Below are positions 1-64,000 of a DNA stretch of 64,000 nt, piece by piece. Source of the DNA: Patescibacteria group bacterium (GTDB lineage Bacteria; Patescibacteriota; Patescibacteriia; JACRDY01). Location: NCBI GenBank assembly GCA_041653535.1, contig JBAZFH010000001.1, forward strand, positions 214,175 to 278,174. Reading direction: 5' to 3'. A model generated the notes under the pieces. That model saw nothing but the letters and a program-made list of their open reading frames with translations. It was not told the origin of the DNA and ran no database searches. The number at the start of each line of letters is the position of its first letter. Positions within the stretch are counted from its first letter, which is position 1. A program made the position numbers and the translations under genes.

Positions 1-389
1 TTGGCAATAGCGGCTAGTTTTGGCATCATATCCGGAGTGGCAATGGCGACATCAAAATCAGTTTTTTCCGTCTTTTTGATTTCGGCGATCAGTTCTTCGC
101 CGCCAACTATATCGGCGCCAGCGGTGCGAGCGTCAGCTTCCTTGTCTGACGGGACAAAAGCGGCGATCTTTTTGGTTTTGCCGGTGCCGTGAGGCAGGGT
201 GATAGTACTGCGGAGTTGCTGGTCGCTTTTTTTAGGATCAATACCAAGGTTAAGATGAACCTCGACACTGGAATCGAACTTTTCTTTGCCACTGGATAAA
301 ACCAAATCCAAGGCTTCGGTCAGGGAGTAAGTTTTAGTTTTGTCGATCTGGGATAAGATTTCTTGATAACGCTTTCCGTGTTTTTTCAT
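1..389 (-). CDS. rplA: 50S ribosomal protein L1, 3'-truncated by window edge
   Basis: Reverse-complement reading from ATG at 389-387 gives MKKHGKRYQEILSQIDKTKTY..., a typical L1 N-terminus. It sits directly downstream of rplK in the canonical secE-nusG-rplK-rplA order. It is absent from the ORF track because it has no stop inside the window. Confidence 0.8.
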   Translation of the reverse strand, partial: MKKHGKRYQEILSQIDKTKTYSLTEALDLVLSSGKEKFDSSVEVHLNLGIDPKKSDQQLRSTITLPHGTGKTKKIAAFVPSDKEADARTAGADIVGGEELIAEIKKTEKTDFDVAIATPDMMPKLAAIA

Positions 390-458
390 ATTAATATTTT
401 TTAGGTGGTGCTAGCGTCTCGCATCGCGGGACTCCCACGTTAGTAAAAGATAGGTTTT

Positions 459-884
459 TTATTGTGTGACCGTGATGCCCATTTGGCGAGCGGTGCCTTC
501 GATGATTTTCATAGCCGCGTCAATGTCATTAGCGTTGAGGTCGGGCATTTTTTTCTCAGCAATTTCTCGTATTTGGTTTTTGGTAACACTACCGACTTTT
601 TCCTGCAGCGGTTTTCCCGATCCCTTGCTGATTCCCGCGGCTTTTTTAAGCAGCTCGGCAGCTGGCGGAGTTTTGAGAATAAAAGTGTAAGTGCGATCTT
701 CAAAAACAGTTATTTCGCAAGGAATGACATCGCCTGACATTTGTTTGGTGGCTTCATTGAATTTGGAGCAAAATTCACCAATATTAAGACCATGTTGACC
801 AAGAGCCGGACCGACTGGAGGCGCTGGATTGGCGGCACCGCCGGTTATTTGTAGCTTGATTATTGTTTTTATCTTTTTTGCCAT
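459..884 (-). CDS. rplK: 50S ribosomal protein L11
   Basis: 141 aa, [35 protein letters not shown]..., a classic L11 N-terminal domain. Confidence 0.95.
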
Positions 885-953
885 ATTAGATAGTAGTTAG
901 TCTTTAGTGGTTAGGTAGAAGCTTTTGGAACCTAGCTACTAATTACTGTTTAT

Positions 954-1499
954 TTATATTTTTTTAACTTGTAGAAAATCCAGTTCTACCGGCGTTTCGC
1001 GACCAAACATTGATACTAAGGCTTTTACCTTACCCCTGGTTTCGTCAATTTCAGAAACTCGACCTTCAAAGTTTTTGAACGGTCCATCGACAATACGAAT
1101 CGGTTGTCCCAAAGAAAGGTCGATTTTGTATGTTGGCTCCTCGACCCCCATTCTTTTTTTAAGCGATTCAATTTCTTTTTTGGAAATAGGGGTGGGAATG
1201 GTGCCGGAACCGATAAAACCGGTAACGCTTGGTGTATTGCGGACAACATACCAAGAGTCGTCGGTAACAATCATTTCAACCATGACATATCCGGGAAAAA
1301 TCTTTTCTTCAACAACTTTTCTTTTGCCGTTTTTGATTTTAATCTTCTTTTCGGTGGGGATTAAAACGTTAAAAATTTTATCATCCATTCCCATGGAGGC
1401 AATTCTTTGTTTCAAATTTTCGGCAACATTTTCTTCGTAACCGGAGTAAGTATGGATGACGTACCAACGTCGACCAAGATCTAATGTTTGTTTTGGCAT
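954..1499 (-). CDS. nusG: transcription termination/antitermination factor NusG
   Basis: NGN domain (RWYVIHTYSGYEENV) plus a C-terminal KOW region. The likely start is the internal Met (MPKQ...); the track ORF extends to 1529. Confidence 0.9.
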   Translation of the reverse strand: MPKQTLDLGRRWYVIHTYSGYEENVAENLKQRIASMGMDDKIFNVLIPTEKKIKIKNGKRKVVEEKIFPGYVMVEMIVTDDSWYVVRNTPSVTGFIGSGTIPTPISKKEIESLKKRMGVEEPTYKIDLSLGQPIRIVDGPFKNFEGRVSEIDETRGKVKALVSMFGRETPVELDFLQVKKI

Positions 1500-1563
1500 A
1501 TTAAATGGTTTTCGGCACGCAGCTGTCAACTTTTGGCAGTTGCTGGCTTAGTTTTAAAAAAAA

Positions 1564-1752
1564 TTAACGATTAATAATGTTTTCAAACCCAATGGAAAAA
1601 ATATAGTCGAGCGCGCCAAGTATGGCAGCTAAACCCAGGCTAATGCCGATTACTAGCAGGGTGTGCTTGGTAGTTTCTTTTTTAGTCGGCCAAGCAACTT
1701 TTTTCAGTTCGGCTTTTGATTCTTTGAAATAATCAACAATTTTGTTAGACAT
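1564..1752 (-). CDS. secE: preprotein translocase subunit SecE
   Basis: 62 aa with a single C-terminal TM helix, positioned immediately upstream of nusG in the conserved operon. Confidence 0.8.
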   Translation of the reverse strand: MSNKIVDYFKESKAELKKVAWPTKKETTKHTLLVIGISLGLAAILGALDYIFSIGFENIINR

Positions 1753-1854
1753 AAGGGCTAAATCGTTTAAAATTAAGGGTTTTTAAAACTGCCCCAGAAG
1801 GCAGTATTTATTGGCTAAATTATAAAGGATGTTTGGGGATAGGTCAAGGGGTAT

Positions 1855-1890
1855 GTTGACAAATAGTGTAAATATGCTATTATATAAAAT
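1855..1890 (+). promoter_or_regulatory. sigma70-like promoter (TTGACA, ~17 nt spacer, TATTAT/ATTATA) upstream of the 1945 ORF
   Basis: TTGACA at 1855-1860 followed by a -10 like box; AAAGGAGAAA RBS at 1932-1941 before ATG 1945. Confidence 0.45.
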
Positions 1891-1944
1891 TAATGAGGAA
1901 TCATTGGTTGTTTGACATAATATAATAAACAAAGGAGAAATCTG

Positions 1945-2304
1945 ATGGGTAATGATCTGGAAAAAGGGGCAATCTCGGCTTTCAGGACGTGGAAGGAAGG
2001 GCGAATGGCTGAGATTAAGAGACGCGAGCAGGAGCTGGCGGCACTGCTGAAAGCAGCCGTTCCCCAGAGTTTCAGCGTGTGGCTGGCGGAAGCCGGCGAG
2101 ACGGTGATCGAAAATCTGCTCGAGTACGGGTTATCCAGTCGTAAGTATCGACGCGAATACGATGGCGTCATTTACGGCTACACCGACCTCAATGAATTCG
2201 AACAGCGGTTCGAAGAGCTCAAGGTCGCCTGGCACGGTGTGGTTGGTATTGACATCATCTGGGATGGTGACTACCGGTTTGAGGTCACATTCACGGTTTT
2301 TTAG
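1945..2304 (+). CDS. hypothetical protein in a GC-rich islet
   Basis: 119 aa ORF with promoter and RBS. Local GC is clearly higher than the flanks. No recognisable family. Confidence 0.5.
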   Translation: MGNDLEKGAISAFRTWKEGRMAEIKRREQELAALLKAAVPQSFSVWLAEAGETVIENLLEYGLSSRKYRREYDGVIYGYTDLNEFEQRFEELKVAWHGVVGIDIIWDGDYRFEVTFTVF

Positions 2305-2576
2305 ACGGAGGTTTTTCGAGAATGAAGGAAATGGAAGAAGAGTATTTCGGTATTGACTCTCCGGCGCACCGTTCGGTCCGTCAGCCGCGTCGTCGGGACA
2401 AAAAAGGCTGAAAGCGGCGGCGATTTTTACCCAAGGGCGTTGATATTCATAGCGAACGTTGGGTGGACGCCGGCAACGGTCGTGAAGAACTTGTGTTCTT
2501 CCACCAGCGGACCGGCAAGCCGATTGCTCTCGGCGTCGGCCGTCTGGCTGGGTCGTCCTGACAGGAAACATGTATA

Positions 2577-2606
2577 AACCGCGGAATAACCCCGCGGTTT
2601 TTTCTT
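2577..2606 (+). terminator. rho-independent terminator
   Basis: CCGCGG-aataac-CCCGCGG hairpin followed by a T-run. Confidence 0.6.
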
Positions 2607-2663
2607 TTATTCAATTTTGTGGTAAAATAAAGTTGTCAAATACTCTAAAAATAAAACAAAAAT

Positions 2664-3716
2664 ATGCAAAGCGTAGATTATTATCTCAGCAAGGCAATAG
2701 AGCGGGGCGCTTCGGATGTCCACCTAGTATCTAGCGACGCGCCAACTATTCGAATTTATGGTCAGTTGGAGCGAATCGATAAAGAAGACGGTCTTTTGGA
2801 TAATAAAGAGCTGATGGCTGAGGTTTATAAAATGCTTACCAAAGAACAGATAGAGAAATTCGAAGAAGACTGGGAGCTTGATTATGCTTACGAATTAAAG
2901 GAAGCTCGTTTTCGTATCAATCTTCATTATCAAAGCGGGCAAATCGGTCTGGCTGCGCGTTTGATCCCGACGGTTATTCCGACGCCGGAAGAAATCAATC
3001 TTGAGCCGACTCTTTACGAGCTGACACATTTACAACAAGGTTTTATTTTAGTTACCGGTCCTACTGGTTGTGGTAAGTCCACTACCCTGGCTTCAATGAT
3101 TAATATTATTAACCAAGAACGCCGGTGTCATATTATTACTTTGGAGGACCCGATTGAGTTTATCTATCCGACACTGCAAAGCGTAGTGGAACAGCGTGAG
3201 ATCGGTCGTGACACCAAGTCTTTTCACGCCGGTCTCAAACGTGTTTTGCGCCAAGACCCCAATGTTATTTTGGTCGGTGAAATGCGTGATCCGGAAACAA
3301 TGGCGGCGGCGCTTACCGCGGCCGAAACCGGACATTTAGTTTTTTCTACTTTGCACACCAATTCGGCGGCGGAAACCATGGAAAGAATTATCGATTCTTT
3401 TGACACTTTTCGACAGAAACAAATCCTGGTTCAACTGGCGGCATCGTTGAGAGCGGTGGTAACTCAGCAGCTGGTGCCGACGATCGATGGCAAAGTAACG
3501 GTGGTTAGAGAAATTATGATTAACACGCCGGCGATTGCTAATCTAATTCGTCATAACAAAATCGCTCAAATACCGTCGGTAATCCAAACAGGCAAAATCG
3601 ACGGCATGGTTACAACCAACGCGGCGTTGAAGAATTTGTACAATAGAGGAATCATTTCCGAAGAAACTTATCGCAATAGGATGGTCAGCAGTGATAAGGT
3701 GGGGACGTTTTTTTAG
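2664..3716 (+). CDS. pilT: type IV pilus retraction ATPase PilT
   Basis: 350 aa with Walker A GPTGCGKSTT, Asp box, Walker B and His box, in the typical PilT/PilU architecture. Confidence 0.9.
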   Translation: MQSVDYYLSKAIERGASDVHLVSSDAPTIRIYGQLERIDKEDGLLDNKELMAEVYKMLTKEQIEKFEEDWELDYAYELKEARFRINLHYQSGQIGLAARLIPTVIPTPEEINLEPTLYELTHLQQGFILVTGPTGCGKSTTLASMINIINQERRCHIITLEDPIEFIYPTLQSVVEQREIGRDTKSFHAGLKRVLRQDPNVILVGEMRDPETMAAALTAAETGHLVFSTLHTNSAAETMERIIDSFDTFRQKQILVQLAASLRAVVTQQLVPTIDGKVTVVREIMINTPAIANLIRHNKIAQIPSVIQTGKIDGMVTTNAALKNLYNRGIISEETYRNRMVSSDKVGTFF

Positions 3717-3754
3717 AAATTGGCAGTTGGTATTATTTTTTTAATTTTAACTTT

Positions 3755-4087
3755 TTGCCTATGTCTCCAGAACGTTGGGAAAAACTAAAAGGGGAGTTGA
3801 AAGATAAGTTTTCTGATATTAAGGAAGAAAACGGCGAGCTGGACTTTGGTCCAGGAGATTTTGAACGTTTGAGTTTTACCGGACCAATGGGTAAGATTCG
3901 CCTTGATTTTATTACCCGACCGGCGGTGATTGATAAAAAAACCACGACATCGCGACGTGTCGGCGCCGGTGTTGCCGTCGATTATGTTTATTCGCAGGAT
4001 GATTTTATTCATAAATTACAGGTTTATAAATGGAACGATGCCACTAGCGATTGGGACGAAATCAAAGCCAGTATGTTTGGAGAATAA
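3755..4087 (+). CDS. hypothetical protein
   Basis: 110 aa acidic ORF with no family match. Confidence 0.45.
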   Translation: MPMSPERWEKLKGELKDKFSDIKEENGELDFGPGDFERLSFTGPMGKIRLDFITRPAVIDKKTTTSRRVGAGVAVDYVYSQDDFIHKLQVYKWNDATSDWDEIKASMFGE

Positions 4088-4161
4088 TAAATGCGAAAAT
4101 TAGAAATTAGAAGTTTACAGCTACAAAAATTTCCAATTTCCAATTTCTTTATTTTTATATT

Positions 4162-5919
4162 GTGCGAAGGATTATCAGTAATAAGCCAACTTATTTCTTT
4201 CATTCAGGCAGGATAAAATTTCTCTGGCTGACTTTTGTTTTTATTGTCGTGATAATTGTTGGTCGGCTTTTTTGGTTGCAGGTGATAAAGTATGACGATT
4301 TTGCGGAGCTTGCCGCAATGCAGCACGACATCTATCAGGATATCGCTCCGGAAAGAGGAATTATTTACGCTCAAAACACCAAAAATCAGGGGGCTGATTT
4401 TTCCCCCTTAGCTATCAATCAGGAATTTTATTTGATATACGGTCAAACTTTTGCGGTGGAAAACTCCGAGCAAACAGCGAACAAAATGAACGAAGTTTTA
4501 GATCTGCCGCAAGACGTGGTGCAGCGGATTATTACACAACTATCCAAAATTAATGATCCTTACGAGCCGTTGGTGCATCGCGTTACCGAAGATAAAATAA
4601 AAAAAATAGAAGCGCTTGGTTTGCCGGGTATCAAATGGGAAAAAGAAAGTCTGCGTTACTATCCGCAAAAAAATATCAGTAGTAATGTTTTGGGGTTTGT
4701 CGGCTGGGTTGATGACAAGCTAGAAGGACAATACGGTATTGAAGGATATTTCAACGAAGAACTGCGGGGCGAATATGGCTGGCGGCATTCGGAGCGAGAT
4801 GCTCAAGGCACAATCATCGGTGTTGGCGAGCAAAATTTTAAAAAAGCGGTAAACGGCAGTAGTATAGTTTTGACAATTGACGATGCTATCCAAAATGTCG
4901 CTTGTCAGAAGCTTAACGAAGCAGTGGAAAAATATGACGCTGAAGGCGGGTCGGCAATATTTATGAACCCTAAAACCGGGGCGATATTAGCCATGTGTGG
5001 TAGTCCGGATTTTGATCCGAACGCTTACAGTGAAGTGAAAGGGTCAAATGTTTATACTAATCCGGCGATTTTTTCGGCTTATGAACCGGGGTCGGTTTTT
5101 AAAATTATTACTATGGCAGCAGCGCTTGATGCTGGCAAAATAGAACCGGAAACCACCTATGAAGACACTGGTGAAGCAAAAATCGGTTCTTATTCCATAA
5201 AAAATTCCGACTTGAAAGCTCATGGCGTACAAACAATGGTCGATGTTCTTAAATGGTCACTTAACACCGGAGCGATTTGGGCGATGCGCCAAACCGGCTA
5301 CGATACTTTTCGTGATTATGTTCGCAAATTCGGATTTGGCGATTTGACCGGGATTACTTTGAAAGGAGAAATGGCGGGAGATATTTCTTCACTAAACAAA
5401 AAAGGCGATATTTATCCCGCCACCGCTTCTTTTGGTCAGGGTATTATGGCAACGCCGTTACAAATGGTTAATTCTTATTCGACCATAGCTAATGGCGGCA
5501 AGATGATGAAGCCATATATTGTAGAAAAAATAATTGACAGTTCGGGCAATGTAACAAAGTATGAGCCGCAAGAATTACGTCGGGTAATCACCCCTCGGAC
5601 TGCCAGTTTACTTTCCGGTATGATGGTGCAGGTTTTGGAAGCCGGGCATACGCCTCGAGCCAGGGTGCCAGCTTATTATTTGGCTGGAAAAACCGGTACG
5701 GCAGAAGTGGCTTCAAGCTCCGGTGGTTATGGCGCGAGAACCATTCATACTTTTATCGGTTTTGGTCCGGTGAGTAATCCTGTTTTTGTCGGTTTGATTC
5801 GCCTGGATTATCCGACGGCGGCGAAATACGCGGATAGTACCGCGGCGCCGACTTTTGCGGAAATCGCCAAATTTATTTTGAATTATTATGAAGTGAAGGC
5901 GGAGAGGACAGGGGAATAA
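4162..5919 (+). CDS. penicillin-binding protein 2 / FtsI-type peptidoglycan D,D-transpeptidase
   Basis: N-terminal TM, PBP dimerisation domain, and transpeptidase motifs SVFK (SxxK), SLN (SxN) and KTGTA (KTG). Alternative GTG start. Confidence 0.85.
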   Translation: MRRIISNKPTYFFHSGRIKFLWLTFVFIVVIIVGRLFWLQVIKYDDFAELAAMQHDIYQDIAPERGIIYAQNTKNQGADFSPLAINQEFYLIYGQTFAVENSEQTANKMNEVLDLPQDVVQRIITQLSKINDPYEPLVHRVTEDKIKKIEALGLPGIKWEKESLRYYPQKNISSNVLGFVGWVDDKLEGQYGIEGYFNEELRGEYGWRHSERDAQGTIIGVGEQNFKKAVNGSSIVLTIDDAIQNVACQKLNEAVEKYDAEGGSAIFMNPKTGAILAMCGSPDFDPNAYSEVKGSNVYTNPAIFSAYEPGSVFKIITMAAALDAGKIEPETTYEDTGEAKIGSYSIKNSDLKAHGVQTMVDVLKWSLNTGAIWAMRQTGYDTFRDYVRKFGFGDLTGITLKGEMAGDISSLNKKGDIYPATASFGQGIMATPLQMVNSYSTIANGGKMMKPYIVEKIIDSSGNVTKYEPQELRRVITPRTASLLSGMMVQVLEAGHTPRARVPAYYLAGKTGTAEVASSSGGYGARTIHTFIGFGPVSNPVFVGLIRLDYPTAAKYADSTAAPTFAEIAKFILNYYEVKAERTGE

Positions 5920-5967
5920 TGATTGTAAATTGAGAATAGGAAACGTATAAAACTATTTTTTTAAACT

Positions 5968-5998
5968 AAAAACCCCGTTCCATGTTGGTACGGGGTTT
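5968..5998. terminator. bidirectional rho-independent terminator
   Basis: CCCCGT-tccatgttggt-ACGGGG hairpin with flanking A/T runs, lying between convergent genes. Confidence 0.6.
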
Positions 5999-6007
5999 GG
6001 TGTTGAA

Positions 6008-7075
6008 TCAAGAAACTAAGCGAGAAGTAATTCCAGTGACCGTTTGATTGATAATGTCGACATTTTTGCCTAGATTTTCTTCGGTCAAAGACATTTTTTC
6101 CAGGGCTTTTTTGACTTCCGCTTCGGCGGTCAGCATCCGCAGATCTTGCTCGAAATTCATAATGCTGGTGTGAAAGTTTCTGGTTTCCTCGATGATGAAC
6201 GCGAAAACCTGAGCGGAGGTTTTTCGTTCTTTACTGATGGTCATGTCGGCGAGGCGTAGCGCTTCAAACTCGCTGATTTTTTCATAGTATTGGCTCGCCC
6301 TCGCTTCAATTTCGTTAATCCTTCCTTCCACGATTTGTTTCCAGCGAGAAAGCAGTTCTATGCTCTCGTCATTTTCTCGTTTTATTTTTTGCAGCTCGGC
6401 TATCCGCGAACCGCATAGACTGTTTTCTTGTCGGTTGAATTTTTTTATCTCGAAGCTTTTTAGCCGGGTTAGCAGTTTTTCGATTTCCAGATCTAAGCGA
6501 TCGGTTTCATCTGCTAATTTTTTGTAAGTGGAGTTCGCTCCGAGATAATGATTTTTCAGTTCGTCGATCTTTTTCTTGACGTAAACGGCAATCGGTTTTT
6601 CCGAACCGAAAACTTTTTGTATTTTTTCTCGCTTTAAGATTCGGTGGGCGAGGCGTGTTTTGTTTGAGATAATGTGTTCATCAAGACCAAGTCCTAACAA
6701 TAATCCAGCTAACCCACCGAGTAATCCAAAAAAAACAGTAGCAATAAACTGGTCGCTTGAAGACATGATTTGCTGCAGTTCAAAGTGGGAAAAGACTCCG
6801 GTTGTGAGCAGAAAGCCAAGAAGCGTTAATATCTTGCAGAAAAGATAGCGGCCGTGAATTTTTCCTTTTTTGCACACCGGGCAGTCAACGCTGCCTTCTT
6901 TTAGGATATTTTTTTCTTCTTCCGTCAGATCTACTCCGTTCAGTTCGTTCTCGTCCAGATTTGCCAGGTGCGCGATAGATTCGGTCTGCAATTTTTCAAA
7001 CGAATCAGGTACCACGTCGCTTGCTGAAATATCCGGTGGAGTTGCTGCGAGATTTCTTACTGCGGAATTGCTCAT
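6008..7075 (-). CDS. hypothetical membrane protein with N-terminal CPxCK zinc-ribbon-like motif, TM helices and long C-terminal coiled coil
   Basis: 355 aa with CPVCKKGK, a hydrophobic GLLGGLAGLLLGLGL segment and a heptad-rich C-terminus. Confidence 0.55.
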   Translation of the reverse strand: MSNSAVRNLAATPPDISASDVVPDSFEKLQTESIAHLANLDENELNGVDLTEEEKNILKEGSVDCPVCKKGKIHGRYLFCKILTLLGFLLTTGVFSHFELQQIMSSSDQFIATVFFGLLGGLAGLLLGLGLDEHIISNKTRLAHRILKREKIQKVFGSEKPIAVYVKKKIDELKNHYLGANSTYKKLADETDRLDLEIEKLLTRLKSFEIKKFNRQENSLCGSRIAELQKIKRENDESIELLSRWKQIVEGRINEIEARASQYYEKISEFEALRLADMTISKERKTSAQVFAFIIEETRNFHTSIMNFEQDLRMLTAEAEVKKALEKMSLTEENLGKNVDIINQTVTGITSRLVS

Positions 7076-7219
7076 TTTTTAAAACCTCCTGTGGTTTTTT
7101 GTTTTTGTCAACGTTCAGATATTATAACTTAACATAAAGTAGGTTTTTGTCAATTTTAATTTGATTCTATTTTTGACTTGCTTAAAATTAGCTAATTTCA
7201 TATAATAGAGCCAATTCAT

Positions 7220-8530
7220 ATGAAAAAACTTATTCAAAAAATCTTACGTTTTTTTGCCCGGCGGATTTTATTGAGATACAAGCCGCAGGTAGTCGGTATT
7301 ACCGGCAGTATCGGCAAGACTTCTTGTAAAGAAGCAATTTATACGGTTTTGTCGTCAGAGTTTAGTGCCAGACAAAACGATAAAAATTATAATAACGAAT
7401 TTGGCGTACCGTTAACTGTTATCGGCACTGAGACCGGCGGTAGAAATATTTTTAAATGGTTGCTGGTTTTTGGTAGGGCGACCAGGCTTTTATTTTGGCG
7501 CGATAAGAGTTATCCAGCGGTATTGGTATTAGAAATGGGCGCCGATCATCCGGGTGATATCAAATATCTGACTGATTTTGTAAAATGTTATGTCGGGGTG
7601 GTGACTGGAGTGGCTCCGGTACATATTGAATTTTTCGGTGATTTGGAAAATATCGCTAAGGAAAAAAGCGTTATGGTAAAAAGTTTGGATAAAAACGGCA
7701 TTGCAGTTTTGAACTACGACGATGAGCTGGTGCGCGGTATGGCAAACGGACTTCGTGCTGGCAAAGTGATTACCTATGGTTTTGAAGCAGGTGCCGAAGT
7801 GCAGGGCTACGAAGAAAAAATATCCGGTCAAAATATTTCGCGGAAAGACGGTGTAGAAGCGATTCGCGGTATTAGTTTTAAAGTATCATACGACGGCAAC
7901 GTGGTGCCAGTGTTTTTGCCGGCGGTAGTTGGTAAACATTCGGTCAATGCGGCGCTCGCAGCAATCGCCGTCGGTGTCGCTTTTGGTTTGAATCTGGTCC
8001 GCATTGCCGAAAGTCTGGGGCAGTATCGTCCGCCAAAAGGTAGGATGAATCTGATTGACGGCATTAAATATACTTTGATTATTGATGATACTTATAATTC
8101 TTCGCCAAAGCCGGCGATAGCGGCGTTAGAAGTGCTGGCTAAAGTGCAATTGCCGCAAGCTAGGCGCAAATATGCTGTCTTGGGCGACATGTTGGAGCTA
8201 GGCAGTTATACTGAACGCGCCCATTTGGAAGTGGGACGCAAAGTGGCTGAACTTGGTATTGATTATTTACTGACAGTGGGCGAGCGTTCACTGCAAGTAG
8301 CTAATGCAGCTATTGGCGCGGGGATGTCCGAAGATCGGGTTTATACATTTGACAATTCTGCAGAAGCTGGTAAATTTTTGCAGGACCGGATTGAGCAGGG
8401 AGATTTGATTTTAGTTAAAGGGTCGCAAGGTATGCGAATGGAAAAAATAGTTAAAGAACTGATGGCTGAGCCACTGCGCGCCAAAGAGTTGCTGGCTAGG
8501 CAGGGAGGAGGGTGGGAGGATAATTCGTAA
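7220..8530 (+). CDS. murF: UDP-N-acetylmuramoyl-tripeptide--D-alanyl-D-alanine ligase
   Basis: Mur ligase P-loop GITGSIGKTSCKEA and MurF-like central and C-terminal domains. Confidence 0.85.
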   Translation: MKKLIQKILRFFARRILLRYKPQVVGITGSIGKTSCKEAIYTVLSSEFSARQNDKNYNNEFGVPLTVIGTETGGRNIFKWLLVFGRATRLLFWRDKSYPAVLVLEMGADHPGDIKYLTDFVKCYVGVVTGVAPVHIEFFGDLENIAKEKSVMVKSLDKNGIAVLNYDDELVRGMANGLRAGKVITYGFEAGAEVQGYEEKISGQNISRKDGVEAIRGISFKVSYDGNVVPVFLPAVVGKHSVNAALAAIAVGVAFGLNLVRIAESLGQYRPPKGRMNLIDGIKYTLIIDDTYNSSPKPAIAALEVLAKVQLPQARRKYAVLGDMLELGSYTERAHLEVGRKVAELGIDYLLTVGERSLQVANAAIGAGMSEDRVYTFDNSAEAGKFLQDRIEQGDLILVKGSQGMRMEKIVKELMAEPLRAKELLARQGGGWEDNS

Positions 8531-8539
8531 TTGTTTTCC

Positions 8540-8616
8540 GGCCTCATCGTCTAATGGTTAGCCCGCCTCGACTCGCCGATGGCGAAGCCGAGGCGAGGCG
8601 GGGACGCCAGGTTCTC
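8540..8616 (+). pseudogene. tRNA-Glu 5' half (to anticodon loop TTCTC) interrupted in the D-loop by a 41-nt GC-rich hairpin (8562-8602)
   Basis: TCGTCTAATGGTTAG, insert, GACGCCAGGTTCTC matches positions 8-35 of the intact tRNA at 9192. The insert CCCGCCTCG...CGAGGCGGG is a perfect inverted repeat. Acceptor 5' strand GGCCTCA cannot pair with the downstream 3' strand. Confidence 0.75.
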
Positions 8617-8887
8617 TATGATGTATATAATTTATTGGTTAATTGATTTTGACAATAATAAAACCTATGTTGGTTTTACTGATGATTTAAAAAAGAGAAT
8701 CGCCGATCATAAATATGGCAAAACCAAAACAACGAGGAAATTTAAAATATCCAAGGTTTATATTTTAGAGCGGGTTGAAACTTTAGAGCTAGCTAGAAAA
8801 AGAGAAAAATATTGGAAGTCGGCGGCTGGCAGGAGAAAGTTAAAGGAGAAGTTTAGTAAAATTATGGCGCTATCGTCTAATGGTTAG
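8579..8887 (+). CDS. small GIY-YIG nuclease-superfamily protein, copy 1 (true start probably ATG 8618)
   Basis: YIIYWL...KTYVGFTDDLKKRIADH..G...KYWK is a GIY-YIG core. The track start lies inside the tRNA-derived hairpin; MMYIIYW at 8618 is more plausible. The last 6 codons plus TAG stop are encoded by the 5' end of the next tRNA copy (GCGCTATCGTCTAATGGTTAG). Confidence 0.75.
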   Translation: MAKPRRGGDARFSMMYIIYWLIDFDNNKTYVGFTDDLKKRIADHKYGKTKTTRKFKISKVYILERVETLELARKREKYWKSAAGRRKLKEKFSKIMALSSNG

Positions 8888-8942
8888 CCCGCCTCGACTC
8901 GCCGATGGCGAAGCCGAGGCGAGGCGGGGACGCCAGGTTCTC
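8866..8942 (+). pseudogene. tRNA-Glu 5' half, copy 2, with the same 41-nt hairpin insert
   Basis: Identical to copy 1 except for acceptor strand GGCGCTA, which matches the intact tRNA. Confidence 0.75.
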
Positions 8943-9213
8943 TATGATGTATATAATTTATTGGTTAATTGATTTTGACAATAATAAAACCTATGTTGGT
9001 TTTACTGATGATTTAAAAAAGAGAATCGCCGATCATAAATATGGCAAAACCAAAACAACGAGGAAATTTAAAATATCCAAGGTTTATATTTTAGAGCGGG
9101 TTGAAACTTTAGAGCTAGCTAGAAAAAGAGAAAAATATTGGAAGTCGGCGGCTGGCAGGAGAAAGTTAAAGGAGAAGTTTAGTAAAATTATGGCGCTATC
9201 GTCTAATGGTTAG
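8905..9213 (+). CDS. small GIY-YIG nuclease-superfamily protein, copy 2 (identical protein; probable start 8944)
   Basis: Protein 100% identical to copy 1. Its stop codon TAG 9211-9213 is the GGTTAG of the intact tRNA-Glu D-loop. Confidence 0.75.
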   Translation: MAKPRRGGDARFSMMYIIYWLIDFDNNKTYVGFTDDLKKRIADHKYGKTKTTRKFKISKVYILERVETLELARKREKYWKSAAGRRKLKEKFSKIMALSSNG

Positions 9214-9263
9214 GACGCCAGGTTCTCATCCTGGTAATCGGGGTTCGATTCCCCGTAGCGTCA
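9192..9263 (+). tRNA. tRNA-Glu (anticodon CUC), no encoded CCA
   Basis: Manual cloverleaf: acceptor GGCGCTA/TAGCGTC (7 bp, one GU), D stem GTCT/GGAC, anticodon stem CCAGG/CCTGG with loop TTCTCAT, T arm CGGGG-TTCGATT-CCCCG, discriminator A. Confidence 0.85.
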
Positions 9264-9351
9264 TGTACCGATGAGCTGTTCGACCTGCCTGCCGGTAGGC
9301 AGGGAGATGTTAAAGGGTATCCCTTCAGATGAGACTCGGAAGGATTGAAAT
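9264..9351 (+). ncRNA. conserved tRNA-trailer structured element, copy A
   Basis: Begins immediately after the tRNA 3' end. Shares three collinear blocks with copy B at 12498-12585: TACCGATGAGCTGTTCGA, AAGGGTATCC and TTCAGATRAGACTCGGAMGGATTGAAAT. Each copy carries a different internal hairpin. Confidence 0.5.
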
Positions 9352-9367
9352 TTTTCATTTAGAAACC

Positions 9368-9400
9368 AAAACTCCCTTGGAAGATACTCCAGGGAGTTTT
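9368..9400. terminator. bidirectional terminator hairpin
   Basis: AACTCCCTTGG-aagatact-CCAGGGAGTT flanked by A and T runs, between the + strand element and the convergent minus-strand gene. Confidence 0.6.
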
Positions 9401-9417
9401 GTTAGACAGACATACTT

Positions 9418-9942
9418 TTAAGAATTAATATTGGTGTTTGATCCGTCCATCGGGCCGGGTCCGTCAAAATTATTATCTCCTCTCATCGGTCCGTGGCCAG
9501 GTTGGCCGACCATGATCTCGGCGGCAGTTACATTCGTACCATCAACTTCGCCGTGCACCATAATCATGTCATCAACTTTCAAATCGGAAACGGCTAGGGT
9601 GGTTTCAGTTGGTTTTTCACCAGCCTCGCCCCGAGTCATTTCTTTCACAGTGGTGCCGGAAGTGTCAACGGTGTAAGTAACTTCGGTGGCATCTGGACCA
9701 AAACCTTGTTTACCGGTAATGGTGATGGTGGTACCGCTGATAGCGGAAATCTTACCCATAACACCTGGCCGATGTTGATTTCGATCTGGACTTTTTTCAC
9801 CCATCGGTTTGTTTGGTCCGTGGCCAGGTTGGCCGACGTCTGAGGCAGTATTAGTTCTAGCTAAGGCGTAATTTGCTCCGCTTAGAGTTAAAAGAGTTAA
9901 AGCTAGAATGGTTAGGATGAACAGTGATTTTTTGTGTTTCAT
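9418..9942 (-). CDS. secreted beta-strand repeat protein (DUF5666-like domain, 1 copy) with GQPGHGP motifs
   Basis: Signal peptide MKHKKSLFILTILALTLLTLSGANYALA. The domain GKISAISGTTITITGKQGFGPDATEVTYTVDTSGTTV...VSDLKVDDMIMVHGEVDGTNVTAAEIMV is a paralog of the repeats in the next gene. Confidence 0.6.
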   Translation of the reverse strand: MKHKKSLFILTILALTLLTLSGANYALARTNTASDVGQPGHGPNKPMGEKSPDRNQHRPGVMGKISAISGTTITITGKQGFGPDATEVTYTVDTSGTTVKEMTRGEAGEKPTETTLAVSDLKVDDMIMVHGEVDGTNVTAAEIMVGQPGHGPMRGDNNFDGPGPMDGSNTNINS

Positions 9943-10007
9943 AATTCGCTTGCTTGATTATTTTTTTGTTAATTCGACCTTTAGTTTATTTTAATTTCGA
10001 CCTTTTA

Positions 10008-10997
10008 CTATTTACCAAAACTAAATAGTCTGCTAAAAAAGTTACTAATTGAAGAGAAAAATTTAGACAAGAAACCAGTTGACTGTGAATGATCACCTTG
10101 ATTATTGCTTCTACCATTTAGGCCAGGCTGTTCTTGGTTGTCGTTAAGTAATTTTATGCCCTTAGAGATAGAAGCAGCAGTGATGGTTTGGTCGGAGATG
10201 GTTCCAGCTACTTTTAAAGTATCGCCGACGTTAATATCAGAAATACTTAAAGTTTTAGCATTAGAACCAACACCCTCAGTTATGGTAGCACTACTAGTAT
10301 CCACGGTGTAAGTAACATCAGTGGCGTTCTCACCAAATTCTTGCTTGCCAGTTAGAGTAATGGTAGTGTCGTTGATTGCTGTGACGGTGCCAGTGATGCC
10401 GCGCGACTGCTTATTGTCTTTTTTGTTTGGGTTTGAATTGCTTGAGCCGTTTGAATTTGCCGTTCCTACAGTTTTATTTTCTGATTTTTTATTGCTTGCT
10501 ATAGAATCTGTATTTGTGTTAGATCGGTTATTGGGTTTATCATTCATCCCTGGCCCTTGGTCGCCCATTTTGCCATCCATAATGGCAGTCGCCGTAACAG
10601 TCGTTCCGGAAACAGTGCCGGTAATCATTAAGGTGTCACCAACTTGGATATCAGAAACGGAGATAGTGGTTTCCGTTGGCTTAGAGACGTTAGTGTTAGA
10701 GTCAGTGGTAGGAGCAGATATTTTTTTCACCGTAGAGCTACTGGCATCCACGGTGTAAGTAACATCAGTGGCGTTCTCGCCAAATCCTTGCTTGCCGGTC
10801 AAGGTAATAGTAGTGCCGCTAATGTCTGCCACTGTGCCGGTAACACCGGGCGCGGGATGCGCTTGATCTTTTCCTTGGGGTGGTTCGAAATTTTGATCGG
10901 AATTCGCCGTATCGGCCAGAGTGAAATTTACGGTCAAGACACTGACGGCTAAGATCCCCGCTAGCGTCAAAAAAATTAGAGTTTTTCTTTTAGTCAT
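10008..10997 (-). CDS. secreted beta-strand repeat protein (2 x DUF5666-like domain) with low-complexity N/S/T-rich linkers
   Basis: Signal peptide present. Two copies of GxTGTVxxIxxTTITLTGKQxFGENATDVTYTVDxSSxT...SxSDIxVGDTLxxxGTxSxxTxTAxxI. Confidence 0.6.
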   Translation of the reverse strand: MTKRKTLIFLTLAGILAVSVLTVNFTLADTANSDQNFEPPQGKDQAHPAPGVTGTVADISGTTITLTGKQGFGENATDVTYTVDASSSTVKKISAPTTDSNTNVSKPTETTISVSDIQVGDTLMITGTVSGTTVTATAIMDGKMGDQGPGMNDKPNNRSNTNTDSIASNKKSENKTVGTANSNGSSNSNPNKKDNKQSRGITGTVTAINDTTITLTGKQEFGENATDVTYTVDTSSATITEGVGSNAKTLSISDINVGDTLKVAGTISDQTITAASISKGIKLLNDNQEQPGLNGRSNNQGDHSQSTGFLSKFFSSISNFFSRLFSFGK

Positions 10998-11160
10998 AAT
11001 TTTTGAAAGTTGTTTTTTAAATTAAAATGATACCTAGGTATAAAAATATTTCACATCTCGACCGTATTTCCATATATATTAATACGTTTGGGAGGCGACT
11101 TTTGGTGCATTTTTAGGTAAATTATGGTTGGTTATTCTTTGATTTTATTAAGACCTCATC

Positions 11161-11232
11161 GTCTAATGATTAGGATGCAGAGTTCTCATTCTGGTGATTG
11201 GGGCTCGATCTCCCGCGGGGGTTAATTATTAT
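11161..11232 (+). pseudogene. tRNA-Glu-like fragment or degenerate tRNA (5' part conserved to anticodon loop TTCTCAT; 3' acceptor strand does not pair)
   Basis: GACCTCATCGTCTAATGATTAGGA...TTCTCAT resembles copy 1 at 8540. A T-arm-like TGGGG-CTCGATC-TCCCG is present, but no 7-bp acceptor helix can be formed. Confidence 0.5.
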
Positions 11233-11278
11233 ATAAAAAAGACCGAGAATAAATTTCCCGGCTTTTTTATTCTGGCAA

Positions 11279-12331
11279 CTAAACTTTTTTGTACCTCGTC
11301 GTTCGACCTTGCCCTAGCCGCTCTATTTTTTTCAGTTGTAATAGTTTGTCTAATGCTTGAGAAACGGTCGGCCTAGCCACTTTGGTCGCTTTGGCAATTT
11401 CTCCCGGTGTTATTTCTTCACCCGATTCCAGACAACGCCAAACCGCTAACTGTTTTGGCGATAACAGTTTTTTAATATTTTCTGCAGATAGTAGATCTAT
11501 AGCTTGTTTAGCTTGAGTCAGTAAAATATTTAGGAAAAATTTTGTCCAGACCGAAATATCTTCCCTAGCTGCTCCAAAGGTTTTTTGGCTTTGGCGTAAT
11601 GCCAGATAATAGTCAGCCTTATTATCTTCAATCAATTTTTCATGCGAAACATAAGGCATATAAGCATAGCCGTATTTCAGCATCAAGAGATTGGCCAGTA
11701 TCCTAGAAAGCCGACCATTGCCATCTTGGAAAGGGTGGATTTTTAAAAACTCAACTACAAAATTACTGATTATCAGTAAAGGATGGGTTGTCTGCAAAAC
11801 AAGAGCTTCGTTGGTCCAATTCATTAATTCTTGCATTGCCTTGGGCGTTAAATACGCCGGAGTCGGAGCAAACAAAACGCTGATAGTTTTTCCGCTTTCA
11901 TCAAGTATTTCCACTTGATTCTCAATCGCTTTATATTTCCCTCGATGCCGTTCATCCTTATCCGCATACTTTAATAATTCCTTGTGTAAGTGCTTAATAG
12001 TACTTTCAGTAAAGGGGATACTGTTCCAAGAGCTAAAGACATTATCCAACAGTTCGTAGTAGCCCTGGACTTCCTGCTTATCTCGGTCAGCCAATTTTTG
12101 CAAAGATAGCCCGCGCATCAGTTTTTCAATTTCATTGTCAGTCAGCCTTGCTCCTTCAATTCTAGTAGATGCGCCTGTTGAAGTAACCAAAACTGAACGT
12201 TTTAGTCGTCCTAGTGCTTGAGGGTTTAATTGCGCCCCGCCGATCCACTGACCTTTTAGTTCATTAATTTGATTTAGGAGTAGCCAAATATCAGATGACA
12301 AGTTTTTAATCCGCTTTTCAAAATTATTCAT
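11279..12331 (-). CDS. Fic/Doc family protein (AMPylase-type fold) with C-terminal winged-helix DNA-binding domain
   Basis: Fic motif HPFQDGNGRLSR, plus a C-terminal HTH-like region (ITPGEIAKATKVARPTVSQALDKL). Confidence 0.85.
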   Translation of the reverse strand: MNNFEKRIKNLSSDIWLLLNQINELKGQWIGGAQLNPQALGRLKRSVLVTSTGASTRIEGARLTDNEIEKLMRGLSLQKLADRDKQEVQGYYELLDNVFSSWNSIPFTESTIKHLHKELLKYADKDERHRGKYKAIENQVEILDESGKTISVLFAPTPAYLTPKAMQELMNWTNEALVLQTTHPLLIISNFVVEFLKIHPFQDGNGRLSRILANLLMLKYGYAYMPYVSHEKLIEDNKADYYLALRQSQKTFGAAREDISVWTKFFLNILLTQAKQAIDLLSAENIKKLLSPKQLAVWRCLESGEEITPGEIAKATKVARPTVSQALDKLLQLKKIERLGQGRTTRYKKV

Positions 12332-12451
12332 ATAGTTGAAATATGTTAATCTTATGTATTTACTATATGAGATTATAGTAGATTATTTATAACCAGTCAA
12401 GCAATTTTAGGTCTAGATAAAATCCTCTAAAAATATTAGCTAAAATTAGAT

Positions 12452-12497
12452 GACCGCTTAGGGGCGACCCGAAAGGGTTCGATTCTCTTTGCCGTCA
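12452..12497 (+). other. tRNA-like 3' fragment (mini T-arm plus acceptor-like 3' strand GCCGTCA)
   Basis: GGGTTCGATTC T-loop motif within AAAGGG-TTCGATT-CTCTTT, then TTGCCGTCA. No matching 5' half upstream. Confidence 0.4.
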
Positions 12498-12585
12498 TAT
12501 ACCGATGAGCTGTTCGAGAGATGCTGAAGGGTATCCTCACAAAGGAGTCCTTAGGACCTTCAGATAAGACTCGGACGGATTGAAA
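12498..12585 (+). ncRNA. conserved tRNA-trailer structured element, copy B
   Basis: Has the same three conserved blocks as 9264-9351, with a different internal hairpin (GGAGTCC-ttag-GACC). Confidence 0.5.
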
Positions 12586-12629
12586 TATCCTTAGATTTCC
12601 TGGAACAAAAAGCTACCTATTGAATTTAG

Positions 12630-13046
12630 GTGGTTTTTTGTTATGATATTAATGTACTAAATATTATAATAAAAAATATGTCTAACGTAGAAAGGTCAGA
12701 GATGCCTCCTTTGCAAAACTTTGAAGTTCAAAAAATTCCAATTGGAAATGGCTATATCTATAATATATTTTTTAAGTCACCCGAGGAGGCAGAGCAAGCA
12801 ATTAAAGATTTTTGGGGCAATGTCCAGAATGCAGAAAGTATACAACGGAATATTGGTTCTGGCACATTACAGCCACTTAAACACGCGATTACTTTGGGGG
12901 ACAGGACTGAAGCCCGTGATATATCAAAACATCCTGATTCAGAAAAACATCCAGGGATGGCAGTTTATGTAAATTTTAATGGTAACACTATGGCTTTAAG
13001 CCAACGTGGTGAAGAGGCGTTGCGTAAATTAGGCTATATTGAGTAG
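12630..13046 (+). CDS. hypothetical protein (likely start at Met 12678)
   Basis: 138 aa ORF with no recognisable family. Confidence 0.4.
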   Translation: MVFCYDINVLNIIIKNMSNVERSEMPPLQNFEVQKIPIGNGYIYNIFFKSPEEAEQAIKDFWGNVQNAESIQRNIGSGTLQPLKHAITLGDRTEARDISKHPDSEKHPGMAVYVNFNGNTMALSQRGEEALRKLGYIE

Positions 13047-13069
13047 TTTTTAATTTATCCCCTTAAAAC

Positions 13070-13283
13070 ACCCCCCCTACCCCAAGGGGGTCTCTAACCA
13101 CTCTAAATTGACCCTCGAAGAAGCCCTTAAAGATTGCTATTTGGTGGTGTCAGACCGACACGGCTCACCAAAGAAAAAAAGTATCGAGACCCGATGGGTA
13201 TCTCGTGGTTCTAGACCCGAGTGCCCTTTGGCCTTGATAACTAGATAGACTAAAAAATCACCTGTAATTTAGATGATTTTTTG
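13070..13283 (+). ncRNA. candidate small structured RNA, copy 1 (core ~13074-13167 plus extension and intrinsic terminator)
   Basis: Core matches 19152-19245 with GGGTCTCTAACYACYCYAAATTGAYCC and AAGCCYTTRAAGATTGCTAKTTGGKGG..CAGACYGACAMGGCTCA. The 5' hairpin differs (CCCCC/GGGGG here, AGACCC/GGGTCT in copy 2) while keeping pairing. Ends in a hairpin plus T-run. Confidence 0.5.
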
Positions 13284-13298
13284 GTTGTTGATAACTGT

Positions 13299-13328
13299 TT
13301 GACAGATATATGGTTATGGGTATATACT
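13299..13328 (+). promoter_or_regulatory. sigma70-like promoter for the DUF5320 operon
   Basis: TTGACA at 13299-13304 with TATATA/TATACT about 17 nt downstream. Confidence 0.45.
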
Positions 13329-13392
13329 CATAATAGGTAATATTAATCAAAGGTCGTATTGCCAAAGATTATTAAATTTAACAAAAAAACAT

Positions 13393-13644
13393 ATGCCAAG
13401 AATGGACGGAACAGGTCCTGTGGGCCAAGGCGCCGGTACTGGTCGAGGAATGGGTCCTTGCGGTGGCGGAATGAGAATGGGTTGGTGCGGTCGAGGTCGA
13501 GGTCAAGGGCGAGGTTGGGGTTTTGGGAGATTTTTTCGTTCTCCTAAGAATCAGCTTCAATCATTAGAAGAGGAAGAAAAGATGCTGACAGAAGAATTGG
13601 AAGCGGTAAAAGCTGAAAAGGCGGCCCTTAAGGATCAAAAATAA
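13393..13644 (+). CDS. DUF5320-like small protein (MPRxDGTGPxGxG...TGRGxGxC glycine/arginine-rich N-terminus, C-terminal coiled coil)
   Basis: MPRMDGTGPVGQGAGTGRGMGPCGGG... followed by EEEEKMLTEELEAVKAEKAALKDQK. Confidence 0.65.
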   Translation: MPRMDGTGPVGQGAGTGRGMGPCGGGMRMGWCGRGRGQGRGWGFGRFFRSPKNQLQSLEEEEKMLTEELEAVKAEKAALKDQK

Positions 13645-13743
13645 GAGAAGGTGTGGAATCCGGCCTTCTGTCGTAAGACAGGGGGCCGGGCAACCTTCTC
13701 TTATAGCCAAGAATATCAAGTTTAATATAATTTTTCAATATTT

Positions 13744-14031
13744 ATGCCAAGACCACAACGTTGTCTATGTAAAGGAATAAAATTCGAACCCGATATAAGC
13801 TATTTTAAACCGCAAGGCGTGCCGATGCGGAATCTGCAGGTTATAGAACTTTCGCTCGAAGAAATTGAGGCGTATCGGTTACGCCATATTGAGGATATGG
13901 ATCAACAGGCGGCGGCCGAGAAAATGCATACCTCGACCAGCACTTATCAGCGGATACTCTATTCTGCTTATGGGAAAATTGCCGATGCCCTGATTAACGG
14001 CAAGGCGATTAAAATAATTAAACATCAATAA
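13744..14031 (+). CDS. DUF134 / UPF0251 family putative DNA-binding protein
   Basis: MPRPQRCLCKG...YFKPQGVP...LEEIEAYRL...QQAAAEKM..S.STYQRIL..A..KIADALINGKAIKI matches the COG1342 pattern. Confidence 0.75.
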   Translation: MPRPQRCLCKGIKFEPDISYFKPQGVPMRNLQVIELSLEEIEAYRLRHIEDMDQQAAAEKMHTSTSTYQRILYSAYGKIADALINGKAIKIIKHQ

Positions 14032-14032
14032 T

Positions 14033-14773
14033 ATGCTCACGCTATTAACAATAATTATCGCGACATTTATCATTACTCTCTGTGTCTGGGTGGCGGTATT
14101 GTTTATTTTTTTGAAAAAAGATATTTTGTCAAAAATTACAATGTTTCTGGTTGCTCTGTCCGCCGGAGCGTTGATGGGCGGCGCTTTTTTGCATCTAATG
14201 CCTGAAGCCTCGGAAGAAATAAGGACGGATACATTGTTTGCCATTTTTTTAATTTCTTTTGCCGTCTTTTTTCTGATAGAAAAACTACTCCACTGGCGAC
14301 ATTGCCATAAAGCTGATTGCCCAGTTCATACTTTCGGTCATATGAATTTAATCGGTGACGCCATTCATAATTTTATCGACGGACTGATAATCGCCAGTAC
14401 CTTCATGGTTGATTTTAGTTTAGGTATGGCGACGACATTAGCTGTAGCTATTCACGAAATACCGCAGGAAATCGGCGATTACGGCGTTTTGATCCATGCC
14501 GGATTTAACAACAAAAAAGCTTTGACCCTTAACTACCTCGTCGCTCTCACGGTGGTATTGGGCGGTATAGCGGGATATTTTTCTTTTTCCCACTTGCAGA
14601 ATATCTTGCCTTATCTCCTACCGTTTGCGGCCGGTGGTTTCGTTTACATTGCCGCTTCCGATCTGATGCCGGAAATAAGGAAGGAGACGAACATAAGTAA
14701 GTCCATGGGTACATTTCTTGTTTTTCTTCTGGGTATATTAATGATGTATTTAATCAAATTAATTAATCATTAA
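14033..14773 (+). CDS. ZIP family metal (zinc/iron) transporter
   Basis: Multi-TM protein with a His-rich loop (HWRHCHKADCPVHTFGH) and ZIP signature HEIPQEIGDYGVL. Confidence 0.75.
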   Translation: MLTLLTIIIATFIITLCVWVAVLFIFLKKDILSKITMFLVALSAGALMGGAFLHLMPEASEEIRTDTLFAIFLISFAVFFLIEKLLHWRHCHKADCPVHTFGHMNLIGDAIHNFIDGLIIASTFMVDFSLGMATTLAVAIHEIPQEIGDYGVLIHAGFNNKKALTLNYLVALTVVLGGIAGYFSFSHLQNILPYLLPFAAGGFVYIAASDLMPEIRKETNISKSMGTFLVFLLGILMMYLIKLINH

Positions 14774-14777
14774 AAGC

Positions 14778-15539
14778 ATGCCGGGTAAAATAAAAAACAC
14801 TTTATTGATTTTTTCCGGCAAAGGTGGCGTCGGCAAATCGACCATAGCCACAAACCTGGCCATGTCTTTTGTCCAGAAAGGATTAAAGGTCGGTTTACTT
14901 GATGCTGATATTCACGGTCCAAATTTGGCCTTAATGCTAGGTGTGCAGGAAAAAGCGGTTTTCTCTTACGGAGAAGATTTTATCTTGCCTATTGAAGTGA
15001 GCAAAAATTTATCATTAATTTCCATTGCTTATTTTATACCCCAAAAAGATACTCCGATAATTTGGCGTGGTCCGGCAAAAATGAAAATTATTGAAAAATT
15101 TGTCAAGGAAGTAAGTTGGGGCGACCTTGATTGGCTGATAGTTGACGCCCCTCCAGGTACCGGGGACGAACCATTATCAATCGCTCAATTATTGCCAAAA
15201 TCAGGAGCGATTATAGTCACTACGCCTCAAGACGTCTCATTACTTGATTCCAAGAAAGCGATAAATTTTGCCAAAAAACTTAAATTAAAAATTTATGGTC
15301 TGATTGAAAATATGAGCGGTTTGCAATGCCCTCATTGCAATAAAGTCATCAATTTATTCAAAAAAGGTGGTGGAGAAAAAATTGCTAAAAAATATAAAAT
15401 ACCATTTTTGGGACGCATTCCTCTTGATCCGGAAATAGTTATTTCCAGTGACAGTGGTCGTCCAATTGTCATAAATAAAAAATCAGATACCACAAAGAAT
15501 TTTTTATTAATAGCTGATAAAATAATTAATAAGAAATAA
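14778..15539 (+). CDS. Mrp/NBP35 (ApbC) family P-loop ATPase, Fe-S cluster carrier-like
   Basis: GKGGVGKST deviant Walker A and a CPHCNK CxxC motif. Confidence 0.85.
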   Translation: MPGKIKNTLLIFSGKGGVGKSTIATNLAMSFVQKGLKVGLLDADIHGPNLALMLGVQEKAVFSYGEDFILPIEVSKNLSLISIAYFIPQKDTPIIWRGPAKMKIIEKFVKEVSWGDLDWLIVDAPPGTGDEPLSIAQLLPKSGAIIVTTPQDVSLLDSKKAINFAKKLKLKIYGLIENMSGLQCPHCNKVINLFKKGGGEKIAKKYKIPFLGRIPLDPEIVISSDSGRPIVINKKSDTTKNFLLIADKIINKK

Positions 15540-15543
15540 AAAT

Positions 15544-15813
15544 ATGAAAGTGCTAAAATTTGGAGCAGTATGGTGTGCGGGATGTCTTGTCATGAAGCCG
15601 AGGTGGCAGCAGATTGAAGCAGAAAATCCTTGGCTTTGCACTGAATATTATGATTTTGACCAAGACAAGGAAATCATTAAAAAGTACAACATTACTGATG
15701 TTTTGCCGGTTTTCGTTTTTTTAGATAAAGATGGTAAAGAATTTCTACGTTTAGACGGTGAAGTAGATAAAAATAAATTGATCGAAACTATCAATCAGAA
15801 CAAGGAAAAATAA
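15544..15813 (+). CDS. thioredoxin-like protein
   Basis: WCAGC active-site motif; 89 aa with a Trx fold. Confidence 0.7.
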   Translation: MKVLKFGAVWCAGCLVMKPRWQQIEAENPWLCTEYYDFDQDKEIIKKYNITDVLPVFVFLDKDGKEFLRLDGEVDKNKLIETINQNKEK

Positions 15814-15816
15814 ATT

Positions 15817-17106
15817 ATGAAATTAACATTTAAAAAGATAATCGTGATATTTTTGTTAGGTTTGGTTGTATCAACACAAGTTGTTTCTGCTAGTAATTTT
15901 CCAATCAACGCTTATTTTTTCTACGGAGACGGTTGCCCCCATTGCGCTGAAGAGAGACGGTATTTATTTAATGATTTAAAAAATGATTATCCCAACTTGC
16001 AAATCTATGAATATGAAATCTATAACAACAAAAATAACGCTTTGTTGTTGCAACAAACAGCCGATAAGCTTGGCGTCAGTATCGGCGGCGTGCCGTTTTT
16101 GGTTATCGGCGATAAACAGTTTGTTGGGTTTGCTAATGGCATAACCTCCGGCCAGATAGAACAGCGGGTAAAAGAATGTTCCGTCGCATCATGTCAAGAC
16201 TCAGTCGCCGCTATTGTCGGGATTAAGGTTATTAAACCTCAACAGCCGGCAGTTCAAGAAAATAAAAATCACGAGCCAATCAAAAATGAAAATGTAGCTA
16301 TAAAAAATTCGATCGAAGCGCCAATCGTGCAAGAGCCGCCTAGCCAAGAAAATAAAGATAAATTAATAAAATTACCGTTATTGGGTGAGGTCAATGCGGT
16401 GAATTTTTCTCTACCTATTTTAACTATAATTATGGGGGCTTTGGACGGATTTAATCCTTGCGCCATGTGGACACTTTTATTTTTGATTAGCCTGCTTTTG
16501 GGTATGGAAAACAGGAAAAGAATGTGGCTTCTAGGTAGCGCGTTTATCGTCGCTTCTGCCACCGTTTATTTTCTGTTCATGTCAGCTTGGCTCAATCTAA
16601 TTCTCTTCTTAGGATTCGTGGTTTGGGTAAGAACATTGATTGGATTATTGGCTCTTTTGGGTGGCGGTTACAGTCTTAAAGAATTTTTATTTAATAAGGA
16701 CAGCGGCTGTAAAATAGCCGGTGACGAGCAAAGGCAAAAAACCTTTGCCAGATTAAAGTCAGCGGTTCAACAAAATAGTTTATGGCTGGCGCTGGGGGGA
16801 ATTATTATTTTAGCTTTCGCCGTTAATTTAGTTGAGTTGATTTGTTCGGCCGGACTTCCGGCGGTTTACACACAAGTTTTAGCTTTAAATGAAATGGCTG
16901 GTTGGCATTATTACCTTTACATTCTGCTCTATATATTCTTTTTTATGTTGGACGATTTATTTATCTTTTTTATCGCTATGATTACCTTAGAAATGACGGG
17001 AGTCACCACCAAATATGCCAGAGCATCTCGTTTAATCGGCGGATTGGTAATGTTGGTGATTGGTTTAGCGTTGATATTTAAGCCGGAATGGATAATGTTT
17101 AATTGA
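15817..17106 (+). CDS. fusion of secreted thioredoxin/glutaredoxin-like domain and DsbD/CcdA-type transmembrane thiol-disulfide transporter
   Basis: Signal peptide, GDGCPHC CxxC motif, a P/Q/E-rich linker, then TM helices with conserved cysteines (FNPCAMW and ICSAGLP). Confidence 0.65.
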   Translation: MKLTFKKIIVIFLLGLVVSTQVVSASNFPINAYFFYGDGCPHCAEERRYLFNDLKNDYPNLQIYEYEIYNNKNNALLLQQTADKLGVSIGGVPFLVIGDKQFVGFANGITSGQIEQRVKECSVASCQDSVAAIVGIKVIKPQQPAVQENKNHEPIKNENVAIKNSIEAPIVQEPPSQENKDKLIKLPLLGEVNAVNFSLPILTIIMGALDGFNPCAMWTLLFLISLLLGMENRKRMWLLGSAFIVASATVYFLFMSAWLNLILFLGFVVWVRTLIGLLALLGGGYSLKEFLFNKDSGCKIAGDEQRQKTFARLKSAVQQNSLWLALGGIIILAFAVNLVELICSAGLPAVYTQVLALNEMAGWHYYLYILLYIFFFMLDDLFIFFIAMITLEMTGVTTKYARASRLIGGLVMLVIGLALIFKPEWIMFN

Positions 17107-17966
17107 GTATGGCTGGTAATTTCTTTTTACCTTTTACTTTAACTATTTTAGCCGGACTTTCGACCGTCATCGGCGCTGGTTTGATTTTTTGGGCCAGAAC
17201 CACTTGCACTAAATTTTTGTCTTTCGGTTTGGGACTGTCGGCCGGCGTGATGATTTATTTGTCTTTTTTTGAATTGCTCAAGGAATCAAATAATTTTTTT
17301 CAAGAAGCTTCCAGTGGCGGTTATCATTGGTTGGTAGTTTTGATGTTTTTAGTCGGTTTGGCGATTGCCGGCGTAATCGACGCCTTTACTCATAATCGTA
17401 TGGAAACTTGTTCGGTTGCTGATTACGGATTGAATGGCGGCGGGGATGCCGTTCAATGTCCGAACGATGGATTTGGCGGACGATGTCGTCGCCGAAGGTA
17501 TTGGTCGAGACGGCAAGCTCTTTTGCAAACAGGGACAATTACCGCCATAGTTATTGCTCTGCATAACTTTCCCGAGGGGATAATTACCTTTACCACCGCT
17601 AGCATTAATCCTTTGTTTGGTTTATCGGTCGCCATCGCTATCGCCATCCACAATATACCGGAAGGTTTCTGTGTCGCCTTACCGATTTATTACGCAACGC
17701 AGGATAAGAAAAAAAGTATTTTGTACGCTTTATTGGCCGGTTTAGCCGAACCGCTGGGAGCACTGATTACTTATCTGATACTTTTTCCTTTTATTAATAA
17801 TTTTGTTTTAGGTATAATGTTGGCGCTGGTTGCCGGTATTATGGTCTATGTAGCTTTTGATGAACTTTTGCCCGCCGCCAGGAGATTCGGTCACGGACAT
17901 ATAAGTTTATTTGGCCTAGTGGTTGGCATGATAATTATGGCGTTTAGTTTATACTTGTTAAAGTAA
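17103..17966 (+). CDS. ZIP family zinc transporter (ZupT-like)
   Basis: HNFPEGI and HNIPEG motifs in TM helices. Start overlaps the upstream stop. Confidence 0.8.
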   Translation: MSMAGNFFLPFTLTILAGLSTVIGAGLIFWARTTCTKFLSFGLGLSAGVMIYLSFFELLKESNNFFQEASSGGYHWLVVLMFLVGLAIAGVIDAFTHNRMETCSVADYGLNGGGDAVQCPNDGFGGRCRRRRYWSRRQALLQTGTITAIVIALHNFPEGIITFTTASINPLFGLSVAIAIAIHNIPEGFCVALPIYYATQDKKKSILYALLAGLAEPLGALITYLILFPFINNFVLGIMLALVAGIMVYVAFDELLPAARRFGHGHISLFGLVVGMIIMAFSLYLLK

Positions 17967-17969
17967 TTT

Positions 17970-19085
17970 ATGTTTAAGAAAATAATTTTATTATTATCCA
18001 TTTTGTTTCTCCTAGCGCCAATTTTTGTATCGGCTCAAACAGAGAATAATGCCGAGGATTTGGTTGATCGGGTTTTTAAAGCCGAGGTGATAAAGATTTT
18101 GGAAGAAAAGACGCTAGAGAGAGAGGACGGCTCAAGCGCGTTGCAGCAAAACCTGCTTCTGCGCGGGCTGGAAAAGGAATGGCGAGGCAAAGAATTTGAG
18201 CATCAAGGAATTTCTAAAATTGATGTGGCTAGCGCCAATACCTACAAAGTCGGCGATAAAGTTTTGGTCAGTGAAGTCAAGACGGTTGACGGCGCCACGA
18301 ATTATTATATAACTGATCTAGTTCGCAGCGGTTATTTATATTGGCTGGCTTTTATTTTTTGTGCCGTAATTATCTTTATTAGCAAAAAGAAGGGCATTAA
18401 GTCGTTAATAAGTTTAGTAGTCAGTTTCATTATCATTATTAAATTTATCGTCCCGCAAATTGTCAACGGCGCCAGTCCTCTTCTAGTCGGCGTATTCGGA
18501 GCGTTAATAATTTTAGCGATCATTATTTATCTAACTGAAGGGTGGAATAGGAAGTCGCATATTTCCGTAACCAGCGTCTTTTTTTCGTTATTAGTCACTT
18601 TTGTTTTATCTTGGATATTTACCTCTTTAACCAGATTGACCGGCATGGCTCAGGAAGAAGCGATGTTTCTGCTTGGTACGAACGGTGGGGCGATAGATTT
18701 TCAAGGTTTGCTTTTAGCGGGAATTTTGATCGGCACAGTCGGCGTTTTGGATGATATTATCGTCGGTCAAGTGGAATCGGTTAAACAAATTAAGAAAGCT
18801 AATCCTGACCTCACTAATAAGCAGGTTTATAAGTCGGCTTATGAAGTCGGCAATACTCATTTGGGAGCGATCGTCAATACTTTGTTTTTAGTTTATGCCG
18901 GAGCCAGCCTGCCGCTTTTGTTACTTTTTTATCTCAACCCGATGGGAACAGTTTCTTTTTCGCAGGTAATTAATAATGAGTTGATAGCTACGGAAATTGT
19001 CCGCACTCTTGTCGGCAGTATCGGCGTGGCTTTATCCATGCCGATCGCCACTCTTTTGGCTGTTTGGTTTATAAAAAACAAATAG
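17970..19085 (+). CDS. YibE/F-like integral membrane protein
   Basis: Signal peptide plus an extracytoplasmic N-domain, followed by about 7 TM helices. Architecture resembles YibE/F; the family assignment is tentative. Confidence 0.45.
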   Translation: MFKKIILLLSILFLLAPIFVSAQTENNAEDLVDRVFKAEVIKILEEKTLEREDGSSALQQNLLLRGLEKEWRGKEFEHQGISKIDVASANTYKVGDKVLVSEVKTVDGATNYYITDLVRSGYLYWLAFIFCAVIIFISKKKGIKSLISLVVSFIIIIKFIVPQIVNGASPLLVGVFGALIILAIIIYLTEGWNRKSHISVTSVFFSLLVTFVLSWIFTSLTRLTGMAQEEAMFLLGTNGGAIDFQGLLLAGILIGTVGVLDDIIVGQVESVKQIKKANPDLTNKQVYKSAYEVGNTHLGAIVNTLFLVYAGASLPLLLLFYLNPMGTVSFSQVINNELIATEIVRTLVGSIGVALSMPIATLLAVWFIKNK

Positions 19086-19151
19086 TCGATTTAAACCAAG
19101 GTAAAAGAATCCCTCTATACTGCACTGTCGCATTTGTCGCATTTTCGAATT

Positions 19152-19285
19152 CAGACCCCTACCCGAAAGGGTCTCTAACTACCCCAAATTGATCCCCACA
19201 AAAGCCTTTGAAGATTGCTAGTTGGGGGTTCCAGACTGACAAGGCTCATATCAAAAAAATCTCTATAAATTTAGAGGTTTTTTTG
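19152..19285 (+). ncRNA. candidate small structured RNA, copy 2, with intrinsic terminator
   Basis: See copy 1 at 13070. Terminator TCTCTAAATTTAGAGG plus T7. Confidence 0.5.
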
Positions 19286-19562
19286 ATGTAGGTAAAATTG
19301 CATTTGGAAAAATTATGAGGTATATTAAAGAAGAAGATTTAGAAAATAAATAAAATTTATGTTAGGCGAACCAAAAATTGAATCAAGTAATGAAATCAGT
19401 CCAGAAGAGCTGGGTGCTAAAGGATATTTTATCAAAGCACATTATTCTTTGGAAGAAATTGCGAAAGAGGTGCGAAAGGCATTAAAATAGTGTATGACAG
19501 TTTTTTTGTTTCCCCGCTTTAGATGAGGTATAATTTCTTTTAGTTAATAAATAAAAAACAAT

Positions 19563-19733
19563 ATGAATAAAAATGCCGGTGGTGGCGCTGCCTACGGACT
19601 CGGTCTGATTGGTGCGGCGATATACTACATCTCAACAGCAACCAGTTTTTGGCTAGGAGTTTTGGGTTTTCTCAAAGCTTTGGTTTGGCCAGCTTTTTTG
19701 GTTTATGGACTGCTGAAGTTTTTGGCAATGTAG
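19563..19733 (+). CDS. small hydrophobic protein (56 aa, two predicted TM segments)
   Basis: ATG preceded by a TATAAT-like box at 19529-19534. Not in the ORF track because it is under 60 aa. Confidence 0.4.
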   Translation: MNKNAGGGAAYGLGLIGAAIYYISTATSFWLGVLGFLKALVWPAFLVYGLLKFLAM

Positions 19734-19895
19734 ATTAAGATTTTTAAATTAATTTGCTTGAAAGCCCTCGCTTTACGGCGAGGTTTTTAATACAAGGAGA
19801 TCGGGTGAGTAAGTAGTGTTTTGAGGGTAGCAGTTATTGTTGACAAGTATTTATAATTATGTTAGTGTAAAATATGATTTAAATACAAAGAACTT

Positions 19896-20267
19896 TTGGC
19901 TATCAGCAACTTACTGGAGGTAGAAATGAAAGGTATTATTGATTTTTTCATGTTTTGGTTCAGACTTTTGACCGCCGTCGTGTCGTTACCGTACACCGTC
20001 CCTCGGTGGATTTACCGGCACACCCGGTCTTTCGAAGGAACCGTGACCAATGTCTGGTCTAGCGTCGATAGCGGCAATTACTACTACATCGGCTGGGAAA
20101 TCGATGTGAAAAACAAGGACGGTAGGATCCGACGCGAGTATTCGCTTTTTGGCTTCGGCATCGACTTGAATGGTCAGTCGATGATCGAAGTCGGAGACAC
20201 GGTTCGCCGGAGACCGTGGGGGTCTCTCGAAGTTTTTGACGCCTGTCGCTGGGCGACGGTGTACTGA
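19896..20267 (+). CDS. hypothetical protein in a GC-rich islet (probable start ATG 19926 after GGAGG)
   Basis: N-terminal TM helix. Local GC is elevated. Flanked by similar hairpin/T-run motifs at 19765-19788 and 20293-20316. Confidence 0.45.
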   Translation: MAISNLLEVEMKGIIDFFMFWFRLLTAVVSLPYTVPRWIYRHTRSFEGTVTNVWSSVDSGNYYYIGWEIDVKNKDGRIRREYSLFGFGIDLNGQSMIEVGDTVRRRPWGSLEVFDACRWATVY

Positions 20268-20400
20268 TCTTCGCCCCACATCAGATCATAAACCCTTGCT
20301 TTACGGCGGGGGTTTTGTCTATCCAGACAAATCGTCAATCGTACGGTTTTTTGCTATAATTAAACCAGCGATATATTTATATAATTAATTCAAAAAAACT

Positions 20401-21543
20401 ATGAAAAAAACCTTGATTGTAGCTGGTTTGCTCTTGTTTGTTTTTGCTTTGCCGGCATCCGCCGCTACTTTTGGTAGTGGCGAAATGTACAGTCTAAACA
20501 GCGGTAAACCGCTTGTCGGCAATTTTTACGGTGTCGGTGCTTCGCTTAACATCAATGATGAAATCCAGGGAGATGCCTATCTAGCCGGCGCCAATCTAAC
20601 TGTCAGCAGTTTAGTGCAAGACGACCTCAATGTTGCCGGAGCTAATGTTTTACTCAACGGTCAGGTTAACGGCGATCTGCGCGCGGTTGGTAGTAACGTC
20701 TATATTAACAAAAATATTGGCGGAGAAGTAATGACTGCGGGTGGCTATGTGGTTTTGGCAGACGGAGCGGAAATAGCTGGCAATTTTTATAGTGCCGCAG
20801 GAAAAATGGTTTTACTTGGTGATATAAAAGGCGATGCGGAGCTTGGCGCTGGAGAAATAGAGATTCACGGTACTATTGACGGTAACCTAAAGGTAATAGC
20901 CGATAGTTTAATTTTGGCATCAACTGCCGTGGTTAATGGTAATCTGGATTGCACTGGTCCGAACGAACCGCAAATTACCGCTGGCGCCGCAGTTAAAGGC
21001 GAGACCAATTATATTAAAAAAGATCTTGGTAACGGACATAAGAAAGTAGACGGTAAGGCTGCGCTATCTGCGTTATTTGGCGTAGTCTGGTTTTTGAAAC
21101 TTATTGGTACGCTGATTTTGGGTCTGCTACTTTACTTCGTCTTCAAAAAGAAAATAAAGGAAGTAGCTCAATACAGCAGTCAAAAGTTTGGCTTGGATCT
21201 CCTCAGGGGTTTGGTAGTTATGATTGTTTTGCCAATCGTGGCGGTTATTTTGATGATTACCATAGTTGGTTTGCCGCTAGGTATTTTGGCAATGCTTTTG
21301 TATGCCATACTTTGTATTTTGGCGGCGCCGGTGGCTGGTATGATTTTAGGGGCTTTGATTTTCCGTTTGTTTACCAAAAATTACCGAGTTGATCACTGGT
21401 CGGTGGTAATAGGTATAATTTTGTTGTCAGTTTTGATGTTGGTTCCGATAGTGGGCTGGGTTATTTGTGCGGTTTTTTTCCTGGTTGGAATGGGAACGAT
21501 CTCTCTTCACCTCTACCGTCACGGCCATAAACTCGTTGATTAG
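20401..21543 (+). CDS. membrane protein with signal peptide, bactofilin-like (beta-helical GDxxxxGxNVxxxG) repeats and C-terminal multi-TM domain
   Basis: Repeats LAGANLTVSS...VAGANVLLNGQVNGDLRAVGSNVYIN, followed by 4-5 TM helices. Confidence 0.5.
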   Translation: MKKTLIVAGLLLFVFALPASAATFGSGEMYSLNSGKPLVGNFYGVGASLNINDEIQGDAYLAGANLTVSSLVQDDLNVAGANVLLNGQVNGDLRAVGSNVYINKNIGGEVMTAGGYVVLADGAEIAGNFYSAAGKMVLLGDIKGDAELGAGEIEIHGTIDGNLKVIADSLILASTAVVNGNLDCTGPNEPQITAGAAVKGETNYIKKDLGNGHKKVDGKAALSALFGVVWFLKLIGTLILGLLLYFVFKKKIKEVAQYSSQKFGLDLLRGLVVMIVLPIVAVILMITIVGLPLGILAMLLYAILCILAAPVAGMILGALIFRLFTKNYRVDHWSVVIGIILLSVLMLVPIVGWVICAVFFLVGMGTISLHLYRHGHKLVD

Positions 21544-21570
21544 AATCTTTAGTTGGATCAGTAAACAAAA

Positions 21571-21598
21571 AACCGTTCGTCTAGGCGAGCGGTTTTTT
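21571..21598. terminator. bidirectional terminator
   Basis: AACCGTTCG-tctagg-CGAGCGGTT hairpin plus T-run, between convergent genes. Confidence 0.55.
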
Positions 21599-21616
21599 AT
21601 ATTCAATTGGTTAGTT

Positions 21617-22285
21617 TTATTTTTTTATTCCTATTACCATAGTGAAAGGGAAAGGATGTCTTGTTTTTAAAATAGTAATATTTTCTTTTTCAACAAATTT
21701 TTTAAATTTTGCCTCAGTCCACCAGTTGATATGACCAGGGGTGTTGCCTAGACGTTTTAGGTGTTTACCCTGCAAAATGTTTCTCAGGCTAAAAAATGGT
21801 TCGTGCGGTACCGAAAGGATGATATATTTTTTTGCCATACGGACGATTTCCTGTAACGCCTGACTGGGATTTTCTAGGTGCTCCAGCACTTCTGTACAAA
21901 CAACTAAATCAAATGATTTATCGGGAAAGGGGAGTTGATAGATATTGCCCAAGCGTAAGTCTAATTGGGGAAACAGTTCTTTCCCCAGGTTGACGGCAAC
22001 CAGCGAGCTATCTATTCCAACAAGCTCTTTGTTTATACTTGATTTTTGTATCCGATCAAGGGTGAAACCCTCGCCACAGCCGATGTCGATTATGTTCTCT
22101 ATTTGAAGATTATTTATTTCTTTAAGTAGCGTCTGATAAAAATTTTCTATTTCTTTTTTTCTTTGTCCTTGTGGCTGAGAATGTTTAGTATAATTAAAAG
22201 TTACCTCTATCGTTTTACCGATTTCGGGAACAAAGCGGATGCCTGCCGATGGTTCCGGTGTACTTTTCGTAGTGTTCGGTGTCAT
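21617..22285 (-). CDS. class I SAM-dependent methyltransferase
   Basis: Motif I IIDIGCGEGF and the downstream acidic motif DLVVCTEVLEHL. Confidence 0.8.
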   Translation of the reverse strand: MTPNTTKSTPEPSAGIRFVPEIGKTIEVTFNYTKHSQPQGQRKKEIENFYQTLLKEINNLQIENIIDIGCGEGFTLDRIQKSSINKELVGIDSSLVAVNLGKELFPQLDLRLGNIYQLPFPDKSFDLVVCTEVLEHLENPSQALQEIVRMAKKYIILSVPHEPFFSLRNILQGKHLKRLGNTPGHINWWTEAKFKKFVEKENITILKTRHPFPFTMVIGIKK

Positions 22286-22394
22286 TTTAAAAATAGTTTA
22301 TCCGCTCATTACCCGGTGTATAAGAGACTTGATAAAAAGTCAGATATACCATAGCATATTATAAAGTTGTAGATAAGTCGAATATAATGATATT

Positions 22395-23627
22395 ATGAAA
22401 AAATATTTTGTCAGAGAGGAGTCTTTTGGCTATACGTTTTTTGATAAACGCAAGCTGAGACACGAATTTTTGGCTAAAACCGAATTGAAGAAGGTTTTGA
22501 GGAATAGAGGTGTTTCTGCAAAAGAGGTGGAACTAATCAAGGCCCGGCGGAAGGAGTATCGCAAGGATATTATTTATTCGCCGATTCGGATATACTATGA
22601 ATTGACGCTAGGTTGTAATTTGCGTTGCCGGTATTGTTTCAATAGTTCTGGTATTCCGAGAAAAAACGAGCTCACTACAAAAGAGGTGATGCAGAGCTTA
22701 GATCATCTACGTCAAAGCAACGTTTTGGATTTACGCTTTACCGGCGGGGAAATAACCTGTCGTTCTGATTGGTTTGATATTTTACAATATGCAAAAAATT
22801 TGGGGTTTGCTATATCGTGCAATATAAATGCGGCGTATCATGATGATACCGTTAGTGAAAAATTTGCTCAACTGGATCTAGACCAGGTTACGGTTAGTAT
22901 AGATGGTATCAAAGAGCATCATGACTTAAACCGTGGCGTCGGATCATTTGATAGAACCATAAAGAATCTAGCAGGGCTCCATCGGGGCGGAGTTAGATTG
23001 AGGATTAACACTTTGGTTAATAAATATTCTATGCACGACATAGAGTATATGTTGGATCTTGCTGCTAAATATACTGACGAGATCAACTTTTTTACCATCG
23101 TATTCATTGGCCGTGGCGCTGAATTGGAGACAGTTGAAGGTGTTACGGTAGAAGATCATTTTAAAATGTCGGTTGCTTTACATAAATTAAAACCAAAATA
23201 TCCTCAGTTGAGAGTGTTACATTTCGCTGAAGTGTCGCGCAAAACATCTGTTGATAAATCTTTGGGCGAGAAATTCGGCTTGCGCGTTGGTCCGCCTTCA
23301 GGCACCACCACTTTTAATCTATTAAGTGATGGTAGCTATTGCTGTGGTGGTTACGCTCCATATATCGATCCGTCGCTCATATTAGGCAATGTCAGAACCG
23401 ATGATCTTGTTGATGTGTGGCAAAAAAGCCAGAAGCTGGAGCAGATTAGAGATGACGGGAGACTGCTGATTTTGTTTTGTGATCGTTGCGATGAGTTTAC
23501 TAATGGACGATGTCAGGGGTCAAAATATGAAACGGAATTAAATCGTTTCGTCCAACCAGGCATAAAAAATCCGACCTGTATCTATAGTGATAGTCCTTCA
23601 TTATTAAATATAACAAAAAAATTATGA
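22395..23627 (+). CDS. radical SAM protein with C-terminal SPASM-type cysteine cluster (peptide-maturase-like)
   Basis: CNLRCRYC (CxxxCxxC) plus C-terminal Cys-rich CCGGY...CDRCDEFTNGRCQG. Confidence 0.8.
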   Translation: MKKYFVREESFGYTFFDKRKLRHEFLAKTELKKVLRNRGVSAKEVELIKARRKEYRKDIIYSPIRIYYELTLGCNLRCRYCFNSSGIPRKNELTTKEVMQSLDHLRQSNVLDLRFTGGEITCRSDWFDILQYAKNLGFAISCNINAAYHDDTVSEKFAQLDLDQVTVSIDGIKEHHDLNRGVGSFDRTIKNLAGLHRGGVRLRINTLVNKYSMHDIEYMLDLAAKYTDEINFFTIVFIGRGAELETVEGVTVEDHFKMSVALHKLKPKYPQLRVLHFAEVSRKTSVDKSLGEKFGLRVGPPSGTTTFNLLSDGSYCCGGYAPYIDPSLILGNVRTDDLVDVWQKSQKLEQIRDDGRLLILFCDRCDEFTNGRCQGSKYETELNRFVQPGIKNPTCIYSDSPSLLNITKKL

Positions 23628-24109
23628 CTGATATTAACAGTCTGCCTTATCGCGACAATGTCGCCGCTATCGTTTTTCGTCAAGGCAAGTTTTTATTATT
23701 GCAACGGATAGATTGGTTAGATACTTGCTGGAAGTTTCCTCAGGGAGGCGTTGACAGCGGTGAGACCGATGAAGACGCAGTCTTGAGGGAATGTGCGGAA
23801 GAGCTGGGTACGAACAATTTTGTTATTCGAGCCAAAAGTCAATATATGAATCAATACGATTGGAGTAACGATTCTGTTGAAAAGGCTGGATATAGGTGGC
23901 GCGGTCAGACACAAAAATTTTTTTTAGTTGAATTTTTGGGTAAAGATGAAGATTTCAAGTTAGCCGACGAGATCAAAAAATATCAGTGGGTGAGTCACAA
24001 TCAGTTGAAAAACTATATTGATCACGAGACGAAAGATTTTACCAACTATTTTGATACTGTGGAAAAAGTTTTGACAGAATTGTCAGGTTATCTTAATCCT
24101 AATATCTAA
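23624..24109 (+). CDS. NUDIX hydrolase
   Basis: Nudix box GGVDSGETDEDAVLRECAEELG. The 4-nt overlap with the rSAM stop suggests translational coupling. Confidence 0.8.
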   Translation: MTDINSLPYRDNVAAIVFRQGKFLLLQRIDWLDTCWKFPQGGVDSGETDEDAVLRECAEELGTNNFVIRAKSQYMNQYDWSNDSVEKAGYRWRGQTQKFFLVEFLGKDEDFKLADEIKKYQWVSHNQLKNYIDHETKDFTNYFDTVEKVLTELSGYLNPNI

Positions 24110-24818
24110 AACGTTTATCGCGAAAATATTTTATACTCTCGGGATTGCCTAGATCGTATTTGGCGTACACCGGCAAGGGTATTGCCGTCATTCCATTGTT
24201 GATTAGATAGTTGAAAGCTGGGCCAATATAATATTCGCCATTTAATTTTTTTCCGTGAGCTATTTGGTGTTCTAGAGCGGCTACGAGCTTTTTACCAGTA
24301 GGAGACAAGTAGACTCCGGCGCTGGCATAATAGGAGATGGCTTTTTTTTCGACAAAGGAGGTGATTATGCCATTTTTTATTCTTACAAAACCAGATTTTT
24401 TTTCCATGTTAAAATAGACGCCCAAATAGGCGGTATTTTTTTTAAAATTTTGTGGTAAGGCAAAGTCGATATACTGATCAGGGTTTACGACGATCACCGG
24501 TTCGGCATTGTTGATCTTTTTTTTAGCTTTCAAAATCGTGGCGGATGCGCCGGGAGCTTCGTCACAGGTGATTATTGTGGCTGGGTTTGGTATCCGATGT
24601 TTTTGTAGTAGTTTTTCTGTTTCTTTCTGAAAATGATATTTTTCTGCGAAATAATGAGTGGTGATCAGGATTATTTTGTCGGTTGGCTTAAAGAGGTGTT
24701 TTACTGAAGAAAGACACCAGCCAAGAATAGGTTGGCCGTTAATTTTGATGAACGGTTTAAACTCTCCCATCTCTTTGGTTCTGGTTCCTTTGCCGGCCAG
24801 AGGAAGTATCCAAATCAT
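24099..24818 (-). CDS. sugar-phosphate nucleotidyltransferase (NTP-transferase domain)
   Basis: N-terminal LPLAGKGTR signature of glucose-1-P nucleotidyltransferases. Confidence 0.7.
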   Translation of the reverse strand: MIWILPLAGKGTRTKEMGEFKPFIKINGQPILGWCLSSVKHLFKPTDKIILITTHYFAEKYHFQKETEKLLQKHRIPNPATIITCDEAPGASATILKAKKKINNAEPVIVVNPDQYIDFALPQNFKKNTAYLGVYFNMEKKSGFVRIKNGIITSFVEKKAISYYASAGVYLSPTGKKLVAALEHQIAHGKKLNGEYYIGPAFNYLINNGMTAIPLPVYAKYDLGNPESIKYFRDKRFRY

Positions 24819-24819
24819 A

Positions 24820-25149
24820 ATGGCGGTGTATGGCAGTTATGCCGACCAGGATTTTTTTCTTGGTCTGAAGGATTTCCTTCTTTCGGGTGAAGTCTACGCT
24901 TACGTGGTAATAGGTAAAGACGCCATCAATGTCCTTAATGCTATTGTGGGTAACACTGATCCGGAAAAAGCCGCGGTTAGCACAATCCGAAGACGATTTG
25001 GCGAGTCCATCAGGAGAAACATCACACATTCCACCAAGGATGAAGTGACTTTCTTCAACGAGCTACGGGCCCTATTCACTCAAGAAGAGATCGCTAAGAT
25101 TGAGAGTCGGTTGTTAGCCGGTACAACGCTGGTGGCACAAGCCGTCTAA
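24820..25149 (+). pseudogene. ndk: nucleoside diphosphate kinase, N-terminally truncated (about 55 aa missing)
   Basis: ADQDFFLGLKDFLLSGEVYAYVV...GNTDPEKAAVSTIRRRFGESIRRNITHS aligns to the C-terminal two-thirds of NDK, including the catalytic His. Its ATG is back-to-back with the start of the divergent gene (CAT-A-ATG), leaving no promoter space. Confidence 0.6.
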
Positions 25150-25156
25150 AATCTAT

Positions 25157-25813
25157 TTGGGGTTGGATATTTCCGACCCCTTTTTATTTTTTCCACCCTT
25201 GATTTTTTGCAACAGACATGATAATTTTAAATGTCAGTTCTTTGATTTGAATAAAATAATACAAAACCAAAGGAGGTTGGTTATGCTCGGTTTTGGTTTG
25301 AGCCCATTTGTCAAAGACGGAAACGGCAATGTCGTCGGGCTGTCTTCCACCGGCATCTTGATGCCGACTCAGGAAAATCCTTATCGAATGTTGTTCGGTG
25401 GAGTGGTGCTGACTTCTTTTGACGAGTTGAGCGGGTTACTTGCCGGCTTATTTTTCAGAGGTCACGCTTTGCATGTTTCTGAGTTGGTTGGTTTTCACAA
25501 CCCGGTTTTTACCGGTCACAGTGTTTACTCTGTTTTTCAGGTGATTGACGTGAAACTGGGATTTGCCCTGATCTACGGTCGAGTTTATTCCCAGCCGCTC
25601 GGTGTAAAGCCAGTCGACGCAACCGCCATGGATAAAGTCAGTTATGACGGATATGCTGTTTGTGCTATGGTTGATTCGGAAACCAAGAAAATTATTCGTG
25701 AATCGATGCCAATACTGGCTTTACCGGATGGTTGGATTTCGTCAGAAATTTTGGAGATTGGTCAAGAATATTTCGCTTTACAGCGACGGCTAGCTAAGGC
25801 GAAGAGACTTTAG
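25157..25813 (+). CDS. hypothetical protein, possibly hotdog-fold; likely start at Met 25283 after AAAGGAGG
   Basis: The ORF track start gives an implausible N-terminus. The core from MLGFGLSPF... is about 175 aa. Confidence 0.4.
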   Translation: MGLDISDPFLFFPPLIFCNRHDNFKCQFFDLNKIIQNQRRLVMLGFGLSPFVKDGNGNVVGLSSTGILMPTQENPYRMLFGGVVLTSFDELSGLLAGLFFRGHALHVSELVGFHNPVFTGHSVYSVFQVIDVKLGFALIYGRVYSQPLGVKPVDATAMDKVSYDGYAVCAMVDSETKKIIRESMPILALPDGWISSEILEIGQEYFALQRRLAKAKRL

Positions 25814-25815
25814 CT

Positions 25816-25860
25816 AGTCCAAGTCATCCGAAGGTCGTCTGCCAAAAGACGACCTTTTTT
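25816..25860 (+). terminator. rho-independent terminator
   Basis: AGGTCGTCT-gccaaa-AGACGACCT followed by T8. Confidence 0.7.
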
Positions 25861-25963
25861 TGATGTTTTTTGATTAAAAAGGCGATAACAGAATTTATTG
25901 ATTTTGGCTAGTTGACATTTCTGGCAGAGGTAGTAATTTAGTAACATGAGTAACTAAATTTTT

Positions 25964-27502
25964 ATGCACGAGTTGGAAATCGATGGTCATAGTTTGACGA
26001 TTAAAGATGTTTACGAAGTAGCCGTAAACAACAATTTTAAGGTTCGAGTAGCGGATAGCGCAAGAGAAAAAATATTTAAAGCGCGTCAGTTGGTAGAAAA
26101 AGCGGTGGATGAGAAAAGGCTGATTTATGGTTTAACTACCGGATTTGGCGAGTTTAAGAAAGTTGCAATCGATAAGGACCAGACTGTGCAGTTGCAAAAA
26201 AATTTAATCACCAGTCATTCCATTGGCGTCGGTGAACCTTTTTCGCAGGCAGTCGTTAGGGCTGCTGTTTTAATTCGGGCAAATTCTTTAGCGCATGGCA
26301 ATTCGGGGGTGCGCCTGGAAACAATCGAAGCGTTGTTAGATATTATTAATTATAATATTTATCCTTTTGTTCCGAGTCAGGGGTCGGTCGGTTCTAGCGG
26401 CGATTTGGCGCCTTTGTCGCATTTGGTTTTATGCCGAATGGGATTGGGCGAGGTTTTGGTTGACGGACAAAGGAAAGAAAGCGGTGAATTTCTGTCCGGT
26501 TTCGGTTTGGAGCCGTTGATATTGACCTCCAAGGAAGGTCTGGCGCTTAATAACGGTACGGCCTTTATGACTGCAGTGGCGGTTTTAAATATTGTTAAGG
26601 CGCAAAATTTGATTAAACTTGCCGATATTGTTACCGGTATGTCGGTCGAAGTTTTAATGGGTACGGCCGCTGCTTGTGATCACAAAATTCATGATTTGCG
26701 TCCGCATCAAGGACAGATCGATAGCGCTGATAATATTCGTAGAGTTTGTGCCAATAGCGAGATTATGGAGTCGCATAAACATTGCGATCGGGTGCAGGAC
26801 GCTTACGCCTTGCGCTGTTCGCCGCAGGTCCATGGCGCGGTCAAAGATGTTTGGCGCTATGCTTATTCGGTAGTTTTAACCGAAATAAACTCGGTTACTG
26901 ATAATCCGTTGATTTTTCCGGATCAGGACGAGGTAATTTCCGGGGGTAATTTTCATGGCGAGCCGATAGCGATTGCCATGGATTGCCTGGCAATCGGCAT
27001 GAGCGAACTGGCTAATATTTCTGACAGGAGAATTTTTAGATTATTAACTGGTTTTTTGAATGAAGGTTTGCCGGCTTTTTTAATTCCCAAAGATAAGGGC
27101 GGGTTGCACAACGGTTTCATGATCGCGCAATACACCAGCGCTTCGTTGGTTTCCGAAAATAAAGTTTATTCTCATCCGGCTTCCGTTGATTCCATTCCAA
27201 CTTCGGCTGACCAAGAGGATCATGTTAGTATGGGTACTATCGCGGCGCGAAAATTGATAAAAATTATTGATAATGTCGAGCAGGTTTTAGCCATAGAACT
27301 GATGTGCGCCACTCAAGCAATAGATTTTCGTCAGCCGCTTAAAGCCGGCAGCGGCAGTTTTTTGGCTCATCAGGTGGTGCGCGGTGTAGTTGATTTTTTA
27401 GCGGAAGATCGTCCGCTTTATCGTGATTTGGAAAAGATAGTCAAAATTTTGCCTCGGGTAATAAATATCGTTGAGGAAGAAATCGGCAAAATAAAGGTTT
27501 GA
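25964..27502 (+). CDS. histidine/aromatic amino-acid ammonia-lyase family (HutH-like)
   Basis: GSVGSSGDLAPLSHL MIO-loop region, with SSG where ASG is canonical. Full-length lyase fold, 512 aa. Confidence 0.8.
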   Translation: MHELEIDGHSLTIKDVYEVAVNNNFKVRVADSAREKIFKARQLVEKAVDEKRLIYGLTTGFGEFKKVAIDKDQTVQLQKNLITSHSIGVGEPFSQAVVRAAVLIRANSLAHGNSGVRLETIEALLDIINYNIYPFVPSQGSVGSSGDLAPLSHLVLCRMGLGEVLVDGQRKESGEFLSGFGLEPLILTSKEGLALNNGTAFMTAVAVLNIVKAQNLIKLADIVTGMSVEVLMGTAAACDHKIHDLRPHQGQIDSADNIRRVCANSEIMESHKHCDRVQDAYALRCSPQVHGAVKDVWRYAYSVVLTEINSVTDNPLIFPDQDEVISGGNFHGEPIAIAMDCLAIGMSELANISDRRIFRLLTGFLNEGLPAFLIPKDKGGLHNGFMIAQYTSASLVSENKVYSHPASVDSIPTSADQEDHVSMGTIAARKLIKIIDNVEQVLAIELMCATQAIDFRQPLKAGSGSFLAHQVVRGVVDFLAEDRPLYRDLEKIVKILPRVINIVEEEIGKIKV

Positions 27503-27619
27503 TATTTTGATGGCAGTCAGCTGGTTGTTTCGCGCTGTTACTAAGGCGCGTATTTTTATTTGTAAAAATGGGTTAATATTTGCTATAATTCAGTCATTAA
27601 CTTAAGAGTAAAAATTTTT

Positions 27620-28963
27620 ATGAATTTGGCAGTAAGCGAAAAGTCAAGAGAAGAAACGATAAATACCAAGGTTTTGCCTGGTTTTATGGAGTTGTTGCCG
27701 TCCGAACAGATAATTTTTGACGAGATGATGAAAAAAATACGAGAGGTTTATGAACTCTATGGATTTATTTCCATTGACACGCCGGTGATCGAAAGGGCAG
27801 AAGTGTTGCTTGCTAAAGCCGGGGGAGAGACCGAGAAACAAATTTATAGTTTTACCAAGGGTGAAAACGATTTGGCTTTGAGATTCGATCTGACTGTTCC
27901 GCTCGCCAGATATGTGAGCGATCATGTCAACGAATTGACGTTTCCATTTCGCCGCTATCATATTGGTAAAGTATATCGCGGAGAAAGTCCGCAGAAAGGT
28001 CGGTTTCGTGAATTTTATCAGTGCGATATTGACGTGATTGGTAACGAAAATCTGAATCTTATAAATGATGCCGAAATTCCGCGGGTGATTTATGATGTTT
28101 TTCGTAAACTGGACTTTGGTCCGTTTGTAGTTCGTATCAGCAACAGGAAATTGATCAATGGTCTTATGGCTTTTTTGGGCGCCGAACGGTCAGCAGTGGA
28201 CGTTATGCGAATAATTGACAAGATTGAGAAAGTTGGAGAAGAAGAGGTTAAAAAATTATTGATTGAGATTGGTTTGACACAGCAAGCAATCGCCAGTGTT
28301 TTTGAATTTTTAGCAATCAAAGGTTCACCAACCGAGATAATCAGTAAGTTACGCGATCTTAATATAACTAACGATTTTTTTGCCATGGGAATCGCCGAAC
28401 TGGAAGAGGTTGTTCGATATTTGGAAATATTGGGTATGCCGAGAGATTTTTATAACATTGATTTATCTATTGCGCGCGGACTCGATTATTATACCGGTAC
28501 CGTTTATGAAACAGTGCTTGTTAGTCACCCGGAAATCGGATCTATTTGTTCCGGCGGAAGATATGAAAATTTAGCGGAAAAATACACCAATAAAAAACTT
28601 CCCGGCGTCGGAATATCAATCGGGCTGACTAGACTTTTTTCTCAACTGCAAAATTTAGGACTCTTAAATATTGGTCCTGCCACAAAAACTCGGGCATTAG
28701 TAGTTTCTTTTTTACCAGATATGTCGGCTTCTTTGGAGATTGCTTCCTTGCTTCGTTCCGCGGGTATTCCAACTGAAGTTTCTCTCGAAGATGCTAAAAT
28801 AAAAGCGCGTCTTAATTATGCGAATAAATTAGGGATACCGTATGTTATTTTTATTGGTGAAGATGAAATATCGGCAGGTAAGTTTATGTTAAAAGATATG
28901 ACGACTAGCTCTCAGTCTATGGTTACCAAAGAAAACCTTGTTGAAATATTAAAGAAATATTAG
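27620..28963 (+). CDS. hisS: histidyl-tRNA synthetase (class II), native low-GC copy
   Basis: Motif 2 FRRYHIGKVYRGESPQKGRFREFYQCDIDVIG, motif 3 GGRYENL...GISIGLTRL, and a C-terminal anticodon-binding domain. Confidence 0.8.
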   Translation: MNLAVSEKSREETINTKVLPGFMELLPSEQIIFDEMMKKIREVYELYGFISIDTPVIERAEVLLAKAGGETEKQIYSFTKGENDLALRFDLTVPLARYVSDHVNELTFPFRRYHIGKVYRGESPQKGRFREFYQCDIDVIGNENLNLINDAEIPRVIYDVFRKLDFGPFVVRISNRKLINGLMAFLGAERSAVDVMRIIDKIEKVGEEEVKKLLIEIGLTQQAIASVFEFLAIKGSPTEIISKLRDLNITNDFFAMGIAELEEVVRYLEILGMPRDFYNIDLSIARGLDYYTGTVYETVLVSHPEIGSICSGGRYENLAEKYTNKKLPGVGISIGLTRLFSQLQNLGLLNIGPATKTRALVVSFLPDMSASLEIASLLRSAGIPTEVSLEDAKIKARLNYANKLGIPYVIFIGEDEISAGKFMLKDMTTSSQSMVTKENLVEILKKY

Positions 28964-29039
28964 TAGGTAAAAAATTTTAGTTTTGATTTAAAAAAAACGG
29001 TCTGATTTTTGTTGTCAGACCGTTTTTGGTTTGTTTTTT

Positions 29040-29993
29040 TCAAATTTGACCAGCCAGTTGATCCAGCCAGTCGACAAACGGCATTTGCGGCTGGCGGTGG
29101 GCTCCGAGTGGCATGGTTCGCAGTTCGCCGACCATAATTTGCCGACCCAGGTGTTTTTCGATTTCCAGGAATAGTGATTTGGACGCTTTGATGCAAAGTT
29201 GCGAGAAGGCTTGAGCGCGAGCCGGGTCAATGCTGGCCCAGTCGCAATCACCCAGTGGCTGGCAATAGGGGATGCCGATGCCGCGCGGATCGGGTTCGCT
29301 GCCGCCGTTGGTTCCCAAAGTTCGACCAAAGAAAGGCGACCCGATAAAAAAGTCTCGTTCGCAGATCCAATCAGCCATGTTTTTACTTTCGAAAGAGTGA
29401 AGAAAGTCGGTGCGATCCAAAATACTGCTGTCGGTCAGGTCTTTTTTTGCCACGATTCCGGCGACGATTTTAACCACCCTGACGTTGTTTTCCGCGAACA
29501 ACTTAATGATGTGTTCGAAGGTGCCGGAACTCCAGATGCCGTCGTCAACCAAAACAATGTCTTTCTGGTTTTGTTTGGCGATATTACTGATCGATCGAAC
29601 CTGATCGGCTACCGACAGTTCACCTGGGCGGTGGCGCGGATCGTTGATTTTGACCCATTTTCCAGGCGCGTTTTGGTCAGGAATGGAAACCCGGGTGATA
29701 TGCAAGATGTAGTCGGGTTTACTGGCGTAGTAATCCATTGCCACCACCAGACGGTCGGCTGAACGGTTTTTGTCGACCTGATCGTTAAGTCTGGCGCGAA
29801 AATACGCTTCTTTGAATACCAATACCCGATGTTCCTGCAGCAAGTGTTTAATCTCGGTTTGTAGTAACCTGCGCGGAGCAACCAAGATTTTATCCGTGGG
29901 TAGATCCCTTGTTTCTTGGCTGCCGTCGCGCAGGAGAAAATGTCGGACAAGATTTCCTAGGTCCTCGGTGATCAAATAGAATTTGTCGTTCAT
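29040..29993 (-). CDS. phosphoribosyltransferase-domain protein (type I PRTase motif) of uncertain specificity
   Basis: DIVLVDDGIWSSGTF resembles the PRPP-binding loop. Lies in the GC-rich island. Confidence 0.5.
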   Translation of the reverse strand: MNDKFYLITEDLGNLVRHFLLRDGSQETRDLPTDKILVAPRRLLQTEIKHLLQEHRVLVFKEAYFRARLNDQVDKNRSADRLVVAMDYYASKPDYILHITRVSIPDQNAPGKWVKINDPRHRPGELSVADQVRSISNIAKQNQKDIVLVDDGIWSSGTFEHIIKLFAENNVRVVKIVAGIVAKKDLTDSSILDRTDFLHSFESKNMADWICERDFFIGSPFFGRTLGTNGGSEPDPRGIGIPYCQPLGDCDWASIDPARAQAFSQLCIKASKSLFLEIEKHLGRQIMVGELRTMPLGAHRQPQMPFVDWLDQLAGQI

Positions 29994-30025
29994 CGTCGTA
30001 TTCCTTCTTCGTTCGGCAGGTTGTC

Positions 30026-30871
30026 TTAGGTAGCGGTTAGTCTTTTCAGGATTTCTACAACGCCTTCGGTCAGGTCGGCAGTCGCAGTATAGGCGGAGAA
30101 ATCTTTAAACTCTTGCGAGGCTCCGCCTACCGCCAAATGGGTAACGTTTTTCGGACCGCAGTAGTCGGACATGCTGTTACCCACCATAAAGACGGGATAG
30201 TCGGGATAACGCATATTGAGCCAAGTGATAGCATTTTTCTTGGTCGTGGCAACGTGGTGAAAAATACAGATGCCGTAATCACGGTTGGAATCGATATCGA
30301 GATCTTCTTTTTTGATCGCGTGACCGTTTCGCAAGCAGTCCTTGATGAAGTCACGGACGGCTTCCAGTACTTCGAAATCGGGTTGGATGTTATTGCCGTC
30401 GACATTGCGCATGGCGTAAAAACTGAGACTGTGGCGCCGGAATTGATTGACCATCAAAACGCGTTGGTTGGCTTTGATCTGAGCTTTTTTTTCTTGAAAA
30501 TTGAGAAAGTCTACCCAGACGAAATAGTTTATTCCGAATTTTTTGAGCGGAGTCACCAACCGTAGTTGATTGCGAACAACAGGAAAGGCGCCGGTTTTGA
30601 AAGGCGCGAGAACCTGCGGTAGCTCGAAGTCAGGCGTCCAGACCGTTGCGCCTTTTTCGGAAATAATCGGTCCGTTCATTTGCCATTTGTCATAACAGGC
30701 ACGCAGGCTTTCGTACGGACTGTCAGAATTGAGACCGACGTAGAAACCAGCGGCTTTGGCTTTGGCGATAGCGGCAAGCCAAGTCAGTTCTTCGATATTG
30801 AATTGATATCGATTGTCAAGGATCGTTCCGTCGACGTCTAGCAAGACGATCTTTTTTTTGTTTATAGCCAT
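30026..30871 (-). CDS. HAD-superfamily hydrolase (nucleotidase-like)
   Basis: Motif I LLDVDGTILD and motif III GNSMSDY. Confidence 0.65.
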   Translation of the reverse strand: MAINKKKIVLLDVDGTILDNRYQFNIEELTWLAAIAKAKAAGFYVGLNSDSPYESLRACYDKWQMNGPIISEKGATVWTPDFELPQVLAPFKTGAFPVVRNQLRLVTPLKKFGINYFVWVDFLNFQEKKAQIKANQRVLMVNQFRRHSLSFYAMRNVDGNNIQPDFEVLEAVRDFIKDCLRNGHAIKKEDLDIDSNRDYGICIFHHVATTKKNAITWLNMRYPDYPVFMVGNSMSDYCGPKNVTHLAVGGASQEFKDFSAYTATADLTEGVVEILKRLTAT

Positions 30872-30983
30872 TAACTAGCCCTCCTTGTTGGTTTTTCTTG
30901 CTAATATATTAGCTTATCATGGAAGGTAAAAATAAAGCAACACTTGTTAAAAGTGTTGCTTTGTGTTCTAAAATTAAGGGTTT

Positions 30984-31763
30984 TTATTCAATTGACGGAC
31001 TGATTTTGACGGCTGTATCGAGCGCTACTTGGATTGCTTTATCTATACCATCAGCGGCATTGGGGCTTTCGATTAATTCATAAATCAAATCCGGATTTTC
31101 CGCGATTTCATCTAACGGTTCGGTGGTATTGACGGAGAGAATTGTACCGCACTTTAAGCCGCGTAACATGGCGACCAGAAAAACCGTGCTACATTCCATT
31201 TCTGAACTGACCAGCGGTGTGTTCCATTTACTCATTCTTTTATCTTTGTAAATATCGCCCCAACGTAGCATATTGTCCAGGTGTTCATAAAAAGCGTCAT
31301 GAGTGCGGTTGATGCCGGTAAAATAAACAAAACTTTTTTCTTTAGCAGTCTCTTCGAGCGTGCGAAAAATATTGGGGTCGGCAACGGCGGGAAATTCAGC
31401 CGGTACATACTCTTTGGTGGTGCCTTCAGCGCGGATAGCGGCAAAGGGGATAATCAAATCGCCAGGATTTATTTCTTTTTTGAAAGCGCCGCAGGTGCCG
31501 ATTCGGATAAAAGCTTTGGCGCCGATATTAGCCAGTTCTTCTACGGCGATAGCAGCCGATGGTCCGCCAATACCTGTTGAGGTAGCGGAAATCGGGATGC
31601 CTTTGTATTTTCCGGTATAAGTTAAAAATTCCCGGTTATTAGCGACTTCCTTGGCTTCGTCCCAGTAGGTGACGATTTTTTTAACTCTAGCCGGATCACC
31701 GGGTATTAAAACTATTTTAGCAATATCTCCTTCTTGGCATTTAATGTGTGGTTGCATTGACAT
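30984..31763 (-). CDS. PNP/UDP-family nucleoside phosphorylase
   Basis: IVLIPGDPARVKKI, ISATSTGIGGPSAAIAVEEL and EMECS motifs characteristic of the PNP_UDP_1 family. Confidence 0.75.
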   Translation of the reverse strand: MSMQPHIKCQEGDIAKIVLIPGDPARVKKIVTYWDEAKEVANNREFLTYTGKYKGIPISATSTGIGGPSAAIAVEELANIGAKAFIRIGTCGAFKKEINPGDLIIPFAAIRAEGTTKEYVPAEFPAVADPNIFRTLEETAKEKSFVYFTGINRTHDAFYEHLDNMLRWGDIYKDKRMSKWNTPLVSSEMECSTVFLVAMLRGLKCGTILSVNTTEPLDEIAENPDLIYELIESPNAADGIDKAIQVALDTAVKISPSIE

Positions 31764-31936
31764 AGGTTTTTGATAGTTGTTTAAGCTGATGAAGAAATTT
31801 TAACCTTTTTTGAGACCGTAGTCAATAACATTGACTTTTTTGACTGAAGTGGTACAGTTAAATGAAAATTTGTGGAGGGCAAATCGTTCTTTTTTCAACC
31901 AAAAAACCAAGAGACGTCGACATAAAGGAGAGAAAA

Positions 31937-33313
31937 ATGTCAACCGAAAAAACCATAAAACCCGAGGCGCTCGGCGGCTTTCGCGATTTTTTGCCCCAGG
32001 AGATGGAGCAGCGTGAATGGCTGATCAACAGAGTGATCGAGGTGTATCGCAGTTTCGGGTTTGTGCCGCTCAAAACTCCGGCTCTGGAAAGGGCGAGTGT
32101 TTTGGGGGTCGACAAGCCAAATTTTGGCATGCAGGTTTACCGCTTCAACTTCGGCGAACTCGATGTTTCGTTGCGGTTCGATCTGACCGTTCCGCTTTCC
32201 CGAGTGGTTGCCGCTTACAGCGACCAGCTGCCTCGACCGTTTAAGCGTTATCAGCTCGGTGATGTTTGGCGCGGTGAGAAAGCGCAAGCCGGGCGTTATC
32301 GTGAGTTCGCTCAACTTGATGCGGACATCGTCGGATCGGCATCGATGGTTGCTGATGCGGAAATCATCAGTATTATCATTAAGGTGATGGAGGCGCTCGA
32401 CGTCGGTCGGTTTTGCGTCCGGTTCAACAATAGGAAGATTCTCAACGCTCTGCCCGAGTATGCCGGTTTCGATCCGACCAAAATTAAGCTGGTCTTGCGT
32501 GCGCTCGATCGTCTGGAAAAAGTTGGCATCGAAGGCGTAGTCGCTGATTTGGCTCGACAGCCGGACAACGAATACGACGAGACGGCGCCCAATCTGAATC
32601 CCGACCAGATCGCCAAGATCGTTCGGTTTATCGATTTGGGTAAGGCCAAAATTGATGCTCCCAAAATTATGCTTGCTGAGCTGCGTGAGCTTTTCGCCAG
32701 CTCTCCAATCGGTCAAGAAGGTATTGCCGAACTCGAAGAGATTTGCCAGTACCTTTATGCCTACGGTCTCGACTCGATGAATTGGGTGATCGATTTGTCG
32801 GTTGCTCGCGGGCTCGACTACTATACCGGGCCGGTATTTGAAACGACCTTGCTTGATTTGCCGGATATCGGCAGTGTCATGTCGGGTGGCCGTTTTGACG
32901 ACCTGGTAATGCGTTTTACCGGCAACAAGATTCCGGCTACCGGTGCTTCGGTTGGCGTTGATCGGCTCTTTACCGCGCTGGAAGAATTGGGTCGATTGCC
33001 ACAGATCAAAACCAAAACTTTGGCTTTGATTGTTAACTGGCGCGACAGCTTTGTGGCGGAACGTCTGAAACTGGCAAGCGATTTACGAGCTGATGGTTTC
33101 AACGTCGATTTTTTTCCGGATGGTGACGTACCGCTCAAAGAGCAGATCGCTTTTGCCCTCAAGCGAGGTATTCGTTACGTTATCCTGCTGGGGGAAAAGG
33201 AAGTTGCCGGAAATGTCGTTGCGCTCAAAGACCTGGAGTTTCGTAGCCAGGACAACCTTAATCGCGGGGCTTTGCGTGACTTTCTGCAGTTCGCCACTCG
33301 CGAAGCCACTTGA
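31937..33313 (+). CDS. second histidyl-tRNA synthetase-like class II aaRS (paralog, GC-rich, likely horizontally acquired)
   Basis: Motif 2 FKRYQLGDVWRGEKAQAGRYREFAQLDADIVG, motif 3 GGRFDDL...GASVGVDRL, and an anticodon-binding domain. Start is at the Met after an AGGAG RBS; the track ORF starts at 31862. Confidence 0.75.
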   Translation: MSTEKTIKPEALGGFRDFLPQEMEQREWLINRVIEVYRSFGFVPLKTPALERASVLGVDKPNFGMQVYRFNFGELDVSLRFDLTVPLSRVVAAYSDQLPRPFKRYQLGDVWRGEKAQAGRYREFAQLDADIVGSASMVADAEIISIIIKVMEALDVGRFCVRFNNRKILNALPEYAGFDPTKIKLVLRALDRLEKVGIEGVVADLARQPDNEYDETAPNLNPDQIAKIVRFIDLGKAKIDAPKIMLAELRELFASSPIGQEGIAELEEICQYLYAYGLDSMNWVIDLSVARGLDYYTGPVFETTLLDLPDIGSVMSGGRFDDLVMRFTGNKIPATGASVGVDRLFTALEELGRLPQIKTKTLALIVNWRDSFVAERLKLASDLRADGFNVDFFPDGDVPLKEQIAFALKRGIRYVILLGEKEVAGNVVALKDLEFRSQDNLNRGALRDFLQFATREAT

Positions 33314-33352
33314 CAATATCCGACGATTGCGGTAAGTTTTAACGATCCAATC

Positions 33353-33428
33353 GGGTACGTAGCTCAATTGGCAGAGTGACGGGCTGTGACCCCGGAGGTT
33401 GGGGGTTCGAATCCCCTCGTACCCACCA
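33353..33428 (+). tRNA. tRNA-His (GUG) with encoded CCA, no encoded G-1 and A73 discriminator
   Basis: Acceptor GGGTACG/CGTACCC (7 bp), D stem GCTC/GAGT, anticodon loop CTGTGAC, T arm GGGGG-TTCGAAT-CCCCT. The nucleotide 5' of G1 is C. Confidence 0.8.
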
Positions 33429-33530
33429 TTTTCAACATAAAAGGGACTGATTTGATTCAGCCCCTTTTTCATTTTATTAAAATGATTTTGCCTGCTTACT
33501 ATAGGTGGGGTATAATCTAGGCGTGCAAAT

Positions 33531-34769
33531 ATGGAATATGATTTAATAGTTATTGGCGGAGGACCGGCTGGTATGATGGCGGCCGGGCGGGCGGCGGAGT
33601 GCGGCGCCCGTGTTTTGTTGCTCGAAAAAAACGACAAGTTGGGATTGAAACTTTTGATTACCGGCAAAGGTCGTTGTAATATCACCAATGCCGAATCAGA
33701 ACAACGAAATATTGTGGAAAGATTTGGCCCCAAGGGAAAATTCTTATTTTCCTCTATGAGTCGCTTTGGTCCAGCTGAAGTGATCGATTTTTTTACCAGC
33801 CGGGGGGTACCGACCAAAACCGAACGCGGTCAGCGTGTTTTTCCGGTTAGTGATAGAGCTGACGATGTTTTGCGCGCCTTGGTAAAATATTTGAAAGAAA
33901 ACAAGGTAGAGATTAAAACCAACGCGACGGTTAAATCAATTATTGTTAAAAATGGAGAAATCGAAAAAATAGTGTTGTTTGGCGGAAAAGAATTACGAGC
34001 GAAAAATTACGCCATTTGTACTGGTGGCAAATCTTATCCTTTGACTGGATCAAGCGGCGATGGCTACTTTTGGTTAGAAAAAATGGGTCACACTATTATT
34101 TTGCCGCGACCGGCTTTGGTGCCGGTAGTGGTTGCCGAGAGCTGGGTCAAAGATTTGGAGGGGCTTAGTTTGAAAAACGTTGAGATTGGTATTTATCAAA
34201 ATAATAAAAAAGTTGATTCGCGTTTTGGCGAAGCGCTTTTTACCGATGACGGTATGTCGGGACCGATTATCCTCGACATGAGTAAAAAAATCGGCGAGCT
34301 TTTAACTATCGGTACGGTTGAACTGGCGGTTGATTTCAAACCGGCGTTAGATTTTTCTGAGCTGGATAAAAGGGTGCAAAAAGATTTTGAGCAGTCTAAG
34401 GGTAAAATGCTCAAAAACAGCCTTGATGACCTACTGCCCAAAACTTTGATTCCAGTGGTGATTCGATTTCTCGGTTTAGACCCGGAGAAAAAAGTAAACT
34501 CAATAGTTAAGGAAGAAAGAAAGACTTTGGTTCGTTTGCTGAAAAATTTTAGGCTAAAGGTAAAAAAAGTAGACGGTTTTGGCAAGGCGATTGTCACTGT
34601 CGGTGGCGTGGAGCTAAAAGAAATTGACCCCAAAACCATGAAATCAAAAATCGTCACAAATCTTTATCTGGCAGGTGAAATATTGGATCTAGATGGTCCG
34701 ACTGGCGGATTTAATTTGCAAGTATGCTGGAGTACTGGTTTTGCGGTAGGAGAAAATTTTTCACGTTAA
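33531..34769 (+). CDS. HI0933/YhiN-family FAD-dependent flavoprotein (aminoacetone oxidase-like)
   Basis: DLIVIGGGPAGMMAAGRAAECGARVLLLEKNDKLGLKLLITGKGRCNITN. Confidence 0.8.
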   Translation: MEYDLIVIGGGPAGMMAAGRAAECGARVLLLEKNDKLGLKLLITGKGRCNITNAESEQRNIVERFGPKGKFLFSSMSRFGPAEVIDFFTSRGVPTKTERGQRVFPVSDRADDVLRALVKYLKENKVEIKTNATVKSIIVKNGEIEKIVLFGGKELRAKNYAICTGGKSYPLTGSSGDGYFWLEKMGHTIILPRPALVPVVVAESWVKDLEGLSLKNVEIGIYQNNKKVDSRFGEALFTDDGMSGPIILDMSKKIGELLTIGTVELAVDFKPALDFSELDKRVQKDFEQSKGKMLKNSLDDLLPKTLIPVVIRFLGLDPEKKVNSIVKEERKTLVRLLKNFRLKVKKVDGFGKAIVTVGGVELKEIDPKTMKSKIVTNLYLAGEILDLDGPTGGFNLQVCWSTGFAVGENFSR

Positions 34770-34787
34770 TAAAAAAAGAAACATATT

Positions 34788-35591
34788 ATGAATATTATTG
34801 AAGTAAAAGGATTGACGAAGAAATTTGACGACTTTATGGCGGTCGACAATATTTCTTTTGACGTGGCTAAAGGAGAGGTTTTCGCTTTTCTTGGTCCCAA
34901 CGGCGCCGGCAAATCAACAACAATAAAAATGTTGACCACGCTTTTGACACCCACTAGCGGTGAAGTTTCGCTCGCCGGTCACGATACTGCTCGGGATCCA
35001 GCTGATGTTCGTCGATCGTTTGGCATCGTTTTTCAAGATCCGAGTTTGGACGACGAGCTGACAGCTTTGGAAAATATGGAGTTTCACGGCGTTCTTTATA
35101 GCGTGCCAAAAAAATTGCGACGCGAGCGCACTGAGCAATTGATGAAATACGTTGATTTGTGGGATCGTAAAGATAACTTGGTTAAAGAGTTCTCTGGCGG
35201 TATGAAACGACGTCTGGAAATTGCCAGGGGACTACTACATCATCCACAAGTGATTTTTTTGGACGAACCGACGCTCGGTCTTGATCCGCAGACGAGAAAT
35301 TATATGTGGAACTATCTACAGGAGCTAAATAAAACCGAAGGTACGACTGTATTTTTTACTACTCACTATATGGAAGAAGCCGAACGTATCGCCCAGAGGA
35401 TTGCGATTATCGATCATGGCAAGATTGTTGCTTCTGGTACTGCAGCGCAGCTCAAAGAATTAACCAAAAAAGATACGTTGGAAGATGCTTTTTTGGCGCT
35501 CACCGGTAAAGCAATCCGTGAAGACGAGGGGAGTGTTCAAATGGATAAAATGCGTCGAATGCATGCCATGCACGCTGGTGGGAGAAAATAA
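34788..35591 (+). CDS. ABC transporter ATP-binding protein
   Basis: Walker A GPNGAGKST, signature LSGGMKRRL, and Walker B. Confidence 0.9.
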   Translation: MNIIEVKGLTKKFDDFMAVDNISFDVAKGEVFAFLGPNGAGKSTTIKMLTTLLTPTSGEVSLAGHDTARDPADVRRSFGIVFQDPSLDDELTALENMEFHGVLYSVPKKLRRERTEQLMKYVDLWDRKDNLVKEFSGGMKRRLEIARGLLHHPQVIFLDEPTLGLDPQTRNYMWNYLQELNKTEGTTVFFTTHYMEEAERIAQRIAIIDHGKIVASGTAAQLKELTKKDTLEDAFLALTGKAIREDEGSVQMDKMRRMHAMHAGGRK

Positions 35592-35601
35592 TAATAAAAA
35601 T

Positions 35602-36348
35602 ATGAAAACTATTTACATATTGTGGTTAAGACAAATTAAACGTTATCTACGATCACGTTCGAGGATTGTCGGTTCGCTAGCGCAACCGCTACTTTTTTTA
35701 GTCTCGCTTGGTTATGGCTTTGGTCCGATTTTTCAGAAAGCGGGGCAGGGCAATTACATTAATTTTCTAGCGCCGGGAATTATCGGCATGAGTATTATTT
35801 TTACTGCCATATTTTCCGGGTTGGAAGTGATTTGGGATAGACAGTTCGGTTTTCTCAAAGAAACACTGGTTGCCCCAGTATTGCGTCTTAATATTATGAT
35901 TGGTCGTACGCTAGGCGGTGCGACAGTAGCGACAATGCAAGGCGTTATCGTGTTTTTGATATCACTTATCGCTGGATTCCGTCCATACAGCTGGTCTTTT
36001 TTACCATTGGTGATCGTGGTGATGTTGCTGATCGCGTTACTTTTTACCGCCCTAGGAACACTGATTGCGTCTTTTCTTGATGACATGCAGGGATTTCAGT
36101 TGATTGTTAACTTCCTTGTCATGCCGTTATTTTTCCTTTCGGGCGCGCTTTTTCCTCTTCAAGGTTTGCCGACAGTTATAGTTACTATCGCTAGATTTGA
36201 TCCATTGTCTTACGGTATTGATGCGCTGCGCGGATTTTTGATTAATAGCTCACATTTCGGGCTAGGAATAGACTTTTTGGTTTTAGGAGCGGTGACGGTT
36301 GTTTTGCTTTCACTTGGCGGTTATTTCTTTTCCAAGATTCAGATCTAG
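35602..36348 (+). CDS. ABC-2 type transporter permease
   Basis: Six TM helices. Start at Met MKTIYILWLRQ; the track ORF overlaps upstream. Confidence 0.75.
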   Translation: MKTIYILWLRQIKRYLRSRSRIVGSLAQPLLFLVSLGYGFGPIFQKAGQGNYINFLAPGIIGMSIIFTAIFSGLEVIWDRQFGFLKETLVAPVLRLNIMIGRTLGGATVATMQGVIVFLISLIAGFRPYSWSFLPLVIVVMLLIALLFTALGTLIASFLDDMQGFQLIVNFLVMPLFFLSGALFPLQGLPTVIVTIARFDPLSYGIDALRGFLINSSHFGLGIDFLVLGAVTVVLLSLGGYFFSKIQI

Positions 36349-36626
36349 ATATTTGAGCTAAAAAGAGTCAGTCTGTTTTTGAGTTGACTTCTTTTTGCTT
36401 GAGTTGATCAAAACGGTTTTTGGTGTTAAGCTGGTAGTACAACCTAATCAAGTGGGTCTAAGCAGGGGTATAAGAAAAATACCGTTGCCCCTTTTGAGTA
36501 TACAGGGGATGGGGATAAAGAATTAGTATTTAGTATATTGTTATAGGGGATTGTTTTTGCGAACGAGAGGTATAAAATCCCTACATTCTATATACTACAT
36601 ACTACATACTATCTATATACTAATTT

Positions 36627-38555
36627 ATGGAATTTAAATTAAAATCAAATTTTAAACCAAAAGGTGATCAGCCAAAAGCGATCAAGGAGTTAGTCGCCGG
36701 GTACGAAAAATACCCGCAGCAGACTTTGCTGGGCGTCACCGGTTCGGGCAAGACCTTTACTGTTGCCAATATGATAGCCAAGGTGGGTAAACCGACCTTA
36801 ATTTTGTCGCACAACAAAACTTTGGCAGCGCAGCTGTACAACGAGTTTCGTGATTTTTTCCCAGAAAATAAGGTTTGTTACTTTGTTTCTTATTATGACT
36901 ACTATCAGCCGGAGAGCTATTTGCCGATTACCGATACTTATATTGAAAAAGACGTTCAGATAAACGAGAAGATCGAGCAGCTGCGACTTGAAGCTACGGC
37001 CAGTCTAATGTCGCGCGACGACGTGATTGTTGTGGCGTCGGTTTCTTGTATTTACGGTCTCGGTCGGCCGGATAGTTTCAAGGCCAGCGCTTTTGAGCTT
37101 CGAGTTGGTCAAAAAATCACTCCACGCGAGCTGGTCGGGGAGCTGGTTAATATTCAATATGAAAATAGCGATTTGCGTTTACACTCGGGAACTTTTCGTT
37201 TGCGCGGTAGTATTGTCGAAGTAATCGCCGGATCGGCTTCGACGGTTTGGCGTTTCGAGTTTGACGAAAGCAGACTCGTTAAGATTACTGAGCTGAATCC
37301 AATTTCTTTCAAAAAAATAGGCGAGTTGTCTCGTGTCTGGATATTTCCGGCCCGACATTTCGTGGCCAATCCGGAAGAAGTGAAAAAAGCGATGGCCAGT
37401 ATTCGCACCGAGCTAAAGGAACGCTTGCCGCAGCTTGGTCAGATTGAAGCCTACCGTTTGGAAAAAAGGACTAATTATGACCTAGAAATGATCGAGCAGT
37501 TTGGTCACTGCAAAGGAATAGAAAACTATTCTCGACATTTTGATGGGCGACTACCTGGTGAAAAGCCGTATACTTTGATCGATTATTTTGCTGCTAAAGG
37601 CGACTGGATGATGGTGATTGATGAAAGTCATGTGTCTTTACCACAGGTGCACGGTATGTATGCCGGCGACCGTGCGCGTAAGGCCAATCTAATTGATCAC
37701 GGTTTTCGCTTGCCGTCGGCCTATGACAACCGGCCACTGACTTTTGAAGAATTTGAAAAATATCTCGGTCACGTGGTTTATACCACAGCAACGCCGGCAG
37801 ATTATGAACGGCAGAATTCCGGTCAGATCGTCGAGCAGATTATTCGTCCGACCGGACTGATCGATCCAGAAATTATTATCAAACCGGCTGAAGGTCAGAT
37901 TAAAGACGTCGAAAAAGAAATCCGTAAGGTGATTGATAGCGGTTATCGTGTTTTGGTCACCACTTTGACCAAGCGTTTAGCCGAAGACCTGACCAATTAT
38001 TTGACAGAACAAAATATTAAGACCCGATATTTGCATAGCGAAATCGACACTCTGGAAAGAACCAAGATTTTGCACGATTTGCGTTTGGGTAAATTTGACG
38101 TGCTGGTTGGTATCAATCTTTTGCGTGAAGGACTGGATATCCCCGAAGTGGCGTTAGTAGCAATATTGGACGCAGACAAAGAAGGTTTTTTGCGCAACGC
38201 GCGTAGTTTGATTCAGACTATCGGTCGCGCAGCTCGTAACGTTGATGGCAAGGTAATAATGTACGCCGATATTGAGACTGGATCGATCAAAGAAGCGGTG
38301 AGTGAAACCAATCGTCGTCGTCAGATACAGAGGGAATATAATACCAAGCACGGCATTACGCCGCAGAGCATTAAGAAAGGAATCAGAGAAAGCGAAGAAG
38401 TTATTTTGCCAGAGTTAAAAGGTAAAGACCTTGATCGCGAGCAGATGATTGTTGAGCTGGAACTAGCGATGCAAGCGGCAGCGGAGGAATTAGACTTTGA
38501 GCGAGCAATAGAACTGAGGGAAAAGCTAAAAGGGCTTAAGGGGAAAAAGGAATAG
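36627..38555 (+). CDS. uvrB: excinuclease ABC subunit B
   Basis: GVTGSGKTFT helicase motif I, beta-hairpin region, and C-terminal UVR domain. Confidence 0.9.
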   Translation: MEFKLKSNFKPKGDQPKAIKELVAGYEKYPQQTLLGVTGSGKTFTVANMIAKVGKPTLILSHNKTLAAQLYNEFRDFFPENKVCYFVSYYDYYQPESYLPITDTYIEKDVQINEKIEQLRLEATASLMSRDDVIVVASVSCIYGLGRPDSFKASAFELRVGQKITPRELVGELVNIQYENSDLRLHSGTFRLRGSIVEVIAGSASTVWRFEFDESRLVKITELNPISFKKIGELSRVWIFPARHFVANPEEVKKAMASIRTELKERLPQLGQIEAYRLEKRTNYDLEMIEQFGHCKGIENYSRHFDGRLPGEKPYTLIDYFAAKGDWMMVIDESHVSLPQVHGMYAGDRARKANLIDHGFRLPSAYDNRPLTFEEFEKYLGHVVYTTATPADYERQNSGQIVEQIIRPTGLIDPEIIIKPAEGQIKDVEKEIRKVIDSGYRVLVTTLTKRLAEDLTNYLTEQNIKTRYLHSEIDTLERTKILHDLRLGKFDVLVGINLLREGLDIPEVALVAILDADKEGFLRNARSLIQTIGRAARNVDGKVIMYADIETGSIKEAVSETNRRRQIQREYNTKHGITPQSIKKGIRESEEVILPELKGKDLDREQMIVELELAMQAAAEELDFERAIELREKLKGLKGKKE

Positions 38556-38586
38556 AGTATAGAGTATAGAGTATAGAGTATAGAGG
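38553..38586. repeat. tandem heptamer repeat (AGAGTAT)x4-5
   Basis: Seen directly. Inverted counterpart (ATACTCT words) at 39083-39110; related TACTACA words at 36580-36625. Confidence 0.9.
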
Positions 38587-38592
38587 GGGGGG

Positions 38593-38961
38593 TTATTTGC
38601 TTTCAGTGCTGCGTAGAAGACCGGTTAGCAGTCTGCTGCAATCATCGGTCATAACAGATAACTTTTGATAAATATCGATTTTGAGATAACCAATGTCACT
38701 GGCGACTATCAGTTGAGCCTGAAGTTCTGTTAGCGATCCCTTGGAGATAGAATAAAATTGTGATTTCTCTGCCTTGGACCTTCGAGAAAAGCCTTCGGCG
38801 ATGTTTGATACAACAGAGATTGCTGCGCGGCGTATTTGGTTGGTTAGACCATAAACTTCTTTTGATGGAAAAGACTCGGTTGTCTGATAGATTTCTTTAG
38901 CTAAGACTCTGGATTTTTGCCAGGCGATTAGATCGGTGAATGATTTTATTTTGTCTGTCAT
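38593..38961 (-). CDS. four-helix-bundle protein (23S rRNA intervening-sequence protein family)
   Basis: EVYGLTNQIRRAAISVVSNIAEGFSR signature. Confidence 0.75.
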   Translation of the reverse strand: MTDKIKSFTDLIAWQKSRVLAKEIYQTTESFPSKEVYGLTNQIRRAAISVVSNIAEGFSRRSKAEKSQFYSISKGSLTELQAQLIVASDIGYLKIDIYQKLSVMTDDCSRLLTGLLRSTESK

Positions 38962-39115
38962 AATTTTAGCTTATTAATTAGGTAAAATATTAAATTGATT
39001 ATAAAGTTATATTAAACGAAGAAAGATTAAAAAATCCTAAACTTTTTATTAAATATAGATAAAACGTGGATATCTATCCCGCTATACTCTATACTATATA
39101 CTCTATTCTAACCCT

Positions 39116-41980
39116 ATGAATCAATCCGAAAACATCCAGGTCCGCGGCGCGCGGGAACACAATCTAAAAAATATCGACGTTGATATACCGATAAATAAAT
39201 TCACGGTGATTACCGGTTTATCAGGCTCGGGTAAATCGACGCTCGCTTTTGACACTATTTACGCCGAAGGTCAGCGCCGTTATGTAGAAAGTCTGTCGAG
39301 TTACGCCAGACAGTTTTTGGGCGTGATGGGTAAACCCGATGTCGACAGTATCAAGGGTTTGTCGCCGGCGATTTCTATCGAGCAAAAAAGCATTTCGCAC
39401 AATCCGCGTTCGACTGTCGGCACGATTACTGAGATTTACGATTATTTGCGTTTACTTTATGCCCGTATTGGCGTACCGCATTGTCCGCTTTGTGGCAAAG
39501 AAATTTCGCCACAGGATCCGGAAAAAATCACCAAAAGTTTGTTAGCTGAGTTTACCGGACAAAAGGCGCAAATAATGGCGCCGGCGATTCGCGGTAAAAA
39601 GGGAAATCACGAGCAGGTTTTTATCGATCTCAATAAACAAGGTTATGTGCATGTTCGTGTTGACGGCAAGACCATGGAAGTTACTGATTTTTTTGGTCCG
39701 GGCAAAAAAGAATTGGTGCGTTACGCGGCACATAATATCGAAGTGATAGTTGATACGATCAAAGTTGAGCCGGCAGATAAAAGTCGTTTGCATCATGCAG
39801 TTGAGATTGCGCTCAAAATTGGCGGCGGACTGGCTATCGTGGCGTTAGAAAAGTCAGCTGCTGCTCATCATGTCAAAAAAAGTGCAATCACCGAAAAAAT
39901 ATATTCGCAGCATCTGGCCTGTCCGGATTGCGGTTTTAGTCTTGATAAACTGCAACCGCGCATGTTTTCTTTTAACTCACCATTTGGTGCTTGTCCGATT
40001 TGTCATGGTCTTGGCTTTATCCAAAAGTTCGATCAAGATTTGATTGTGCCAGATAAAACGCTCAGTATTTCTGATGGCGCTATCAAACCGCAAGGATTTT
40101 CCGCCCACGGATTCTTTTTGCAGATGATGGAAAAGCTAGGGCAAAAATATAAATTCAGTCTCGACGTGCCATTTGAAAAATTACCGCAAAAGGCGCTGGA
40201 TATTATTTTTTACGGTACTAACGACAAGATTGATTGGCGGATTGATTCCAGCACCACTGATACTTATTGGGAGTGGACTGGTCGCTGGGAAGGTATTATC
40301 CCGCGTCTGGAAAGACTTTATAAACAAACCGAATCAGAATCTCGACGCCAGGAAATGGAAAGATTTATGTTTGAAAAACCGTGCGGCGCATGTTCCGGCG
40401 CTCGGCTCAAAGAAGAAAGCTTGGCCGTGACTATTGCTGGCAAAAATATTAGCGAGTTGACCAGCATGTCGATAAAAGAAGAGTTGGAGTTTATAAAAAA
40501 ATTAAAATTAGATAAAACCGAAGTACAGATTTCCCACCAGCTACTCAAGGAAATTAACGATCGTCTCGGGTTTTTGGTTGATGTTGGTTTGGACTATTTA
40601 AATTTAGCCAGAAGGGGGAGTACGCTGTCCGGCGGTGAAGGCCAGCGCATTCGTCTAGCAACTCAGATTGGTTCCGAGCTCCGTGGCGTGACTTATATCC
40701 TCGACGAGCCGTCGATCGGTCTGCATCAACGCGACAATCAAAAGTTGATAAAAACGTTACAAAACATGCGTGATATTGGTAACTCTGTGATTGTTGTGGA
40801 GCACGACGAAGAGACGATCATGTCGGCCGATCACGTAGTGGATATTGGTCCGGGCGCCGGAGTGCATGGTGGTCATGTTGTTGCCGAAGGTACACCAAAA
40901 CAAATTATTGCGAGTAAAAAATCTCTGACCGGAGCTTATTTGTCCGGCCGCAAAAAAATTAAAGTGCCAGCCAAACGTCGCCGACCGCACGGGTTTATTA
41001 GTATTGCTGGTGCTGAGCATAACAATCTGAAAAAAGTTAATGTCGATTTCCCGGTTGAAGTTTTTTGCTGTGTCACCGGCGTATCTGGTTCCGGCAAATC
41101 GAGCCTGGTTTCTGACACGCTTTATCCGTTACTTGCCAAAAAGCTTTACAATACCAAAATCGAAGTCGGCAAATATCGCGCGGTGGAAAATTTTGGTTAT
41201 GTCGATAAGGTGATTATTATCGATCAATCGCCGATTGGTCGCACGCCGCGTAGTAATGCGGCTACTTACACCGGTGTTTTTACTTATATGCGTGATCTTT
41301 TTGCGCAGAGTAAAGAAGCCAAAACTCGCGGCTACGGTCCGGGACGGTTTAGTTTTAACGTCGAAGGCGGCCGCTGCGGTAACTGTGAGGGCGACGGCGT
41401 GATTAAAATCGAAATGCATTTTTTGCCTGATGTTTACGTGACTTGCGAACAATGCAAAGGTAGTCGTTACAACGAAGAAACGCTGCAAGTAAAATATAAA
41501 GACAAAAGCATTGCCGAGATTTTGGATATGACTGTGGAAGAAGCGCTTAAATTTTTTCAGCACATTCCGCGGATCGAGAGTAAACTGCAGACGCTTTTTG
41601 ATGTTGGGCTTGGGTATATCAAACTTGGTCAATCAGCTACGACGCTATCTGGCGGCGAAGCGCAGCGCATCAAGCTCACCGCCGAGTTGTCAAAACGCGA
41701 TACTGGGCGTACTCTTTACATATTGGATGAACCGACGACCGGGCTACATTTTGCTGATATCGAAAAGTTGCTCGAGGTGATAAATCGTTTGGTAGACAAG
41801 GGTAACAGTGTACTGGTGATCGAGCACAACCTCGACGTGATTAAATCCGCCGACTGGGTGATTGACCTTGGTCCTGAGGGCGGCGACCGTGGTGGGCAGA
41901 TTATTGCCAAAGGTACACCGGAAGATATTGCCAAGGATAAAGATAGCTATACGGGGAGGTTTTTGAAAGAGGTGTTGTAA
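39116..41980 (+). CDS. uvrA: excinuclease ABC subunit A
   Basis: Two ABC ATPase modules (GLSGSGKST and GVSGSGKSS), zinc-finger CxxC pairs, 954 aa. Confidence 0.95.
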
Positions 41981-42083
41981 ACAATTAATAATTACTAATT
42001 ACGAATTAATAATAAAAAGGGTTGACAAAAAGGGGAAATAGGAGAAAGATAAGTATAATAAACGATAAATAATAAATAAGTAT

Positions 42084-42500
42084 ATGGCTGATGTTAAGTT
42101 AAATTTTCTCCTAGTTTGTGAGCAGGCATTGGTTGTTAACGAGGACAAGGGTGTAAAGGTCAGTGTTATTAATATTATAAATAGAATAACCGCGCCTAAC
42201 TTGCCTGCTTTTTTTCCTAAATTTAGTGTAGTAACAAAAATAACCGGAGACAAAGGGGTATATGATCAAGAAATTAAGATAGTATCTCCTTTGGGGAAAC
42301 CTTTGGCTGGAGCTAGTGGTAAATCTAAGATTGACGATGCTTTTGGTCATACGTTTGTAGCAGATTTTTCAAATGTTCCGCTTTCTGATTCTGGTAAATA
42401 TAAAATTGAAGTATCAATAAAAAAAGACGATGAAGAGGCGTTTTCTGTTATTAGTGATAATAGTGAGAATAATTTTTTTACGTTAGACATAGTTCAATAA
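42084..42500 (+). CDS. hypothetical protein
   Basis: 138 aa with no family recognised. Confidence 0.4.
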   Translation: MADVKLNFLLVCEQALVVNEDKGVKVSVINIINRITAPNLPAFFPKFSVVTKITGDKGVYDQEIKIVSPLGKPLAGASGKSKIDDAFGHTFVADFSNVPLSDSGKYKIEVSIKKDDEEAFSVISDNSENNFFTLDIVQ

Positions 42501-42504
42501 AATT

Positions 42505-43203
42505 ATGCCTGGAGAGAATGAAAAAAATAGTAGAAAAGATGATAAGACCATTGTTCCGCAGCCTGTTAATAATGCCGCCGGTGGAGGGAATCAGACGGTC
42601 GGCGGCGTTGATGATGGAGCGAGTCGGACGGTCGTCGATGTTGTCGGTGGTAGCGAGCCAACAACCAAAGAGATTGATTATCGCGAGTGGTTTTTAAAGG
42701 ATCTTAAATATAAGATTGATAGGCTGGATAACTCTATATCTACTATTGATAAATTGGAGGGCAGGGTGGAAAAAGCAGAAGTGAAGGTAGAAAAAATAAC
42801 GGATAGATTAGAGGATAAAGTAGGGAAGATTGAGGTTAAGGTGGAAGAAGGATTAGGGGAGATTGAGAGAAGTATACAGGTCACAACTAAAGATGTGGGT
42901 GATAAAATGTATACTTTCTTTGTTGGCGGTCTTCTCGTTTTAGGGCTCATGGTGTTAGGTGTAATTTTAGAATTTTGGTTTTATAATGTTTCTGGACATA
43001 GCGAATTAGGTGATAAAATTAATAACGTTCAACGAGATGGCGCGGCGTTAGCAAATGGTTTAAAAGAAAAAATTTATTCGGATGACGGATTGAGTGGCTC
43101 GATTTATTTGTTGGATGATAAAGTTAATATTTTGAATAACAATGTTAATAATATTAATGGTAGAATAGACGATTTAAAATCGAAGAATCGATATCTGAAA
43201 TAG
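42505..43203 (+). CDS. hypothetical coiled-coil protein with one TM segment
   Basis: KVEKITDRLEDKVGKIEVKVEE repeats; TM helix FFVGGLLVLGLMVLGVILEFWF. Confidence 0.4.
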   Translation: MPGENEKNSRKDDKTIVPQPVNNAAGGGNQTVGGVDDGASRTVVDVVGGSEPTTKEIDYREWFLKDLKYKIDRLDNSISTIDKLEGRVEKAEVKVEKITDRLEDKVGKIEVKVEEGLGEIERSIQVTTKDVGDKMYTFFVGGLLVLGLMVLGVILEFWFYNVSGHSELGDKINNVQRDGAALANGLKEKIYSDDGLSGSIYLLDDKVNILNNNVNNINGRIDDLKSKNRYLK

Positions 43204-43272
43204 TTTAGAAAAATTTAATCTTGGATGTTATAAGCTGGTAGGTGACTGCCAGTTTTTTAATTAGAGGAACAC

Positions 43273-43377
43273 GCCCGGCACCCCTCCTTGTTCCTCCCCT
43301 TGGCAGGGGAGGAGACTAGACGGAGTCTGTCTTATAGTTCTCCCCCTGCCAAGGGGGAGACGGAGGGGGTGCCGGGC
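43273..43377. repeat. GC-rich imperfect palindrome (~105 nt; outer stem GCCCGGCACCCCTCC/GGAGGGGGTGCCGGGC with two inner hairpins)
   Basis: Seen directly, immediately 5' of the DUF559 start codon. GC content is far above the genome background. Confidence 0.8.
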
Positions 43378-43770
43378 ATGGAATCAAGCACCAAATATAT
43401 TTTTATGGGTCAGTTATATAACCGCAAAAAATTTAAACATCTTCGCACCAAGCTACGTCGTAATTCCACCAAATCAGAAGATAGGTTGTGGCGAGAACTA
43501 CGCGGAGAGCAGTTGGGTTACAAATTTCGGCGGCAATATGGAATAGAAAATTTTATAGTTGATTTTTATTGTCCCAAATTAAATTTAGTTATTGAAGTCG
43601 ACGGCATATCGCATGACAGCGAAGAGGCACAAATAAAAGACGCTAGGCGCGAAGAGTATTTACGCAGCAGGGGGATTAAGGTTTTGCGCTACACCTCTAG
43701 CGAGGTTTTTAAAAATATTGAAAGCGTGACAAACGACATAATGGAAAATTGCGGTAAGCCGTATGTTTGA
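43378..43770 (+). CDS. DUF559 (Vsr-like endonuclease fold) domain protein
   Basis: EDRLWRELRGEQLGYKFRRQYGIENFIVDFYCPKLNLVIEVDGISH...GIKVLRY matches the PF04480 pattern. The track start at 43288 would translate the palindrome. Confidence 0.75.
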   Translation: MESSTKYIFMGQLYNRKKFKHLRTKLRRNSTKSEDRLWRELRGEQLGYKFRRQYGIENFIVDFYCPKLNLVIEVDGISHDSEEAQIKDARREEYLRSRGIKVLRYTSSEVFKNIESVTNDIMENCGKPYV

Positions 43771-43810
43771 CACAAAGACCCTTTCGCGGTTTAATTGAGC
43801 TAAAGAAAAT

Positions 43811-44275
43811 ATGAAAAACATTGTCATCGTTGCTATCGGTAAAATCAAAGAAGCGTCTTATCGTGATCTATGTGCGGAATATGTGAAACGATTGCGGCCT
43901 TACGTTAAGGTTGAAATAGCGGAAATAAAACCCGAGCCTTTTGGTGCTGGTGATAAGCAGCGAGCAAAAAGCAGAGAAGGTGACAGGTTGCTAGACTTCC
44001 TAGCCAAATACGAAAGCGCGCAAGTTTATTTGCTTGATGAACACGGTAAAGAATTCACTTCGGTTGATTTTGCCAAATTTTTGGACAAGAAAAATGAGAC
44101 GTTAATTTTGGTTATTGGCGGAACACTGGGTTTTGCGCCGGAAGTTTCAAACAAATATAAAAACAAGATTGCTTTGTCACAGTTTACCCTACTGCACGAA
44201 CTAACGCGCGTCGTGCTGCTAGAACAGATTTACCGCGCGGTAACGATAATTAAAGGTAAGGAATACCATTATTAG
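43811..44275 (+). CDS. rlmH: 23S rRNA (pseudouridine1915-N3)-methyltransferase RlmH
   Basis: SPOUT fold, about 155 aa, with MKNIVIVAIGKIKE...LILVIGG motifs. Confidence 0.8.
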   Translation: MKNIVIVAIGKIKEASYRDLCAEYVKRLRPYVKVEIAEIKPEPFGAGDKQRAKSREGDRLLDFLAKYESAQVYLLDEHGKEFTSVDFAKFLDKKNETLILVIGGTLGFAPEVSNKYKNKIALSQFTLLHELTRVVLLEQIYRAVTIIKGKEYHY

Positions 44276-44403
44276 TTGAAAGTCTGAAAGTTATAAAGTT
44301 GAAAGTTTTGGTATTTAACTTTACAACTTTCTACTTTTGGTTGTTCTAACAACCAATCCCGCCTGGGCGGGATGCCGGCAAAGCCGGCACTTTATAACTA
44401 TTT

Positions 44404-45393
44404 ATGAAAATAGCTGAATTAAAACAAGTCCTGTCTGATCAACCGAAATACCGCTTAGTCCAAGTCTATCAGGCGATTTTTGTTGACCTGATTGACGACT
44501 GGTCAAAGGTGACGGCGTTACCCAAAGATTTGCGGGAGAAACTCGCGGCAAACTGTCCGCTCGATATTAACGCGCAAAAATTTATTTCTCGTGATGGTAC
44601 GGTTAAGGCACTCTTTACTCTGGAAGATGATAAGAAAATCGAAGGCGTCTTGATGCGCAGTCGCGACGAGCGTAACACTGTTTGTGTTTCTTCACAGGTT
44701 GGCTGTCCGCTCGGGTGCCTATTTTGTGCTACCGGACAAATGGGTTTTCAGCGCAACTTAACTGTCGATGAAATAGTCGAACAAGTTTTATTTTTTGCTC
44801 GAGAAGTAAAAAGGGAAGACAGCAAAATCACCAACATTGTTTTTATGGGCATGGGTGAACCGTTTTTGAATTATGACAATGTTTTGTCGGCGATTCGGTT
44901 TCTCAACGACAAGGAAACAATGAATGTTGGCGCTCGGCGTTTTTCCATATCAACTATCGGTATTATCGACGGTATCAAAAGACTGGCCAAAGAAAGAATG
45001 GAAATCAATCTGGCGATTTCTCTCCATGCGCCAAACGATTCGCTTCGCGATCAACTGATGCCGATTAACAAAAAATACTCGATCAAAAAAGTTATTTCCG
45101 CGGTTGACGATTATATCAAAATTACCAACCGTCAAGTGATGTTTGAATATTTGTTGATCAAAAATATTAACGACCACCCGGAGTTAGCTAGTGAACTAGG
45201 GGTGTTGATGAAAAAACCACTCTACGTCGTTAACTTGATTTCGTACAATCCAACCGGCAAGTTTTCCGCTACGGAAAAAGAGGGTCAGGATAAATTTAAA
45301 AAAGTTTTGGAAGAAGCCGGAGTCAAAGTCACCTTGCGTCACAGTTTTGGTAAAGATATTGCCGCGGCCTGTGGTCAACTGGCAATAAAATAA
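44404..45393 (+). CDS. rlmN: 23S rRNA m2A2503 methyltransferase / tRNA m2A37 methyltransferase RlmN (radical SAM)
   Basis: CPLGCLFCATG radical SAM motif and GMGEP. Confidence 0.85.
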   Translation: MKIAELKQVLSDQPKYRLVQVYQAIFVDLIDDWSKVTALPKDLREKLAANCPLDINAQKFISRDGTVKALFTLEDDKKIEGVLMRSRDERNTVCVSSQVGCPLGCLFCATGQMGFQRNLTVDEIVEQVLFFAREVKREDSKITNIVFMGMGEPFLNYDNVLSAIRFLNDKETMNVGARRFSISTIGIIDGIKRLAKERMEINLAISLHAPNDSLRDQLMPINKKYSIKKVISAVDDYIKITNRQVMFEYLLIKNINDHPELASELGVLMKKPLYVVNLISYNPTGKFSATEKEGQDKFKKVLEEAGVKVTLRHSFGKDIAAACGQLAIK

Positions 45394-45590
45394 AAAGTGA
45401 TGCCGAAGGCATCATCCTGAGTCCCGCATCGCGGGACGAAGGATCAATAAAGTTGAAAGTTACAAAATGAAAAACCATGCCAAAGTGGGAAATCGGGCGG
45501 GAAGACCGGCGTACAGAACACCGGCGACTTTTCGGTTGAGAAAGTCTATTCAAAATTTATCAGTAAAAAGTAAAAATAATTACCAAAAAT

Positions 45591-45965
45591 ATGGAAATGA
45601 TCGATAAAAATTATACCTACGCTATTGTCGGTGCGTCAGCTAATATCGAAAAATACGGTCACAAAGTTTTGATCGATTTGCATACGGCTGGCTATAAAGT
45701 AATCCCGATTAATCCAAAAGGCGGTGAGATAGAAGGACTGCAGGTTTACCCGAGTCTTTCGGCAGTGAAAGAAAAAATTGATGTCGCAATTTTTGTCGTG
45801 CCACCGACGGTGACTAGCGAAGTTTTGATTGAAGTCAAAAATCTAGGAATAGATAAGGTTTGGATGCAGCCGGGTAGCGAGAGCGCCGAAGCAATAGAAT
45901 TTTGTAAAAATAATAATATAAATTGCGTCCACGATGCTTGTATCATGGTGGCGCGCCAAAACTAA
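45591..45965 (+). CDS. CoA-binding domain protein (YccU-like)
   Basis: IVGASANIEKYGHKVL...VIPINPKGGEIEG pattern. Confidence 0.7.
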   Translation: MEMIDKNYTYAIVGASANIEKYGHKVLIDLHTAGYKVIPINPKGGEIEGLQVYPSLSAVKEKIDVAIFVVPPTVTSEVLIEVKNLGIDKVWMQPGSESAEAIEFCKNNNINCVHDACIMVARQN

Positions 45966-45966
45966 T

Positions 45967-46428
45967 ATGAAACCAAACTATCTTATCATCCCGCTGTTTA
46001 CCATCATCGTTGCTTGGGCGGGGAGCGCTGTCACTTCGAACGGAATGAGTTGGTACAAAACTATCAATTTACCTAGCTGGACGCCACCAGGATCGGTGAT
46101 TGGAGCAGTCTGGACAGCGATTTTCCTTTTGGCGACAATTGCAGCGATACTGGTTTGGAACGGTCATCACGGCTCAAGAGTGTGGCTTATTTTTTCTATA
46201 TTTGTTATCAACGCGATACTAAATATTTTTTGGAGTTATTTATTTTTTGGTCAACATTTTTTGGCGGCAGCAATCTGGGAGGCAGGAGTTTTGGGCTTAT
46301 CGGTGGTGGCTTTGATTGTTTTGATTTGGCCGCTAACTAAAGCTGCGTCGATACTGCTTATGCCATACGCTGGTTGGGTGGCTTTTGCTACTTATTTAAC
46401 GTACAAGGTTTGGTTGTTGAACAAATAA
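45967..46428 (+). CDS. TspO/MBR family tryptophan-rich sensory protein
   Basis: 5-TM protein with W/Y-rich motifs (WYKTINLPSWTPPG, VWTAIFLL). Start at MKPNY. Confidence 0.7.
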   Translation: MKPNYLIIPLFTIIVAWAGSAVTSNGMSWYKTINLPSWTPPGSVIGAVWTAIFLLATIAAILVWNGHHGSRVWLIFSIFVINAILNIFWSYLFFGQHFLAAAIWEAGVLGLSVVALIVLIWPLTKAASILLMPYAGWVAFATYLTYKVWLLNK

Positions 46429-46433
46429 AATTT

Positions 46434-46763
46434 ATGCGCGTTTGGGATATAAGTCCAAAATATCTTTGTAATAAACATTTGGTTGCCGAACATCACGAGC
46501 TGCACGCGATTTGGGCGATAATAACGAAAAATAAAAAAGGCTACAGTCAGCATCCGGAAACCAAGCGCTGGGTAGGAAAGCTGAAGGCCCTGTATTTGCG
46601 TCATGAAAAATTGGTCAAAGAGTTTGCTTCGCGTGGCTATCGCCATCTGTCGCCGCTTGATAAAAAGTTAGCCAGAGGTAGTGCTAGACAAAACGTTTTA
46701 GTCGATTCTCTGGAAAGGCAAAGGGAAATATTAAAAAAGAAAAATTGTCAGTGTTTTAAATAA
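46434..46763 (+). CDS. pyrimidine-dimer DNA glycosylase (T4 endonuclease V / DenV family)
   Basis: MRVWDISPKYLCNKHLVAEHHELHAIW..KKGYSQHPETKRW matches the Pyr_excise N-terminus. Confidence 0.75.
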   Translation: MRVWDISPKYLCNKHLVAEHHELHAIWAIITKNKKGYSQHPETKRWVGKLKALYLRHEKLVKEFASRGYRHLSPLDKKLARGSARQNVLVDSLERQREILKKKNCQCFK

Positions 46764-46812
46764 AACTTTTTGGATAAAAATAGCCCCGCCTGAAAAAAGC
46801 GGGGCTTTGTTG

Positions 46813-47139
46813 TTACAGTTTTATCGGACAGATGCTTTTTGGTATGGTGACTAAAAAAGTTTCTTCATCTCCACACTGAGATGCTACCGCGGGATAGATC
46901 GAAACAATCTGCAAATCAGGATGTTTCTGGATAAAGTTTGGCAACGATTTTTTCCAGGCATCCTTGTTGATGCAGGCCCCGGCTTTGATTAACCAGAGAC
47001 CCGGCGCTACCTCGACGCCTTCGTTTATTTGATCCTGGTTTTTGCCAGAACTGCTGCGTGGTAAGCAGCAGACAATCATAACCAGAGCGATGGCGATAAC
47101 GAAACCAATCAGAATGCCAACTTTCACTTTTTTGTTCAT
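46813..47139 (-). CDS. small membrane-anchored Cys-containing protein, paralog A
   Basis: 108 aa with an N-terminal TM helix ending in CC, plus conserved Cys in the C-terminal half. About 35% identical to the adjacent gene. Confidence 0.5.
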   Translation of the reverse strand: MNKKVKVGILIGFVIAIALVMIVCCLPRSSSGKNQDQINEGVEVAPGLWLIKAGACINKDAWKKSLPNFIQKHPDLQIVSIYPAVASQCGDEETFLVTIPKSICPIKL

Positions 47140-47151
47140 CGTTTTTTCTCT

Positions 47152-47478
47152 TTACTGTTGTAGCGGTTGGCAGACACACTTGGGCGCTGTGACTAAAAAC
47201 ATTCCCAAGGCGTTGCCGTAGCCATTTTCAGCCGATGAATACATGGCAGTAATTTGCAGATCGGCATGTTTTTGCATGAAATTGAGAAGCAATTCCTGCC
47301 AGACGTTACTGTCGAGTCCGACTATAATATCGATGCGCCAGAGTCCCATGCCCAGATAAACGGCCTCAACTACTTCGGGCGGGTTTTTGTCAGCGCTGTC
47401 GTGTGGTGAGCAGCAAATGATCATGACCAGAGCGATAGCAAGACCGACTAGTACGCCAGATTTGAATTTGTTATCCAT
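47152..47478 (-). CDS. small membrane-anchored Cys-containing protein, paralog B
   Basis: 108 aa, same architecture as 46813-47139. Confidence 0.5.
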   Translation of the reverse strand: MDNKFKSGVLVGLAIALVMIICCSPHDSADKNPPEVVEAVYLGMGLWRIDIIVGLDSNVWQELLLNFMQKHADLQITAMYSSAENGYGNALGMFLVTAPKCVCQPLQQ

Positions 47479-47490
47479 CTCTTTTCTCCT

Positions 47491-47949
47491 TTACCGCAGG
47501 TAAATGTAATACTGAATTTTTTTGGCGTGGTTGGTCATTTGGGTTTTTTGCAGTCGACCTCGAGCGGTTAGCAGTTGTTCGACACGGCGCACTAAAATAT
47601 TGATAAAGAGAGATGGGTTAGCGCCGTTTGGGAAGGAAAATTCGTAGGTGGTTGGGTCGCTAAACTGTTCGAAGTCATCAACTGCTCTTGGTGCGTGCAG
47701 ATGTAGCCATTTTTCATCCCGTTTGCCCTGGATTCTTTTTAGGATTCTCGCCCGGATTGATTCGCGCAACAGCGTGAAGTGGATCTCGAAGTCGGGAGTG
47801 GGTGAATGGTGAGGCAAGTCGATGTAGTTGAGAGTAATGGTGTGGATCAGTGTGGTTACCACCGTCTCCATTTCATCGATTTCTTTAAGGGTAAGAGTAA
47901 AAAAACTGTAGGGAATAACGGTTCTGATGTTTGGAACAACGTGTCTCAT
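47491..47949 (-). CDS. hypothetical cytoplasmic protein, first gene of a three-gene minus-strand operon
   Basis: 152 aa. There are 12-nt gaps to the downstream paralogs. Confidence 0.45.
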   Translation of the reverse strand: MRHVVPNIRTVIPYSFFTLTLKEIDEMETVVTTLIHTITLNYIDLPHHSPTPDFEIHFTLLRESIRARILKRIQGKRDEKWLHLHAPRAVDDFEQFSDPTTYEFSFPNGANPSLFINILVRRVEQLLTARGRLQKTQMTNHAKKIQYYIYLR

Positions 47950-48233
47950 GAAAGGAACCTCCTTGATTGCCCTCTGGTTTTCTAGACCAAGAGGGGAAAG
48001 CCTTCGGATTGATTGTCAATTCGAAGGGATAAAGGATATTAGATAATATATTTTTTTTGTTTTTTTGTCAATGATAAAAACGGCGAGTTTAAAAAAACTA
48101 ACGCAAATACCCTGACCGGCATATGATCTATGAATATAACTACCAGTTATTATCGCTCAATCTTTGCCGGGCGGTTTTGTAAGTTGTTGTCTTTTGGTTA
48201 TGGACTAGTTTTTATTTGTGTTAAAATAGAGTT

Positions 48234-49793
48234 ATGCCTATTAATTTAAGCAAAATTAAGATCCCGCAGAGCCCCGGCTGCTATATCATGAAAGATCGGT
48301 CGGGCGATATTTTGTATATCGGTAAAGCGAAAAATTTGAGCAAAAGGGTGAAAAGTTATTGGCAAAAGACCCATGCCGATTGGAAAACCGACGAGCTGCT
48401 CGGTAGTGTTGTTGATATCGAGTTCATAGTTACGCGCAACGAAGTTGAGGCGCTGCTGCTCGAAGCTCGGTTAATCCGCCAACACAAACCGCGGTTTAAT
48501 CTGATGTTGAAAGAAAACCAGCCTTATACTTATATCAAAATTACCGATGAAGAATTTCCGCGCCTGGTTAGCGTCCGTACTATTGGCAGCGACGGAAAAT
48601 ATTTTGGACCTTTTGTTTCGGGTAAGGGCAAGAAATATTTAATGCTGACGACAGCTCGATTGTTTGGACTGCGGACCGACAGGTTTATCTCTCGCAGCGG
48701 TCGCGAACTCTATAAGCTGCTCAGTGAGATTAAAGAAAGAGATCTTGAAAAAATTTCCGCTACGGAATACCAATACAATGTCCGGCTTGCCGAAATGTTT
48801 TTGCGCGGAAGTAAAGAACAACTGTTGGTTGAATTAGAAAGGAAAATGAAGAAGGCCAGCGCCGAGCAAAATTTTGAGCTGGCGCGGCTGTATCGCGACC
48901 ATATTCGTTCGATCAAAAACTTTAGCGAAAAGCAGCTGATTTTACTGCCTAAAAATTACGATCAGGACGTGATCAATTGCGTGGTGGTTAGCGACAAGGC
49001 GTTGGTTCAAGTTTTTAATATCAACAAAGGAATAGTAACTTCGCGTAATCATTTTGAATTACAGGTAGCAGGGCAGGGACTAGCCGAAATTTTGTCGGGA
49101 TTTGTCGAGCAGTATTATCTGACGCGACCAGTGCCACGTGAGCTGATTTTGCCGGTGGAGCCAACTGATAAAAGTTTACTCGTTAGATATATGGAAAGTT
49201 TTAAAGGCTCAAAAGTCGAAATACTGGTTCCTAAAACAGGGGATAAAAAAAAGTTGCTTGATTTGGTGCGACAAAATATTTTGGTGCGTCTAAATGCCGG
49301 ACCACTGGCCGAGCTGCAAGCCAGATTACAGCTGCCGCGATTGCCGGAAGAAATAGACGGTTTTGATATATCCAATACTTCGGGCAAAGAAGCGGTTGGT
49401 TCGTGCGTGCATTTTAGCGGCGGCAAACCAAATAAAAATTTGTACCGTAAGTTTAAAATTAAAACAGTTTCTGGGCCAAATGATTATGCCATGATGGAAG
49501 AAGTGATGTCGCGCCGTTATGCCCACAAAGGATGGGTGATGCCGGATTTGATTTTGGTCGATGGCGGCAAAGGTCAGCTGGGCATAGCGCTTAAAGTTTT
49601 AGCCAAATTAGGCCTGGATTTACCGGTTATTTCTTTAGCTAAAAAACGGGAAGAGATTTTTATTCCTGGTTATCGCGAGCCAATAGTTTTAGAACGACGT
49701 TCTGATGGTTTGAAATTACTGCAAAATATTCGCGATGAAGCCCATCGATTTGCGATTGGGTATCATAAGTTGTTGAGAGGGAAGAGAAGTTAG
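48234..49793 (+). CDS. uvrC: excinuclease ABC subunit C (short form)
   Basis: N-terminal GIY-YIG (GCYIMKDRSGDILYIGKAKNL), UVR domain, and RNase H-like endonuclease domain. At 519 aa the C-terminal HhH pair appears to be absent. Confidence 0.8.
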   Translation: MPINLSKIKIPQSPGCYIMKDRSGDILYIGKAKNLSKRVKSYWQKTHADWKTDELLGSVVDIEFIVTRNEVEALLLEARLIRQHKPRFNLMLKENQPYTYIKITDEEFPRLVSVRTIGSDGKYFGPFVSGKGKKYLMLTTARLFGLRTDRFISRSGRELYKLLSEIKERDLEKISATEYQYNVRLAEMFLRGSKEQLLVELERKMKKASAEQNFELARLYRDHIRSIKNFSEKQLILLPKNYDQDVINCVVVSDKALVQVFNINKGIVTSRNHFELQVAGQGLAEILSGFVEQYYLTRPVPRELILPVEPTDKSLLVRYMESFKGSKVEILVPKTGDKKKLLDLVRQNILVRLNAGPLAELQARLQLPRLPEEIDGFDISNTSGKEAVGSCVHFSGGKPNKNLYRKFKIKTVSGPNDYAMMEEVMSRRYAHKGWVMPDLILVDGGKGQLGIALKVLAKLGLDLPVISLAKKREEIFIPGYREPIVLERRSDGLKLLQNIRDEAHRFAIGYHKLLRGKRS

Positions 49794-49887
49794 GAGCTGG
49801 GAACTAGGAGCTGGGGGCGGGGAATTGTGCACTAGGTGTTGTTAATGTGGTATAATAACATTGTATAAAAAATAAAAAAATAAATTT

Positions 49888-50754
49888 ATGGATCAACCTA
49901 CGCCTTTTCTTTCTGGAACGCCGACTGCCAGCCCTGCGCCCTATGTTGCCAAAAAGAGTTCCGCCTTGCTGCCAGTGATTATCGGTATAGTACTAGCAGC
50001 GCTAGTAGTGGCACTGGTCGGTTATTTTCTAGTTGTTTTGCCCGCCAAAACCGTTGCAGATAATCTTAATGAGCAGGTTGGTTTTTTAGGTCAAGAAAAA
50101 ATTGTCCTGCAAACCGATCTAAACGCCTGTAAGGATCAAAACACTACGCTGGGTAATAGTTTGCAGCAAAAAAATCAAGAAGCGACACTGGCTAGCGAAA
50201 GTGATTACGCCGGTTGGAATACCTATACTAGCGTTGTGGACAACATTAGTTTTCGTTATCCCACTAATTGGGACGCAGTAACCGATGCAGAAATAGCCGG
50301 ACAGGGGTCTGTGCCTTCGACGACTGAAGATAACATATCTTTCGTTAATGGCGTAAGCGGAAACAGAATACACGTTAGTTTTGTCAGAAAACAAGCTGCT
50401 GATAATGGTAGCTTGTTTTCAGCAATTAAACTGAAAGATTATCCTTCAGTGGTCGCGACAAAGATTAATCTAGGCGGTACAATCATTACCGACAAGGTCG
50501 TTTCTTCTTATAACAAAAAGATAAAAATGATTGTTTACGGCTATAGCCACAAAGACGATGGTACTAACAATCAGGGTATTATTGCCGTTGGCGACTATTA
50601 TTTTAATATTTGGGCTGAAGGCAACACCAGTCTTGCCAAAGAAGATGATAAGGACATCTCGTTTGATGATCAGGTGATCATGGAAAAGATTTTGAACTCA
50701 GTGAAATTCAATGTTACCGCTTCGACGTCAGTAGCCGCTGAACCAGTCAAATAA
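49888..50754 (+). CDS. hypothetical membrane-anchored protein
   Basis: TM helix LLPVIIGIVLAALVVALVGYFLVVL followed by an extracytoplasmic domain. Confidence 0.4.
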   Translation: MDQPTPFLSGTPTASPAPYVAKKSSALLPVIIGIVLAALVVALVGYFLVVLPAKTVADNLNEQVGFLGQEKIVLQTDLNACKDQNTTLGNSLQQKNQEATLASESDYAGWNTYTSVVDNISFRYPTNWDAVTDAEIAGQGSVPSTTEDNISFVNGVSGNRIHVSFVRKQAADNGSLFSAIKLKDYPSVVATKINLGGTIITDKVVSSYNKKIKMIVYGYSHKDDGTNNQGIIAVGDYYFNIWAEGNTSLAKEDDKDISFDDQVIMEKILNSVKFNVTASTSVAAEPVK

Positions 50755-50812
50755 AATATTTATAGCTAAAGTAAAAACCCCGCGTCGTAATAGAGCGGGG
50801 TTTTGTTGTTGG

Positions 50813-51115
50813 CTATTTGGCTTCGCAGTCGACGCTGCGAAAGACATTGGCGTCGATCAGGAATTTTTTTTCAACACCGTCGGTGTTTTTGGCTGTAGCG
50901 ACCGTGCTCCAGTAAACTTTTTTTTCGAGTCGGTCGATAGCGGAGATGGTCGGGTCGATGGTCTTGATGCAGTTCATTGCTTCGTCTTTGTCGACCCAGT
51001 AGTTGCCCATGACAACGGCGCCAAGAGCTCCGAAGATGAGGACGACGATTCCGATGATGGCGATAAAGAGTATCAATTCAACGAGTGTAAACCCTTTGTT
51101 GTTCCCGGTCTTCAT
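50813..51115 (-). CDS. type IV pilin-like protein (prepilin N-terminal methylation motif)
   Basis: KGFTLVELILFIAIIGIVV class III signal peptide. Confidence 0.8.
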   Translation of the reverse strand: MKTGNNKGFTLVELILFIAIIGIVVLIFGALGAVVMGNYWVDKDEAMNCIKTIDPTISAIDRLEKKVYWSTVATAKNTDGVEKKFLIDANVFRSVDCEAK

Positions 51116-51438
51116 TTCACTTCTCCTTGGTTATTAGTTGGTGGGTACACCGCACCCAACTTTGCTAAAGAGTCCGGTGTTGAGTAAAAATTTTTTTTCA
51201 TTGCCGATGACATCGGCAGCTGTTATTTAGGTTTGATCGTTAATTTGCGAATATTATAAGTTATATTATTTTTGTTTGTTTGTCAATAGAAATAAATCGG
51301 ACTTGGCTGGTCTTGCCAGTTTTTTATTTTTCTGTTAAACTTTCCTTACTTATTAATAAATCACTCATTTTTCGCATTTTCCTTCCCCGAAATTTTAAAC
51401 AAAGGGGCGGCGAAAAAGAGGGATAATAAAGGAAAAAT

Positions 51439-52137
51439 ATGCCAAAATTACCAAGTTTGGAGGAGATGTTAAAAACCGGGATGCACTTTGGTCATAAGAC
51501 CGGAAAATGGCACCCAAAAATGGAGTCCTATATCTTTGCTGAGCGCAACGGCGTTCATGTCGTTGATTTGGAAAAAACCCTAGTTAAGCTGGAAGAGGCT
51601 CTAAATTTTATTAAAAATACCGTTGCTAGTGGCGGTGTTGTTTTGTTTGTAGGAACAAAAGATCAAGCTAAACCGATTATTGAAAAATATGCCAAGGAGT
51701 GCGGCATGCCTTATATTAATCAACGTTGGCTTGGCGGCACGTTGACTAATTTTCCGATTATTTTGAAACTCACCAAAAAGTATAAAGACATGAGAGTTAA
51801 GCAAGAGACCGGTGGTTTTAAGGGTTATACTAAAAAAGAACAGCTTGATTTCCAAAATGAAATTGAAAATTTAGATATGCGTGTTGGTGGTATTGCGGAG
51901 GTGAAAAAAGTTCCCGAAGCGATTTTTATTGTCGATATCATGCGTGAAAAAACAGCTTTGACTGAAGCGGTAAAACGCCATGTTCCGGTTGTGGCGATTT
52001 GTGATACCAATGTTAATCCGGAAAAGGTTACTTATCCCATTCCAGCTAACGATGACGCAACTAAGGGAATAGAAATGATCACTGCGTTGGTCGCCGAAGC
52101 GGTAAAAGAAGGCAAAAACGCGGTGGTAAGTAAGTAG
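51439..52137 (+). CDS. rpsB: 30S ribosomal protein S2
   Basis: MLKTGMHFGHKTGKWHPKM N-terminus. Confidence 0.95.
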   Translation: MPKLPSLEEMLKTGMHFGHKTGKWHPKMESYIFAERNGVHVVDLEKTLVKLEEALNFIKNTVASGGVVLFVGTKDQAKPIIEKYAKECGMPYINQRWLGGTLTNFPIILKLTKKYKDMRVKQETGGFKGYTKKEQLDFQNEIENLDMRVGGIAEVKKVPEAIFIVDIMREKTALTEAVKRHVPVVAICDTNVNPEKVTYPIPANDDATKGIEMITALVAEAVKEGKNAVVSK

Positions 52138-52220
52138 AAAAATACTCTCAATAAAAAATAAAAAGGTGGTGGGGGCGGGTGGTTTACTAACCACTAACCA
52201 CTAACCACTAACCACTAAAT

Positions 52221-52997
52221 ATGTCCGACCTACAAACTATCAAACAACTTCGTGAACGTACCGGTGCCGGTATGGTTGATTGTCAAAAAGCGTTAGATGA
52301 ATCTAACGGCGATATTGAAAAAGCGGTAGAAATATTGCGCAAAAAAGGACTGGAAAAAGCCGGTAAGAAAGCTGAACGCAGTACTAAGGAAGGTTTAATT
52401 TCTTTTGCCTGCGAGGGGAAAAAGGTTGCTGTCGTCGGTCTTACTTGTGAAACAGATTTTGTTTCTCGCAACGAAGATTTTATTAAAGTAGTAAATGATT
52501 TTGCCATCAAACTATTAAATACTCCGGTTGAAGAGTTTAAGCCTTGGGCCGAAGAACATGTAGCCAAAGAGCTAATTTCTAAGATTGGTGAAAATATGAA
52601 GCTAGTGGCTGCGGAAGTAATTGAAGGCGAGGTTATCGGCACCTATCTTCATTCCAATAAGAAGTTAGCCACCGTCGTTGTTTTACGGGGCGGTACGGTT
52701 GAACTGGCTAACGACATTGCTATGCAGGTTGCTGCCATGTCACCAAAATATGTGCAATCGTCCGAAGTACCTGCTGATGAGATTGTTAAGGAAAAGGAAA
52801 TTTATCGAGAACAGATGAAAGGGGAAAATAAGCCAGAAGCGGTAATCGAAAAGATTATTGAAGGAAAATTGAATAAGTTTTACTCGGAGGTTTGTTTGCT
52901 TAATCAAGCCTTTATCAAAGACGACAAGATGACTATTGAGCAGCTACTCGCTGCCGCTGGTGCTCAAGTCGTTCGTTTTTCTCGCTTCCAGATATAA
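52221..52997 (+). CDS. tsf: elongation factor Ts
   Basis: IKQLRERTGAGMVDCQKAL UBA-like N-terminus. Confidence 0.9.
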   Translation: MSDLQTIKQLRERTGAGMVDCQKALDESNGDIEKAVEILRKKGLEKAGKKAERSTKEGLISFACEGKKVAVVGLTCETDFVSRNEDFIKVVNDFAIKLLNTPVEEFKPWAEEHVAKELISKIGENMKLVAAEVIEGEVIGTYLHSNKKLATVVVLRGGTVELANDIAMQVAAMSPKYVQSSEVPADEIVKEKEIYREQMKGENKPEAVIEKIIEGKLNKFYSEVCLLNQAFIKDDKMTIEQLLAAAGAQVVRFSRFQI

Positions 52998-53084
52998 GTA
53001 TACAGGAGACAGGATACAGGATGCAGGAGATAAAGAAGCTTCTGTCTCCTGTCTCCAGTCTCCTGTCTCCAGTCTCCTAATTTT

Positions 53085-53897
53085 ATGAAGGTCGCGCTCG
53101 TACAATTTACTACTTGGGATAAGGCTTATTATTTTGATCCGGCGCAGGAAAACTTTGCGGTTGGGGATTTTGTTATTGTGGAAACGCAGATAGGAATAGA
53201 TATGGGGAAAATTATCGGTTTTGAAGATATAGCCAAGTTGGCTGACGAAGCAGAAATTAAGCCAATTACCCGCAAGGCGACAAAGGACGATTTAAAAAAA
53301 CGTCTTAGCCTTGATGAGGAAAAGGAAGAAGCGGTTAAAAACTGCAAAAAAATGGTAACTAAGTACGCCCTGCCGATGAAGCTTGTTGACGCTCACTTTT
53401 CTTTTGACGACAAGAGAATTACTTTTGCCTTTATTGCTCAAGGCAGAATAGATTTTCGCGAATTAGTTAAAGATTTATCCCGTTATTATAAAAAAAATAT
53501 TCGTTTACAGCAGCTCGGTATTCGTGATGAAATGAAAATGTGCGGCGATATCGGTCCTTGCGGCATGCAGCTGTGTTGTCAAACTTTTGTCAAAGAGCTC
53601 GGCAGCATTACTTCTGATTTAGCTGAGGCGCAACAAGTGGTGCATCGTGGTTCGGAGCGCCTTTCTGGTTGTTGCGGTCGCCTGCGTTGCTGTCTGGCTT
53701 TTGAAAAAGAAGTTTATCGTGATTTAGCTGCCAAAATGCCACCGCTTGGTTCAATCGTAAAAACAGAGAGCGGTAAGGGCGAAGTGGTTGGTTGGAGGCT
53801 GATCAAGCAAATGGTGGACGTGCGGGTGGTAACCGACAATGGCAAGGAAAAAGAAGTAGTTTTTATTGAAGTTCCAGTGGATAAAATTTCTCGTTAA
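53085..53897 (+). CDS. PSP1 domain protein (RicT/YaaT-like)
   Basis: PSP1 C-terminal domain with conserved Cys cluster CGDIGPCGMQLCCQ. Confidence 0.75.
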   Translation: MKVALVQFTTWDKAYYFDPAQENFAVGDFVIVETQIGIDMGKIIGFEDIAKLADEAEIKPITRKATKDDLKKRLSLDEEKEEAVKNCKKMVTKYALPMKLVDAHFSFDDKRITFAFIAQGRIDFRELVKDLSRYYKKNIRLQQLGIRDEMKMCGDIGPCGMQLCCQTFVKELGSITSDLAEAQQVVHRGSERLSGCCGRLRCCLAFEKEVYRDLAAKMPPLGSIVKTESGKGEVVGWRLIKQMVDVRVVTDNGKEKEVVFIEVPVDKISR

Positions 53898-54076
53898 TAC
53901 GAGTTTAGATTTTTAGTTTAGATCCCCTAAGTAGGGGGTTTTTAGTACAGGAGACAGGAGACAGGAGACAGGAGGCAGGATGTCTTGTTACTTGTGTATT
54001 TTAATCCTGTACCCCGCATCCTGTATCCTGTATCCTGTTTATGCTATAATAAAATCAAATCAATAAACTTATTTTT

Positions 54077-55084
54077 ATGGTTCAAAAAACTCGCGTTGCT
54101 ATCAATGGCTTTGGTCGCATTGGTCGAGCGGCTTTCCGCATCGCCTTTGGTAAGAATAATTTAGAAATCGTTGCTATTAACGATCTGACTGACAATAAAA
54201 CCCTGGCGCATCTTTTGAAATATGATTCGGTTTTCCGCACCTACGATAAAAAAGTTGGTTTCGACGGCAAAAATTTAGTAGTTAACGGCAAGAAAATTCC
54301 TTGCCTAGCAGAAAAAGATCCTTCGAAATTGCCGTGGAAAAAGCTAGGTGTTGATGTGGTTTTGGAGTGTACTGGCGCTTTTCGCGAGGAAAAAGAAGTG
54401 ATGGCGCACATCAAGGCGGGCGCCAAAAAAATAATTATCTCCGCTCCGGTAAAAGGCGACGGAGTAAATACTTATGTTTTGGGAGTAAATAGCGCTAACT
54501 ATAAAGGGGAAAAGATTATCGATAATGCTTCCTGTACGACCAATTGTATTTCTCCAGTAGTCCAGGTGATTCAAAGTAAATTCGGTATCCTCAAGGCTAC
54601 TATGACTACTATTCATTCTTATACTGCCGATCAGCGTCTAATTGATGCGCCGCACAAAGATTTGCGTCGCGCTCGCGCTGCTGGAGTCAATATGATTCCG
54701 ACTACCACTGGAGCAGCTGTAGCTACTACTAAAACCATCCCGGAATTAAAAGGTTTGTTTGACGGATTATCTATTCGTGTTCCGACTATTGACGTTTCAA
54801 TTTCTGACATCACGATGTTGATCAAGAAAAACGTTACGGAAAAAGAGGTTAATAATGCGCTTATCACTGCGAGTAAGACACCGCGCTACAAGGGTATTTT
54901 GGCGGTGACAGAAGAAGAGTTGGTTTCTGGTGATTTTATTGCCAATCCAGCCTCGGCTATTGTTGATCTTGCTTTGACCAAAGTCGTCGACGGTAATTTG
55001 CTTAAAGTGGTTGCTTGGTATGATAATGAATGGGGTTATTCAAATAGGTTAGTGGAAATGATCAGCGTGGTGAATAAAAAGTAA
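54077..55084 (+). CDS. gap: type I glyceraldehyde-3-phosphate dehydrogenase
   Basis: INGFGRIGR NAD-binding motif and catalytic SCTTNC. Confidence 0.95.
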   Translation: MVQKTRVAINGFGRIGRAAFRIAFGKNNLEIVAINDLTDNKTLAHLLKYDSVFRTYDKKVGFDGKNLVVNGKKIPCLAEKDPSKLPWKKLGVDVVLECTGAFREEKEVMAHIKAGAKKIIISAPVKGDGVNTYVLGVNSANYKGEKIIDNASCTTNCISPVVQVIQSKFGILKATMTTIHSYTADQRLIDAPHKDLRRARAAGVNMIPTTTGAAVATTKTIPELKGLFDGLSIRVPTIDVSISDITMLIKKNVTEKEVNNALITASKTPRYKGILAVTEEELVSGDFIANPASAIVDLALTKVVDGNLLKVVAWYDNEWGYSNRLVEMISVVNKK

Positions 55085-55166
55085 AAAATCAAAATTCAAA
55101 AATCAAAATCACAACTCAAAATTAAAAAATTAGTTTTTTAGCTACTAACTACTAACCACTGTTTTT

Positions 55167-56210
55167 ATGCATGACAAAAAAATAATCGCCGATATTTTTC
55201 TCTTCGCATTGCTCGCGGCGTGTTTGTATCTGGTCTACCTTTTTTTTAAACCGTTTTTGATAGTGATTATACTTTCCGGCGTTTTGGTTTCCATTTTTTA
55301 CGGTTGGTATAAAAAACTACTAACCTGGTTTAAGGGGAGGAATAATCTGGCTGCTTTAGTAATGGTGATTTTGATTGCCATTATCATTGTTTTACCAGCT
55401 ACTGATTTTATCTTTTATCTTTCCAAAAAATCAGTAGAGGCGTTTAGTTTAGTCACCAATTGGATTAATACAGGATTTTTGGAAAAAACCATCAATGAGC
55501 AGGTAATTAGCAGATTTAACTTTGTTGACCCTTCGGTCTTCAATGTTCGTAATTATTTAATTTCTGTCAGTTCAAAAATTTCCAGTTTTTTAGTTTCTGG
55601 GGCTAGCTCGCTTTTGCGAGGCACGGGACAGTTTGTTACCTATTTAGTTTTAATGTTTTTTACCATATTTTTCTTGTTCCGCGATGGAGATAAGCTTTTG
55701 CAGCGAGTAATGTATCTGACACCGCTTCCAAACAAATACGACAAAGAGATTTTCCAAAAATTTCGCGATGTCAGTTATTCATCGATAGTTAGTACTTTTA
55801 TAGCGGCAATTGCCCAAGGTATCGCCGGCGGTATCGGTTTTTTGATAGTAGGTATTCCGGCGTTTTTGCCAGCGGTTTTGATGACCATGCTGGCTTTATT
55901 GCCATATGTCGGTGCGGCTATTTTGTGGTTGCCCGCTGGAATTTATCTGCTGCTGATCGGAAAAATCTGGCAAGGAGTATTTCTTTTGGTTTGGGGTGGA
56001 GCGATAGTCTCATTAGTCGATAATATTTTACGACCAATGTTGATTAAGGGTAAGGCGCAAGTTCATCCGTTGTTGATTTTTTTCTCTATTTTCGGCGGTA
56101 TTATCGCTTTCGGCTTTTGGGGGATAATTATTGGTCCGGTGGTGATATCGATATTTTTCGTACTACTGCATATCTATGAAACTGAGTACGAAGATGTTTT
56201 AGAGCGATAA
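55167..56210 (+). CDS. AI-2E family transporter (UPF0118/PerM-like)
   Basis: 347 aa, about 8 TM helices, with family-typical topology. Confidence 0.65.
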   Translation: MHDKKIIADIFLFALLAACLYLVYLFFKPFLIVIILSGVLVSIFYGWYKKLLTWFKGRNNLAALVMVILIAIIIVLPATDFIFYLSKKSVEAFSLVTNWINTGFLEKTINEQVISRFNFVDPSVFNVRNYLISVSSKISSFLVSGASSLLRGTGQFVTYLVLMFFTIFFLFRDGDKLLQRVMYLTPLPNKYDKEIFQKFRDVSYSSIVSTFIAAIAQGIAGGIGFLIVGIPAFLPAVLMTMLALLPYVGAAILWLPAGIYLLLIGKIWQGVFLLVWGGAIVSLVDNILRPMLIKGKAQVHPLLIFFSIFGGIIAFGFWGIIIGPVVISIFFVLLHIYETEYEDVLER

Positions 56211-56213
56211 AAT

Positions 56214-57287
56214 ATGCCCAAGCCAGATGCGGCAAAAAAAATTCTTTTAATTGTCGGTATAATTATATTAGTTTCTGTCTTTTTTAGATCTTCGCAAGGT
56301 GGAGGAGGCGCCATCATGGTTTTTTTATTAATCATGATTCTTTTTGTTTATAAATTTTTTAAAAAAATATCTCAGCGCTTGGCGGACGAATCAGTCAGCG
56401 ATAGCCGTGAAAAGGTTAACCTTGGCAATATAAATAATAAAATAATAAATTCTAATTTTATGGCGACAATTAAAAGTAAAGCCTTGTTGATAATCGCGGT
56501 TGTTATAGTGTTGGTGATTATTGCCAATGGTATTGTGATTATTCCTGCCGGTACTACTGGCGTTTATCATCTTTTTGGTAAGGTTAAAGATGGTGAACTT
56601 CAGTCTGGTATTCATTTGATAAATCCGTTAGCTAATGTTACGGAGATGAGTATTCGCACCGAAGAGTATACCATGTCTATTTTGCAAGAAGAGGGTACTA
56701 GAAGTAACAATGATACTATCGCTGCTTTGACCAAAGAGGGTTTAAGCGTTGATCTTGATATTACGGTTTTATTTCATTTAATCGAAGATAAAGCTTCTGA
56801 TGTTTATAAGAATCTGGGTATTGATTACAGCGAAAAAATTATTCGGCCGGAAATTCGTAGCGCGATTCGCGAGGTAGTGGCTGTTTATGAAGTAAAAGAT
56901 ATTTATTCTGATAAGCGTCAGGAAGCGGCAATAAAAATTTTGAGCGCGTTGCAGGGCAAGCTAGAACCGAGAGGTATTACGGTTGAAGATGTTTTACTGC
57001 GCAACGTTGGTTTGCCGGAAGGTTTGGCAAAAAGTATTCAGGAAAAATTGTCAGCCGAGCAAGAAGCGCAAAAATATGATTTTGTCTTGGAAAAAGAACG
57101 AAAGGAAAAAGAACGAAAACTTATTGAAGCCGAAGGTCAAAAAGCAGCACAGGTTATTATCAACGAAGGCTTGACTTCAAAATATTTACAGTATTTGTAT
57201 ATCCAACAGCTTAAAGATCTCAAAGGGACTATCTATATTCCAACTAGTCCGGACTCTGGACTGCCGATGTTCAAAGGAATCGAATAG
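56214..57287 (+). CDS. SPFH/band-7 (prohibitin/HflC-like) membrane protein
   Basis: N-terminal TM helix, SPFH domain, and C-terminal coiled coil rich in E/K. Confidence 0.75.
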   Translation: MPKPDAAKKILLIVGIIILVSVFFRSSQGGGGAIMVFLLIMILFVYKFFKKISQRLADESVSDSREKVNLGNINNKIINSNFMATIKSKALLIIAVVIVLVIIANGIVIIPAGTTGVYHLFGKVKDGELQSGIHLINPLANVTEMSIRTEEYTMSILQEEGTRSNNDTIAALTKEGLSVDLDITVLFHLIEDKASDVYKNLGIDYSEKIIRPEIRSAIREVVAVYEVKDIYSDKRQEAAIKILSALQGKLEPRGITVEDVLLRNVGLPEGLAKSIQEKLSAEQEAQKYDFVLEKERKEKERKLIEAEGQKAAQVIINEGLTSKYLQYLYIQQLKDLKGTIYIPTSPDSGLPMFKGIE

Positions 57288-57371
57288 AAAAAAATTTGAT
57301 AGAAAAACTCGCGTTTATGGCGCGGGTTTTTTGTTAGACGGCAAGTCGATAATTTTGTATAATGTCTTTAT

Positions 57372-58358
57372 ATGGACAAAACAATCGAAAAGCTTACCAG
57401 GGCTGACTTAATCGGCCGTGGTTGTGGTAATTTTCCCACAGCCAGTAAGTGGCAAATGGTTAAAGAGGCTAAAGGCGCTAAAAAATATGTGGTCTGCAAT
57501 GTTTCTGAAGGCGAGCCCGGGGTTTTTAAAGACGGCTGGGTGTTGCAAAATCATCCCGATATCGCTATCGAAGGCATTAAACACGCTATCAAATACCTTG
57601 GCGCCAAAAAGGCGGTTGTTTATCTGCGCCAAGATTATTATCAGAAATATCAGAGTAAATTGCGCAAATTGATTGGTAAAAACAAAATAGAATTATTTAA
57701 AGAGGCTGGAGGTTATATCGGCGGTGAAGAAACTGCTTTGCTAGAATCTTTGGAAGGACGACGCGTCGAGCCACGCCTCAAACCGCCGTATCCGCCACAA
57801 GTTGGACTTTACGGTCAGCCAACGTTGGTAAATAATCTAGAAACATTTTACGAGATTGGTTTGATTTTGCGCGGCAAATATGAAAAGAAACGTTTGATTT
57901 GTTTTTCCGGTCAAGGTGTAAAATCACAAGTGCATGAGTTACCAGAAAATTGGACTATAGAAAAAATGCTAAAGGAAACCGGTAATTGGCCAAAGTTTTC
58001 TTTTTTTGTACAAGTTGGCGGTGGCGCGGCTGGAACAGTCTTGAACAGCAAACAGCTGCAGCAAACGCTTAAAGATATTCATGGTCTTGGTTCAATAGTT
58101 GTTTATCATGCCAGCGAAGGTCCAAAAAAATTAATTTTGAATTGGGTCAGATTTTTCAAAGCCGAGAGTTGCGGCAAATGTGTGCCGTGTCGAGAGGGTA
58201 CTTATCGGCTGCTCGAAATATTAAACAGCAAAAAAACAGATTGGCAACTCTTTGAAGATATTTTGTTTGCTTTGGAAAACTCTAGTTTTTGCGGTCTGGG
58301 TATGTCTGTACCACGGCCGATTTTGACATACTGGAAGAATGTAAAAAAGAGGAGTTAG
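57372..58358 (+). CDS. NuoF-like (51 kDa) NADH-binding FMN/4Fe-4S subunit, core domain only
   Basis: GRGCGNFPTASKW...YVVCNVSEGEPGVFKD and C-terminal ESCGKCVPCREGT. Confidence 0.8.
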   Translation: MDKTIEKLTRADLIGRGCGNFPTASKWQMVKEAKGAKKYVVCNVSEGEPGVFKDGWVLQNHPDIAIEGIKHAIKYLGAKKAVVYLRQDYYQKYQSKLRKLIGKNKIELFKEAGGYIGGEETALLESLEGRRVEPRLKPPYPPQVGLYGQPTLVNNLETFYEIGLILRGKYEKKRLICFSGQGVKSQVHELPENWTIEKMLKETGNWPKFSFFVQVGGGAAGTVLNSKQLQQTLKDIHGLGSIVVYHASEGPKKLILNWVRFFKAESCGKCVPCREGTYRLLEILNSKKTDWQLFEDILFALENSSFCGLGMSVPRPILTYWKNVKKRS

Positions 58359-58408
58359 GGACTAGGATCTGGGAGCTAGGAACTAGGAATTAAAGTTTAA
58401 ATGAATAT

Positions 58409-58981
58409 ATGGATAATCTGTACAAAATGGTGGAAAAATTTGTCGTTGATTCGTTTGTTAGTCGAGGTATGGCTGGTGACTTGGTTTATTTGCAAGATAC
58501 GGCGGTTCAACTAAAAAGAATATACCCGGAGGCAGATGAAATATTGCTTTCGGCGGCGGTTGCTCGTGACATTGAACGTTGCTTTCGCCAACCAGATGTT
58601 CAAAAAATAAAAGTAGAAAGAGGGTTGTTGGATGAAGAATTTTTGACATTGCATCAAAATCGAGGGGCAGAAATAATTAAAAATTTTTTGGAGTCACAAA
58701 AAGTCGATCCCTTAGTTATTGATCGAATAACTGATTTGATTGCTAATCATGAAGTGGGTGGAGACAAAGAAAAGGATTTGCTTAAAGACGCCGATTGTTT
58801 GAGTTTTTTTGAGAAAAATATTGATCATTTTTTGAAAGTTGTTGTTCTTGAGCTTGGTTTTGATAAAGTTAAGGAAAAGTTTGATTGGATGTATAGTCGT
58901 ATTACTACTCCGGAGGCCAAAGGCATTACCAAACCTTTGTATGAAGAAGCAATAAAAAAACTACTAACTACTAGTCACTAG
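58409..58981 (+). CDS. DUF4202-like protein
   Basis: About 190 aa. The DADCLSFFEKNIDHF segment resembles the conserved region of DUF4202. Tentative. Confidence 0.4.
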   Translation: MDNLYKMVEKFVVDSFVSRGMAGDLVYLQDTAVQLKRIYPEADEILLSAAVARDIERCFRQPDVQKIKVERGLLDEEFLTLHQNRGAEIIKNFLESQKVDPLVIDRITDLIANHEVGGDKEKDLLKDADCLSFFEKNIDHFLKVVVLELGFDKVKEKFDWMYSRITTPEAKGITKPLYEEAIKKLLTTSH

Positions 58982-58993
58982 ATACTAGCTACT

Positions 58994-60700
58994 ATGTATA
59001 TCAAAATCAACGGAAAAAAAGTTTCGGCTAAACCTGAGCAAACAATATTGGAGGCGGCGCACGGCATTGTTGCTATTCCGACACTTTGCCACCATCCGGA
59101 TTTAAAAGTAAAAGCCAACTGCCGTGTTTGTTTGGTTGAACTAAAAAACGGTAAGCTAGTTACGGCTTGCTCAACTAAGGTTAAAGACGGCATGGAGGTT
59201 TTTACTGATACGGAAAAAGTAAAACGAGCGCGCAAAATAAATCTAGAAATGATATTTGCCGAGCATGAGGAGAAGTGCCCGGAGTGTATTTGGGATAAAA
59301 ATTGTTCTCTGCAGGATTACGCCAAAAAATACCAAGGCAAAATCACTCGATTTAAGGATCGCAAAAAAAATCGCAATATTTTTGGTTTTAGTAATACAAT
59401 TCTTTTTGATCAAACTAAATGTATCGATTGTAATAATTGCATTGAAGTTTGCCACAAACAAGAAGTGCATTTTTATGACAAAGCCGGCAAAGGTGCCGAC
59501 AGTATTGTACTACCAACCAAAAATAAAAAATATGATTGTACTACTTGCGGTCAATGTATAACGCATTGTCCTGTTGGCGCGATTCAAGGTAATCCGCATT
59601 GGCCGGAAGTGGAAGCAAGTCTTAAAGATAAGAAAAAAATTGTCGTCGCTCAAGTGGCACCTTCGGTTCGCGCTTCGATTGGCGAAGAGTTTGGCTACGA
59701 ACCAGGCACGGTGGTAACAGGAGAGTTAGTATCGGCTCTCAAAAAGCTTGGTTTTGACTATGTTTTTGATACTAATTTTGGCGCTGATATTACTACTTTT
59801 GAAGAAGCAGGGGAATGTTTTGAGTGTTTGGGTAAAGGTAAAATGGTTACCACTTCTTGCTGTCCGGCGTGGGTGAAATTTGTCGAGTTTAACTATCCGG
59901 AATTTGTCGGCAATATTTCTACCACTAAATCGCCGCAGCAATGTTTGGGAGTGGCGGTTAAAACTTATTTTGCCGAGAAGATGAAGATTGATCCTAGAAA
60001 AATTAAAGTGGTTTCGATTATGCCCTGTGTTGCCAAAAAGTTTGAAGCCGATCGTCCAGAATTAGAATACAATAATATGAAAATGGTTGATTATGTTTTG
60101 ACTACTCGCGAAGTGGCTCACATGATGCGGCGAGCCAAGATAGATTTTACCAAAATGAAACCGCAAAAATTTGACGATCCGCTCGGACAATCCAGCGGCG
60201 CCGCGGCAATTTACGGCGTATCTGGCGGCGTGATGGAGTCGGCTCTGCGTACGGCGCTTGATTATTACGCTGGTCAGAAATTAAAATCAATTGATTTTAA
60301 ACAGATAAGGGGATTAGAGGGTACTAAAAAAGCCGAGATCATGGTTAAAGGTAAAAAGGTGAAAATAATTGTTACCAGCGGACTAGGCAATGCTAAAAAG
60401 GTTATGGATTTAATCAAAGCTGGCAAGGAAAATCCCCATTTCCTAGAAGTAATGGCGTGTCCCGGTGGTTGTATTAATGGCGGCGGTCAGCCAGTGCCGA
60501 CTAACGCGCAGATTAGAGCCAAGCGCGCTGCGCCACTTTATGTCCTTGATAAGAAATCAAAGTTCCGCAAAGCGCACGACAATCCTGGATTAAAAAAACT
60601 TTATAAAGAATATATTGATAAACATCCTGATCTACATCACGAAATGTTTCACACTTCCAATTATCGACAGAAACGTTGGGGGGCGAGGAGACTTAATTAA
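58994..60700 (+). CDS. [FeFe]-hydrogenase catalytic subunit (HydA) with N-terminal 2Fe-2S and 4Fe-4S ferredoxin domains
   Basis: H-cluster motifs L1 TSCCPAW, L2 MPCVAKKFE and L3 EVMACPGGCINGGGQ, plus N-terminal CxxC clusters. Confidence 0.85.
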   Translation: MYIKINGKKVSAKPEQTILEAAHGIVAIPTLCHHPDLKVKANCRVCLVELKNGKLVTACSTKVKDGMEVFTDTEKVKRARKINLEMIFAEHEEKCPECIWDKNCSLQDYAKKYQGKITRFKDRKKNRNIFGFSNTILFDQTKCIDCNNCIEVCHKQEVHFYDKAGKGADSIVLPTKNKKYDCTTCGQCITHCPVGAIQGNPHWPEVEASLKDKKKIVVAQVAPSVRASIGEEFGYEPGTVVTGELVSALKKLGFDYVFDTNFGADITTFEEAGECFECLGKGKMVTTSCCPAWVKFVEFNYPEFVGNISTTKSPQQCLGVAVKTYFAEKMKIDPRKIKVVSIMPCVAKKFEADRPELEYNNMKMVDYVLTTREVAHMMRRAKIDFTKMKPQKFDDPLGQSSGAAAIYGVSGGVMESALRTALDYYAGQKLKSIDFKQIRGLEGTKKAEIMVKGKKVKIIVTSGLGNAKKVMDLIKAGKENPHFLEVMACPGGCINGGGQPVPTNAQIRAKRAAPLYVLDKKSKFRKAHDNPGLKKLYKEYIDKHPDLHHEMFHTSNYRQKRWGARRLN

Positions 60701-60721
60701 TAATTAATAATTATTAATTCT

Positions 60722-61237
60722 ATGTCCAAAACCGTCGCATCAACCATTACTAAAGTGCAAAGCGTTGCTATGGTTAAGTTCTTAGCTCTTTTGGGTATTG
60801 CGACATTTGTCCCGATGTTTGTTCATCTGCAATGGTTGACCGGACCGCTGGTTAACGCTATTTTGATTATTACGGTTGTTGTTGTCGGTGTCCGCGAGGC
60901 TTTGCTAATTGCCTTGATTCCGAGCTCTATTGCCTTGGCTTACGGATTATTACCCTTACCACTCGCGCCAATGATACCGTTTATTATGATCAGTAACGCG
61001 TTTCTAGTTTGGTTTTTTGATGTATTACGCGATCGTGGTTATTGGCTAGCAGTGGTTGTCGCCGCGCTTATCAAGTTTGTTTGGTTGTATGCTATAGTTC
61101 ATCTGTTGATGAAGTCTATCCTTGCCGGGAGTTTGTTTAATAGTCTGGCGATACTGATGAGTTGGCCGCAGCTAGTTACAGCCTTGATTGGTGGAGTGCT
61201 GGCCTGGATATTTTTGAAGTGGTTAAAATTTGTTTAG
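60722..61237 (+). CDS. hypothetical integral membrane protein (about 5 TM)
   Basis: Hydrophobic throughout with no family signature. Confidence 0.4.
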   Translation: MSKTVASTITKVQSVAMVKFLALLGIATFVPMFVHLQWLTGPLVNAILIITVVVVGVREALLIALIPSSIALAYGLLPLPLAPMIPFIMISNAFLVWFFDVLRDRGYWLAVVVAALIKFVWLYAIVHLLMKSILAGSLFNSLAILMSWPQLVTALIGGVLAWIFLKWLKFV

Positions 61238-61340
61238 GAGTTGAGAAATAAAGAAATTAAGAAATAGTATCGATTCCATATTCTTAATTCTTGTCTCCAA
61301 TTTTCAATTTCCTCATTTCTTAATTTCTAATCTTTGTCTT

Positions 61341-61793
61341 ATGCCAGAAGAAATAAAAAAGAAAGTCGGCGTTGGTGTCGGTGTCATGGTTTTACGTGAC
61401 AGTCGGATTCTGCTTGGTAAACGTCATGCTGATCCGGCCAAAGCCGACTCGGAGCTGCATGGAGAATCTAGCTGGACTATGCCTGGCGGCAAAATGGATT
61501 TTGGCGAGACGCCGGAAACTACTGCGACCAGAGAGCTGAAAGAAGAAACTAGTCTAGAGGCGACGGGTTTGAAAGTTATTTGTGTTTCCAATGACAAAGT
61601 GACAGACGCTCATTTCGTTACCATTGGTTTGCTATGTGAAGATTTTACCGGCGAAGTGCAGATAATGGAACCGGATGAAATAACCGAGTGGCGTTGGTTT
61701 GATTTAAACGGTTTGCCGGAACCAATATTTTTTCCCAGCGCCAGAGTGCTTAGAAACTATTTGGACAAAACATTTTATCAAAGCTTTAATTAA
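61341..61793 (+). CDS. NUDIX hydrolase
   Basis: Nudix box GGKMDFGETPETTATRELKEETSL. Confidence 0.8.
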   Translation: MPEEIKKKVGVGVGVMVLRDSRILLGKRHADPAKADSELHGESSWTMPGGKMDFGETPETTATRELKEETSLEATGLKVICVSNDKVTDAHFVTIGLLCEDFTGEVQIMEPDEITEWRWFDLNGLPEPIFFPSARVLRNYLDKTFYQSFN

Positions 61794-61813
61794 TAAATAA
61801 TACTAAAAAATTT

Positions 61814-62608
61814 ATGCACGAAGAATGCGGTAAGGATTGCTGCTGCGACCACTATCATGGCGCTTCAGGAGTCCTGTTTAAAATCATACTGGTGATTGTA
61901 ATTGTCGCCGGTATTTTGCTCATTCGTAACTGGTACAAGAGTTATGATTACATTGGTCAGGCTCAGACTCGCGACACTATAGCGATTCAGGGCATGGGAA
62001 AAGTAGTAGTTGTTCCTGATATTGCTACCTTTAACATTGGTTTGGTTACCAATCGTTTGACTGTCGCTGCAGCACAAAAAGAGAATACTGATAAAATGAA
62101 CAACATTACCAAAGCGCTTAAAGATTTGGGGATTGACGACAAAGATATTAAGACCAGCAATTATAATATTTCTCCGGATTATCGTTGGGACGGTAATAGG
62201 AGTACGCTTGCCGGTTATATTGTTAACCAAAGCGTAACTGTTAAAGTTCGTGATTTGGAAAAAGTCGGTGACATTTTTGCCAAAGCAGGAGAGCTGGGTG
62301 CTAATGACGTTAGCGGTTTACAGTTTACTGTTGACGATCAGGAAGAATTTAAAGCCCAGGCTCGTTCTAAAGCTTTAAACAACGCCAAGGTAAAAGCCGA
62401 GGCTTTAGCCAAAGATTTGGGAATCAAGCTAGGCAAAGTGGTTAATTTTTCTGAAAGTTTCGGTGGCGGACAGCCGACTCCGTATTATGGAATCGGCGGC
62501 AGTGTAGAAATGATGAAGTCGTTGTCTTCGGTAGCGCCAGCACCAGACGTACAGGTGGGTAGCACTGAAATACAAGACGACGTGACAGTGATGTACGAAG
62601 TTCTGTAA
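61814..62608 (+). CDS. SIMPL (DUF541) domain protein with Cys-rich N-terminus and TM anchor
   Basis: IAIQGMGKVVVVPDIATFNIGLVT...SNYNISPDY is typical of SIMPL. Confidence 0.7.
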   Translation: MHEECGKDCCCDHYHGASGVLFKIILVIVIVAGILLIRNWYKSYDYIGQAQTRDTIAIQGMGKVVVVPDIATFNIGLVTNRLTVAAAQKENTDKMNNITKALKDLGIDDKDIKTSNYNISPDYRWDGNRSTLAGYIVNQSVTVKVRDLEKVGDIFAKAGELGANDVSGLQFTVDDQEEFKAQARSKALNNAKVKAEALAKDLGIKLGKVVNFSESFGGGQPTPYYGIGGSVEMMKSLSSVAPAPDVQVGSTEIQDDVTVMYEVL

Positions 62609-62651
62609 AAAAGAGACGGAGATTTAGAATCTAGGATTTAGAATATGGAAA

Positions 62652-62682
62652 GGCCCTGATAAAAAAATCAGGGCTTTTTTAT
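62652..62682 (+). terminator. rho-independent terminator
   Basis: GCCCTGAT-aaaaaa-ATCAGGGC followed by T6. Confidence 0.7.
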
Positions 62683-62801
62683 TAGATCAATATTGTGGTA
62701 TAATATCGCTATAAAATAAAAAAATAAAAACAGGTGATTGGTTGCAGTTTTCGGTGAAATTTTTGACCGAAAGCCGACAGCTGAAAGCCAGCAGCTATTT
62801 T

Positions 62802-64000
62802 ATGAAAATCAAGCAAATTAAAGCTCGGGAAATATTGGATTCAAGAGGTAATCCGACTATTGAAGTTGAAGTAACTTTACGTCGAGGGATTAAGGCCAAG
62901 GCGTCTGTACCATCCGGTGCCTCAACCGGTGTGCACGAAGCTTGGGAGTTACGCGATGGTGATAAAAACCGCTATGGCGGTAAAGGGGTTTTACAAGCAG
63001 TTAAAAACGTAAATGAAAAAATAGCTCCGATGTTGATTGGCAAGAAGGCTAATAAGCAAAGAAAGATTGATGAGATGATGCTGCGTCTTGATGGCATGAA
63101 AAATAAAGCCAATTTGGGCGCCAATGCCATACTCGGGGTTTCTCTAGCTTGTGCGCGAGCCGCCGCAGCGTACAAGGGCGTGCCACTTTATAAATATTTG
63201 CGATCTATCTATAGTGTTAAATTGAATGACTACAAATTGCCGGTGCCGTTGATGAACATTATCAATGGCGGTAAACACGCTGATAGTAAACTTAATTTTC
63301 AGGAGTTTATTATTGTGCCAAAGGGAATCGGTAGGTTTTCGGAAAAGTTGCGAGCCGGGGCTGAAATTTTCGCGGTGCTAAAAAAAGTTTTGAAAGACAA
63401 GGGTTTTAATACTAATGTTGGTGATGAAGGCGGTTATGCGCCGGCCATGACCTCGGTGGAAGAAGCCGTACTTTGTATCTTGGAAGCGATAAAGAAAGCT
63501 GGTTATAACTCCAAGGGCAAAAAACAGATATTTTTGGGAGCCGACATAGCAGCTTCTGAGTTTTATGACAAAAAATCAAAAAAATATGTTTGGAACGAAG
63601 GCGAATTTTCTAGCACCCAGATGGTTGATTTTTTCCAAAGCTGGATAACTAAGTATCCTTTTATTTCTTTGGAAGATCCGCTTGATCAGGACGATTGGTC
63701 TGGTTGGCAAGAAATGACCAAGAAGATTGGTAAAAAAATTACCTTGATCGGCGACGACCTGTTTGTTACTAGTACGGCGCGTTTGCAGCAAGGACTCGAT
63801 CAAAAAGTAGCTAATGCGATTTTGATAAAAATAAATCAGATTGGCAGCCTGACCGAAACGCTTGATTGTATCGCCTTGGCTAAACGCAACGGTTATGCTA
63901 CGGCTATCTCTCACCGTTCCGGCGAGACCAATGATGATTTTATTGCCGATTTAGCTGTCGCGGTTAATTCTGATTTTATAAAAACTGGTTCGCTTAGTCG
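62802..64000 (+). CDS. eno: enolase, 3'-truncated by window edge
   Basis: [24 protein letters not shown]... and SHRSGETND near the window end. No stop inside the window. Confidence 0.9.

Follow-up and report, generated by a model that had tools for sequence, protein, structure and literature searches.

How a gene for a GIY-YIG nuclease domain came to lie, twice over, between pieces of a tRNA gene and to end inside the next copy of that gene is the question raised by a locus on the Patescibacteria contig JBAZFH010000001.1 (assembly GCA_041653535.1). The stretch analysed here, referred to as the window, is 64,000 nt long (positions 214,175-278,174 of the forward strand), and all coordinates below are window coordinates. 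Related loci are designated by L numbers.

Anatomy of the array at tRNA-Glu(CUC)

A single tandem array (period 326, 2.0 copies, 100% matches and zero indels in TRF) was found at 8546-9213, and the neighbours profiled were murF (Mur ligase) and a DUF5666 protein. The units 8540-8865 and 8866-9191 differ solely at 8543-8545 (CTC vs GCT, acceptor positions 4-6), and the two 326-bp units that a preliminary description of this DNA placed before tRNA-Glu(CUC) were thus recovered in full. The features are, in order:

8497..8524, plus strand: promoter-like site TAGGCA-16-GATAAT at the murF end (consensus scan only)
8540..8561, plus strand: tRNA-Glu-like fragment copy 1, linear positions 1-22, acceptor GGCCTCA (alignment)
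8546..9213, plus strand: exact tandem repeat, full extent (TRF, 668 nt)
8562..8602, no strand assigned: 41-nt GC-rich palindrome copy 1, between tRNA positions 22/23, D stem 3' strand
8603..8616, plus strand: tRNA-Glu fragment copy 1, positions 23-36, GACGCCAGGTTCTC (alignment)
8618..8887, plus strand: GIY-YIG ORF copy 1, 89 aa and TAG (alternative start 8621)
8866..8887, plus strand: tRNA-Glu fragment copy 2, positions 1-22, acceptor GGCGCTA (alignment)
8888..8928, no strand assigned: 41-nt palindrome copy 2, same sequence as copy 1 (matched to copy 1)
8929..8942, plus strand: tRNA-Glu fragment copy 2, positions 23-36 (alignment)
8944..9213, plus strand: GIY-YIG ORF copy 2, 89 aa and TAG, stop within the functional tRNA
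9192..9263, plus strand: intact tRNA-Glu(CUC), acceptor GGCGCTA/TAGCGTC (Rfam 64.6 bits; ARAGORN 9191-9264)
9375..9394, plus strand: terminator-like hairpin then a T-run, 3' of the tRNA (sequence scan)

Both units carry a 36-nt tRNA-Glu fragment that stops exactly on C36, the third anticodon base, in agreement with the 5' half reaching the anticodon that had been described. The acceptor GGCCTCA of copy 1 is unpaired with the 3' strand TAGCGTC, whereas GGCGCTA, found in copy 2 and the intact tRNA, pairs. The fragment at 8866..8887, which has the acceptor of the functional tRNA, marks the duplication junction. The intact tRNA-Glu(CUC) lacks the hairpin, as had been noted, and shares 97% identity with the tRNA at the cassette-free orthologous site of L205.

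The ORF lacks its own stop codon and runs 22 nt into the following tRNA or tRNA-like copy. These final 22 nt, G GCG CTA TCG TCT AAT GGT TAG, are tRNA positions 1-22. For ORF copy 1 they belong to unit 2, and palindrome copy 2 abuts the stop codon; the end of ORF copy 2, TAG included, lies in the functional tRNA. The claim that the next tRNA copy encodes the 3' end and stop of each ORF, and that the intact tRNA terminates the second, therefore stands. The cassette is a dead tRNA-Glu 5' piece (1-36) with a palindrome at 22/23, followed by a promoterless 89-codon GIY-YIG gene. In a consensus scan, 8497..8524 was the sole plus-strand promoter-like candidate upstream of the array and none was found within the two units. 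Both ORF copies and tRNA-Glu are, thus, probably made as a single transcript.

The array might be an artefact of assembly, the true unit number being one or some other number and the repeat mis-resolved by the assembler. The repeat comprises 668 nt at 100% identity, short-read assemblers lose count of exact repeats once these exceed the k-mer or insert size, and the related contig L203 breaks exactly within the repeated tRNA segment. Against this, the junction ...AAAATTATGGCGCTATCGTCTAATGGTTAG|CCCGCC... (8858-8893) exists only where one unit follows another and would be absent from a single-unit genome, so at least two units must be present in some genomes. More than 12 other assemblies, moreover, independently have the single-unit architecture, and we consider an artefact improbable.

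A minimal GIY-YIG protein linked to tRNA genes

The 89-aa ORF product, described earlier as a GIY-YIG protein of about 90 aa, matches PF01541 over residues 2-74 (46.5 bits, E 4.6e-12; curated cutoff 22.6 bits), and Y6, Y17, G19, R27, H31 and E63 are invariant in an alignment of 24 homologues. We take the catalytic roles of these residues to be those established for I-TevI and UvrC. An AlphaFold2 model of the protein has a mean pLDDT of 91.2. Its top-ranked Foldseek matches are GIY-YIG domains, namely UPF0213 (1zg2), the I-TevI catalytic domain (TM 0.57) and UvrC; Slx1 ranks further down, and no match reaches E <= 0.001. PDB profile matches were to 1zg2 (E 3e-9), 1ywl (E 4e-7) and SLX1 7wme (E 3e-4). 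The subfamily is marked by a conserved basic C-terminal motif, KREKYWKSxAGRRKLK.

Both the profile and the model indicate a stand-alone catalytic domain, with the DNA-recognition module that would confer long-site specificity absent. As sequence-specific homing is, hence, not obviously possible, the element is referred to here as homing-like and is not placed in the class of homing endonuclease genes. The predicted nuclease is a catalytic-domain-only protein of UPF0213/Slx1 type and not a classical homing endonuclease. A C-terminal Asn is typical of the UvrC/I-TevI lineage (PMC1564403), and there is no invariant Asn in the homologue alignment, which is an alignment of sequences. PHROGs returned only a generic 'homing endonuclease' match (E 3e-6), and PADLOC gave nothing significant for a defence system.

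The best sequence and fold relatives are, thus, stand-alone minimal GIY-YIG domains, the UPF0213/Slx1-like proteins BH0048 (1zg2) and EF2693 (1ywl); the Slx1 cluster of minimal GIY-YIG proteins is that of Dunin-Horkawicz et al. 2006 (PMC1564403). In contrast to the cassette nuclease, these proteins are regarded as candidates for housekeeping or repair functions and as vertically inherited, and tRNA-gene linkage, partial tRNA duplication and mobility are not described for them in the literature found.

A search of relatives for the hairpin or the ORF next to tRNA genes bore out the linkage. Among 74 related Patescibacteria loci, 66 have a same-strand tRNA gene no more than 350 nt away, and an opposite-strand one is found at none of the 74; from the tRNA density of the window, adjacency is expected by chance in about 2%. 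The tRNA-Glu-associated ORFs form one clade, and the loci outside it mostly adjoin tRNA-Gly. The closest clade is on tRNA-Glu and has the same order of fragment, palindrome, ORF and tRNA. The full layout, in which fragment (1-22), palindrome, further fragment and ORF precede the tRNA, is present in L001-L005, L007-L009, L013, L016, L203 and L204, and in at least seven other loci (L001, L003, L004, L016, L036, L203 and L204) the ORF terminates within the tRNA. The pseudo-tRNA fragment stands where a native tRNA 5' end belongs.

The fragment ends differ among relatives (about 22, 29, 33 or 36), and what recurs is the palindrome at 22/23. The earlier idea of a cassette cycling through the anticodon loop is, thus, not sustained. 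In the tRNA-Gly-associated relatives it is the 3' end of the tRNA that is duplicated. By the criterion of a short length or the presence of a stop codon, 15 of the 74 tblastn matches look degenerate, yet at least L005 and L012 carry a complete ORF. More than one GIY-YIG ORF is present in L009, L061 and L062, and these are distinct paralogues rather than identical copies.

The cassette family is widespread and apparently undescribed. No description of the arrangement turned up in searchable literature on GIY-YIG, tRNA and Patescibacteria or on palindromic elements in CPR, consistent with the earlier statement that no described homing-type ORF is known to use a tRNA 5' end as its 3' coding end.

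The palindrome as a separate element

The hairpin described earlier as 41 nt and perfect has that length, but perfect pairing is confined to the outer 9-bp stem, the interior being imperfect. It folds at -24.4 kcal/mol, was matched by none of 100 window shuffles (0/100), and is 78% GC vs 42% for the window, in which its only two copies are those of the array. Its insertion at tRNA positions 22/23 left no target-site duplication.

Dispersed palindromes with the conserved ends CCCGCCTCG/CGAGGCGGG occur in many copies, at different loci or in different genomes. They are GC-rich, 33-50 nt long and found in low-GC, CPR-like genomes, again with no target duplication, and at one site the interior was found in both orientations. 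(A metagenome hairpin scan gave mostly high-GC chance matches, and examination was limited to the 16 contigs with GC <= 0.50.) Family members lie inside the genes for UvrA, KsgA, LeuRS, SecD and transketolase. The insertion length is a multiple of three in four of these five genes, the SecD match being 38 nt, and the palindromes in protein genes appear, therefore, to be translated and not spliced. Sense and antisense folding of 31 inserts revealed neither strand bias nor G-U bias. Hence, the palindromes show DNA-type symmetry, and an RNA-level role for the hairpin, as intron or riboregulator, was dropped. The palindrome belongs to a separate mini-element family, independent of the cassette. 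Palindromes are about 15-fold enriched beside ORFs of the Glu clade.

Rickettsia palindromic elements (RPE) are short palindromic selfish elements that are also found in frame within housekeeping genes. The hairpin resembles RPE and REP-type palindromes in being a short, apparently selfish palindrome found at many loci, both in RNA genes and in frame in housekeeping genes; to be set against these are its length of 33-50 nt, high GC in low-GC CPR-like hosts and lack of target duplication. The hairpin sequence itself was not found in searchable literature. The AT-rich palindrome of the tRNA-Gly relatives was considered as a native terminator and rejected, as cassette-free tRNA-Gly genes are without it.

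These properties bear on the idea of a group I or novel intron in the anticodon loop or D-loop of tRNA-Glu, removed from the RNA, of which the ORF and hairpins would be either the whole or the remains. Patescibacteria tRNA genes often carry group I introns at 35/36 (PMC13011429), position 36 is where the fragment ends, and NCBIfam gave a weak match, below threshold, to the N-terminal part of TIGR01453, a group I intron endonuclease (26.9 bits vs a cutoff of 56). However, Rfam searches of both strands of 8300-9600 returned the tRNA alone and no intron or ribozyme match at E <= 10, and a scan of the pseudo-tRNA region found nothing but tRNA. The copy 1 'exons' would yield a mismatched acceptor stem, an intact tRNA without the hairpin stands alongside, and the palindromes fold equally on both strands and have lengths in protein genes that imply translation. 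An intron is, hence, very improbable, and the group-I-intron-like origin raised in the preliminary description is not upheld. Group I introns in bacterial tRNA anticodon loops, the Patescibacteria 35/36 introns among them (PMC13011429), carry or could carry a homing endonuclease gene and likewise colonise an essential tRNA gene near the anticodon with its function kept, but they do so by splicing, whereas the cassette has no ribozyme and tRNA function is kept by a complete duplicate copy.

The independence of the palindromes raises a further possibility, that tRNA repeats and palindromes rearrange by slippage, cruciform breakage and host RecA and that the GIY-YIG gene is a passenger with no role in mobility. 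Hairpin-split pseudo-tRNAs without an ORF stand beside an intact tRNA-Glu in L200 and L201, so the ORF is not required for their maintenance. GC-rich insertions with duplicated tRNA 3' ends are also without an ORF in L205 and L010 (an Rfam scan of the L205 3' insertion found nothing but tRNA), and the palindromes enter protein-coding genes on their own. On the other hand, the correspondence between ORF clade and tRNA type, together with discrete and conserved cassette boundaries, argues that the ORF is the selected unit, and strong palindrome enrichment is seen only beside ORFs. A passenger ORF is, thus, an unlikely explanation.

Mobility, mechanism and precedents

The orthologous murF-tRNA-Glu site was empty of the ORF in all seven of the closest MurF relatives examined (L199-L202 and L205-L207; MurF identity 65-76%). 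At the distant loci L005 and L007 (MurF 43-47%) the ORF is present at this locus; hence this one site, with the ORF in the window, L005 and L007 and without it in seven relatives, is polymorphic for presence and absence. The cassettes of L048 and L049 share 89% nucleotide identity that is limited to about 329 bp, with unalignable flanks and different tRNA-Gly genes, and similar cases are L024/L050, L022/L029 and L055/L062. These comparisons indicate horizontal spread of a discrete, putatively mobile cassette, and give substance to the earlier suggestion of a mobile tRNA-Glu cassette.

A phage origin was rejected, as a viral-contig scan gave only four weak partial protein matches and phage blastn only tRNA-Glu genes. 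Integrative elements that use tRNA genes restore a complete tRNA and leave part of it behind as a direct repeat, as is seen here, and the partial copies could be attL/attR-type repeats left by a tyrosine-integrase island. The duplicated tRNA 3' end in the tRNA-Gly-associated relatives would fit. However, such islands and prophages encode an integrase, span kilobases and use the tRNA 3' part, whereas the insert here is just 326 bp, the 5' half is duplicated, and no integrase-like ORF was evident in the ORF list for 6500-11500 (murF and the DUF5666 gene being the two neighbours profiled). An att-site remnant has, in our view, next to no likelihood.

Alternatively, the ORF could be a domesticated, beneficial GIY-YIG gene, for example one for a nuclease of DNA repair or of RNA/tRNA processing, and be transcribed together with tRNA-Glu or tRNA-Gly, the tRNA fragments being debris. 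The same-strand adjacency at 66 of 74 loci is in keeping with this, as is strong purifying selection on the ORF (dN/dS 0.086 for the L048/L049 pair); this selection and the near-universal tRNA linkage, as well as fitting a host function, tell against the homing-like reading. The murF-tRNA-Glu locus also has the ORF in three genomes that have diverged from one another, namely the window, L005 and L007. For a bacterial Slx1-like domain fused to TrmH, the fusion has been read as a hint of RNA metabolism (PMC1564403). Set against these are the seven empty orthologous sites, the 89%-identical cassette amid unrelated flanks, the 15 short or stop-containing matches, the several paralogous ORFs per locus in L009, L061 and L062, and the foreign composition of the ORF (30% GC vs 42% for the window). 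In addition, with the stop codon within the tRNA, full expression and tRNA maturation are mutually exclusive. A host function is, hence, rather unlikely, though it deserves consideration.

We favour, with a probability of roughly 0.6, the reading that the locus is a selfish homing-like cassette at the 5' side of tRNA-Glu(CUC), caught shortly after a tandem duplication. As one complete tRNA copy is always kept, the essential gene stays active and an intron is unnecessary. The cassette would be transcribed from the tRNA promoter, and, by cutting at the 5' end of the tRNA, RNase P would sever the stop codon from the tRNA-proximal ORF and so throttle nuclease expression. The nuclease may then break DNA in or beside a tRNA-Glu sequence or, as a Slx1-like structure-specific enzyme, at the extruded palindrome. 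Repair with the short tRNA-derived repeats as homology would copy the cassette into an unoccupied tRNA gene. Where the repair partner is an already occupied locus, unequal exchange within the 16-22-nt repeat ATCGTCTAATGGTTAG could produce a tandem duplication. The intact tRNA adjoining a cassette should itself stay a target, which does not sit easily with homing-like behaviour.

The acceptors of the two units agree with the exchange step. Unit 2 has the GGCGCT of the intact tRNA and unit 1 has GGCCTC, the expected product of one unequal exchange between fragment and intact tRNA, and the best reading is that the duplication is recent and probably arose by recombination between short tRNA repeats. 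It may parallel the amplification of tRNA+segB units that SegB drives in phage T6.

SegB is a free-standing phage protein of roughly 220 aa with a DNA-binding part, and is the nearest precedent for the arrangement. In both cases a GIY-YIG nuclease gene is lodged among tRNA genes. The target of SegB includes a conserved tRNA-gene motif, and SegB promotes the inheritance of itself and of neighbouring tRNA DNA, which we count as a likeness. SegB of phages T4/T6 recognises the tRNA TpsiC motif and homes (PMC2330249), and it drives tandem amplification via microhomology that the tRNA 5' end shares with the 3' end of segB (PMC13096335). Unlike SegB, the protein described here is encoded on the chromosome of CPR bacteria, has 89 aa, consists of the catalytic domain alone and falls in the UPF0213/Slx1 branch; its cassette lies between partial, palindrome-bearing tRNA duplicates and its ORF ends within a tRNA.

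If the favoured reading is correct, partial duplication of the target would join introns and inteins as a third means by which a homing-type nuclease gene can reside in an essential gene. Such debris is unexpected in the tiny genomes of Patescibacteria, and the cassettes would explain tRNA fragments and spurious tRNA calls near their tRNA-Glu and tRNA-Gly genes. The family also points to a sizeable reservoir of putative minimal nucleases, each about 85 aa long, and suggests a built-in coupling of tRNA 5' processing with nuclease expression. The palindromic mini-elements in UvrA, LeuRS, SecD and others would be the Patescibacteria counterpart of the Rickettsia palindromic elements. More tentatively, and with considerable doubt, a new class of mobile element can be envisaged, in which a structure-specific, catalytic-domain-only nuclease of Slx1 type and GC-rich DNA palindromes would form a REP/RAYT-like pair. 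It would enter tRNA genes by 'duplicative homing', the target being kept by partial duplication in place of an intron, palindromes mobilised in trans by this same nuclease would account for in-frame insertions in housekeeping genes across Patescibacteria, and expression would be gated by RNase P, the nuclease stop codon lying within the tRNA.

The acceptor of copy 1, GGCCTCA, differs from the host allele, GGCGCTA, which is shared by the window, L205 and L206. Were a 326-bp circle to integrate in Campbell fashion, the left acceptor would be of host type, and this model was rejected here; GGCCTCA is unexplained by either a simple Campbell-type or a gap-repair model. The GGCCTCA fragment recurs in L007 and, without an ORF, in L201, and it may, therefore, travel with the cassette.

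A duplicated unit beside tRNA-Glu

A single tandem array (8546–9213; period 326, 2.0 copies, 100 % matches, zero indels) was identified using Tandem Repeats Finder, and direct comparison of the units at 8540–8865 and 8866–9191 revealed 3 mismatches, all within 8543–8545 (CTC versus GCT), in agreement with the tandem duplication claimed in a preliminary description of the sequence. An intact tRNA-Glu(CUC) with a clean cloverleaf fold lies 3′ of the units. The components are:

Start of each unit: tRNA fragment, linear positions 1–22
8562–8602 and 8888–8928: 41-nt GC-rich palindrome, between tRNA positions 22 and 23
After the palindrome in each unit: tRNA fragment, positions 23–36, its last base being the third anticodon base
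8618–8887 and 8944–9213: GIY-YIG ORF of 89 codons, starting two bases past fragment 23–36
9192–9263 (+): intact tRNA-Glu(CUC) (Rfam, 64.6 bits; 9191–9264 according to ARAGORN)

This is the anatomy previously described, including the GIY-YIG assignment (Pfam GIY-YIG, E 4.6e-12), except that the entire hairpin had been called perfect; only the 9-bp outer stem is, and the interior is imperfect (fold −24.4 kcal/mol). The 64-kb window contains no further copies of the palindrome. GC content is 30 % in the ORF core, 78 % in the palindrome and 42 % in the whole window. Positions 1–22 of each following tRNA copy also serve as the final 22 nt of the ORF before it, TAG stop included, and hence the stop of the second ORF lies inside the functional tRNA. 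RNase P would be expected to strip a stop codon so placed, and its position might matter for that reason. An integrase-based origin is essentially ruled out, as there is no integrase-like ORF among those listed near the array.

The acceptor start of unit 2 (GGCGCT) is that of the intact tRNA and unit 1 has GGCCTC, the outcome expected of one unequal exchange within a shared 16 nt, ATCGTCTAATGGTTAG, in which the 5′ fragment of one chromatid would have recombined with the intact tRNA of the other. Alternatively, repair of a break at the intact tRNA using the upstream copy as template would give the same product. As the repeated units are wholly identical, the duplication must be very recent. The junction at 8858–8893, in which the palindrome follows the ORF end and GGCGCT..., is impossible in a genome with a single unit, so at least two units must be present in some or all of the population, and mis-assembly of a single unit is a very improbable source of the duplication. 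The number of units in the real genome could exceed two. No other locus among the 74 in the family has an exact tandem ORF duplication. There is an experimental precedent for amplification of a tRNA and GIY-YIG gene unit: in phage T6, the free-standing GIY-YIG endonuclease SegB causes a 718-bp tRNA-Tyr+segB unit to be amplified in tandem by recombination, via microhomology of the tRNA 5′ end with the segB 3′ end (PMC13096335), and the SegB target site takes in the tRNA TpsiC motif (PMC2330249).

The functional tRNA next to the cassette should stay cleavable, which could be the reason for amplification. We hold the specific break-and-repair mechanism only tentatively, with less confidence than the general explanation. 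The copy 1 acceptor, GGCCTCA, differs from the host allele and would not be produced by a simple Campbell-type or gap-repair scheme. It recurs in the fragments of L201, a related locus with no ORF, and of L007, a more distant one, whose functional tRNAs differ; the cassette may therefore carry the left fragment along when it moves, with partial homogenisation of that fragment to the resident tRNA.

A nuclease family on tRNA genes

The ORF product is predicted to be a GIY-YIG nuclease consisting of the catalytic domain alone, and it falls in the 'bacterial Slx1-like' cluster defined by Dunin-Horkawicz et al. (PMC1564403). Residues Y6, Y17, G19, R27, H31 and E63 are invariant across 24 homologues, all from Patescibacteria where the source is named, and a basic C-terminal motif, KREKYWKSxAGRRKLK, is strongly conserved among them. 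The family profile matches the solved UPF0213 proteins BH0048 (1zg2, E 3e-9) and EF2693 (1ywl), as well as an SLX1 homologue. An AlphaFold2 model has a mean pLDDT of 91, falling to 74 over residues 81–89, which include those encoded by the tRNA. Its best-ranked fold matches were 1zg2, the I-TevI catalytic domain and UvrC, with Slx1 further down, though the E-values are weak, none reaching 0.001. Whereas classical homing endonucleases have two domains, this protein has the catalytic domain only.

A scan using one genome per species recovered 74 loci, every one in Patescibacteria-type MAGs. Of these, 66 have a same-strand tRNA gene no more than 350 nt away and none has one on the opposite strand, against a chance expectation of approximately 2 % based on the window density of 2 tRNAs per 64 kb. 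In a neighbour-joining tree, the ORFs associated with tRNA-Glu, including those in the window, form one clade, and the remainder, all outside it, are mostly beside tRNA-Gly, with a few beside Leu, Arg, Met, Asp or Cys. The tRNA-type specificity that the tree implies would be surprising in a protein that lacks a DNA-binding domain. The Glu-clade layout (tRNA fragment 1–12 or 1–22, GC palindrome, further tRNA fragment, ORF, intact tRNA-Glu) is present in L001–L005, L007–L009, L013, L016, and L203 and L204, the last two obtained via the closest homologues. The ORF stop falls within the tRNA in L001, L003, L004, L016, L036, L203 and L204, making the overlap a recurrent property of the family, and tRNA-encoded peptides (e.g. 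...MALSSNG, ...PPSSSG) end several database homologues; in some members the stop is 4–20 nt upstream of the tRNA.

In every one of seven relatives found via the window MurF (L199–L202 and L205–L207; MurF identity 65–76 %), tRNA-Glu comes after murF and the GIY-YIG ORF is absent. The window tRNA allele (GGCGCTA...TAGCGTCA) is also in L205 (97 % identical) and L206, in both cases without the 5′ fragment, and these look like empty sites; L199 shares the sequence immediately 3′ of the tRNA with the window. In the distant L005 and L007 (MurF 43–47 %), an ORF does sit between murF and tRNA-Glu, which fits independent arrivals at one target. The tRNA-Gly-associated L048 and L049 are 89 % identical in nucleotide sequence, but for no more than ~329 bp (the ORF with 42 nt 5′ and 35 nt 3′), and neither their flanks nor, indeed, their tRNA-Gly genes can be aligned; L024/L050, L022/L029 and L055/L062 follow the same pattern. 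Three loci (L009, L061 and L062) have two ORFs each, and 15 tblastn matches out of 74 look degenerate by the criterion of being short or interrupted by a stop codon, though in at least L005 and L012 the ORF is complete.

Empty and occupied sites, unalignable flanks, degenerate-looking matches, multi-ORF loci and the deviating GC content of ORF and palindrome are hallmarks of a mobile, selfish cassette as opposed to a stable host gene. We put the probability that this is a selfish homing-like GIY-YIG cassette on tRNA genes at roughly 0.6. L048/L049, the sole pair near enough to measure, has a dN/dS of 0.086, pointing to strong purifying selection on these ORFs; a host function for the gene is nevertheless unlikely, and that the ORF is a passenger of recombination-prone repeats is slightly less likely again.

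In L009 (2924–4095), a single tRNA-Glu has two different GIY-YIG ORFs, one each side, and up to three hairpin types interrupt the tRNA pieces, at 12/13, 22/23 and 35/36. In L062 (280–1236), two ORFs are interleaved with tRNA-Gly, tRNA-Arg and tRNA-His.

Palindromes as mini-elements

Palindromes with CCCGCCTCG...CGAGGCGGG ends occupy tRNA position 22/23 in the window, L001, L002, L004–L007, L011, L200 and L203, and 12/13 or 10/11 in L008–L011, L013 and L204, with no target duplication around them in any of these loci. Both orientations of the asymmetric interior were found at one same site. Within 250 nt of Glu-clade ORFs, the density of GC-rich perfect hairpins is raised ~15-fold (2.32 versus 0.15 per kb). 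When both strands of 31 inserts were folded, the summed energies were −795.7 and −801.0 kcal/mol, with 13 and 17 G-U pairs; hence the inserts behave as DNA palindromes and not as strand-specific RNA structures. Together with the absence of a ribozyme match in Rfam, this lack of strand bias essentially rules out the group I intron-like origin entertained earlier. Group I introns have been described from Patescibacteria tRNA genes, with no mention of GIY-YIG, tRNA-Glu or hairpins (PMC13011429).

In a metagenome scan for the palindrome, the majority of hits were chance matches in high-GC contigs. In low-GC contigs it was found within five protein genes, keeping the frame in all five, and the match length is a multiple of three in all but SecD (38 nt):

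L076 9994–10035: UvrA
L106 7628–7663: KsgA/RsmA
L136 3994–4035: LeuRS
L087 1668–1705: SecD
L193 3591–3626: transketolase

Peptides such as PPRVDEASMRVEA are added. In-frame insertion within conserved protein genes is known behaviour of the Rickettsia palindromic elements, which this family resembles in that respect. As hairpin-split pseudo-tRNA-Glu copies without any ORF are also found (L200 and L201), the palindrome is a mini-element in its own right, with a striking concentration in these GIY-YIG cassettes. ARAGORN reports the split copy at L200 5356–5424 as a second tRNA-Glu gene, and such fragments can push up tRNA counts in annotations. Nested GC-rich palindromes (TCCTCCCCTTGGCAGGGGAGGA ... 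TCTCCCCCTGCCAAGGGGGAGA) are also present at window 43292–43360.

A literature search found no description of tRNA-lodged minimal GIY-YIG cassettes or of these palindromes, whose sequence is in none of the papers searched. We rate free-standing homing-type nuclease genes associated with tRNA genes, the kind to which this cassette belongs, as already known; what is unusual is the minimal nuclease, the target kept by partial duplication and the palindromic partner elements.

Other modules and tRNA remnants

In the tRNA-Gly, -Asp and -Met relatives, the order is tRNA 3′ end, AT-rich perfect palindrome, AGGCTCG, GC hairpin, a direct repeat copying the tRNA 3′ end (CCCGCTC and variants), and ORF (L012, L014, L017, L019, L023, L024, L031, L034, L041, L046–L049, L052, L062 and others). 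The final 4–6 nt of the tRNA form part of the AT-rich stem, which covaries with that tRNA, and the palindrome arms are wholly different between 89 %-identical cassettes with the symmetry kept. The module is absent from tRNA-Gly genes without cassettes. In another tRNA-Gly subgroup (L015 3258–3314, L064 3262–3323, L068 3268–3326 and L045 3274–3339), the ORF directly follows the tRNA, and its conserved C-terminal 'GFPP' derives from a T-arm fragment (GGGTTC) and the beginning of a two-hairpin GC module, which is inserted in the T-loop and followed by a duplicated tRNA 3′ end.

The murF–tRNA-Glu spacer, a hotspot for another small mobile cassette, contains in several relatives a 23S_rRNA_IVP/bAvd-family gene between inverted repeats:

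L200 4831–5236, L205 1513–1936 and L207 4300–4778: bAvd-family gene, (AATTACG)n-type inverted repeats
L202 4810–5330: bAvd-family gene, different inverted repeat
L199 4800–4985: gene-less inverted-repeat remnant

One AATTCGTAATT remains in the window spacer (8523–8533). An ORF-less GC-rich structured insertion of ~165–180 nt, with the tRNA-Glu 3′ end (positions 57–73) repeated after it, was seen in L205 (2009–2189) and L010 (3462–3662); its folding z-score is −5.5 as DNA and it has no match in Rfam. Comparable 3′-end repeats lie ~200 bp 3′ of tRNA-Glu in L003, L008, L009 and L016.

In the window, a decayed tRNA-Glu(CUC)-like pseudogene (11155–11225, +; acceptor GACCTCA), no longer detected by the Rfam tRNA model, shares 83 % identity with the intact tRNA across positions 7–58. 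It lies 1.9 kb 3′ of the functional gene, past two minus-strand ORFs (9418–9942, with a weak Pfam assignment to DUF5666, and 10008–10997), and beside it is a terminator-like hairpin (11235–11270).

What the first reader, a model, noticed from the sequence alone, without database searches (positions are those of the whole stretch)
9264..12600. Conserved ~90-nt structured element immediately 3' of tRNA ends, present twice and bracketing a 3.2-kb islet
The 88 nt directly after tRNA-Glu (9264-9351) and the 88 nt after a tRNA-like 3' fragment (12498-12585) share three collinear conserved blocks: TACCGATGAGCTGTTCGA, AAGGGTATCC and TTCAGATRAGACTCGGAMGGATTGAAAT. Each copy has a different inserted hairpin between blocks (CCTGCC-tgccggta-GGCAGG vs GGAGTCC-ttag-GACC). 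Conserved blocks with variable hairpins is the pattern of a structured RNA rather than a simple att duplication. The tRNAs upstream of the two copies differ in their acceptor strands. Between the copies lie two secreted repeat paralogs and a Fic gene, with no integrase. Candidate interpretations: a tRNA-trailer ncRNA or ribozyme-like element, or extended attL/attR of a decayed integrative element that targeted tRNA 3' ends.
Basis: seen in the sequence. Interest (0 to 1): 0.7.

Follow-up and report, generated by a model that had tools for sequence, protein, structure and literature searches.

The report
Prophage junction repeats beside tRNA-Glu
The two ~90-base look-alike stretches are real and fold like an RNA hairpin, but they are best read as the left and right scars of a mostly deleted phage-like element that inserted next to the tRNA-Glu gene of a Patescibacteria (CPR) bacterium, carrying a small, previously uncatalogued structured module as part of its attachment site.

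Summary
Copy A (9264-9353) follows tRNA-Glu(CUC). Copy B (12498-12588) follows a degenerate tRNA 3' piece. They are 90% identical outside two unrelated hairpin insertions, and each is followed by an intrinsic terminator. There is no Rfam match.

Five more copies turned up in related Patescibacteria DNA.
- A phage-like contig carries: large serine integrase, then the module plus the same pseudo-tRNA piece, then an 89%-identical Fic gene (attP-like form).
- Another contig has a genuine tRNA-Glu, the module, and a 95%-identical integrase (attL-like form). A second copy sits after its excisionase-like gene.
- One Falkowbacteria MAG has tRNA-Glu plus the module with no mobile genes nearby.
- One diverged copy lies upstream of a lipoprotein gene.
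- Most relatives have tRNA-Glu followed directly by a terminator.

So A and B bracket a decayed integrated element: Fic remains and the integrase is gone.

Across seven copies the module keeps one fold (P1, internal loop, P2). Five of nine P2 pairs change on both sides, and many G-U pairs favour a + strand RNA. A 23-nt stretch is invariant in all tRNA-linked copies, which suggests an additional DNA-level role as a recombination core.

The RNA's function is unknown. The family looks rare in what could be searched.

The parts
9192..9263 (+). tRNA-Glu(CUC), intact, no encoded CCA; left anchor of the junction
   Evidence: ARAGORN; Rfam tRNA 64.6 bits
9264..9353 (+). Copy A of the module (type 1). 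P1 5' strand 9279-9283 plus 9304; internal loop AGA 9305-9307; P2 9308-9316 paired with 9322-9330; GA of the loop 9333-9334; P1 3' strand 9335-9340; tail GGATTGAAAT 9342-9351
   Evidence: cmsearch R1 74.6 bits and R2 70.1 bits; alignments A2 and A5
9284..9303 (+). 20-nt GC-rich hairpin inserted into P1 of copy A. L004 has a different hairpin at the same site
9368..9404 (+). Intrinsic terminator after copy A (A-tract, stem 9375-9394, T-tract)
9418..10997 (-). Two secreted DUF5666 repeat paralogs (9418-9942, 10008-10997). Origin is unresolved (host or cargo); no match in the related phage-like contig
   Evidence: Pfam; tblastn
11152..11270 (+). Decayed tRNA-Glu copy (11152-11223; acceptor strands no longer complementary) followed by a hairpin terminator (11233-11270). 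This repeats the 'tRNA-Glu then terminator' layout seen in relatives without the module
   Evidence: (D3, D4, I18); relatives
11279..12331 (-). Fic/DOC protein with a C-terminal wHTH. It is 89% identical to the Fic gene of phage-like contig L068/L069 and is the only gene shared with that contig
12332..12448 (.). Fic upstream region, conserved at about 85-90% with L068. The best promoter match is on the - strand (12400 to 12372, 11 of 12), facing Fic. No good + strand promoter precedes copy B
   Evidence: alignment A3
12449..12497 (+). Pseudo-tRNA arm: a T-arm-like AAGGG-TTCGATT-CTCTT plus an acceptor-3'-like TGCCGTC-A. It has no 5' half. It is 92% identical (with the start of the module) to the arm next to the integrase-side module in L068. 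It has no consistent fold
12498..12588 (+). Copy B of the module (type 1). P1 12513-12518 paired with 12570-12575; P2 12522-12530 paired with 12557-12565; loop with a ~22-nt inserted hairpin 12531-12556
   Evidence: cmsearch R1 84 bits and R2 76.8 bits; MFE fold recovers P1 and P2
12607..12641 (+). Intrinsic terminator after copy B; unrelated in sequence to the terminators of L068 and L165
12501..12523 (+). 23-nt stretch ACCGATGAGCTGTTCGAGAGATG, invariant in all five tRNA-linked copies. In copy A it is split by the hairpin into 9267-9283 and 9304-9309. Candidate DNA recombination core

Best explanation
Copies A and B are the left and right junction repeats (attL-like and attR-like) of a phage-derived integrative element that entered at the 3' end of tRNA-Glu and has since decayed to a 3.2-kb remnant. 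The repeated unit is the element's attachment-site module.

**Mechanism proposed**
- In intact relatives the module lies between the tRNA end (or a pseudo-tRNA arm in the unintegrated form) and the 3' end of a convergent large serine integrase gene.
- At the DNA level, the invariant 23-nt stretch just after the tRNA end most likely contains or abuts the recombination core shared by the phage and host sites. This is inferred.
- At the RNA level, the module is transcribed as the tRNA's 3' trailer. It folds into a P1, internal loop, P2 hairpin, followed by a small hairpin and an intrinsic terminator.
- I infer that it acts as a 3'-end formation and insulation cassette. It replaces the tRNA's own terminator after integration and keeps tRNA-promoter transcription from running antisense into the integrase gene.
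- A paralogous copy plays the same 3'-end role after the excisionase-like gene.

**Shown:** the repeats, the fold conservation, and the association with the integrase, Fic and tRNA-Glu.
**Inferred:** the crossover position, transcription, and the insulation role.
For: 1. The repeats are real and are each other's closest relatives: 90% identity, against 75-84% to other type-1 copies.
2. L068/L069/L070 is a phage-like contig with large and small terminase subunits, a ParB-methylase and an integrase. Its order is Fic(-), pseudo-tRNA arm, module, terminator, convergent large serine integrase. Fic is 89% identical to the window's Fic. The arm plus the start of the module is 92% identical to the window over 91 nt. 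Homology stops at about the end of the module.
3. L165 carries an integrase 95% identical to L068's. Its order is genuine tRNA-Glu 3' end, module, small hairpin, terminator, convergent integrase. The integrase-side flank is about 90% identical to L068's by my own base count on the printed sequences.
4. The geometry matches Campbell-type integration: the Fic side carries the pseudo-tRNA arm (copy B) and the tRNA side carries copy A.
5. Sites without the module exist. In L087, L091/L092, L094 and L004, murF and tRNA-Glu are followed directly by a terminator. In L094, DUF5320 lies about 0.75 kb downstream of tRNA-Glu, against about 4.1 kb in the window.
6. The same integrase clade sits convergent to tRNA genes in 13 of 60 IMG/VR loci. 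In 5 of them the tRNA lies 130-200 nt beyond the integrase stop codon.
7. Fold conservation: 90% of cells are paired; 5 of 9 P2 pairs change on both sides; 0 of 500 shuffles reach the covariation score; slid controls give 24-57% paired. RNAalifold finds the same P1 and P2 independently. MFE folds of 6 of 7 copies recover them. There are 27 G-U cells, with 90% paired on the + strand against 74% on the - strand.
8. Six of seven copies are followed by a terminator on the same strand.
Against: - No integrase, excisionase or other phage gene remains in the window except Fic. The origin of the two DUF5666 genes is unknown.
- GC content does not mark the islet.
- Canonical large serine recombinases exchange at a 2-bp core and do not leave ~110-nt repeats. 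A full module at both junctions needs one of three things: a host site that already carried the module (as in L002, which has tRNA-Glu plus the module with no mobile genes), homologous recombination with an older scar, or a Ccr/SCC-like shared core.
- The P2 segment does not fit either candidate crossover position cleanly. By my base count, L165a and L068 are 62% identical in that segment while their flanks are about 90-100% identical. The crossover therefore cannot be placed.
- No + strand promoter is evident before copy B.
- Only seven copies from five genomic sources support the fold, and no expression data exist.
- The insulation role is inference only.
Confidence: 0.65

Rival explanations
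1. The module is a host-native small RNA gene: a tRNA-Glu 3'-trailer sRNA released by RNase Z and ended by the terminator. Copy B is simply a second gene copy, and the phage copies were captured from hosts. Under this reading the mobile-element link is secondary.
For: - L002 has tRNA-Glu(UUC), the module and a terminator, then glnA and ordinary host genes. No mobile genes lie within 10 kb.
- Fold conservation and G-U bias.
- Terminators follow both window copies.
Against: - Six relatives with the same murF and tRNA-Glu synteny lack the module.
- Four of seven copies are physically linked to an integrase, excisionase or phage Fic.
- Copy B has no functional tRNA and no visible promoter upstream.
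- The 5' strand is invariant while its pairing partner drifts, which is not how a purely structural helix evolves.
Confidence: 0.15
2. The element is purely a DNA-level site. The 'hairpin' is an imperfect palindrome bound by the integrase or the HTH/excisionase-like protein, and the apparent covariation reflects symmetric half-sites. No RNA function exists.
For: - The 23-nt stretch is invariant.
- The element sits directly beside the integrase gene, and a second copy sits beside the excisionase-like gene.
- Copies within one genome share the same P2 top: AAGGGTATCC in the window, AAGGATACCCTT in L165a and L165b. A genome-specific DNA-binding protein would produce that pattern.
Against: - 27 of 126 paired cells are G-U. 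These would be A-C mismatches in a symmetric DNA site. Pairing is 90% on the + strand and 74% on the - strand.
- Long hairpins inserted at three different positions are tolerated, including the centre of the putative palindrome in copy B.
- Six of seven copies keep the same orientation relative to a following terminator.
- The L004 copy lies next to neither an integrase nor an HTH gene.
Confidence: 0.12
3. The module is a riboswitch-like or protein-dependent attenuator: an aptamer followed by a terminator that controls read-through into the downstream gene.
For: - The structured domain is followed by a terminator, and a co-directional ORF follows in 4 of 7 copies. These are winB with a 122-aa ORF, L002 with glnA, L165b with a 200-aa ORF, and L004 with a lipoprotein gene and no terminator.
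- The internal loop is strictly conserved: AGA opposite NNGA.
Against: - The downstream genes are unrelated to each other. Three copies face convergent genes.
- I saw no antiterminator pairing, though I checked only by eye.
- No Rfam riboswitch family matches.
- The tRNA-linked position is atypical for a leader.
Confidence: 0.05
4. The module is a self-cleaving ribozyme that trims the tRNA 3' end.
For: It starts 3 nt after the discriminator base. It contains CCGAUGAG and GAAA strings reminiscent of a hammerhead core.
Against: - There is no Rfam hit to the hammerhead, HDV-like, hatchet, pistol, twister or any other family, even at E<=10.
- The hammerhead's invariant U4 is C here, and the spacing to GAAA does not fit (my reading).
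- Type-2 copies lack the CCGAUGAG stretch entirely yet keep the rest of the module.
Confidence: 0.02

Closest known systems
Integrative elements and prophages at tRNA/tmRNA gene 3' ends, flanked by attL/attR direct repeats with a partial tRNA copy (textbook; my own knowledge, e.g. Williams 2002)
   Same: - An intact tRNA at one junction and a tRNA 3' fragment at the other, in direct orientation.
- Relatives carry an integrase next to the tRNA-side junction.
- Sites without the module exist in related genomes.
- The locus holds several further scars: the pseudo-tRNA-Glu, and the 17-nt duplicate of the tRNA 3' end in L094.
   Different: - The repeat extends ~90 nt beyond the tRNA, is only 90% identical, and carries indels.
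- The fragment at the far junction is not a copy of the resident tRNA's 3' end. It is a diverged mimic carried by the phage.
- The recombinase in relatives is a large serine recombinase, not the usual tyrosine integrase.
SCCmec/Ccr-type large serine recombinase elements at the 3' end of rlmH, with shared integration-site sequences and tandem composite arrays (my own knowledge)
   Same: A large serine recombinase whose donor and target sites share a conserved core. Integration therefore leaves direct repeats and allows accretion of remnants at one hot spot.
   Different: The target here is the trailer of a tRNA gene. The repeat is much longer and is RNA-structured. No Ccr homology was tested. 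The crossover has not been mapped.
tRNA 3' external-transcribed-spacer sRNAs such as 3'ETS-leuZ of E. coli (my own knowledge)
   Same: An RNA lying between a tRNA 3' end and the operon terminator. It would be released by tRNA 3' processing.
   Different: No evidence for transcription, processing or a target here. This module is linked to mobile DNA and is absent from most relatives' tRNA-Glu operons.
Phage cis-acting transcript elements near terminators, such as HK022 put RNA and the EAR element (processive antitermination; my own knowledge)
   Same: A phage-borne structured RNA of about 70 nt placed just upstream of intrinsic terminators. This is a possible 'works like' analogy.
   Different: No sequence or Rfam similarity. 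put has two stem-loops, while this is one interrupted hairpin. The direction of any effect (termination or read-through) is unknown. The analogy is untested.
Rickettsia palindromic elements and other small GC-rich palindromic insertions (my own knowledge)
   Same: Unrelated GC-rich hairpins sit at three different tolerated sites of the module and in the D arm of tRNA-Glu copies.
   Different: This explains only the variable hairpins, not the conserved module. No family relationship among the hairpins was established.

Membership tests
attL/attR junctions of a tRNA-targeting integrative element | Intact tRNA at one end and a partial tRNA 3' piece at the other, same orientation | tested here: met
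   tRNA-Glu at 9192-9263. Pseudo-tRNA arm at 12449-12497, not called as a tRNA.
attL/attR junctions of a tRNA-targeting integrative element | Direct repeats bounding the insert | tested here: met
   The repeat runs from the T-arm to the end of the module. It is 90% identical over shared columns and is far above chance. It is not identical, and each copy has its own insertion.
attL/attR junctions of a tRNA-targeting integrative element | Integrase gene inside the insert, next to a junction | tested here: not met
   No integrase remnant in the window (tblastn). The feature is met in relatives: L165 (tRNA-Glu, module, integrase) and L068/L069.
attL/attR junctions of a tRNA-targeting integrative element | Unoccupied site in related genomes | tested here: met
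   L087, L091/L092, L094 and L004 have murF and tRNA-Glu followed directly by a terminator. In L094, DUF5320 lies about 0.75 kb downstream, against about 4.1 kb here. No same-species empty site was available.
attL/attR junctions of a tRNA-targeting integrative element | Insert shares genes with an independent mobile element | tested here: met
   Fic plus its upstream region plus the pseudo-tRNA arm are about 89-92% identical to a contig with terminase, ParB-methylase and integrase genes. Only this ~1.3-kb block is shared.
attL/attR junctions of a tRNA-targeting integrative element | Atypical base composition of the insert | tested here: not met
   GC is 0.37-0.48 inside against 0.33-0.49 outside. 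This test is weak for elements that share the host's composition.
Canonical large serine recombinase att site | 40-50 bp imperfect inverted repeat around a 2-bp crossover, with no long flanking repeat | tested here: inconclusive
   A large serine recombinase is adjacent in relatives. The core has only weak dyad symmetry (my reading). The ~110-nt repeat is not what a canonical site leaves. The crossover is not mappable.
Any Rfam 15 family (riboswitches, ribozymes, sRNAs, tmRNA, SRP RNA and others) | Covariance-model match at or near the gathering score | tested here: not met
   Nothing overlaps the module in the window at gathering score or at E<=10. Nothing in L002, L004, L006 or L068 at gathering score. 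Nothing in L165 or L068 at E<=1.
Hammerhead ribozyme | Core CUGANGA ... GAAA ... with three stems in register | tested here: not met
   The sequence reads CCGAUGA (U4 is C). Extra bases separate the stem from GAAA. Type-2 copies lack the stretch. No RF00008 or RF00163 hit.
Conserved structured RNA (generic criteria) | One fold kept across diverged copies, with compensatory changes | tested here: met
   90% of cells paired. Five pairs change on both sides, all in P2. 0 of 500 shuffles reach the covariation score. Slid controls give 24-57% paired. RNAalifold gives the same fold. Only 7 sequences were available. P1 varies on one side only.
Conserved structured RNA (generic criteria) | Strand-specific pairing (G-U pairs) | tested here: met
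   27 G-U cells. 90% paired on the + strand against 74% on the - strand.
Conserved structured RNA (generic criteria) | Evidence of transcription | not testable with these tools
   Indirect only: a tRNA promoter upstream of A, terminators downstream of both copies, and no clear promoter before B.
Terminator-type riboswitch | Consistent class of downstream gene | tested here: not met
   Downstream genes are glnA, a lipoprotein gene, two unknown ORFs, or convergent genes.

The most novel reading that the evidence does not exclude
The module is a phage-encoded cis-acting RNA that couples integration state to recombinase expression. Once joined to the strong tRNA-Glu promoter, its transcript (trailer RNA plus terminator, or regulated read-through) controls antisense transcription into the convergent large serine integrase gene. 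The paralog after the excisionase-like gene does the same for the excision arm. The same sequence doubles as the DNA recombination core. This would be a new class of RNA element built into the attachment site of Patescibacteria phages.
Probability: 0.15. Interest if true: 0.7.

Novelty: new variant of a known kind. Interest (0 to 1): 0.42.

Why it matters
- **Lysogeny in Patescibacteria.** Temperate phages and integration sites of this phylum are poorly characterised. This locus, with L165 and L069, gives a concrete pairing of phage-side and host-side sites (tRNA-Glu) for an abundant clade of large serine integrases. Thousands of homologs at 60% identity or more appeared.
- **Target preference.** The data suggest these serine integrases, unusually, prefer tRNA gene ends.
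- **An uncatalogued RNA-like module.** It has a strictly conserved internal loop and sits inside an attachment site. If transcribed, it would be an example of a mobile element supplying a replacement 3' trailer and terminator to the tRNA operon it interrupts.
- **Annotation.** The islet should be flagged as a mobile-element remnant, and the tRNA-like fragment should not be called as a tRNA gene.

Tried and rejected
1. **Rfam** at gathering score and at permissive E-values found only the tRNAs.
2. **Protein coding.** The conserved blocks fall in different frames in A and B (my reading). The 51-aa - strand ORF at 9203-9358 overlaps the tRNA and is spurious.
3. **Whole-collection pattern scans.**
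   - The GTDB representative scan gave only the L002 contig.
   - The JGI metagenome scan gave one true hit (L068) and three chance hits in coding sequence.
   - Four IMG/VR pattern scans gave only chance hits.
   - These were exact-match scans, so diverged members would be missed.
4. **blastn** of the units against GenBank phages and PLSDB plasmids gave no match.
5. **Fic as a partner of the module** is rejected. Other Fic homologs (78-82% identity; L071-L075) have no module nearby.
6. **Pseudo-tRNA arm as a functional tRNA-like processing signal** is rejected. The two versions do not share a fold, and the T-loop C is mutated in L068.
7. **K-turn reading of the internal loop.** The tandem G-A pairs fit, but the register needs an extra base on the non-bulged strand. 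I do not claim it.
8. **Hammerhead-like reading of CCGAUGAG...GAAA** is rejected (see the membership test).
9. **GC composition of the islet** is uninformative.
10. **Mapping the crossover** by comparing L165, L068, winA and winB failed. The P2 segment evolves in concert within genomes and conflicts with both candidate positions.
11. **SRP RNA, tmRNA and glutamine-riboswitch resemblances** recalled from memory are not supported by any model match.

Full report
**1. What is in the window**

The window comes from a Patescibacteria genome related to Falkowbacteria. Its MurF is identical to that of an NCBI MAG contig of 347 kb, and the nearest named relatives are Candidatus Falkowbacteria.

tRNA-Glu(CUC) lies at 9192-9263 and has no encoded CCA. 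The 90 nt after it form copy A (9264-9353). Copy B (12498-12588) is the 91 nt after a tRNA-like 3' piece at 12449-12497.

- Outside one private hairpin insertion per copy, A and B are 90% identical.
- The similarity begins inside the T-arm (repeat D5).
- Each copy is followed about 20 nt later by an intrinsic terminator on the + strand. The unit is therefore tRNA (or fragment), module, terminator.
- Between the copies lie two DUF5666 secreted paralogs, a decayed tRNA-Glu with its own terminator (11152-11270), and a Fic gene.
- No Rfam family matches the module, even at E<=10.

**2. Relatives of the host locus**

The murF and tRNA-Glu synteny is conserved in every relative fetched.

- In L087, L091/L092, L094 and L004 the tRNA is followed directly by a terminator, with no module.
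- L006 has a different structured spacer.
- Only L002, a Falkowbacteria MAG with 75% MurF identity, has tRNA-Glu(UUC), the module and a terminator. glnA and ordinary host genes follow.
- L094 is the closest relative. It carries DUF5320 about 0.75 kb after tRNA-Glu, against about 4.1 kb in the window. It also has a 17-nt duplicate of the tRNA 3' end, which is another integration scar.

The 3' side of tRNA-Glu is therefore an insertion hot spot in this clade. The 3.2-kb islet is extra DNA relative to the nearest relative.

**3. Copies on mobile DNA**

The single metagenome scan gave one true hit, L068 (also fetched as L069 and L070). Its order is:

- Fic(-), 89% identical to the window's Fic;
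- the same pseudo-tRNA arm;
- the module, a small hairpin and a bidirectional terminator;
- a convergent large serine recombinase (Resolvase, Recombinase and Zn-ribbon domains).

The contig also encodes a ParB-methylase and both terminase subunits, so it is phage-like. Homology with the window runs from Fic through the arm to about the end of the module (92% over 91 nt), then stops. Nothing else from that contig is present in the window.

A second contig, L165, carries an integrase 95% identical to L068's. It shows the integrated form:

- a genuine tRNA-Glu 3' end (the contig ends inside the tRNA);
- TAT, then the module;
- the same small hairpin and terminator as in L068;
- the convergent integrase.

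L068/L069 therefore looks like the attP form and L165 like attL. In the window, copy B (Fic, phage arm, module) corresponds to attR, and copy A (tRNA-Glu, module) corresponds to attL with its integrase lost.

The same integrase clade lies convergent to tRNA genes (Asp, Gln, Glu, Ser, Arg) in 13 of 60 IMG/VR loci. In 5 of them the tRNA is 130-200 nt beyond the integrase stop codon.

**4. A second type of copy**

L165 has another copy, L165b. It overlaps the 3' end of the excisionase-like HTH_17 gene, which is divergent from the integrase. The same small hairpin and a terminator follow it, and then a 200-aa gene.

L004 has a similar copy after a NYN-domain gene, about 25 nt before a lipoprotein ORF, with no terminator.

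These type-2 copies lack the ACCGATGAGCT extension next to the tRNA but keep GTTCGAGAGA, P2, GA, CTCGGA and GGAT. The core is therefore used in contexts that are not att sites, always at the 3' end of a transcription unit.

**5. Structure**

I analysed seven copies from five genomic sources (alignment A5).

- The fold is P1 (UUCGAG with CYCGRA), an internal loop (AGA opposite NNGA, with G and A invariant), a 9-bp P2 with a short loop, and weaker basal pairs.
- 90% of cells are paired. Five of nine P2 pairs change on both sides. No shuffle of 500 reaches the covariation score. Sliding the partners drops pairing to 24-57%.
- RNAalifold recovers P1 and P2 independently. Single-sequence MFE folds recover them in six of seven copies.
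- 27 paired cells are G-U. Pairing is 90% on the + strand against 74% on the - strand. This argues for a + strand RNA rather than a symmetric DNA site.
- GC-rich hairpins are tolerated at three different positions.

Three caveats apply:

- The number of sequences is small.
- P1 varies on one strand only.
- Copies within one genome share their P2 top (winA/winB; L165a/L165b). This points to gene conversion or co-adaptation to a genome-specific factor.

**6. A DNA-level constraint as well**

The 23 nt ACCGATGAGCTGTTCGAGAGATG are identical in all five tRNA-linked copies from diverged genomes. Their pairing partners drift over the same comparison (U-G to U-A, and A-C mismatches). That pattern fits a recombination core shared by the phage and host sites better than a purely structural helix.

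I could not place the crossover. By my own base count on the sequences printed, L165a and L068 are 100% identical in the core, 62% in the P2 segment, and about 90% beyond it. In winB against L068, the arm and core are about 92-100% identical, the P2 segment is lower, and the terminators are unrelated.

A full module at both junctions of the window is not what a canonical serine recombinase leaves when it acts on a site without the module. It requires one of the following:

- a host site that already had the module (as in L002);
- Campbell-type homologous recombination with an older scar;
- a Ccr/SCC-like shared core.

**7. Verdict**

The reason for two copies bracketing an islet is a decayed phage-derived integrative element at tRNA-Glu (confidence about 0.65).

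The repeated unit is a previously uncatalogued module that is probably both an att core and a transcribed, structured 3'-trailer and terminator cassette. I favour an RNA role in 3'-end formation and insulation of the convergent integrase, but this is inference only.

Ribozyme, riboswitch and chance explanations are unlikely.

The family looks rare. There was one hit among 185,579 species representatives and one in the JGI metagenomes for the exact core. Model R2 found none in 580 kb of related loci beyond the seven copies. Diverged members could not be searched for.

Noticed in passing
window 8540-9263: There is an exact 326-bp tandem duplication (8546-8845 = 8872-9171). Each unit holds the 5' part of tRNA-Glu, interrupted by a 41-nt GC hairpin in the D arm and ending right after the anticodon CTC. 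A 102-aa GIY-YIG ORF follows (8579-8887 and 8905-9213), and its 3' end reads into the next tRNA 5' half. The last copy continues into the intact tRNA and has no hairpin. This looks like a GIY-YIG cassette that inserts in the anticodon loop and brings a replacement 5' half. Alternatively it could be an assembly artefact: the Logan contig L001 breaks 45 nt after murF.
   Followed up: partly
window 8540-8561: An orphan tRNA-Glu 5' fragment has the acceptor strand GGCCUCA. This is complementary to the tRNA-Glu 3' end seen in L165 (UGAGGUC), not to the resident tRNA (GGCGCUA/UAGCGUC). The resident tRNA-Glu may itself have been rebuilt by mobile DNA.
   Followed up: no
window 8562-8602 and 8888-8928; L004 11856-11924; module insertions at window 9284-9303 and 12531-12556, L002 ~11611-11648, L004 ~12670-12699: GC-rich hairpins of 20-41 nt are inserted in the tRNA-Glu D arm and at three different sites of the module. 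The genomes are otherwise about 40% GC. They may be small palindromic mobile elements of the kind known from Rickettsia.
   Followed up: no
L094 2010-2189: In the closest relative, tRNA-Glu and its terminator are followed by about 165 nt of GC-rich palindromic DNA, then a 17-nt exact duplicate of the tRNA 3' end (ATTCCCCGTAGCGTCAT) and a second terminator. This is a separate integration scar at the same tRNA.
   Followed up: no
L006 11912-12000: A different ~90-nt GC-rich structured spacer lies between tRNA-Glu(CUC) and its terminator. It contains GAGACCCGG and CAGACCCGAG and has possible P1-like pairing (AUCGAG with UUCGGU). Neither R1 nor R2 detects it. It may be a very distant relative or unrelated.
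   Followed up: partly
L096, L103, L112, L140, L148 (IMG/VR), 130-200 nt beyond the integrase stop codon: Members of the same large serine integrase clade lie convergent to tRNA-Asp, Gln, Glu(UUC) and Ser genes. Structured spacers and terminators lie in between. The L112 spacer has an AAGGGU...ACCCUU hairpin reminiscent of P2. This suggests a clade of serine integrases that target tRNA gene ends.
   Followed up: partly
window 9418-10997 (- strand): The two DUF5666 secreted proteins share three ~121-nt repeat units (9650, 10285, 10732). The smaller gene (9418-9942) has an exact 23-nt internal repeat, GGTCCGTGGCCAGGTTGGCCGAC, at 9488 and 9815 (encoding GQPGHGP).
   Followed up: no
L165 3329-3397 (- strand): The excisionase-like HTH_17 ORF reads 15 codons into the type-2 module and stops at a TAG inside the P2 3' strand. 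The module therefore overlaps the annotated coding end.
   Followed up: no
L002 2293-2637, L004 11355-11696, L006 11320-11712, L087 2669-3040, L094 1550-1906: A 23S_rRNA_IVP (four-helix-bundle) gene sits next to murF in most relatives. It is absent at that position in the window, where the GIY-YIG cassettes lie instead.
   Followed up: no

Follow-up and report, generated by a model that had tools for sequence, protein, structure and literature searches.

Within the 64,000 nucleotides of DNA that were analysed here (referred to as the window), an operon that runs from a DUF5320 gene to a YibE/F gene is bracketed by two plus-strand copies of one non-coding segment, the first of which (copy 1) follows a small orphan gene and the second of which (copy 2) follows the YibE/F gene. 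Features of this locus are listed below in order of position, together with the analyses by which each was defined.

12678-13046, plus strand: upstream ORFan gene of 122 aa (translation), with a promoter-like site at 12643-12670
13067-13179, plus strand: copy 1 core (nhmmer, blastn, repeat family D4; covariance model R1, 137.9 bits)
13073-13090, plus strand: copy 1 5' hairpin (CCCCCU / AGGGGG, 6-nt loop; fold -11.4 kcal/mol, z -1.3)
13180-13242, plus strand: 63-nt imperfect hairpin specific to copy 1 (fold -29.3 kcal/mol, z -4.7; alignment gap in copy 2)
13248-13286, plus strand: copy 1 terminator-like hairpin (fold -14.3 kcal/mol, z -4.1; A-run before, T-run after)
13299-19085, plus strand: operon bracketed by the two copies (Pfam; promoter scan)
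19147-19260, plus strand: copy 2 core (nhmmer, blastn, repeat family D4; covariance model R1, 133.6 bits)
19153-19174, plus strand: copy 2 5' hairpin (AGACCC / GGGUCU, 10-nt loop; fold -7.9 kcal/mol, z -1.6)
19248-19289, plus strand: copy 2 terminator-like hairpin (fold -20.9 kcal/mol, z -8.0; A-run before, T-run after)

Copy 1 starts 20 nt past the stop codon of the 122-aa gene, and no terminator lies between them. The gene itself returned only a self hit among 5.8 billion proteins; it was considered as a conserved partner of the repeat and rejected, being an ORFan and unrelated to the 123-aa gene that lies after copy 2. The operon then follows in the order promoter, DUF5320, DUF134, ZIP, Mrp/NUBPL ATPase, thioredoxin, a 429-aa unknown, ZIP, and YibE/F. 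Its promoter (TTGACA-18-TATACT, 13299-13328) is an example of the canonical promoters used by this genome, and it lies downstream of copy 1, as the original prediction has it. Copy 2 starts 62 nt past the YibE/F stop codon, again with no terminator between, and the copy 2 hairpin is the first terminator after the YibE/F gene. The genome is a MAG of an uncultured member of the Patescibacteria, and its YibE/F protein carries the annotation "Patescibacteria group bacterium". The nearest homologues of this YibE/F protein are at most 78% identical (amino acid) and come from Magasanikbacteria/Falkowbacteria-type MAGs. The genes that were inspected have no obvious Shine-Dalgarno sequence upstream of their start codons.

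Upstream of either copy, no sigma-70 site scoring at least 9/12 with 16-18 nt spacing was found. A TATACT hexamer is present at 19116-19121, roughly 30 nt upstream of copy 2, with a poor -35 at a spacing of 19-20 nt. Between the YibE/F stop codon and copy 2 there are also two tandem copies of a 10-nt repeat (GTCGCATTT(G/T), 19127-19145) that copy 1 lacks. Further downstream, two GC-rich terminator hairpins that are 85% identical to one another (19762-19788 and 20290-20316) follow the gene for a 56-aa membrane protein and the 123-aa gene, respectively.

The region to the left of copy 1 is variable and contains a tRNA-Glu gene, duplicated tRNA fragments, and a 3.2-kb island (DUF5666, Fic-MarR). 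A perfect 326-nt tandem duplication (2.0 copies) occupies 8546-9264, and each unit comprises the 5' part of tRNA-Glu, a 41-nt GC-rich hairpin, the 5' strand of the anticodon stem, and a 102-aa GIY-YIG ORF. The two ORFs lie at 8579-8887 and 8905-9213, and the second runs into an intact tRNA-Glu(CTC) at 9191-9264; the arrangement looks as if a GIY-YIG element had entered tRNA-Glu copies at their anticodon loop. A stretch made up of the 3' end of tRNA-Glu and 20 nt of its flank (9241-9283) recurs at 12475-12517 with 86% identity, and a further tRNA-like fragment is present at 11125-11215. These fragments bracket the 3.2-kb island, which encodes two DUF5666 proteins and a Fic-MarR protein and has no integrase. 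A tRNA gene and a duplicated tRNA 3' end were also found just upstream of the DUF5320 operon in two relatives (L034 and L053), which suggests a recurrent integration hot-spot.

Elsewhere in the window, many intergenic arrays in which a 7-nt unit is repeated in tandem (about 4-5 times) were observed, at 36581, 38552, 39082, 41983, 52186, 53042, 53947, 54004, 55073, 58356, and 60694. The arrays at 38552 and 39082 form an inverted pair around a single minus-strand ORF (38593-38961), and those at 53042 and 53947-54038 form an inverted pair around a single plus-strand ORF (53085-53897).

Limits of the two cores were set by nhmmer self-comparison. The repeat search aligned 13081-13178 with 19162-19259 (family D4; 98 nt, 76% identity, ungapped), and gapped blastn of copy 1 against copy 2 extended this to 105 nt at 78% identity (E ~1e-18), in keeping with the two plus-strand intergenic copies and ~95-nt core that had been described from the sequence. 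Two conserved blocks, GGGTCTCTAAC..AAATTGA and AAGATTGCTA.TTGG.GGT, are found exactly twice each in the 64 kb, with 0.02 and 0.19 occurrences expected, so the repeat is real and not a chance match. There are two copies in the window and no more. By alignment (blastn and nhmmer), similarity begins at the 5' hairpin and ends at the T-run, and upstream of the 5' hairpin no similarity between the two loci was detected by alignment or self-comparison. The unit thus defined, from 5' hairpin to T-run, is about 140 nt long in copy 2. Across the core there are two C-rich stretches, a G-rich stretch (UUGGUGGU in one copy, UUGGGGGU in the other), the block CAGAC.GACA.GGCUCA, and an A-run. The longest runs identical between the copies are 11 and 10 nt, as expected under a uniform divergence of 22%, and therefore give no sign of uneven constraint.

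Copy 1 differs from copy 2 by one addition, a 63-nt hairpin that lies between two A-runs. The extension of copy 1 that had been noted earlier does exist; it measures about 70 nt and forms a single long hairpin, where a hairpin-rich stretch of ~85 nt had been proposed. This insert (13180-13242) resembles a miniature palindromic insertion, and no second copy of it was found in the window or in the loci fetched from other genomes.

Both terminal hairpins show the stable stem-loop and U-run of an intrinsic terminator, each being followed by T6-T7. A simple consensus terminator scan did not list them because their stems are A/U-rich with 2-3 G-C pairs. Self-comparison aligned the two hairpins over 43 nt at 74% identity. 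They are therefore homologous, and the terminator belongs to the duplicated unit; the hairpin and T-run predicted for each copy were found, and the idea of two independent genes, each with a terminator of its own, was set aside.

In stability, the 5' hairpins do not significantly exceed shuffled sequences (z -1.3 for copy 1, -1.6 for copy 2). In the original prediction, this first helix was held to differ in sequence while preserving its pairing through compensatory changes. The two-sequence alignment does not bear this out, as zero double-sided pair changes were counted in either register. In the copy 2 register, three C-G pairs are common to both copies and invariant, and three outer pairs are unpaired in copy 1; in the copy 1 register, just one pair is common. 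Beyond the common C-G pairs, the remainders of the stems sit in alignment columns that are not homologous. Each copy forms its own hairpin in a shifted register, and the 5' hairpin is kept through this register shift in a C-rich/G-rich context, not through covariation.

A consensus fold of the core was calculated from the two sequences using RNAalifold and gave a structure conservation index (SCI) of 0.52. Compared with column-shuffled alignments of the same two sequences, the consensus energy had a z of -1.8 on the plus strand and -0.3 on the minus strand. When all helices of 4 bp or more available to both copies were enumerated, they proved to be several mutually exclusive pairings of G-rich and C-rich segments, and no convincing covariation was seen among them.

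Neither copy touches a credible coding sequence, as was proposed originally. In six-frame translation, no frame is both open and conserved in the two copies, and the sole long open frame of copy 1 has 64 codons. An exhaustive HMMER search of this frame against 1.84 billion representative proteins matched only two unrelated repetitive proteins, whose internal tandem repeats inflate a weak chance similarity. A protein-coding or pseudogene reading of the segment was rejected given the absence of a conserved frame and these matches. Rfam 15 returned only two tRNAs for the whole window at gathering thresholds, and at E <= 10 both loci gave only chance hits (best 22.8 bits against a threshold of 50), so that no Rfam family matches, in line with the earlier failure to match the segment to SRP, RNase P, 6S or tmRNA motifs. 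A literature search on small RNAs of Patescibacteria found nothing relevant.

Relatives of the segment were sought by scanning several collections with exact and degenerate DNA patterns that fit both copies. The GTDB species-representative genomes gave 0 hits, and IMG/VR gave 0 or chance hits only. Among the JGI metagenomes there were eight hits, of which only one (contig L006) is real; it belongs to the same organism and is 100% identical to copy 2. Phage and plasmid collections, searched as well, yielded chance hits only. Syntenic loci were additionally retrieved via YibE/F homologues (21 GTDB loci plus 20 metagenomic/MAG contigs, the latter around YibE/F homologues of 72-78% identity and their closest kin). 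The related Patescibacteria loci (~0.5-0.7 Mb), 25-30 of which are syntenic for the same YibE/F or DUF5320 operon, were then searched using nhmmer (nhmmer --max) and a covariance model, and only the window's own copies were recovered. Roughly 5 kb of additional sequence from the same genome beyond the window also held no further copy. The search for more copies added none to the two already described, either in the window or in the other sequence scanned.

The operon core (DUF5320-DUF134-Trx-unknown-[ZIP]-YibE/F) is present in five relatives (L034, L050, L052, L053, and L054), all of them without the element, which is absent from both of the positions that it holds in the window. The collections contain no close relative of the organism (best YibE/F match 78% aa) and no congener, and for the latter reason the absence of homologues is weak evidence against function. 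One candidate, located 3' of YibE/F in L052, initially scored well (nhmmer E 0.05 in a small search; Smith-Waterman z 5.5 against shuffles). Against real 300-nt windows taken from the other loci, the full unit ranked only about 7th, with its score coming mostly from the terminator, and the core alone ranked 100th (copy 2) or 343rd (copy 1). Manual alignment gave 48-53% identity and no pairs shared with the window copies, an Rfam search of L052 returned nothing, and the candidate was rejected as having failed the control against real windows.

Across genera, the DUF5320 operon has kept its promoter and 5' UTR almost base for base (TTGAC..GGGTATATAYTCATAATAGGYAA...AAAGGTCG..TTGYC). The conserved stretch lies at 13299-13392 in the window, 2830-2924 in L034, 320-404 in L050, 640-709 in L052, 6880-6975 in L053, and 5150-5241 in L054, and it could represent a leader element or the operator of the DUF134 regulator.

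The organism also occurs in the sample behind SRR18595300, in JGI Ga0172380, and in the NCBI MAG with locus tags WC310_. Its independent assemblies match the window with 100% identity, and the copy 2 core is identical in two of them (L001 and L006). Mapped onto the window, the contig ends of these assemblies fall as follows: L039 ends at window position 13223, inside the copy 1 insert; L001 starts at 13730; and L006 ends at 19168, inside the copy 2 5' hairpin, and at 20301, at the repeated terminator (20290-20316). Breaks of this kind may be a hint of additional copies of the same sort, or of differences between strains.

The reading that we prefer, and which is offered tentatively, is one of two sibling RNA modules, each of which would be transcribed as the 3' end of the mRNA upstream of it. 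Four features fit it: the unit boundaries (5' hairpin to U-run), the lack of a promoter within the unit, the strand shared with the flanking genes, and the position of each copy between a stop codon and the first terminator. From this arrangement we infer the transcription and processing of the modules and any regulatory role that they may have. Each module would comprise a 5' hairpin, an ~85-nt core with several C-rich stretches and one G-rich stretch, an A-run, and a terminator hairpin with its U-run; having no promoter of its own, it would be read out on the plus strand by upstream transcription. The mRNA of the 122-aa ORFan would end in copy 1, and that of the DUF5320-YibE/F metal operon in copy 2. 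The hairpin of each module would terminate its upstream transcript, that of copy 2 being the putative operon terminator, and the copy 1 terminator may also shield the operon promoter from upstream read-through. The core could be released as a stable 3'-derived small RNA (~140 nt from copy 2, ~215 nt from copy 1) or, alternatively, could act in cis on 3'-end stability.

Small RNAs derived from 3' UTRs, such as CpxQ, SroC, DapZ, and MicL, use the terminator of the parent mRNA. The copies resemble them in starting 20-62 nt past a stop codon, in ending at the first terminator, and in having no separate promoter. They differ from them in conservation, since the known RNAs are conserved with their parent gene, whereas here the operon is conserved across genera and the element is not. 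The slightly better consensus fold on the plus strand (z -1.8) than on the minus strand (z -0.3) counts in favour of the 3'-end reading, as does the lack of coding capacity; counting against it are the SCI of 0.52, the lack of a compensatory pair, identical runs no longer than uniform divergence would leave, the A/U-rich terminator stems that the simple scan did not list, and the relatives that carry the operon without the element. Retention of both copies at ~22% divergence in a small, gene-dense genome may be taken to argue for some constraint.

The main rival to this 3'-end reading is a neutral or selfish origin, in which the copies would descend from an ancient local duplication of an intergenic or terminator segment, or would be a selfish repeat of low copy number that came to lie at two gene ends by chance, and only the terminator hairpins would matter, if anything. 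We consider this somewhat unlikely. It would account for the failure to detect a homologue outside the organism, for the failure to see a conserved fold and the apparently uniform divergence, and for the setting of copy 1, which adjoins an ORFan in a variable region with att-like tRNA fragments and has itself been struck by a 63-nt palindromic insertion between A-runs; the breaks of two independent assemblies in or beside the element (L039 at 13223 and L006 at 19168) point the same way. Short intergenic dispersed repeats and MITEs (Correia, RUP, BOX, and REP) are comparable in that they are short, non-coding, located at gene ends, and able to supply terminators, and the palindromic insert of copy 1 between its A-runs also recalls them. 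However, the core has neither terminal inverted repeats nor a target-site duplication, there are only two copies in 64 kb and none in the ~5 kb of extra sequence from the same genome, and the insert is single-copy. Small Patescibacteria genomes also seem to carry little neutral DNA, and two neutral copies would probably not stay alignable at 78%. An origin of the copies as recombination or attachment sites, produced as direct repeats when the 6-kb metal operon integrated as an island, is extremely unlikely and has already been largely refuted. Same-orientation direct repeats do bracket one operon, in a neighbourhood with tRNA-linked att-like duplications (families D3, D14, and D16), but no integrase or recombinase domain is encoded between the copies, and the operon is ancestral, as it is present without the repeats in related genera. 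The copies are also unlike attachment sites in that their 105-nt alignment is 78% identical and contains no identical core of more than 11 nt.

Readings in which the segment acts as an RNA in some other way were weighed against the same observations. That the copies are stand-alone sibling small RNA genes, with their own diverged and unrecognised promoters and intrinsic terminators, is unlikely in our view. Their unit size, shared strand, and conserved core plus terminator are typical of siblings in general, and sibling bacterial small RNAs with intrinsic terminators are familiar from OmrA/OmrB, PrrF1/PrrF2, and Qrr1-4; like these, the repeat consists of two same-strand, non-coding units of ~100-140 nt a few kb apart, with a conserved core, a homologous terminator, and diverged flanks. 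Coding capacity is absent, and the TATACT at 19116-19121 lies ~30 nt upstream of copy 2. Nevertheless, the -35 that accompanies this hexamer is poor and spaced at 19-20 nt, nothing comparable occurs upstream of copy 1 (which lies only 20 nt past the preceding stop codon), and the upstream flanks share no similarity. In the absence of a shared or convincing promoter, a 3'-UTR origin fits better than a free-standing small RNA gene. The repeat is also unlike the known siblings in having no recognisable promoter, no homologues in related genera and no Rfam match. Such RNAs might pair in trans via the conserved unpaired blocks UCUCUAAC, AAAUUGA, and AAGAUUGCUA and the C-rich tracts, yet blastn (word size 7) found no extended complementarity to the rest of the window, and a duplex-energy scan of 62 start regions gave unrealistically long duplexes with no standout. 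C-rich small RNAs of the RsaE/RoxS type (Rfam RF01820) are similar in that the repeat is ~100 nt long and carries C-rich tracts (CCCCCCCUACCCC, ACCCCAAA, and AUCCCCAC) followed by a terminator, but unlike them it has no Rfam hit at any threshold; because the genes inspected here lack an obvious Shine-Dalgarno sequence, an anti-SD mode of action is doubtful. Very little weight is given to a cis-regulatory leader (riboswitch or attenuator) that would sense a signal such as a metal and use the following terminator as its expression platform, with the DUF5320/ZIP operon as target after copy 1 and the small ORFs at 19359-19733 as target after copy 2. A terminator and then plus-strand genes do follow each copy, the G-rich UUGG(U/G)GGU has two upstream C-rich segments as alternative pairing partners, and the neighbouring genes are metal-related. 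What makes a riboswitch-type leader so unlikely is that a strong promoter belonging to the DUF5320 operon itself lies downstream of the copy 1 terminator, and this promoter and its 5' UTR are conserved in relatives without the element. The terminator hairpin also does not overlap the core, from which the 63-nt insertion in copy 1 separates it further, no promoter is present upstream, and there is no Rfam match even at E <= 10.

A more far-reaching reading would make the core a structured Patescibacteria RNA that is new and lineage-restricted and has a functional link to the DUF5320-ZIP-YibE/F metal operon; it appears distinctly improbable. One possibility under it would be a 3'-end-derived regulator produced in proportion to operon transcription, with the second copy coupling the neighbouring ORFan to the same circuit.

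The segment is a genuine repeat, orphan and non-coding, that occurs in two copies and ends in terminator hairpins. That it is an RNA element of a known general kind, akin to the sibling or 3'-UTR-borne RNAs of other bacteria, is plausible. Its present value is that of a candidate in one uncultured species, with no structural or comparative support, rather than a discovery. To our knowledge, hardly any regulatory RNAs have been described from the Candidate Phyla Radiation, whose members lack many of the classical regulators; if verified, a pair of sibling RNAs flanking a metal-homeostasis operon would provide a useful entry point.
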